DNA of 33,434 bases. Origin: Polymyxa betae A26-41. Lineage: Eukaryota > Protista > Endomyxa: Phytomyxea. A program made the translations under genes and the position numbers. A model generated the notes under the pieces. It saw only the letters and a program-made list of their open reading frames with translations. It made no database searches and was not told the DNA's origin. Shown in pieces: positions 1 to 33,434 of the stretch (position 1 is the first letter of the stretch; each line of letters opens with the position of its first letter). Location: the NCBI GenBank assembly GCA_003693705.1, contig RBZT01000800.1, positions 1-33,434 of the forward strand. Reading direction: 5' to 3'.

Positions 1-972
1 GACTTCCATTGAAGTCCCGTCCCCTATGATCACAGACTTAGTATCGGGTGCCCGCATGTTGACAAGATTCGTGCTGTCTCGTATCATGTGGGCCGTGCAT
101 CCGGAGTCAATCCACCATTTTGTCTTGTCTTTAGACTCCGTTGTAGTTGCCATGAAGGTTGCGTGGAGTTCTGCTTCGGGCGGCCCGTCATCCGATATGA
201 TTTCTCGGCAGTTGCGCGCGATGTGACCTGTTTTCCGACAGCGGTGGCAGGTGATGCCTATGCTCCTTCCGCCTTGTCGCTTTTTGTTGGGATAACGTTT
301 CCCATCTCTCTGGCCGCGAGCGGAGAACGCCGCGTCATTTCCGTCTTTCTCCTTATCGCCCCGGCGGGCGCTTCCTCCCGCACGTTTCTTGTGGTGCGCT
401 TCTTCAATCTCTGCCTCGTCGATCAGGAACTTGATGACTTCGTCCAAGTTTCTCTTGTTGTCGCCTCGTTCACACCGAATTGCCGCTGCTGCGTGCTTGA
501 GATAGTGCGGCAATTTGCTCAACACAAGGACGATAATGTCTTCTTCGTCCATGTCGGCGTTCATGGTCTCGAGCTGCTTCGTCATGCTCTTGACCTTATC
601 CAGAAATGCAGACATTGACGGGAAGTCTTTGAACTGCATGTTATCGAGCTCCCTCCTGCGACGTTGGATGTCGCTTCTCGACTTTCCTTCGTGATAGCTT
701 TTCAACTGGCTCCATGCTTCGCTCGGAGAACGCTTTCCGACGATCTTGATCTTCATGCTATCATCGATACACTTGACGAGCTGAGACATGGCCAGTTTGG
801 ATCTCTTCTTGAAGTCAGCCTGTTCGTTTGGGTTGTCTTCTTCCTTCTCAGTTCCTTCGAGGATGTCCATGACTCCATAGTTGTCGGCCGCTAGCAGGAA
901 CTCCCATGACCACATCAGCCAGTTGTCGTCGGACAGCTTGCTGCTCGTGAACTTCCCAGACGCCGATTGCAT
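1..972 (-). CDS. Ty1/copia retrotransposon gag-pol polyprotein, N-terminal part (gag, CCHC knuckle, aspartic protease); runs off the left edge
   Basis: The minus frame has no stop from 1050 to 1; it is absent from the ORF track because no stop falls in the window. It reads MQSASGKFTSSKLSDDNWLMWSWEFLL (copia gag N-terminus), CHRCRKTGHIARNC (zinc knuckle, 208-249) and WWIDSGCTAHM (copia-type protease, 85-117). An alternative in-frame ATG lies at 1050 within the PBS. Confidence 0.93.
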   Translation of the reverse strand, partial: MQSASGKFTSSKLSDDNWLMWSWEFLLAADNYGVMDILEGTEKEEDNPNEQADFKKRSKLAMSQLVKCIDDSMKIKIVGKRSPSEAWSQLKSYHEGKSRSDIQRRRRELDNMQFKDFPSMSAFLDKVKSMTKQLETMNADMDEEDIIVLVLSKLPHYLKHAAAAIRCERGDNKRNLDEVIKFLIDEAEIEEAHHKKRAGGSARRGDKEKDGNDAAFSARGQRDGKRYPNKKRQGGRSIGITCHRCRKTGHIARNCREIISDDGPPEAELHATFMATTTESKDKTKWWIDSGCTAHMIRDSTNLVNMRAPDTKSVIIGDGTSMEV

Positions 973-1040
973 TGTCGTCAAGGATATCAGTTCCTTGGTT
1001 TCCCGCGCTCGGGTGACGTTGAGTTGAACGTCTTCTGTTG

Positions 1041-1054
1041 CTGGGCCCATAACC
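1041..1054 (-). promoter_or_regulatory. Primer binding site of the copia element (half-tRNA iMet type)
   Basis: The minus strand reads GGTTATGGGCCCAG just upstream of gag, the motif typical of copia/hemivirus elements primed by a cleaved initiator tRNA-Met. Confidence 0.85.
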
Positions 1055-1056
1055 TA

Positions 1057-1269
1057 TATGAAGAGTCAATTTATATTCGTGTAGAAAACGCCGCATGGGC
1101 GGATTGGGCGGTTTGGGCTCACTGGCAAATGGGAGATGGTCAGTGAGCCCCTTGCCCAAATTAGACTGCCTGACTGTTGCTTCTCTTGGCGATGCAGTCA
1201 GGGCGGCGGGTTTCTGAGTCGGGTGAGTCTGCGGAATTGCCGGAGGCTGCGCCGGCGTCTCCTACAATA
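1057..1269 (-). mobile_element. Probable 5' LTR of the copia element (boundaries approximate)
   Basis: Lies directly upstream of the PBS. The minus strand starts TATTGTAGG.. and ends ..CTTCATA. The outer boundary coincides with the start of an unrelated local repeat. The second LTR is outside the window, so the ends cannot be confirmed. Confidence 0.55.
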
Positions 1270-1351
1270 GCTACTGGACTGGATCGGATGGGATCTTTCT
1301 GGTTCGTGTTGCTACAGGCGGTGCTGCACATAGCCTGATCATAATTATCAA
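1268..1351 (+). repeat. ~80-bp diverged direct repeat, copy 1 (copy 2 at 2138-2217)
   Basis: tagctactggactggatcgg..gctacaggcggtgctgcacatagcctgatcataattatcaag aligns with tagctattggactggatcgg..gctacaggcggcgctgcacatagtctgatcataattatcaag. Confidence 0.85.
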
Positions 1352-1590
1352 GGTCAGGAGCTCACTCTAAAATAGTTTGCTGCCTGAGCAAAGGCATTCT
1401 AACCACGTCATACTCCTGCAATTGAGACGAGTGTGTCAGTGTCGCAGCTCATCTTCAAAAATATTATTAGAGCGAGATACATGGGGAGTTGGGGTTTCTG
1501 ACTGTACGCACTCCGCAAAGTCCGAAATTCCTTTCCTCCTCGATCCATTTGGGTTCGTCACGCCATTCTAGTTTCGGTCTTGATCCTACC

Positions 1591-1869
1591 ATGTCCCCAA
1601 CAATCTCTCTCACGATTCTGCTCGTTCTGGTGATGGTCTTCTCTCAGATCATGATCCCTACTCTGTAAGTATTTCTCCTCATCCATAGTCGCCACTCTCA
1701 CCATTTCTATGATAGAGGGTATTTTGGTGGTGCAGCAGCTGCTGCCGCTACTCAACAGGCTCAAAATGGTGGATCTTATTACTACTCAGATGCATCTGAA
1801 ATCAAGACGAACGCTGTCGCTGGTCTCGTTGCTGCTCTCGCCGCCTTTTACTTCAACAACGTCCAGTAA
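1591..1869 (+). CDS. Small secreted, probably GPI-anchored peptide, 75 aa; exons 1591-1664 and 1716-1869
   Basis: cctaccATG start and a 51-nt intron GTAAGT..ctcac..ATAG with a phase-2 join. Product MSPTISLTILLVLVMVFSQIMIPTLG-YFGGAAAAAATQQAQNGGSYYYSDASEIKTNAVAGLVAALAAFYFNNVQ*: hydrophobic N-terminus, small-residue omega-like SDA and hydrophobic C-terminus. AATAAA at 1884-1889. Confidence 0.75.
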
Positions 1870-2137
1870 ACAACTTGATCAGCAATAAACTGAACAACCC
1901 TACTACAATGTGTGCAATGATTAAGAGTACAGTCTTGTACGCCTGAAGGATTCGTTGATTGCAATCGTTCGCAAAAGCTGTTTATATTTTGTTGCTGAAT
2001 ATCATTCCTCTCGAAGCTACATAAAGGTTTTCCTGCCTTTTGTAAAGGTTGCAGTTTGAGCAAAGACATTGTAACCTCATTCCTCTCTTGTTGCAAACAT
2101 GTTTATGTGACTAAAGTGAGGGGATTCCTCTGTACTA

Positions 2138-2217
2138 TAGCTATTGGACTGGATCGGTTCTTTCTGGTTCTTATCGCTACAGGCGGCGCTGCACATAGTC
2201 TGATCATAATTATCAAG
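2138..2217 (+). repeat. ~80-bp diverged direct repeat, copy 2
   Basis: Aligns by eye with 1268-1351. Confidence 0.85.
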
Positions 2218-3258
2218 ATTCGGACACCTCTCGACTCTATCAATTCCGGAACCTTTCCGTCTTCTCATGAGAACATTCATTATCCACAATATTGTTCATA
2301 ATCTTTCCCTAAACGATAATTTGTGCCTGGATTCAACATAGCCAAAGGTCGTGTCTGACTTTATACTGTTCCTCAATCGTGGGAATTTAGAAATTGCATT
2401 AACAGAGGGATGAGTGAGAGAGTGGCTTCTGTGTCCAGTCATTTACCTCCATGTCGCATTTGCGCTAATTTTCGTACTCATCTTCTCGTCGTGGTGGCGT
2501 ACTGGCACGAGTGTACGTGATACAATACATCTGTGTTCTTTCGATCTGCGTTTACATCAATTCGTGGTCTCGACTCCCTCGTCAAATATATGTTTCGCAT
2601 ATATTGATGATATGCATTTTCAAGGAATGGAATATATCTACGCTATTGAGGTCTTCTGATATTCAAGCTGTAGAGTAAACATGTTTCGAAAAAAATCAAG
2701 GCATTCTTGTGGGAGAATCGTTTCAGGAATATTGTGGACTCGGAGTCGATTAACTTCATCTCATTTATATTTGGGAGCTTTTGCAAAGTTCTTTCAGCTG
2801 GAAAGTAGGTCTGTTCAGAGATGGTGGTAAAAGATCGTGTCCGATCGTTGAGAGTTTCCCGATGCCGTCATTATGGATTCCGGCTCGATCTAGCACGAAA
2901 TGTGTAATAGCAATAGAAGAGCTGTTTACCATTTCAAGCGTATGATGCGTGAATACTACAGAATACTGGAAGTGTGCATTGCCGTAACTGGCTCTACATT
3001 GAGTGCTGATGAGATAATTTTCATGTCGTAAGGACAGTGGGTAGAGCTGAATTGTCCAGAACCACATTCATTTTCCCCCAAAACGGGTTTTGGTCATAAT
3101 CGCTAATACACGAGACAGAGTTGATGACTGTGTCGTTATACCAGATTTTATTATGTGGGCTGCTTTCGTTAGAGAGATAGAATGCTTTTCTCTTTGGTAA
3201 TTTTGATTTTGCAGTGTTCGCACTGTTTGACTTGTAGCTGCGTTATTGATGATTTCGA

Positions 3259-4009
3259 TAGGGTCGGGAAAATACTATTTTTTATTTATTTTTCGCTAAA
3301 CCCGAGAGGGAATTACTCTCTGGAAATTGTTGAATTCTACAAAAATCCATCAAATCAAATTACATTACAGATCATTCCTGAATTTTTTCCAAGCGACGGA
3401 ATTAATTCTTCTTCTCTTGTAACCGATGAGAATAAAGTATTCCTAAATATAAAAATTAATTCCCTATCCGAAACCTAACCCTAACGCAATCCGACCACTC
3501 TATCTGCCTTCGAGCCGTGCCCCCACGAAATTCCTTCAAAGTATGGATAGAAACGTCCATGAAGTTCGTGATGTATTCGACAAGGCCATCGAGGTTTTGA
3601 CTGTTTAGGCGAACAGTGCTCGGCGAAATCGTCCATAGTTTCCGATCCTCTGTTCGAAAGTGCTGTTTGCATGATCCTGCGACATCGAATCCTTGCTGAG
3701 TCGTTGCATTTGACTGCTCCTGAAGCAAGACGCGTGGTCATTGCGAGAAATAGCAATCGATAATGAATCAGTCCATCAAACAGGAAGCGAAAACGACGTT
3801 GATTAACCTTTGGGATCTGGCTCCACTCAGACCTACCAGAGCCCGAATAAGAATAGTTTTGAAATGTATTCCTTCCGTATCCATGAATAATTCCTTCTAT
3901 AATACAGCCTTCCCTGAATTATTCCCCCACTGGAAACCTCAAGAATAAATTATTCTCAGGAAGGAATAAGAATTATTGCTGACCAGGAATTATTGTTTCC
4001 CGACCCCTG
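3259..4009. mobile_element. Non-autonomous TIR element (hAT-like MITE), copy 1
   Basis: Termini tagggtcgggaaa / tttcccgacccctg are inverted repeats. Both subterminal regions match 31130-31783 in inverted orientation. Contains aaacctaaccctaa at 3471-3484. No clear TSD. Confidence 0.75.
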
Positions 4010-5914
4010 CTTTTTGGCGATCGCCCATTTCTGCTGTATCATTACTTAAATATGGCAGAATCAGGTTCGAGTGTCTTTTCCAAATATCATCCATAGTAGT
4101 ATACAGAGACTGAATGGAGCCTTTCGGTATCCCGCTCTTTTGATTCATTCTGGATATCTTAGACCGACTGATACCTGTAAGCGGTCAATCTTTTACAAAA
4201 ATTTCTTGGAACTTTGACAATACGCTTTTATGAGCTCATAAAATTTAGCATGAAAATGTTTGTTCCCAGCGCTAATGCAAGAATGATGGGCGAGCCTCAT
4301 AATCGCCTTTGGTGCAAAATGTGCAGGACGGTATTCGAATTGATGTGAATCAAACTTGACTCTGTGATCTCTCTAATACAAGTTTGAATCATAACAGCTA
4401 CCAATTTGGACCTGGGTTTTTTATTACATTTTCATGTGCATTTTCATCAGCTTGAACATTTTCGCTCTAATTCTTTCTTCACATTCTGATGGGTGAATTA
4501 GTTAACGGCTCTGAAACAGGAAGTAAGAGTCCCCAGGTAGATATTGAGGCGATGCCTCATTATAACCCACCGCGCCGCCCGTTGACAAAATCAACAAACT
4601 AGTAAATCCAATCCATCCTTCTTCACATTCTGCTAGATTTACTTGCTGCGTTATACTTAATGTTCAACTGCTTATAGTTTTAAAAGTATCATCCGGCGCT
4701 GGCCTGATAGAAGACCGAAAATGGCCAAATGCAGCAATCAAAGGGAATCAAATCGCCAAACATTCATCAAACAACTAGAAAATTACATATGTGGGCAGCA
4801 TTTTCTGAAGAATGAATTAAATGACGCGATTGGGGTGCGATCGTCATCATTGTTTAGACCAGATATTGCGATCTACAAATTTCTTGCCCGAAAGTGGGAG
4901 GGGCAATCCGGAGGCGCTTTGAACGTATCATCGCGATCATGATGATTGCCAAAATGGCTTAATCGGCGCTCTCTTATTATTGCATCTGTTAAGAGTGAGC
5001 ACGTCTCGTCCAGTGGAGTCCAGAACGCCACGTTGTTGCCGAATCTTTTTCATTTTGAGTTCTTTGCGCCTGAAGTTAAACATCATGTCGCTTCTATATG
5101 ACCGCCCTCGGGCGCAGTTGTGTTGTGTTTATTTGTGATAAGCGGACATTTGCGTAAAGAAATGTCCTTTGTTGCAACATGTGACGCACATATTGATTTG
5201 GATTCGATCTTTTGTACAGAAGGCTGTGCGATGGTTTTCACCACAGATTCCGCAGCGGAAGTAATTGCATTGGTTTTGTTGCTCGCAGCCAGTGGTCTTA
5301 GAAATCTTACATATATTGGAGACCCGTTCCTTCGGTTTAGCGACGGAGTAGAGTTTTTGGTATATTTGGATTTTACCTCAGGATAAAACATTCGAAGTTT
5401 CCTCTTTGCAGCTGAAGGTGAATTTGCAAGCATTGTTCGCGTGTACTTTGTTAATTTTCGATGGTTTTCCGGAGTGCGGATAGCACGGATTGTTGTGTCT
5501 GGAAAATCAAGCATGCATGATTCGAAAACCACAACTGTACGGTCATCGTTGGAATGGTGTGGTATGACTTTTGTGTCCGGAAATTCTTCCGCGACGCACT
5601 TGAGTTGAAGGAGTTGTCCTGCGAATGGTGGTTGTCAGATACGTGTTGAATGTTTGTATTGATTTTACCAGGCCTTAGTTCGGTCAGTATGATATCTCCG
5701 TTGGAAGGAACCATATTTTTAAAGTCGCATGTTTTGAGAAATTTTGTCGATTCACTCATTCAATTACAAACGACTGCGTCTTCAAATAGCGATTTTCCTT
5801 CTAACGTCCTGGCTTTGATGACGGTATGATAATTTTTTTCCGAGCGTTCGACATACGTGGGAATTAGGTTGTTATTGAGTGCTGAGAGAGTTAAGCGTTG
5901 AGTAGGCCTAGGCC

Positions 5915-6412
5915 TAGGGCTCCGATCGGTAGTCTCGGGTCCGGGTACCTGCCTACTACCGGTATTGTATCCGGAAAACCGGATACGATACCGGTATTAT
6001 CGGCTAAAGAAACACGAAATTGGAATAAAGGAGCGGAAACAACTTTTACTGTTCATTTTTTCAATGCACACTTGCCGAACAGTGATGACCTGAGCGTCTC
6101 TGGCTTCAAGGAGTATCTGCGAAGCTCGATCATATCTCGAACTCAGTTAAATATTCTTACAACCGCCACTGATGATCCATTAATGGAAAGAATGTCCTTG
6201 GGAACTTTGCTGAGGTTCGAAAAACTGCTTCGGATGAGGTTTCCAGAATTCCAAGGGATCGACTGCTGGATGCTATCAGCGCAAGCTCAGGTACTTATCC
6301 ATTTCATCCATTACCTGTTGCTCTGCTACAGTATGGGAGACTATAAATTTCGGTAGTTTTCGGTACCCGGTCGGATAGCTCCATAGTACCGGTATCCGGA
6401 GTCGCAGCCCTA
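5915..6412 (-). mobile_element. Internally deleted hAT DNA transposon
   Basis: TIR TAGGGCT..AGCCCTA with 8-bp TSD-like agtaggcc (5901-5908) / agtaggtc (6413-6420). The minus strand encodes a broken hAT C-terminal dimerisation domain: VDPLEFWK, then FSNLSKVPKDILSINGSSVAVVRIFN*VRDMIELRRYSLKPETLR. Confidence 0.85.
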
Positions 6413-6744
6413 AGTAGGTCAATTCGCGTGAATTTGATTCGTCGCGACTTTCTTCATTTGAAGTTGTATTCGTCATGGTAGAGAGAGAATCAACAAAATT
6501 GTCAAATGAACCGGGGACGAGTTTGCGCGTTTTGCGGATGCCGTGGCGGTGTTTATTTATATCTATGGTGGGTTTAATCCTATATTCATAATGGTTGGTA
6601 TTAATTTGATTACTAAATTCTATAAGAATCTTTGTTCGTTGTTGTGAAATAGTAAGGTAATTTTGTTTGCCAATGGGACATGTATTGGTATGCTTTGTGT
6701 GTATTAAGTGGCCGGGTGCGACCTGATGCCGCTGTTGCATTCTA

Positions 6745-7777
6745 CAGTGCGACTCATCTTAATTCTACATTGTTTCAATTCGATTTCAAATAAGGTGCGT
6801 ACGCACTTTTAGAAATTTGGCATTTTTACCGGACAATATACGTTGATTTCACAAATATACTTATTTATTATTACAACTATCAAATTTGCGTAGAATAAGA
6901 TCTCATTCAAAATTCGCACTGGAATTCGGCAATGACTCCTATACTTCTTAACGGCTTTCTCCACTTAATCTGGAGTTAACTTATTCCCTCCTGCATCGCA
7001 GACGCGATATGCGTCCATGTAGCGATAACACTTCCGAGCAAATTTTTGGATTTCCTGTACAGGGACACTTTTCAACGCCACGGGAACGACCTTTTGCAGA
7101 TCCTGGAAAGAGTAAGTATGTGCAGTTTTTTCTTGTGAAAGCCTGCAAGCTTCTGGATTTGGATCAAGAAGAAACGATGCGATCCACAGAACTGAGTTAC
7201 AATTGAGTTTCACAAACTGCGCGACTGTAAAATACTTTCGCGCTATTCAAAAGTAAAAGTGCGTTGCGCAGCTTTGTGCACCTTCCATTTCCTCCCATAC
7301 AAATTTCAAATGCTGCCAGTCTCATACAAACTTAAAGAGGGACTGTGAAGTAGGGATTTCGATTACAAAAACAATCTTTCTGTCTCGATGTTGTGGACGC
7401 TGAGATCTATTGATTTACAGAGGGTTTAGTGAGGTCGAACAATTTTTGGAACAGGAGATGACAATCTCTGTGGCTTCCTATCAACCGTGTAGAATTAAGA
7501 TGAGTCGTGTCGCGCGATCTCAAAGGTGACTAACTCAAGAAATCGGGTGTTTATATAAAACAAACCGATTCTAAAATAATCGGGGGTAGTTGGAGTTCGG
7601 GATCGGGAGCTGGTTCCGGGTCTTGACTTTGTCGGGTTAGTTTCCGTCGGAAGATGACGCTCGTTCCGGCCGCCTGGCGGCAGCTCGGGAGAGGCGGTCG
7701 GGAACGGGGCGAAGGAGTCGTGGGCCGGTACGACCGGCGGGCTGCGCTGAGATAGGCTGCGCTCGACAGTCGCACTG
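6745..7777 (-). mobile_element. Deleted Tc1/mariner-IS630-like DNA transposon with 25-bp TIRs and TA target duplication
   Basis: TA+CAGTGCGACTCATCTTAATTCTACA on the left. The right TIR, TGTAGAATTAAGATGAGTCG (7488-7507) + CACTG (7773-7777) + TA, is a perfect match once the 7508-7772 insert is removed. A transposase C-terminal remnant YSFQDLQKVVPVALKSVPVQEIQKFARKCYRYMDAYR..KKYRSH lies at ~6930-7120. Confidence 0.88.
7508..7768. mobile_element. Solo LTR (261 bp) inserted in the Tc1-like right TIR
   Basis: Ends TGTCGCGCG..CGCTCGACA (TG..CA, 8/9 inverted match), flanked by a 4-bp duplication GTCG (7504-7507 and 7769-7772). Confidence 0.8.
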
Positions 7778-8339
7778 TACTACGTTTTGTTGGATTGTGT
7801 CTTGCAGATTTCATATATTCGGGGTTATTTAAGACGACGTTTCTGTTAGTATATAATGAATTGAATGGTATTTGATTTTGATTGTTTTCAGTTTTGTTAA
7901 ATTTGTTGTGGTAAAATTTGTTGTGTGAAAATTCGTGTGGTAAATTCGTTGAGTCCGGGATGTGTGCCATAAATGACTATGCACATGATCCACAAACTGC
8001 AGAGACAGTACTGGAACGTACTGCTCTGTGAGATGAAGTTGAGTGAGCGCAATGCCCGCTCAACCCCGACCGTCGCCACAGCGTCACTGCGGGGTCCCCA
8101 TGGGCCCGCTCTGCTGATTCATGCGGGTCGGTAGGGAGAGGTCGTTGCTCTACACCATCTGACTCCAAGGTCACTCCTGCCTGCTCGACGACGACGACCC
8201 GAGGTCCTCGCCCTCTTGAGTGACCTTTACTTGGGAAGTTTTGAATAAAACTACGTTACCTTTAGAATGCAGCACTTAGGTCTTTGTGGTTTACAAAATG
8301 TATTCAATAGTAAGGCAATTGCTATAAAACGGTCCGCAG

Positions 8340-8930
8340 GTTAAAGTAAAATTAAAGTAAAACTTTTTTAAGCTCCCGACGCTGGCCAGCTCACCACGAG
8401 ATAAAGGACACAAATGCCTCCCACTGTAAGGAGGCTGCACCCCTGTTGTGACTCTAAGCCTGGCGAAACCATATGGGAGATTTGCGTACGCTTATATCAG
8501 CCCACTGGTTGCGTGCGTAGCAGGGTCGTTTACCGAATGGCCTCCAGATCGAAACGGTAGCGTGCTGAGAGCGTTGTGGCCTGCAGCACAGCCGCCAGAC
8601 TGAATCAGTCTGAGCTTGATCAGACAATCACGAAGTTGAAAGAATATTCTACTTTGCCGAGTGTTGCGGATCAATGCGTATTCTGTGGAAATGTATACCT
8701 GGACAAAATGTAAGATTTCAGACGGAATTCAAATTTGACAATGAATTGATTTGTGACTGATTGTTATCAGGTGTATGGTCAGGCATGCCGCATGCGTTTG
8801 GTAAGCACATGCCGAACTCAGAGGGTGAAAAATGCAAAACCGAAGCTGACGTCGCCGCCGGTTTGGTTCGGTAGGACTTCCCAAATCCGCACCACACGGG
8901 AAGCGGAAATGAGGCGGCATGTGTGAACGA
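8340..8930 (-). mobile_element. Possible 3' remnant of a different non-LTR retroelement
   Basis: Minus strand LHFSPSEFGMCLPNACGMP loosely recalls the L..EF...L..RLG.P segment of REL-endonuclease retroelements. A short tandem ttaaagtaaaa tail lies at 8341-8362. Weak, by eye only. Confidence 0.25.
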
Positions 8931-8939
8931 ATGGAAAGG

Positions 8940-11900
8940 TCTGAGTATCCACCTTTTCTCATGCTCCATCGATACAAAGTCAGACTCGTCTTCAACGGAT
9001 TATGAAAGAGATCCTGTTGATCAAGAGCGACAAATTGATCCAATGGAGGATTCTATGTTAAAATTTGAGCGTGATATTCTGAAAACCATTAACGATCAAG
9101 AGCAATGTTACAAGCCCTACTTTTATACAAGAGAATCAGATGAGAGAGCTTGGAATCGATAGCCTTGCCCACTTGCTGAAGATCAAACAAAAGATTATGC
9201 AATTTGCTGACCAGCGTTTCCGTTCGAGTATCAATAGCAAATGCTTTGATGAACTCCTTGGCATGTATCTTCAAGAGATTTCAACTCGACCAGACCATGA
9301 TTCCGGTGATCCCGTTAAAGTTTATGAGCGACTTCCAGAAAACTGGAAACAAGACAAAGAACCATTCTCAGAGACATTTTCTTATCATTTATGCCCATTG
9401 CCCTGGAGTCATGGTCCTAATGGACATTGCATCTATGTGCTCGAGTTTGAATTCTCTGAACAATTCACAAAGGCTACAGTTTTTAGGAAAAGTCACAGGT
9501 GCTGTCGAGTATCTACCACGGAGCCATACCTTGAATACCTGAAAGCTCAAAAACAATCTCGAAAAATCTTCAAGAAAACGAATCACGAATACAACATTCA
9601 GCAAATCAAACAAGCCTGCGAAGACCCCACCGGTGCAGAATTTTACAAAGTTATCAAACAAATAGAAACTAGGCTCAATAAAAAATTACGACAGAACCAG
9701 ATCCATCACGATCAACCCAACACTGAAACGGAAGAGATTTCGCAAAAGTTTGAATCTATTTTTCGGACAAAACGACGTCAACCCTCGGACACAGAACAAT
9801 ACGACATAAAGAACGACCTAAGGAAAATCGAACAGCAATGGATGGCCGATACAAAAAGAAAGACAAATTCACCATAAGAGAGCTACAACAAGCGATCAAA
9901 AAGACAAACATGAAATCATCTAAAGGACCAGACGGAATCTCAAACATATAAAAATTGTTTGTGAGGATAATGAGTTCAGCGAAATGATGCTAATTAACGC
10001 CATCAATAATCAAACATTCCTCGCAGCAAAATACCCTACAGATCTGAAAAGTGCTCGTATAATTCTACTACCCAAACCAAAACCTGGGGATTACCGACCC
10101 ATCAGCTTACTTCCCAATCTATCTAAATTAGTATAATCCATGATACAGATTCGAATGCGACATACGATAGAATCCAAACTCCCACGTCACCAATTTGGAT
10201 GTAGACCAGGACACTCGACTTCTGCGCTTGCTGCATTATGCTGGAGCAGCAACAAGCAACGACCAATCGGCACATTTTAGTTAAAAAAATGTTGAAATTA
10301 GAAATTCCCGCATATCTGATAAAAATAGTCTACGAGTGGCTAACAGACCGAACATTCACAGTACAGCACAGAGGATATGAGACTACACCACGATCACAGG
10401 AAAACGGCATCCCTCAGGGGTCCAGCTTAAGCGTAATTTTATGGTTAATATTTGTGTACGACATCCCATTAAACCCCAGACTTTCAAATACATATGTAGA
10501 TGATACGATCGGATGGGCGATTGAATCTGAGAAAGAATACGTAGATGGTACATTAAGACACCAACATTGGTAAAATGGTCCGCTGGTGTAATAAGAACAA
10601 AATCAAGATCAATGCAGATCTAACATACGTCATTTTCAATGAATATGATCCCAACGATCAAATACAGTTCCAGGATATGACTATAAAAACGACTGATTCA
10701 ATACGGTATTTAGGTGCTGAAATCACAGCAATAAGGGAGAACAACAACGCGACTTTTCTAATCCAAAAGACTAAAATTGCAAAAAAATCTACAAACGATG
10801 TCAACTGATAAAACGTCTGCGGAAATACAAAATTCCAGAACAAATACTCCACCAATCATGTCATGCTTTTATTAGAGGTATTTTCAATTACTACATACCA
10901 TGGACTGCAGATGAATACGCGATCAAACAAACCATGCGACCTTTAGAAATGGCATCATGAATATATGAGAACATATACAGGATGTATCAAGTCAACACCG
11001 ATCCCTTTATTATACGCAATATGGAGATTCCTTTTCTTCCAAGACAAACTTTTTACCGACAGTGTCCTTACAATGATTAAAGCCGAACCACAAGGAAACC
11101 TACTAGGTGATGATTACCGTAGATGGGATCAGGATGGTTGCAAAGTAGACGGCTGGACACCATTTGGACGCGTTAGATATGCTATTGAAGAAACGAGTGC
11201 AAAAAAATTCGATTCTAGAATCCACGCACAGGAAATTATAGATTCTGAGACCCTTGAGGGACTCAGTAAATGTAAATTCCTCATCTATACACGAGAGACT
11301 GCCATGCAATTACATCAAAAAGGAGATCTCATCCCAGAAAATCCTGATATTGCTATCTGGACAGATGGAAGTCTAATCAGAGAATCTTCTAGAACAGAAC
11401 GCATCATTCTCACAGGCGCTGCTGCAATACTACATATCTCCAACCATGAAGAGTACGACCAGATATCCGAGCACCTAATCAAAATTGCACTAAATCTCAA
11501 AAACGCTGTATCGAGCTACGAAACTAAAATTATAGCCATACAAGCTGGCCTAGATATAGTTCTTCCATTAGAACTTGTAGATAGGAAGATCCATCTATTC
11601 ACAGATTCACTCTCATGCATCCAACAACTAGCCACCCTTCCATATAAATTTAAATTATACTACACATATCTGACCCGGATATACACAGTACTTTATTCGA
11701 ATTAGAAATTCATACGACAATACAGACAGAAAATGCCACATCCAGCTATGAGGCAGAAATCATAGCTCTGCAATCCGGCGTTACTTCATTACTGGAAATG
11801 TATCCCGGGAACAGACACATTCACATATTTACAGATTCTGTATCGTGCTTACAACAACTGGCAGGTCTCCCGTATAAATATAAATTTGTCAACGCAATCG

Positions 11901-12678
11901 TAAAAGATGTTGCTTCAAAATTAGCTGAGCTTAGTGATGATAATGATGTTGAACTACACTTTATTCCTAGTCATACAGACCTGATTGCAGAGAGTGATGC
12001 GATAGACGAACTCGCCAAACAAGCCGCTATAGACGGGGATCTCATAGAGCATGATCCATTGTCTCTTCATACAAACTAGTGTATAAACAATTAGAGAAAC
12101 AGAAGCTACAGAAATACCTGGAAAACAAGGTGAAACCGAGTCGATTTCCAAACTATCCGAAACGACAACTCCTCATAGAAGGCTATACCCGAACAGAAAT
12201 TCAAGACGGAGACACTGAAAATCGGATGTATTGCGATAGCCCTCTATTAAATAGGGTACGAACAGGACATACTCGAGCGCGAGTGCACTTGCAATTTAAA
12301 AATTGAGACCAGTGACCAGTGTCGTCATTGTGAGCGCAAAAGAGAAACCGTTGAGCACCAATTACTGAAATGCCCAAAATTCAAAGATCCACTTAGGAGG
12401 AAAACAGAAAGAAATGCAAACAGCTAAAACCAACAAGTTTTAATGAAGCACTCTACACACATGATCAATTTATGGCCAAATTTCTGGCGAAGGCATATTC
12501 ACAAGGATGTTATATATAGCGAATACGAAGGCTGGGTAACGCCAGTAGGGGAGTATTAGATAAGGATAGGGTACATGGGTTCGAGTCCCTGTTGGATTGG
12601 GCGGGTGCCTATCCTTCCTTATCGAGGCTCTCTTAGGTCCAGCTGATAGGGCCGTTTACGATCAATAATTATTAAAAC
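8940..12678 (+). mobile_element. 5'-truncated, frameshifted LINE retrotransposon ORF2 (RT, RNase H, C-terminal CCHC finger) with 3' UTR
   Basis: Motifs in order: KGPDGISN (~9925), PKPKPGDYRPISLL (~10075-10112), HQFGCRPGHST (~10190), GIPQGSSLS (~10410), YVDD (10493-10504), IRYLG (~10705), RNase H IWTDGS / SSYE / LFTDSLS / HFIPSH..DELAK, RVRTGH, CRHC..ETVEHQLLKC (12320-12373). Many stops and frameshifts. Confidence 0.93.
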
Positions 12679-12751
12679 GGGTGAATTACTGTAACGCCCC
12701 GAAATCGGTAGTAGGGGTTCTGGAATCTATTTGTGCAATTTGCCTAAGTTG

Positions 12752-12830
12752 TCCAGACATGCGTTTTGGAGCGAGCGCCGCCTGTTGACCATAAATCAGC
12801 AAACTAGTCGAATCCAATCCAATCCAATCC
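12752..12830 (+). repeat. Dispersed repeat with (ATCCA)n microsatellite; inverted copy at 32705-32767
   Basis: catgcgttttggag..accataaatcagcaaactagtcgaatccaatccaatccaatcc matches the reverse complement of 32705-32767 with one short indel. Confidence 0.8.
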
Positions 12831-13362
12831 TTGCCCAGTCCAAACAGTATGAATAAGTATGATCTTTTGATAAAGCGGTGATAAAGCTCAGAGATTGTGC
12901 AAATTTGCCAATAATTAAGTTCAGCAGGATGCCACAACTAGCTTAATTATGGTAATTATGGCATATGCCATAATTAGTGAGGGCCAGCTCTAACCGAAAG
13001 ATCCCGACAAGACAAATCTTTTTGCGTATTCCAATTTCAGATTTCAATATTGTTGACGGTGTTCATCACGCATCCTTATCTTCCAAAATTGCGCAGATTT
13101 AAAAGCAAAGTGCGCCGTTGCGAATGTCTAGTATATATATATTACACTCAAAGAATGAAAATTGAACCCTGTCGAGTTAGGATGGCGGTTATTAGAGAGG
13201 GGGCTGCGCGCACCTGTTGTACCGGTACTGACCCTCAGGTGTTCAATAAACGTACTGTAGCAGCCTCGAAGAAAAAAGCGTTCAGCTTCAGCCACGTATG
13301 TATGATGCTGTACGCAACCCTCGAGTGTTAAGACTTTACATTCTGATTCAGTGATTCCCACC

Positions 13363-15060
13363 ATGCATGTTCACGTTGTCTTGATGGCGGCGGCCGTACT
13401 GGTCCTGGGGGAGGCGGCCTTTTCGGCCGACCAGGAATCTGATCTCGTTCGTCTCCCGGATGAGATCTTGGAGCAGTGCTGCGTCTCTGCAACAGACCTG
13501 GGACATCTCAGTCTGACATCCCGCCGACTGCTGCATTTGGGCCGTCGCGAGGTCGTACAGGCTCTGTTCGAATCGCTCAGTACCCGTAGAAACCAGATCC
13601 CCCAGCTGGTCCGTATTCTTGCCGCCCGAGTCCGGTACGATCCCGAGACGCTCGATCATGTGAAGAAAGTTCCTCCTCAGCTGGTCATGGGAGTGTATCA
13701 GTTAATTATGTGGAATGAGATATTGAGAAATGAGGAGAAGGCCCAACTACTAAGCTGCATGATTCGAAGACTGGGCCTGACATTGATGGATGATGAGAAG
13801 GAGTTCTTAATTCATGTCAGTGATGGTGATCCGATACCCGGACTTCGTGTCCGTGGCCTGCCGGAACCCGTTCTTGTTGTGATCAAGCAGAAGTATGCAG
13901 AGATCTTGCGTTGGCATCAATAAGGGTTCCTGGACCAAATCCTCTTTCAACTCCTACCGTGTCAAGCCCGTCAAATCAGGCGTTCCAATTGCATGGATCT
14001 CAAAAACGGACTGCGCCCTCTGTATTCGTTTCCGCCCAGTTATATGTTAGGACCTAGCTCCGGAGCCGCCCTCCATATTCTGAAATCGTTTCCCAAACAA
14101 TCTCATCCTCTTTCTGAGTGGCAGAACTTACTGACTCTGCGTCAGCTCGGGATCGTGTTCACTCTCCGTCTATATCTTCAGTATGTCCAGATTCCGCCCG
14201 AATCCATTCCGGATATCGTCCCTCTCCTACATTTAGGCAGCTTCAAGGAAGTATTGAAGCTTTTATGCAGGCTGGTCAAGGCCAGAAGCACCGATGGCTA
14301 TCAGCTGACCCATGATGGACGTACTGGCCTATACCGGGCTCTGCAATGGCTGCGGATCCCGTTTATTCAGCGACAAATCCTGATAAAGCCGGCAATGTTC
14401 ATTAAACACGCCTCCGAAATGTTGGGATCAAACAACTCGGAATTTTTCCGGGGTCTGGAATCGCTTTCGTTCATGCCCGAGATCATCAATAAATCCTATT
14501 CCGCGATTGAGAATTGGCCGCTTCTGAAGATAGCCGCTTCAAAACCGCTTCAAAACAGTTGTTCGATATTGCCCAGATTTTGATGCGGATTCCAAATGCG
14601 TCTTTGTTTGTGAGGGTCCAGGACCGGATTTCCACCATCGATCTCGTTCTTCGAGATTTAATAGGCATGTCTCAGAAGCAGACTATCGACTTCCTATTGT
14701 CCTCGGAATTCATCAAACTGATGCTCTCGAACATCCCAGAACTAAAAGAATCTCTTAAGTCTCTTATCAATGATCGAGATCTGGCACATATCCGTTCTCT
14801 TATTCAACATCCTCTCTATTGGAAGATCCCAGAAGATGTTAAATCTGAAGTCATTCAATATTCAAATATTCATTGTTATCATACCTATATATATTATGCT
14901 CTGCCAAAGAGCCGCTTTAAACAGTTTGACACTGAACCTGAATCGTTTCAAGATTGTTCCAATAAACATGCTTCGTCTCAGCTTTGTGTATTGCTGTGTT
15001 TGCTCTCTCATTTTAGAAGGTTTCTTCTCACAGGCGCGCTCACCTACAGGTTCGCTATCC
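13363..15060 (+). pseudogene. Signal peptide + F-box-like protein, disrupted by an in-frame TAA (13921-13923) and a frameshift near 14520-14580
   Basis: MHVHVVLMAAAVLVLGEAAFSA is followed by LVRLPDEILEQCCVSATDLGHLSLTSRRLLHL (F-box consensus L..LP.EIL....DL..L..(V/T)SR). ORFs 13351-13923 and 13993-14583 share a frame with no evident intron, and 14514-15176 continues in another frame. The 3' end is uncertain. Confidence 0.6.
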
Positions 15061-15098
15061 TATGTAATATTGTTTTGTCACTTGTCAGATTGATGGGA

Positions 15099-15640
15099 AC
15101 TATTGGCTCGATGTCCCACGCCTTTGCCCGATCTTTCCAAAATAGCAGAATACATGATTCAGATCCGGATTCGTGAAGAATTAGAACGAGACTTGCCACG
15201 TCTACAATTCGGATGCAGACCAAGATATTCCACAGCTCACGCGCTAATGAGATTGATGCACTAATCCGGGACAGCTTCAGGAAAGCAGAATCAGTTTGGA
15301 GCAATCCTTTATGATCTCACCAAATCATATGACAAAGAATCAAAAGCAACCCCTAAGCTGCAAATACCTTCATCGACAACACAGCAGGCTGGCCAATAGC
15401 TAGTGATAAAACAGAGGTTGAAAAACAGCTAAGAGAACAGCTTCGCCGAATGATTAACTAGTGTGGCAGAAATAAGATCTGAATTGACACTGAAAGACAC
15501 TTCTAATCTAAGGCAAAAAAACAAAAGCGGAAAATCTCTCACGCTGTACTCGCAAGCTGTCAGAAAAGCGAAAATTAGGACCTAGCCGGGTATGCTCAGA
15601 ACTTGATCGCACCGACGGCGTGGGACATCGAGCCAACAGT
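15099..15640. repeat. 24-bp inverted repeat pair (15099-15122 / 15617-15640) bracketing a LINE RT fragment
   Basis: actattggctcgatgtcccacgcc versus ggcgtgggacatcgagccaacagt (1 mismatch). Confidence 0.75.
15177..15495 (+). mobile_element. LINE reverse transcriptase fragment with internal deletion
   Basis: LPRLQFGCRPRYSTAHALMRLMH*SGTASGKQNQFGAILYDLTKSYDK, then ANTFIDNTAGWPIASDKTEVEKQLREQL; homologous to 10170-10600. Confidence 0.85.
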
Positions 15641-15980
15641 GGCAAATTCCCATTGTTTCAAAACCGCAAATTGACATCGTTTAGGCCTTTGAGATTGCCA
15701 GTATAGTGGCTGGCTGCGCAATTAAACTAAATTATGGCAATCTGTTGAAGGGGAAGCAACTTTAACCGCACAAAGTCGGACAATGACACTTCAAAAAGAT
15801 CTGAGTAGGGCTGATATTACCAATAATGATTAATTCTAAGCTCATGATTTAGCACACAAAAACATATAAACAAGAAAAACGCCTCGGAAGCTCATTTCGT
15901 TAGATAACAGAAATTTGTGATGACCCAGGGAACTACCTCTGGAATGCCACGTTTCTGGGATAAAGTATGCTACTGTATAA

Positions 15981-16520
15981 TACACTTAAAAACGGGTAAA
16001 CAGGCTAAAGGTAGACATGCAGAGAAATGCGAGGGTGTCTACCTCCTCGAAGAATTAGGAGGACGGGCTTGACACTGCGCCGAAACCCTAGGTAGACAGG
16101 CTAAGCGCAGCCTCTCGACAATTAAATATGATGGGCTGCGCATTCTGGTTGCGCAGGAACAGTTATTCGCATCTAGTTATGCTGCATTCCAATCAAGTTT
16201 GAATTCGATTTATCTTCTGTAGTCTGGAGTTAAGGATATCGAGTTTGTATAAAGTGATGAATTTTTCGGAGCTTCCACGATTCTGTTGCCGTATCCTAAG
16301 CAAGTGTGTCTAGCGCAGTCGCTACAATAGTGTCTAGCTTGAGCAGCCCGTCGAACAATTGTCAAAGAGCTGAGCTCAGCCAGTCTACCAAGGGTTTCGG
16401 CCCAATATCAAGCCTGTCTACCTAAGTCTTTAGCCCACCGTTAAAGGGTAGACAAGGGAACTCAACACCCTCGCACTTCTCGGCCTGTCTACATTTTGCC
16501 TGTCTCTACCCTTTTCTGTA
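15981..16520. mobile_element. MITE / foldback element with ~170-bp imperfect TIRs, TA-flanked (Tc1/mariner-like)
   Basis: Left tacac..gggtaaacaggctaaaggtagacatgcagagaaatgcgagggtgt..ccgaaaccctaggtagacaggctaag matches the reverse complement of 16340-16520, which ends ..cttttctgta. Confidence 0.8.
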
Positions 16521-16581
16521 GGCCTATAAAGTTTTGTACTGTTTTGAAATGTGACGGTCTCCTGGTCAGAATTTGGAAAAC

Positions 16582-16588
16582 AAAAAAA
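16582..16588 (-). terminator. Pol III oligo-T terminator of tRNA-Pro
   Basis: T7 run on the minus strand 2 nt after the discriminator base. Confidence 0.8.
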
Positions 16589-16590
16589 TG

Positions 16591-16662
16591 GGGCTCAGCC
16601 GGTAATCGAAACCGGGACCTCTCCGACCCTAACAGAGAATCATGCCACTAGACCACTAAGCC
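16591..16662 (-). tRNA. trnP-AGG: tRNA-Pro (anticodon AGG), intronless
   Basis: GGCTTAG TGGTCTAGTGGCATGATT CTCTG TTAGGGT CGGAG AGGTC CCGGT TTCGATT ACCGG CTGAGCC C folds as a 72-nt cloverleaf with A box TGGTCTAGTGG. Confidence 0.95.
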
Positions 16663-17026
16663 GAATTCTTGTATCATTAACCGCGATCCGCCACGATGTT
16701 TATCACGAATGGGTTAGAGAATTGTTCAAATCTGTCTATTTTTCCGACGTCACTTCACTGAAAGCGTTCACAGGCATAACGACCGGTCTCCCTACTGAAT
16801 CTTCATCCGCTATTGACTGACAGCTATGAAAACAAACCCCCGAGTTTCTGCCAATCTCGCTTGAAACATGCAATAGAGATGAAGGTCGCGATTAGATTAA
16901 TCCAATTCCTCAATCTCAGATCAATCTCGACTCTTGATACTGCTTAGATCCAATGCTACTTCCGCTTCGGAATCTCTATTTCTGTAATTATATTATATAT
17001 CAGGTGGGCGATCGTCGTCACGACCG

Positions 17027-17404
17027 ATGTGGCCGTTCTCAGATTGTCTGAACATGGTATGCGGGCTCCGGACTCCGGAGCCTGCCGATCGACGTGCTTC
17101 CTGCGGCCACCTATGCGACACTGGAACTCCCGACCCCGGTCAAACCCCTAATCCGTGCTGCTGGTGTCAAGTTCGACGTCTGCGGATCTCGTCGTCGGCC
17201 GAGCTGCAAGAAACCTCTCTGGAAGGGGATGATGCGACTCCGCCATGCTGCTCCGTCTGTATGGCTAGGCATGATACCGTCGTCAAAGTCCTTCAGCATG
17301 TCGAGCAGCAGCGCGCTCTCTCAAATGAGATTGAGCTGATCCATGCCGGAAGTCGGGGTGGCGATTCCGACCCTATAATAGAGTCGTCTAATAAAGACTT
17401 GTAG
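17027..17404 (+). CDS. Hypothetical Cys-rich protein (125 aa), possibly preceded by an upstream exon
   Basis: GC-rich ORF starting just after an acceptor-like tatatcag at 17003; motifs CGHLC, CCWC and CCSVC. No family recognised. Confidence 0.4.
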   Translation: MWPFSDCLNMVCGLRTPEPADRRASCGHLCDTGTPDPGQTPNPCCWCQVRRLRISSSAELQETSLEGDDATPPCCSVCMARHDTVVKVLQHVEQQRALSNEIELIHAGSRGGDSDPIIESSNKDL

Positions 17405-18206
17405 AGCTTCTAATGTGACCGTTTATGTCGTTTAGACCTTTTGTGCCTGAAACAGCACCGGCTGTTGATGACTTTTGTGCCTTGATCACTGGCCAAGTTC
17501 GATTCGAGATCTCGCAGGGTTCGCGAAAAGAAGCGTCCCGCGATATGAAAATCTCGCAAAAAAAGGCCCTGCGCAGACTCGAACTGCGGTTGCAGGAATC
17601 AGAACCCTGCGTGATAACCACCTACACTACAGAGCCAATTTTGATCTATAGATGTCCCATCTAAAGATTGTTTCTAAGCGCCTTGTTCTTCCATTGACCT
17701 TATTTCGTGATGATTGTTGGTGTAACGTTATGATTCTGGTGCACGCCATCGTCTGACTCATCCTTTGGTGATAGAAGAATATGCCCACCTTCCCTTACTG
17801 AATCTTGACAAAAGAAACGGTTTTACATTGCGGTAACCGGCTGGCGACTCCGAATCGGTTGTTACCGCCGAAATTGCGGAAACCCCAATCGGTCCCTGAC
17901 AAATGCTTTACATTGGGGGTGATTTCCTTCTCCAAGATAACACTTTTGTCAAATGCTGCAACTATAAAACGAAAACCCATTCAGAAAAACGTTGTTTATT
18001 GATAGTCCGATAATTCCTAGATCGGATTGTTTCGTAGCAGACCTGCAGCCTGATATATCGTGATTGATCGTGTATTGATCATTCTCTTGGATTAATTTCA
18101 CTTGTTGGTTCCGGTTTCGCTTTGGTTCCGATTGACCTTTTGGAAGGCCGTCACATATCAATTCTTGTTACATTCCAAACCTCTCTGATAGTATTCTAAT
18201 CGTAAC

Positions 18207-19250
18207 ATGTTGGCCTTTCGGACCTGTTTGAAATTTTCCGTCGCCTTCATTTTGACATTCGGCTTCTTCTTCTTCATCGCGTACTACTTCAAAGATACAG
18301 GGGTCGATAACCACGCAGCTAACGACCTCGATAACTGGACCGGTAACGACACCGAATGTGTCAATAACCGGCCAGCTAAAGATGCCAACAACTGGGCAGC
18401 TAAAGATGCCAAGAACCCGGCCGCTAAAGGTGTCGAAAGCGGCGCAGTTAATGATGTCGAAACCATCTCGAAATCCTTCGACATCGATGAACTATTCAAC
18501 GATGAACGCGTCAAATCGCTGGAACGAATCTTCGCCGTGATCCAAAAATCCTTTATGGAAGTTATCGGACTTTCGGACCCGCGCGATCGTACTGAAATCG
18601 CATCTGAGGCGGAGCTCGTGAAAAACTACACGGACACGTTCCAGGAGCTTGTCGACGATGACAAAATCAATGATGCCGGACTTGTCGCCTTTTACACGTC
18701 GACCATGACTTCTTACGTTTCCCATTTGATCTGGGCCAAGGTCCTGATGGAGCAGATGTTGAGAGGATTTCGCTTCTATCTCCGAGAGAACCCACTCGGG
18801 GCGTTCTACCGTTTAGATGAGATCGTCCGGTGCCTGCGATCCTGCACATCGATCGCCTATCAAATCCAGAACAAAATTGGAATCCCGTTGGTGATGGAAC
18901 ATGTCATACAGAACGCTATCAAAATCCTCGAACGCAACTCTCTTGTGATCAAGCCGGAAGAAATTGAAATTTCAGATATTCAAATTACGATTGCATTCAG
19001 TGATGAAGATCTACAAAATGATGATCATATCGGATACATCCGTGCGATTTCGTATCTGGAAAACAGAGTCCGACGATCTATTCTTGATGAATCCGTGCGA
19101 AAGGCGATTCTGGACGCGATCATGAAAGAATATGTTCGACGATCTGATTTCGTATGGTTTGATGATAAGAGCGGTATGAAATTTGAAGATTATGTTGTGG
19201 CAGAGGAATATCCTTCTCCAGCCTCTAATCAACCTCTTCTAACGAATTAG
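18207..19250 (+). CDS. Hypothetical 347-aa protein with N-terminal signal anchor, 8-aa repeat stalk and helical C-terminal domain
   Basis: Long intronless ORF with hydrophobic FSVAFILTFGFFFFIAYYF, repeats DNHAANDL/DNWTGNDT/NNRPAKDA/NNWAAKDA/KNPAAKGV/ESGAVNDV, and AATAAA at ~19306-19315. Confidence 0.8.
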   Translation: MLAFRTCLKFSVAFILTFGFFFFIAYYFKDTGVDNHAANDLDNWTGNDTECVNNRPAKDANNWAAKDAKNPAAKGVESGAVNDVETISKSFDIDELFNDERVKSLERIFAVIQKSFMEVIGLSDPRDRTEIASEAELVKNYTDTFQELVDDDKINDAGLVAFYTSTMTSYVSHLIWAKVLMEQMLRGFRFYLRENPLGAFYRLDEIVRCLRSCTSIAYQIQNKIGIPLVMEHVIQNAIKILERNSLVIKPEEIEISDIQITIAFSDEDLQNDDHIGYIRAISYLENRVRRSILDESVRKAILDAIMKEYVRRSDFVWFDDKSGMKFEDYVVAEEYPSPASNQPLLTN

Positions 19251-21245
19251 CCGCATATTGATATGACCAAAGACAAAGTCTCTTCATAGGCCGCCTCAAT
19301 CTACAAATAAATAAAATCGCTAGGAAGTCGGAAAACACTTCTGGAATTATTTCGATCTGAAACCTTTTACAACAAACTCGCTTTTAACGAATTGTGAGAA
19401 CGATCACCAGACCAATCGTTCCCCGAAGTCCTTTTTTGGCTATTTTCACCTTGGTCTGAGATACCCACGGAAAGTGATCTTATCTCAACCATAGTATTAT
19501 TAATAACCCTCTTCAAAGATAATCCATTTCTATCATGTTGGCGAGCTGTATCTGCTGTCAACTTCTTCTATTCCACAATATTGCTGTCTTGTTCACATTG
19601 TCCTTTGTCGCAACTGTTTCTTACAAGAATCTTTCGGAGAAAACGACGTCGAAACCATTCCGCGATCTTGTAATCTTAAATCCATGTGGATGGCTGACGC
19701 ATCAATTCGCTTTGACAACGAACGACGAGATCGCTCCATCTTATTTTGGAAAGAGCTGTAACGCTTTGATCGTAATGTCAGATGCAGATGTGGGCAGGTG
19801 ATCATGAAAACCGGAGATAGACAACATGGCTGTACTTCACTCTTTATGGTTCATCCATCCCATTCAATCAGAAACTCCAGCAACAAACTGCCCTTTCTTC
19901 AATAGAAGCCCAGAACATGGCTCTTGGTCACGAATCTAGAGAGGCGAAATGGGCTCGTCATCTGACAGCTGATCGTTATCCACTATCATATTCTGACAGG
20001 CGAAAAAAACCAACCAGACTGTCAATTTGGGATTGTCTTAAATTTCACAGCAATGATTTACTGACCTCTGTCTCATTGAAAACTGACCAGTCAATGGGAA
20101 TCTTCAGCACCTACTAAAATGACAAGCTATGATACTATCAGTTAACTAACATTGTGCTGGATAGCATTGTCGGATTGGCAAACCCTAGGTAGAGATGGCG
20201 AAGGTTGTGACGAAGACTCCAGCTCGCAGCTCCGTGGTGTGATAGCTCCTGGCTCCCAACCCTTTTCAACACCTCGGGCCTGGCCAGCAAAAAGTGCAAT
20301 TTGTGTCATGTCAATTGATGTTTTCAAAACAGAGATCTCTGAGACTGAACGTGATTTTCAAGCCATCAATCCCTCTTTCTTTGATTGAACATTAACATTA
20401 TTTTCTCTTAAATTATTCCCAAATTCAGATGCTCTTCGAACGTTTTTGACTTGACAGTTCTTCTCGGCGTTTATAACCAAAAATCTTCAAAACTGGCATT
20501 GCTTTAATCATGTGAATTTTGAATGCAGTGTCCGAAAAACGATTAGTAAACTGTTGTCTTGCGACGAAATCATCCGATTGAGCCGACATGCGTGGAATCG
20601 GCAATCGGCCATCGGAATTTTCCTGCAGCCTTTTCACGCCTTAAATTTGGTTTCTTCATGCTTACGAATGTTGTTGAACAGTACAACTTAGGTCCTGATT
20701 CGTGAGATTGTGATCCGGATCACACTCTTGAAATCACAACGCGTACAGATCCAACATCTTCTGCTAATACCAACGACGTCAAACTGAAAACTTTCCTCGA
20801 TAACAAGCTGCCGATTTGAAGCAGTATTCCAGCAGTCTCATCAACACTTTCATAAATCTGTATACACCATTGCTTTCTAGTCTTGCTGCTTTTTGATAAA
20901 AAGAATCGAAAAAAACTGATGTCTCAAATTTTGGCAGAATGCTCACCGAATAATCGCAGAAGTATCTCCATACAAATTATACAGTACTGTAGTCACATAC
21001 ATAACTGTATCACGGTGTAACACAAAAATTCAGAAGGCCGCAGCTTCGGGGGGAAAAACAATTGAAAAAAGTAGATGAGCTATGAAAAAGTGTTTGGAAA
21101 TTTCGTGACACATCGGTCCCGGACAAAAAAGTGCGTGGGATTACGGCATTGAAGGTCTTCGGATAGCGGGAGGACCGAATCAGTTGTATCCCCATTATTG
21201 TCTCTCTCCCTTCTTGTGTGACGGCTCCGGTTCTCCGACCTGCCC

Positions 21246-24200
21246 ATGGACGACGCCACCGCGGCGCTGCAGTCCTGGACGCCGCTCGAGGAGGAGTTCC
21301 TGCTGTCGCTGGTCTCGGCCCGCGTCCACCCTTGGGTCAAATGGGACCTGGTCGTCGCCATCTTCTTCAAGGAGTTCGGCCCGCTCCGTTTCTACACCGC
21401 CGATATGGTTCGTCGTAAGTTCTATAGTATGAGAGCTCGCTGGCATGATGGCGATGGCGTCCCGGCGCTGATGCATGATATGGACGGCATGATGATGATG
21501 CCGCCGCCGCCGCTGCCCTTCCCACGGGCTTCGGCTTCGGTCAGTCGTATTGCAATAACGAAACGTAAATTCTCATGTCGTACGTAGAGTTGTGGGAATA
21601 CTGCCTCACGGGTTCGGATTCTGGACAAGATTAGCCCGCAGATGCAGTTTAAATGGATTCCGAAGGACGACTTACTGGCAGAGGCTGCGCGGACTCCTAT
21701 TAACCCTAACCCTAATCGCCCATCGCCCATCACAATCCCGGCCTCTCCGCCCCCTGTTCCCGTCGATTTCAATCGTCACGACATGCAATGGGGCGACGAT
21801 GAGCACGAGTATCTGAAGGAGCTGGCCGCCACGTTCGATCAGAAATGGGACGTGCTGGCCCGGCTGATGCGGGACCGATTCCCCGATCGATGTCCGTATA
21901 CCGTGGAGATGCTTCGTCAGAAAATCCAGGACGTGATGGTGCCGCCTAAATCACCGATGGGTCTCTCGGTCGACCTGTTTTACCGCTTTAACCAAGAAAG
22001 TAAGATGCACAATGTCCCGCTGCCGGTAACGGTTCCGGACACGTCATCTTCAGAGTCCGCAGATGTTCCTGTCCAGGTGGATTCTGTGCCAGCTGATGTC
22101 CCTGCTATTAATAACACTATCGGTAATGAACCCGCTCTTCCTGATAATTCCATGGCGGACTTCGGTCCATCTGCTCTTTCCTGTGATGGCTTCAATGAGG
22201 CCTGCGACAATTCCAACGAGGCTGATGTTGACTTTTCTTATGTCGCTGAAGTTTCTGACAACCTTGCTGTTGGTGATGCTGTCGTTTCTGATGACGTTGT
22301 CGTCTGTGAAGACGGTGAGCCCCTTCACATTTCTTCAGCTGATCAACCGATCGCTCCTGAACCAATTCGTCAAAACGACCCTCAAGTTGATGTTTTCGAA
22401 AAAGTTGCTGCAGACGATTCAAACGGCGATTTTATTGAGAATGTTCATGTTCCCGACGAAGATGATGATATCATAGAATATGATCAGGAGAATGAGGCCG
22501 TCGAGCCTTATGCTACCAGCGATGACATGGTCGTCCAAGGGACTGCAAAATCTGATTTCCATGAAGATACCAAATCTAAAGAGTCGAGCAAAGCAGCTGA
22601 CCTTGATGACATCGTGGTGGTTGTGTCGGAATTCACACCTGAAGACAACGATTCTGCACATATTGAAGTTCCTGATTATGCGCAGTTTCAAGCCGATCAT
22701 GATCAAAGATTCGAAATTCCTCAAACCGTTGCTGTCGCAGACCATGAAGAATCCGGGATCGCTAAGAACTCCTGTAATCCCCTCAAAGCAGAGGCTGTCG
22801 AATTTGTCGAAAACTTCCATCTGGAATTGTCAGAAAAAGAAGAGCAGCTAGTTGTGCCACCAACTGAACCAGAATCTGTTGATGGAATTCCGTCACAATT
22901 TCTGCCACAACCTGCTGTGGAAGTCACCCATGAAGTTGCGGTTCAGGTCGAGATTCAAGATGATAGGCTGCCGGAATCTGTCGTCGTCGAACAAGCACAA
23001 CCAGAAATCGTTGACCTGTGCAGCGATGAAAATGTCAAAGAAGGTGAAATTGATGCAGACTCTCATCCTGTCGAGATCGCTTCGGATCGTGATGACTCAC
23101 TCTTCGCAAAAGAAGTTGTCATGGATGTTGATTCTCATCAGGATGACATTCAGCTGTATCCTGAAACAGCCGTCATCACAACAGAGGCTGTTATGAATGT
23201 TCTGGACGACGCTCAGCAGAATCAGGAGACCGCTGTCCCTACCACAGATGTTGCCCTGGTTGCGGATGCCATAAACTTGCATAATGATGTTGAAGTTGCC
23301 ATTGAAGAGGCTGCAGGCGTTCACCTCGATGGCAATCAGCCGAATAATGATGCCGAGATCGCCACTGAAATCGTCGATATGGATATGGATGCTCAGCCCG
23401 ATGATATTCAGCTGGATAATGATGTTAAAGTCACCAACGAGACAACCATGGATGCGGATCTTCATGTGGATGATACTCAGCTGTATAATGATGCTGAAAT
23501 CGCCGCTGACGAGGCTGTCATGGCTGTTCGGGAAGCCCTAAAGTCGGGTAAAGCTGCCAAAGACGCCATTAAAGTAGAGGGCTCGGATGCGGATTGGTTT
23601 CTGAACGACATTCCGTTAAATCATGACGCTCAAATCATCTCTAACGGTGTCATACATGTTGCCAAACAAGTCATTGCTGCCAATGTTGTAGCTGATGCTC
23701 CAGCTCCGGCTTCTTCGATGGCCTTCGACAGGAAAATCAAGCCTGAGCCCATTTCTATGCCTGGTATTTTACAATTGCTTATCCTTTTATTTTATTTTAT
23801 TCTTTGCTGTCTTTTCTCTTCAGATTTCTGAAACACTTTTATTGTTCGATTTTCTTATTTTGCGCCCGTTTTACCAGGTTTATTCTACAGTGATGTTGTT
23901 ATTTATCTTTCTATGGATTTTTTCCGTCATTGATGTTGAATCTGAACCCTCTTTTGTTCGATTCTGTTGTTTCTGCTTTTGCTATACATAACATTTTTCT
24001 CTTCTTGATAAATAATCGTTTCTGTCATTAGTCAATCAGAGCTGCGGATGTTAAAGTTTTTGGTTTGATACACTTTTTTCTGTTAGATCAGAGCTACTTT
24101 TCTAGTTTTATTCTCTTTGCGTTCATTCCTTTTTTCCTACAGTTTCATTGATTTGCTGTGCTAAAAGTTGATGAATTTCCTTTTTTTTCATGATTAAATG

Positions 24201-26470
24201 ACATTGTCAGTTTCTGCGTTTTCAACTGTTTTTTGTTTTCATCATATTCTGATTAATTTTTTTTCAGCCGAGGTCATCGTTCCGGACCTTCAGTCACCAA
24301 TCTCCGTCTTCAGCCATGTCCAAGAATCTGTAACTATCACCAAGTCTGTTGCAGGAGCGATTCTAACTACTGGCGCCGACGACACCGAATCAGACGAAGA
24401 CGTTGCCATCCCGAAGCTGACCAATTCGCACATCTGTCATTTCAACGCTTTCGACGATATCGACTCGCTACACGGGCCCGGATACGAATCACCACAAGAT
24501 CTCGCCAACCTCCACTACCAGCTTCTGGCGCCGGATATTAGTTCGGTAGAATCGCCGTCCCGACCGCCGCCCACTCCGAAACAACACGACTCAGATTTCC
24601 TCAAGAACAATCTGGTCGGTCGTGCTATCCGGAAACTGGTCGAAGGGCGCGTCGCCGAGACCGAAATCCACATGGGGAGCGACGCCATCTCGCAGCAGCC
24701 TGAGGCCGCGGAGGTCGTTACGGACGCTCTCAACCCTGTGACGGACTCCGAACCCATAAACGTCCCTGCTGAAGCGATGGTGGTCTCGCCTGCGATCGAT
24801 TTCGATCTCGATGAAAACGACTTCGACATGGACGAGGTGTCGGTGCCGGCCGAGCCCGTCCCGCCACCCAAGGTTACAACGAAACCGCTCACCGCTGCCA
24901 TTTCCAAACGCCGCGGCCGCCCGCCGGCTCCGGTGGGCGCCCTCCCTAGGAAGCGCGGTCGACCCCGTAAGAACGCTCCCAAGGCTGTGGAAGCCAGCGC
25001 TATCAGGAACATGACCGTCGACAAGATCGATCCTGTGCTTGGTTACATTACCAACAGTGGTATCGCTTTGGCTGGTAACATTGCCAAGTCTGACACGAGG
25101 GAACCTCTTCCTGGTAACATTACCGAGTCTGAGAATATCCTGGGCAAGTCCGTCGCTGTTAATGGGAATGTTTTATGCGAATCCCTGGCTGCTAATATCC
25201 CATCTGATGATCGACGTCACGAGCCGTTGGCGGATCAATCTCACCAGACCTGCGAGCTGGAAACGCTTCTTCATAGCAGCATTGTGGTGAGAGCGTTGTC
25301 AAAAGCCGAAGACTTAATCGCAAAGGAAAATGTCAAGCCCAGAGATGATGCTTCGAGTGAGGCTTTGGCGGTCTCTATCGACGCTTCGAAGCTATCAAAG
25401 TCTACAGAAACGCCGATTAATCCCGCTCTCGAGATTTCTTTGCCGACACTATCGAAAGGATCCTCAACGCAGCCGATTATCGAAATCCCACCACAATCCA
25501 TGTCGAAAAATCCTTCGGCTCACTCGATTGTCGACATTCTGCCGCCGTCAAAATCGCAGGAAGCTTTGTGTGTTGAAGGTCCTGGTCCGACAGAATCAAA
25601 AGAACCGTCGGTACAGCCGATTGTCGAAGTTCCGGCACCTTCCAAATTGAAAGCGATCTCGACCAAGCTCGCTGTTGAGAGGCGTTCGCTGTCTAGGGAT
25701 GTTGTTGCGAATTCCACCAAGGAGAAGTTAATTGGCAGTCGTATGAAGGGCGTGAAGAGTGGTAAACAGGCAACAAAGCCGCTCGTGACGCGGTCGGTGA
25801 GCAGCCGTACAAGAAGCTCGAAGAGAGCAGTGTCGCCAATCAGATTGCTGCCAGTACGGAAAAGTAATGACCATTCTGTTTGCTTGAGAACTTTCGTGTT
25901 CTGACTTTGTTTAGGTCGAAGAGTATGTCAGAATGATTTCGCACCACGTAAATCAGGTACTGCTGTTTCTGCTTTTCCTGCTATTTTCAAATTTTTTCAT
26001 CATTTTTAAAAATGTTTTTTTTGTCTTAATTATCGTGTCTGCATTTTTTTGTTGATCTTTCGAAATGACTTTTGGCACTGATGTTGGGCTGTACCTCTAT
26101 ATGTTCGTATTTTTTCGAGTTTTTCAGTTTAGATCTGTTCCTGTTCACTATTCTCGACTAAGCGAAGTTTCTCGCAGATTTTCAAAACGAGTCGTCGGTG
26201 AACACACAGCAGAGCGTTTGCGGTGACGATGTCGGTCCAGACTCAAGTGCGAACATCTCGTGTGATACTATCATGTCTGAAGCGCTTGCAGTCGCCGTAC
26301 AGGACCCGGATCCACCGGGGACTGCTCTGGATACCGAAACTTTATCTGCGAGCACTGAACCGTTGCTGCCTCCAAGATCGACATCTAATAATATGATGGA
26401 GAGCAGCAGTATAGAAATACCAGGACAGTCGAGATGGCTGCTTCCCTCTAAGTCATGTCTGTTACAATAA
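21246..26470 (+). CDS. Myb/SANT-like x2, AT-hook x2, acidic low-complexity protein with C-terminal CaaX (CLLQ); ~1448 aa; exons 21246-21539, 21642-23763, 24268-25863, 25915-25956, 26178-26470
   Basis: Myb-like WTPLEEEFLLSLV..KWDLVV..YTADMVRRKF and WGDDEHEYLKEL..KWDVLARLM..YTVEMLRQK; AT-hooks KRRGRPP and RKRGRPRK (24906-24971). All four GT..AG introns are phase-compatible (0,1,1,1) and the exons sum to 4347 nt = 1449 codons. Confidence 0.75.
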
Positions 26471-27449
26471 TATTCTCTTTTAAATCTCTCTTATTTATGG
26501 TTTTTATCCCAATACACTGTCTTTAGCTTAGTACCGTCGATTCTTCGGTCAACTGCACCAAAAGGCGCTTTGTTTTCCCACAATCAAAGCGATGATTTCA
26601 AGTAAATTTTGAATGAAAATATGGGTGTTTCAAACCAGAATTTTCTTTGAGCAGATTCCTTTGTCACACAGCATGCAAATTTATCAGCGAGTCGCTGCTT
26701 TCGTACAGACGAACCTAACCTGTGCCGATTGGACTTGATTTGCAAAAGGTGAGACGGAAGGCGATTTTGATAATCTTTGACTCTCATTTGGATTGTGTTG
26801 GGTTAGGTTTTATTCTAAGATTCGATGCATTCAGGCAGCACTCTCCTCACAACTAACGAAATTCGCAACCAAGGAACATTGTTGGTCTAACAGGCATTTG
26901 CGATAAAAAAGTTTTTACGGGATCAGAAATAAAACAGGGAATTTTTTAGTACCGCTATTTCTTTGCTGAATCAGTCTTTCCAGAAACTATTTTTACATGC
27001 ATTGAGATTGAATTTCAAGGGGCGCAATAAAAAACTGCGCAAATATTTTCGAGTTCCTGCAAACCCAAATAAACGCAAATATCTTTCCCGTGATTTTCCG
27101 CAAAAAGACCGCAACCGCTTTTGCTAAAGAATCCGATCTAATAACAGCTGTCTGTCATAATTATTCATCCAATGGCAATGAATAGAGATCGAACAAAGTG
27201 GTCTTAATGATCAATTGGCATCCCAGAATTAGATGTTGTTGGCCGTTTGGCCCACGTCGACCTGCCAGAATTGAAGTTTTGCGCTGAGCGACGGATGCTG
27301 CGCCACGGCATTGCGACCCCACTGATATGAGCGTGTCAACCCCCCCCCCCCCGACATACAGTCTCACCCAGTAGCAGGGCCAGCTCAGTTGATCCCAACC
27401 ACCCAGTCGATCCAACCCCAACTAACGCCCCCAGCGCCCCTTCACCCCT

Positions 27450-30332
27450 ATGCCACCACCCGGCTGTCGGCCCTGGGCGGCCGCCGAAGAACAGTACCTG
27501 GCCGAGCTCGTGGGCCAGCATGGCCGCCAATGGGGCCACTGGGAACTGATCGCCCGCCTCATGCTGCAGCGATTCGGGTCGGCGATTCGCCTCTATACCT
27601 CCCATCTCGTCCAGCAGAAATGGGCGGGCATGTCGCGGCGTCGGAAAGCGCCCCCGGTGGCCAGTAAGTCCCAGCAGCAGCCGCAGCAGCAGCAGCAGGC
27701 GACCCCTGGCTGGTACTGCTATTATGACGGCGATACCGGCTGCTATTACTATGATGATGAGACCGGTGTGCGATACTATCTGGACCCGTCGCAGCTGGTC
27801 CAGTACGACCAGCACCCGGTCGAGTATTACCCGACGCAGTTCGGGGAAGACGCGAGTGTCCCGTTTGTCACCGGGGTGGAGGCCGAGCGACGCGGTCTGC
27901 AATGGCGCTGGACGGGCGAAGAGACGGCGTATTTGCGCGGGCTGATCGCGTCGCATAACCCTACCGACTGGAATATCGTGGCCGGAGCGATGCGACAGCG
28001 ATTCGGGCGCCGATTTCGCGATTATACGATGAACTGCGTGGAGACCAAATGGCATCGGATTAAGGGCAAACAGACAGATCAGCAGGTCGGTAGTGGTGAG
28101 GTCGCTGTCATTGATCTCAGTGGCGACCCGCCGGTCGTACTGGAGCGCACGGAACCCGTTCATCGGCCCACTGTATCCCGTGTAGAGAGTTTCGTCACAA
28201 ATATGGCCGATTTTCGTATTACAGATGAAGGTGAGCTACATCATGTTAATTAATTTATTCACCTGATTTTTTGTCTTTTATATTTATTTACCAGAATTTA
28301 TTGCATTATTATCTTGTGTAAGATTCCTCATCATTTTCGCTTCTTATGTTATTACGGCTTGTTGTGATCTAAATTTTTTGTACATTTTGCTTTCGAACAA
28401 TTTCTGGTCTTTCTATCGCTAGCAATACGATTGACAATCTCTGTTATTCTTTCGTCACCGCATTCCATTTTTTTACTTAATTTTTCTCCTTCCGTTTGCT
28501 CTCACTCCAACAGTTTCCCCTAAACCCAAACCCTAATCGTTCTCCTATTTGTTTTGCGACCTGTCACACATTCGCTCAATTCTTACCACTTTTTTATCAG
28601 GAGCCTCTCAGCCCCATCACGAGGCCGTCTTCTCAGAGGTCGTACCGGCCCCGGCCACCGTCAACGACATGGCCGCCAGCCACGACGCCGACTCCGACGA
28701 AACCGCACCGCTGGATAGTTCGGGTCGTACTGGCCCGCCCTCGAACCTGCCTACGGACGTCGATCCAGCTCATAGCGTGATGGCTGCGTCGCCGGACGTT
28801 TCCAGACTGCGTCAGGTGGTGATGGACGTGCCCGCCCCCGACCATGAAGAGAGCGCGTTCGATAAAGTCGCGTTGGGGCCGCGAACGGCGTCGGTTTCGT
28901 CGCAGCGCGCCATGTCTGACGGGGTCTCGGACTCCGCCGCCATCGAGTTCGCCCGTCTGTCTCAACTGGCGGCTCGGCAAATCGTCAAAACGGATCGCGA
29001 ACGTAAATTGCGACGTCAATCTGAATGGTTCCTCTCAGCCGGTACCATTCGACGTCGTCGCAACTTTTCTGCGCCGATTCCCGTTACTGCTGCCGCTGTC
29101 GCGGATATTCCTTCGAATATTGATTATGAAGCACCACCAGATACGGATATCAACATCAGCACGCATTCCGCGGCGGACATATCTATGATCGGGGCGGATC
29201 TGAGCCTGGCGTCGCAGGCCTCCGCCTCCGAATCGAACTGTGTCGTTCCTATCGATCATGCTCTGACGGACCCCGCCACGGACCTCCCGGATGCCGCTCC
29301 GGCTTTCTCGTCGGTTGCTGCTGACCAGCAGGACACTGCTATATGCGATTTGTCACCTTCAAAGGATGCGGAACCATCGGAGCCTGTTACACCATCGTAT
29401 TCACCTTCGAAGCTTCCTGATCAGCTACAGACAACTGCATCGGTTCAAGTGATCGTCTCCGAAGATCCGCCGCCATCTGATCATGAAGATCTGAATTCGG
29501 CGGCGTCCGCCATCGTTACCAGATCTGCAACGCCTCAGATTCGAAGAACGACGAGATCGTCGAGTTCCGCCCTCGGTCGAAAGCAACGATCCTCGGGGCC
29601 TTTGAAGCGCTCTAAGCGACTGCCGCTGGACCGCCCGACACCGCCGCTACGAAGAAGTCGACGATCGGCAAGTTCGGCCACGGAATCCAGTGTTACTGCG
29701 ACCCCAAACGAGATCGAATCGCGACGAAACCGCCCAAGTTTCGATAAAACTTTTCAACGTGATTCTGATATTTCCAAATGTAAGTTTTTTCCGACTTTTT
29801 TTCAAGTTTTTGCAAACTTGATGTCAATTTGCTTCAATGTTTTCTGTGGCAGTTATTCAGTCCATCTTGGATTCAATTGTTGTTAGATCGGCGGACCGAG
29901 ATGGCCTTGACCAGTACGACCGGGTCTGGGCCGAGTCCGGATCCCGGGCCAGTGTTCGATGGAGGTAGACTATCCCATTTCCGTCTATCTCGATCGCCAT
30001 TCTCATTGATTCTATCTAAATAGATTCTCCCGCTGATGACCAAATTCCTGCAAGATCTCTTTCGGAGCTCAATACAACACCAATAGGTAATGTTACGGCC
30101 TCTGCTTTTGAGCTTTTCGCTCTTTCTAGTTTCAAAGAAATTATCCGTTTGATTCTGTTTTTGGTCTGTTGAAATCAGAGGGATGTTGGGTATCATTGAT
30201 CCAGGTCAATATTGATATAATTCTGTTACAGACTGGCGTGTGGATAACGTTCGAAGAAGGAATGAGCCCGAGCCGACCCCCGTCCTGGAATCGAAATCAT
30301 CCTGGAGATCACGAGCATGTTTAATTCAATAG
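27450..30332 (+). CDS. Myb/SANT-like x2 protein with polyQ, OCRE-like Tyr repeat, Ser/Arg-rich tail and C-terminal CaaX (CLIQ); ~712 aa; exons 27450-28230, 28601-29779, 29887-29964, 30232-30332
   Basis: Myb-like WAAAEEQYLAELV..HWELIARLM..YTSHLVQQKW and WTGEETAYLRGLI..DWNIVAGAM..YTMNCVETKW. Introns GTGAGC..TCAG, GTAAGT..TTAG and GTAGAC..ACAG are all phase 1, and the exons sum to 2139 nt = 713 codons. The last exon reads DWRVDNVRRRNEPEPTPVLESKSSWRSRACLIQ*. Confidence 0.8.
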
Positions 30333-30477
30333 AACTTTCTCTATATAAATTCCACCATCTATTCGGGCCTTCTCTACCGACTTTCTTCCCTTTTGATACC
30401 TGTTTCTCTCTCTTTGCGTTGTCTTCGTTTACTTCAGAATCTGTTCGAACGTTCTTCTTCGTGCTCTATTCGAAGGT

Positions 30478-31062
30478 TTGATAGACACGATTACCATAGG
30501 GACAGTTGATTTGCAGAACATGAAGGCGGTGGAGAAGCTCCCAGGTTGTGAACAAATCCGCAAGCTGAAGCATCACGACGATCGGGTCCGCGGCGTGAAT
30601 TTCGCCCGAATTTTTCGTATTGGATCTGTTCGCACCTTCTCGGACATTGTTCCCGCAATGCTGTCTCTGACAAGTCCGAATAGTCCGATACTGAAACTTT
30701 TTTTTGAACATTCCGATCACAGGTGATTGGAATGAATTTTATCCTGAATTCTCTCGACCATTTCAACCCGGACACGAGTTTCCAACGAATTCGGAGGACC
30801 CTTCAGGATGATCGCAAAAATTCAAATCTTGGCCTTCAACACACCAATGTTATTCAGCACACTTCGGTACTGGATGACGGAATTGGAGTACTCTGGCATA
30901 TTGAGATATAACGGGCATCTATGTGCATTGATACAACATTCGCTGTCGTTCCAGATCCGTACAGACAGCTTCTTTCTAATGATGGTGAAGGATCCTGCTG
31001 CCCATCAAGGATATCTTCCAGACACGGCCATACAATCATTTAGTGATAAACGACCATTATAG
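30478..31062 (+). pseudogene. Possible decayed coding sequence of unknown family
   Basis: Three overlapping short + ORFs in shifting frames with protein-like composition; no recognisable motif. Confidence 0.25.
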
Positions 31063-31129
31063 CTCAATGATAGTAGAATTGGGTTTAGATATCTCCAATC
31101 TCTGGATTTCTTAGCTGGTAATATGTAGC

Positions 31130-31783
31130 CAGGGGTCGGGAGAAAATAATTCCTGGTCAGGAATTCTTCTTATTCACTCCTGAGATAGATTATTTTTCGA
31201 GTTTCCCAATGGGGGAATTATTCAGGGAAGGTTGTTCTATAAAAGGAATTATTCATGGATACGGAAGAATAATTTTCAAACTATTCCTAATCGGATTGTG
31301 TTAGGTCGGAGTGGAAATAAAGAGAGAAATGAGAAGCGGAAGGAGATAGATGTTTGGTTCTCGGCAAAGTGTGGTGCTTTAAAGAGTCAAAGACACAGAA
31401 AGATGAATGGAATGAGACCTTCCAAGTATATTAGAATATTAATAGGAGAAAGAGTCACAAGAGCAACATCAAATTGGTAGAGGCTACAATTTGAGTGTCG
31501 CGTCCGCGGATAGACAGTGCATGACGACCATGTTAGGAGGCCGCGACCAGTCTTGAGCGACTACGGCGTGAGACCGGTCGCATACCGCCACGACCTTGTG
31601 CCAAGTTGTTGGGGCACTACTCGAAGGCAGATAAAGTGGCCGGATTCCGTTAGGGTTAGGGTTGGGGATTGAGAATATTATTTTTAGTAATTCAGTCGCA
31701 CGGAAAAAGGTCAGGAAATATTCCCTCTCGGTTTTAGCAAGGAATTTAATCACGAATACGGAGTAATATTTTCCCGAACCCTG
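31130..31783. mobile_element. Non-autonomous TIR element (hAT-like MITE), copy 2, inverted relative to 3259-4009
   Basis: Termini CAGGGGTCGGGA..TTCCCGAACCCTG; subterminal ~160 bp at each end match copy 1; ttagggttagggtt at 31650-31663. Confidence 0.78.
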
Positions 31784-32379
31784 CCCCAAACCCTAAGTAC
31801 CCTTGGCCGAAACTGACACAAAAATATTTTTACACTGCAAAATTTTCATTTCAACGATTCTGACACAGATCTTGATGATATAACACAACATCTAACTTGT
31901 AATTTCCTATCACTTTGTTTATTGTCTTTTCTGGATATTGACAGCTCAATTATGTAAGATAGAGCAGGAATTGCAGCATTTGACTCTTCCCGGCTCGATT
32001 ATAGAATTACGTAAATCCAGCTAGACAGACGGGAGAATTTGCAGCGTTCGGCATTATTTCAAGAACAGAATCGAGATTTTGCTGACTGCATTTCAGAATA
32101 CTTATTATCGCTGCTCAAAACGTGCGATATCCGATGCGGATTTGCGACAAAATCAGCAAACACAGCATACAATCATGATTTGATAGGAACATGATTGGGA
32201 TTGTAGCATCGATATTAAAGCGTATTTGGATTGCAGTCTGTCTAACAGTGACGCACACTTGCTCCGGAATCTCATTTCATTTATGAGTCCCGACCACGGA
32301 CTAACATTGAGTGTTCGTTTATATTGTCATTGCAGAGCTCTCGTACTCGTGCTAAAACCCTAACCGCGGTTCACGTACG

Positions 32380-32691
32380 TTACACATAGTCGTGGGTATT
32401 CCCGGCAGCGACGTCGAATACATCGTCCTCTATTAGGGACTTGGCTTGGATGTGTTTGCCTTGGCGATGATCTACCAGCTTGGAGTTTTTCAAGAAATAT
32501 TCGGCCCATGTGCGGACCTTTATAGCCAAAATTTGCAGACTGCTTAACAAAAAGGTTTCTTGAGCAGACTCCAGCGACGTCTGAATTTTGCGTCGCGGAT
32601 TTTGAAGCCCCCGTAAAGTTCTGTTCCAAAGCACAAAACTCTGCAAATCGCAGTTGCTTATCGACAGTGCGCCCTTCCGGCGCTTTGCCAA
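32380..32691 (-). mobile_element. N-terminal fragment of a Tc1/IS630-like transposase
   Basis: VRTWAEYFLKNSKLVDHRQGKHIQAKSLIEDD resembles the R.W...F.....L...QGKH....SLI.DE segment I recall upstream of the DDE domain in the family whose C-terminus is at 6930-7120. Recognised from memory, not from a search. Confidence 0.55.
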
Positions 32692-33434
32692 CCTGGACGA
32701 CTATGGATTGGATTGGATTGGATTCGACTAGTTCGCTGATTTATGGTCTCCAAAACGCATGGCTGGAAAATGGGACGACTATTAGGTAGACGCTAATCGA
32801 GCTCGTCATCGCTACAGAAATTAGAATCTTCTGTATTGCTGGCGGCACCATCGATTGATTTCTAGACAGTTTGCGACCTAACAATTGCTCGTGGGTTTTT
32901 CCGCATTCCATAGAAACAAACCGGAAATCTCATCTACAAAACAGCTTCTATTTTGCGGTCAGTCCCATCAAATAGAAGCGAAAAATGGAGAGTTTCGCTA
33001 GCGGTGTTTTCACGGCAATTGGAATATTTTGCGGATATCTCACCCTTCCCACTATGGGTCCCCGACCTGACGACCCAGTCTATTGGCGACCTTGCTGAAA
33101 TATGCGTAAACACAAGTAAAAAAAGTGCGTTTCCAAAATTTGTTGCGATCTGAGTTAGTTTGCGAGTTTTGCGGAAGGTTTGCGGTTTGCTGTTAGGTTC
33201 CTATCTCTTTGTCTGGCAGTGACAGTGGACCATGTCCAGAACTGTCGCTAACCGACAATTCTCTCGCGAGCCTCATGGCCCAAGTTCGTCAAATGTGAGA
33301 ATCGATTCTCCGAACCCACATTCGTGCAAACGAAATCAGACATCGAAATCGTACAAGTTGAATTCAAGCAATGGTGTATTGATTATTTATTGCATTAATA
33401 AAGCATCATCTCACTAGCAATAAATTATATTCAA

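Follow-up and report, generated by a model that had tools for sequence, protein, structure and literature searches.

Chromatin is linked to the nuclear envelope by lamins, by LEM-domain or other transmembrane proteins, and by adaptor complexes. B-type lamins and prelamin A combine basic NLS-type signals with a farnesylated C-terminal CaaX box, and with these they arrive at the inner nuclear membrane and make contact with chromatin (PMC2288919, PMC2173957). Kugelkern from Drosophila is a non-lamin, largely unstructured protein that binds the inner nuclear membrane directly, using an NLS and a farnesylated CaaX box (PMC2947476). Lamins and Kugelkern are known as prenylated, but our literature search found no prenylated nuclear protein described with DNA-binding domains of its own. 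Neither did this search yield a described family combining Myb domains with a CaaX box, in agreement with an earlier note on the locus analyzed here. The locus lies in a 33,434-nucleotide stretch of Polymyxa betae A26-41 DNA (the window) and comprises two genes whose predicted products have this combination. Our best explanation, to which we assign a probability of about 0.4, is that these genes are tandem paralogs for farnesylated, chromatin- or DNA-binding double-Myb proteins with a lipid anchor at the C-terminus.

Genes 1 and 2 are head-to-tail neighbors, and the predicted exons of each close through canonical GT-AG sites into a single open reading frame (Table 1). The phase-compatible joining and parallel architecture that the earlier note had proposed are thus borne out, and the coordinates and sequences it gave for both gene ends proved to be as stated when re-checked. 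Both genes, on one strand, have the same order of Myb pair, tail, small exon or exons, and CaaX exon. From the tail onward every intron is in phase 1; the tail exon ends with K and the next exon opens with xRR (K/xRR), while the last exon opens with an Asp codon split across the junction and then an aromatic residue (DF or DW). Because the small exons of gene 2 are 78 and 63 nt long, either could be skipped with the last exon kept in frame. With these two optional exons the models give eight possible introns, compared with the seven predicted in the earlier note. An alternative in-frame acceptor for exon 2 of gene 1 is found at 21642.

Table 1. Predicted features of the gene pair on contig RBZT01000800.1 (Polymyxa betae A26-41).
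Gene	Feature	Position	Strand	Description
1	Whole gene	21246-26470	+	Predicted 1452 codons; ends CLLQ-stop
1	Exon 1	21246-21539	+	Start codon, Myb-like domain 1, PPPPLP stretch in linker
1	Myb-like domain 1	21264-21443		pI 9.8
1	Exon 2	21630-23763	+	Myb-like domain 2, then ~600 acidic low-complexity residues
1	Myb-like domain 2	21777-21944		Acidic, pI 4.9
1	Exon 3	24268-25863	+	S/T/P-rich tail, two AT-hooks
1	Micro-exon	25915-25956	+	42 nt, phase 1-1, canonical splice sites, open frame
1	Last exon	26178-26470	+	CaaX CLLQ at 26456-26467, stop 26468-26470
2	Whole gene	27450-30332	+	Predicted 733 codons; ends CLIQ-stop
2	Exon 1	27450-28230	+	Two Myb-like domains, poly-Q stretch, WW-like stretch 27687-27824
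2	Myb-like domain 1	27462-27644		
2	Myb-like domain 2	27897-28079		
2	Exon 2	28601-29779	+	S/T/P-rich tail with basic NLS-like clusters
2	Basic NLS-like clusters	around 29002, 29050, 29605, 29650		
2	Small exon	29887-29964	+	78 nt, phase 1-1, GC 0.67, optional in frame
2	Small exon	30024-30086	+	63 nt, phase 1-1, optional in frame, weakly supported
2	Last exon	30232-30332	+	CaaX CLIQ at 30318-30329, stop 30330-30332

The exon models are inferred from the DNA sequence, and their coding potential was assessed with cross-trained codon scores; that is, the exons of gene 1 were scored on gene 2 training and those of gene 2 on gene 1. Every long exon of both genes has a strongly positive score, with +87, +211 and +165 bits in frame for exons 1, 2 and 3 of gene 1, and +204 bits for exon 2 of gene 2. 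The last exon of gene 1 scores +10 bits in frame versus -20 and -29 off frame, and is the longest open reading frame among 23-26 reachable ends. The intrinsic coding signal of the gene 2 last exon is weak (+2.3 bits), and its GC content is 0.50 versus 0.37 in the preceding intron; support for this predicted exon is weak and comes mainly from the C-terminal motif common to gene 1. The score is uninformative for the gene 1 micro-exon.

The CaaX exons, or whole tail exons, could instead belong to separate transcripts, in which case the Myb proteins would lack a CaaX box and any CaaX proteins would be Myb-less and of low complexity. Consistent with such an error in the gene models, the 370-nt and 504-nt 'introns' after gene 2 exon 1 and gene 1 exon 2, respectively, could hide promoters, a weak donor is used at 23763/4, there are in-frame ATGs at 24198 and about 28669, and neither the micro-exons nor the gene 2 last exon has a coding signal of its own. 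We nevertheless regard this alternative as unlikely, given that the exon order, the strand, the phase-1 introns and the K/xRR and Asp-aromatic junctions all recur in both paralogs, and that the GC content of the predicted introns (0.30-0.39, except 46% in gene 1 intron 1, versus 0.43-0.67 in exons) resembles that of intergenic DNA.

Comparison of the predicted proteins supports the assignment of genes 1 and 2 as tandem paralogs, with approximately 30% identity. No ortholog was detected in any of the sequence collections searched, where the sole relative is a 109-residue soil-metagenome fragment; conservation of the CaaX box can therefore be tested between two paralogs only. In the window, telomere-like TTAGGG dimers are over-represented. 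It is also rich in mobile elements, including a copia gag, LINE-like RT/RNase H open reading frames and a dispersed 540-bp repeat, and in such a setting the two genes might be transposon-associated Myb-like genes, akin to the second open reading frame of PIF/Harbinger, rather than genes for host chromatin proteins. This origin seems to us extremely improbable: Pfam searches detected no DDE transposase in any open reading frame of at least 75 residues outside the two genes, a scan of 81 open reading frames gave no transposase domain, nor did earlier sets, no terminal repeats bracket either gene, and the degree of identity fits old paralogs rather than transposon copies.

The N-terminal domains are supported as members of the Myb/SANT superfamily. 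In an alignment of the four Myb-like domains, the W, E, L, L, F and Y positions are invariant. Domain 1 of gene 2 scores 31.8 bits against Pfam Myb_DNA-binding (cut-off 24.4) and is the only one to pass the cut-off alone; the other three fall below it and were assigned via the family alignment. Myb_DNA-binding is matched by four of the six family domains (E <= 1), and gene 1 exon 2 shows weak matches to Myb/SANT_DAMP1. A search of the PDB with the family profile returned c-Myb, B-Myb, MYB21 and SNAPC4, with a best E-value of 7e-9. An AlphaFold2 model has three helices (pLDDT 82), and Foldseek matches it best to c-Myb R1/R2, the TRF1/2 Myb domains, CDC5L and the SMRT SANT domain (TM 0.65-0.75), although the fold is biased by an input alignment padded with canonical Myb repeats. 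The comparison with Myb, SANT and TRF domains that had been proposed as a check thus returned these very domains as top matches, and Pfam, the PDB profile search and the model agree with the claim of a double Myb/SANT N-terminus in both genes. A family-specific insert of about eight residues (R-F-x4-5-Y-T) lies between helices 2 and 3. Judging from its acidic composition, the second domain of gene 1 may be more SANT-like, that is, histone-binding, than DNA-binding.

The tails of the two proteins give only BLASTP E-values of at least 0.7, and the last exons align over S[KR][SA]CL[LI]Q only, as the earlier note had maintained. It had also described the tails as disordered; low-complexity composition and a lack of domains speak for this, and a crude charge-hydropathy test was ambiguous. 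The acidic stretch in gene 1 exon 2 contains D-D-I/T-Q-L repeats. No Pfam domain was found in gene 1 exon 3, which carries two AT-hooks (GRP cores; R-G-R-P with basic flanks) starting at 24906 and 24948; none were found in gene 2. Basic NLS-like clusters appear in the predicted proteins of both genes. The tails contain no transmembrane segment, with a maximum 19-residue hydropathy of at most 1.35.

Among the 2312 stop contexts of the window, counted in six frames, four are strict CaaX, and CL[LI]Q occurs at the ends of these two genes only. In each gene 12-28 alternative stops can be reached, and no other one is a CaaX. The joint chance of both CaaX ends is about 5e-4, before the same tetrapeptide is required; the coincidence is not due to chance. 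The codons for Leu differ between CLLQ and CLIQ (CTG versus TTA) and the flanking DNA is without similarity, which argues against gene conversion as the source of the common motif. The CaaX box is conserved at the amino-acid level between the two predicted proteins. The selection on CL(L/I)Q suggested earlier is read from two paralogs only.

According to the exon models, both ends have Cys at position -4, aliphatic residues at a1 and a2, and Q at X. CLIQ and CLLQ are both in an experimentally derived set of sequences that are prenylation-positive in yeast (PMC9231725), and CLIQ is also in a cleavage-positive set. The yeast farnesyltransferase favors Q at X and I or L at a2 (PMC10320760), and a like specificity is assumed for the host enzyme. 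These data agree with the claim that CaaX boxes with X = Q are farnesyltransferase substrates, as we predict here. The likeness of the two C-termini reaches three residues upstream of the Cys (S-[KR]-[SA]-C-L-[LI]-Q), as might be expected if the motif were kept for a reason other than prenylation, for example as a C-terminal degron or docking motif. We consider this very unlikely, since each of the four positions fits the CaaX rule and both tetrapeptides undergo prenylation in the yeast reporters. No other C-terminal signal is known to us in which Cys at -4 and two aliphatic residues are required.

In our best explanation, the most likely mechanism is the standard one: farnesyltransferase would lipidate the CaaX Cys of both proteins, the -aaX would then be cleaved off, and the new C-terminus would be methylated. 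A hydrophobic anchor would thereby be placed on a protein whose opposite end holds DNA or nucleosomes, and upon nuclear import this anchor would be in the inner nuclear membrane, on its nucleoplasmic side. By analogy with lamins and Kugelkern, localization at this membrane and tethering would be a plausible extension; we infer that the proteins are prenylated in P. betae, enter the nucleus, associate with a membrane and have any role as tethers. A single farnesyl group has weak membrane affinity unless a second signal, polybasic or palmitoyl, accompanies it, which counts against this explanation.

With one lipid only and no clear polybasic stretch beside the Cys, the farnesyl group might target the protein to other proteins, a use made of it in CENP-E, CENP-F and Spindly, or might hold a Myb factor at the ER or another cytoplasmic membrane, away from DNA. 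The X = Q class occurs in CENP-E/F, Ydj1 and LKB1, and the basic clusters amount to no demonstrated classical strong NLS. On the other hand, the aliphatic a1 and a2 residues (L-L and L-I) are those of the canonical cleaved-and-methylated membrane class, not of the shunted Ydj1 class, and CLIQ is cleavage-positive; the predicted AT-hooks, Myb domains and basic clusters would argue for nuclear residence. On balance, this use of the lipid appears rather unlikely. For comparison, CASQ and CKQQ have been discussed as X = Q motifs (PMC10320760).

The farnesylated double-Myb pair could also be a lineage-restricted, direct tether between DNA and the inner nuclear membrane that is independent of lamins and LEM proteins. 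The Myb pair, together with the AT-hooks of gene 1, would bind DNA, possibly the TTAGGG dimers of the window, and the prenylated C-terminus would be inserted in the membrane; the gene 2 paralog, with its WW-like module, may pair with the PPPPLP stretch of the gene 1 paralog. Such a more specific proposal is doubtful. If true, a one-polypeptide connection from Myb domain to lipid would constitute a minimal module for positioning chromatin at the periphery, one that is easy to test, and would illustrate a way in which chromatin might be anchored in lineages that have no canonical lamins. The modest reading, i.e., a farnesylated Myb/SANT protein, would still add a new class of candidate farnesyltransferase substrate.

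Compared with known systems, the predicted proteins resemble B-type lamins and prelamin A in having NLS-type basic signals and a CaaX box. Lamins differ in their coiled-coil intermediate-filament rod, their Ig-fold tail and a CaaX box ending in M rather than Q; no exon of either gene has a Pfam filament or LTD match, and nuclear lamins were rejected as an identity. The likeness to Kugelkern (and Kurzkern) is one of architecture only, with no sequence similarity, and Kugelkern lacks a Myb/SANT or AT-hook DNA-binding module. LEM-domain and other transmembrane tethers were likewise rejected, with no LEM match in Pfam and no hydrophobic segment in the tails. In the meiotic telomere-envelope tethers, mammalian TERB1-TERB2-MAJIN and fission yeast Bqt4, a DNA-binding module, of Myb type or another, is connected with the inner nuclear membrane. 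Unlike the present pair, they rely on a partner subunit with transmembrane segments and no prenyl group, and the Myb domain of TERB1 is single and C-terminal; no homology to these systems was detected. The c-Myb R-repeats, TRF1/TRF2 and the NCoR/SMRT SANT domains share the three-helix fold and spaced aromatics and are the best profile and structure matches, whereas the domains described here carry the insert and are N-terminal. TRF/telobox proteins were rejected because the domains are paired and N-terminal and their third helices are without the telobox signature (V-D-L-K-D-K-W-R type); TRF1/2 are structural neighbors only. CENP-E, CENP-F, Spindly, Ydj1 and LKB1 are CxxQ farnesyltransferase substrates and share X = Q, but their a1 and a2 residues are mostly non-aliphatic and the role of their lipid is in protein targeting or chaperoning, not in stable membrane anchoring. 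Arabidopsis APETALA1 is a farnesylated MADS transcription factor, for which, to our knowledge, no envelope-tether role has been proposed. It differs in having a MADS rather than a Myb domain and no long tail, but it is, like the predicted products of this locus, a DNA-binding protein that ends in a CaaX box, and in its case a functional one on a protein that binds DNA sequence-specifically.

The models of gene 1 and gene 2, two tandem paralogues, were obtained by reading the sequence and by a frame-continuity script. When joined, the exons of gene 1 form a single open frame of 1452 codons ending in CLLQ-stop, and those of gene 2 form a frame of 733 codons ending in CLIQ-stop; i.e., each model ends in a CaaX box, the C-terminal prenylation signal. 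Every junction is GT-AG, an alternative in-frame acceptor is present in gene 1 at 21642, and GC content is 0.43-0.67 in exons versus 0.30-0.39 in introns, with gene 1 intron 1 at 0.46. This DNA is eukaryotic; introns in the window are GT-AG with T-rich 3' ends, and GC-poor relative to the GC-rich exons.

A rival explanation is that the gene models are wrong, and that the tails, i.e., the long low-complexity parts C-terminal to the Myb pair, are separate genes. Exons were joined for the frame tests, and homology and structure searches were run exon by exon. Codon-usage log-odds, trained on one gene and scored on the other, lie between +87 and +211 bits for every long exon read in the modelled frame. 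The last exon of gene 1 scores +10 bits in frame versus -20 and -29 off frame, and that of gene 2 only +2.3 bits; micro-exon scores are uninformative. The two genes also have in common that all introns from the tail onward are in phase 1, that K closes the tail exon and xRR opens the next, and that the last exon opens on an Asp codon divided by the intron, with an aromatic residue next (DF in gene 1, DW in gene 2). Since the small exons of gene 2 measure 78 and 63 nt, its last exon stays in frame even if one or both are skipped. We regard it as likely that the models end as described. Retention of intron 2 in either gene would give an ORF ending in a hydrophobic peptide from the T-rich intron; one such end resembles a tail anchor and the other finishes N-C-C. 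These ends are most likely an artefact of composition, with an alternative isoform as a possibility.

Feature coordinates in the window
Feature	Position	Strand	Remarks
Gene 1 exons	21246-21539, 21630-23763, 24268-25863, 25915-25956, 26178-26470	+	Frame continuity after joining
Gene 2 exons	27450-28230, 28601-29779, 29887-29964, 30024-30086, 30232-30332	+	Frame continuity after joining
AT-hook motifs (n=2)	24906-24968	+	R-G-R-P cores with basic flanks, gene 1 exon 3
PPPPLP in gene 1 inter-Myb linker	21500-21520	+	WW-ligand type
Gene 2 inter-Myb segment	27687-27824	+	Resembles degenerate WW domain
Hydrophobic ends if intron 2 is retained	23764-23831 and 29780-29886	+	
Ty1/copia gag ORF, intact	1-1053	-	Retrotran_gag_2 E 1e-21, zinc knuckle, start of Pol beta-barrel domain; continues past window start
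Decayed LINE-like element	10205-12076	+	RT fragment (RVT_1, E 3e-6); RNase H in a separate ORF (E 3e-6)
Three consecutive ORFs	13306-15173	+	Weak N-terminal F-box/F-box-like match, E 0.04-0.1
Telomere-like (CCCTAA)2 dimers	3473-3484, 21704-21715, 28525-28536, 31650-31667 (-), 31785-31796		
Dispersed repeat, ~540 bp	3468-4009 and 31130-31666		Two inverted copies, 84-86% identity, 27 kb apart
Inverted repeat pair, 44 nt	12787-12830 and 32705-32748		98% complementary, (GGATT)n-like units, 20 kb apart

The N-termini were compared in a family alignment of six domains, four of them encoded in the window and two in P0007, an N-terminal fragment of 109 aa found in soil run SRR5690242. The W, E, L, L, F and Y positions are invariant in all six, and alignment with canonical Myb repeats reveals an insert of ~8 residues (R-F-x4-5-Y-T) that precedes helix 3. 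Pfam Myb_DNA-binding is matched by four of the six at E <= 1, with gene 2 domain 1 reaching 31.8 bits against a cut-off of 24.4, and the six-domain profile retrieves c-Myb, B-Myb, Trichomonas MYB21 and SNAPC4 from the PDB (best E 7e-9). The two Myb-like domains with this residue pattern described in the earlier note are borne out. Its proposed comparison of the N-termini with Myb, SANT and TRF domains also agrees: AlphaFold with a 24-row alignment gave a three-helix model (pLDDT 82) whose best Foldseek matches are c-Myb R2/R1, the TRF2/TRF1 Myb domains, CDC5L, SNAPC4 and the SMRT SANT domain (TM 0.65-0.75), a confirmation that is partly circular because the alignment contained canonical Mybs. 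AlphaFold with gene 2 exon 1 as a single sequence gave no usable model (pLDDT 39). Three of the domains in the two genes are basic (pI 9.8-10.8); the second domain of gene 1 is acidic (pI 4.9) and more like a SANT domain. The first domains of both genes have a 3-residue insert in common and are each other's highest-scoring match (41.6 bits); thus, the two-domain layout is older than the gene duplication. No further Myb-like domain was found in the window beyond the two genes. The two proteins are members of a divergent and sparsely populated branch of the Myb/SANT superfamily.

Public data contain almost no members of this double-Myb family. A phmmer search against 1.84 billion representatives, with gene 2 exon 1 as query, yielded eight weak matches. 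Seven of these are unrelated proteins or generic Myb-repeat proteins; the remaining one, P0007, has the same two-domain pattern, including R-F-x-x-R-x-Y-[ST]. Two metagenome-contig scans for homologues and a word-index search with the gene 1 Myb2 region gave no match, and a word-index search with P0007 recovered only P0007 itself.

To quantify how often such endings occur, we scanned the 2312 stop codons with four preceding sense codons in all six frames for C-[AVILM]-[AVILM]-[QSMAC]. The pattern precedes four of them, and CL[LI]Q is seen only at the two gene ends. A third CaaX-like end, CIIQ near 15970-15984 on the minus strand, sits in DNA of non-coding appearance and was set aside as the background match to be expected. 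Between 12 and 28 distinct stops per gene can be reached from the tail-exon donors via any AG, and the others do not form a CaaX; among the reachable ends of gene 1, CLLQ closes the longest open frame. Taking ~0.09% per stop as background, we obtain a joint chance of ~5e-4 before the same tetrapeptide is demanded. Identity between the genes is only ~30% in the best-conserved domains, their tails do not align (E >= 0.7), and similarity between their last exons is confined to S-[KR]-[SA]-C-L-[LI]-Q. Recent gene conversion as the source of this ending was rejected, because the DNA flanking the CaaX box has no similarity between the genes and the first Leu codon is CTG in one and TTA in the other. 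Taken together, these data point to a constraint at the amino-acid level between the paralogues. They are in line with the earlier note, which had taken the shared C-L-(L/I)-Q-stop, amid otherwise unalignable tails, to suggest selection.

The competence of these tetrapeptides was assessed from yeast data. In the curated training sets of PMC9231725 (S1 File), which derive from genetic screens with yeast Ras61 and Ydj1, both CLIQ and CLLQ belong to the prenylation-positive set, and CLIQ additionally belongs to the cleavage-positive set, which stands for the canonical pathway. Yeast farnesyltransferase favours I/L/M/V at a2, and Q at X is a positive pattern (PMC10320760). The yeast reporters show competence for prenylation rather than modification in the source organism, and agree with the earlier claim that a CaaX box with X=Q is a farnesyltransferase substrate. 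We put the probability that the proteins are farnesylated, given that the models end as described, at roughly 0.75; a rival is that the C-terminal motif has a non-prenyl function.

No Pfam domain and no hydrophobic stretch of transmembrane grade was found in the tails. They are considered disordered on the basis of composition; a simple charge-hydropathy test was ambiguous. The gene 1 tail region contains acidic repeats and two AT-hooks, the latter a motif absent from gene 2; basic clusters in both genes could serve as NLSs. The gene 2 inter-Myb segment gives Pfam WW E 0.33, and WW domains (KIBRA, Itch, Salvador, PRPF40A) make up 5 of its 8 top phmmer matches in the PDB (E 0.13-2). Together with the PPPPLP of gene 1, this hints that the two proteins might pair.

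Elsewhere in the window are two tRNA genes and mobile elements. The sole database relative of the copia gag is 46% identical and lies on a 1.7-kb JGI metagenome contig. A transposon-linked (Harbinger) origin of the two genes is poorly supported, since no transposase was found among the ORFs scanned with Pfam, and was rejected. The three consecutive ORFs may be one spliced F-box gene; the remaining ORFs have no informative Pfam domains. Telomere-like dimers with at most one mismatch number 6, versus 0.06 expected. One is in the gene 1 coding linker (read as N-P-N-P-N) and another in gene 2 intron 1, with AACCCTAATCG common to both; such dimers may be bound by Myb-type factors. Both copies of the ~540-bp repeat finish in a telomere-like dimer and flank the region containing the two genes, which is probably coincidence.

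Our conservative reading is of two paralogous chromatin/DNA-binding proteins, putatively farnesylated at a canonical CaaX. In lamins and Kugelkern, an NLS plus a farnesylated CaaX leads to inner-membrane association (PMC2288919, PMC2947476). By analogy with these proteins, the lipid, if present, might anchor gene 1 and gene 2 products at the inner nuclear membrane as tethers, an idea we hold tentatively; alternatively, the farnesyl would be a handle for protein targeting or sequestration. A literature search found no description of a Myb plus CaaX family, as the earlier note had supposed. The two proteins are not lamins, LEM proteins or telobox TRF proteins; the features that define these groups, when sought in the two genes, were absent. 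The closest functional analogies are B-type lamins and Kugelkern, as prenylated nuclear proteins, and TERB1-TERB2-MAJIN, as a Myb-containing envelope tether.
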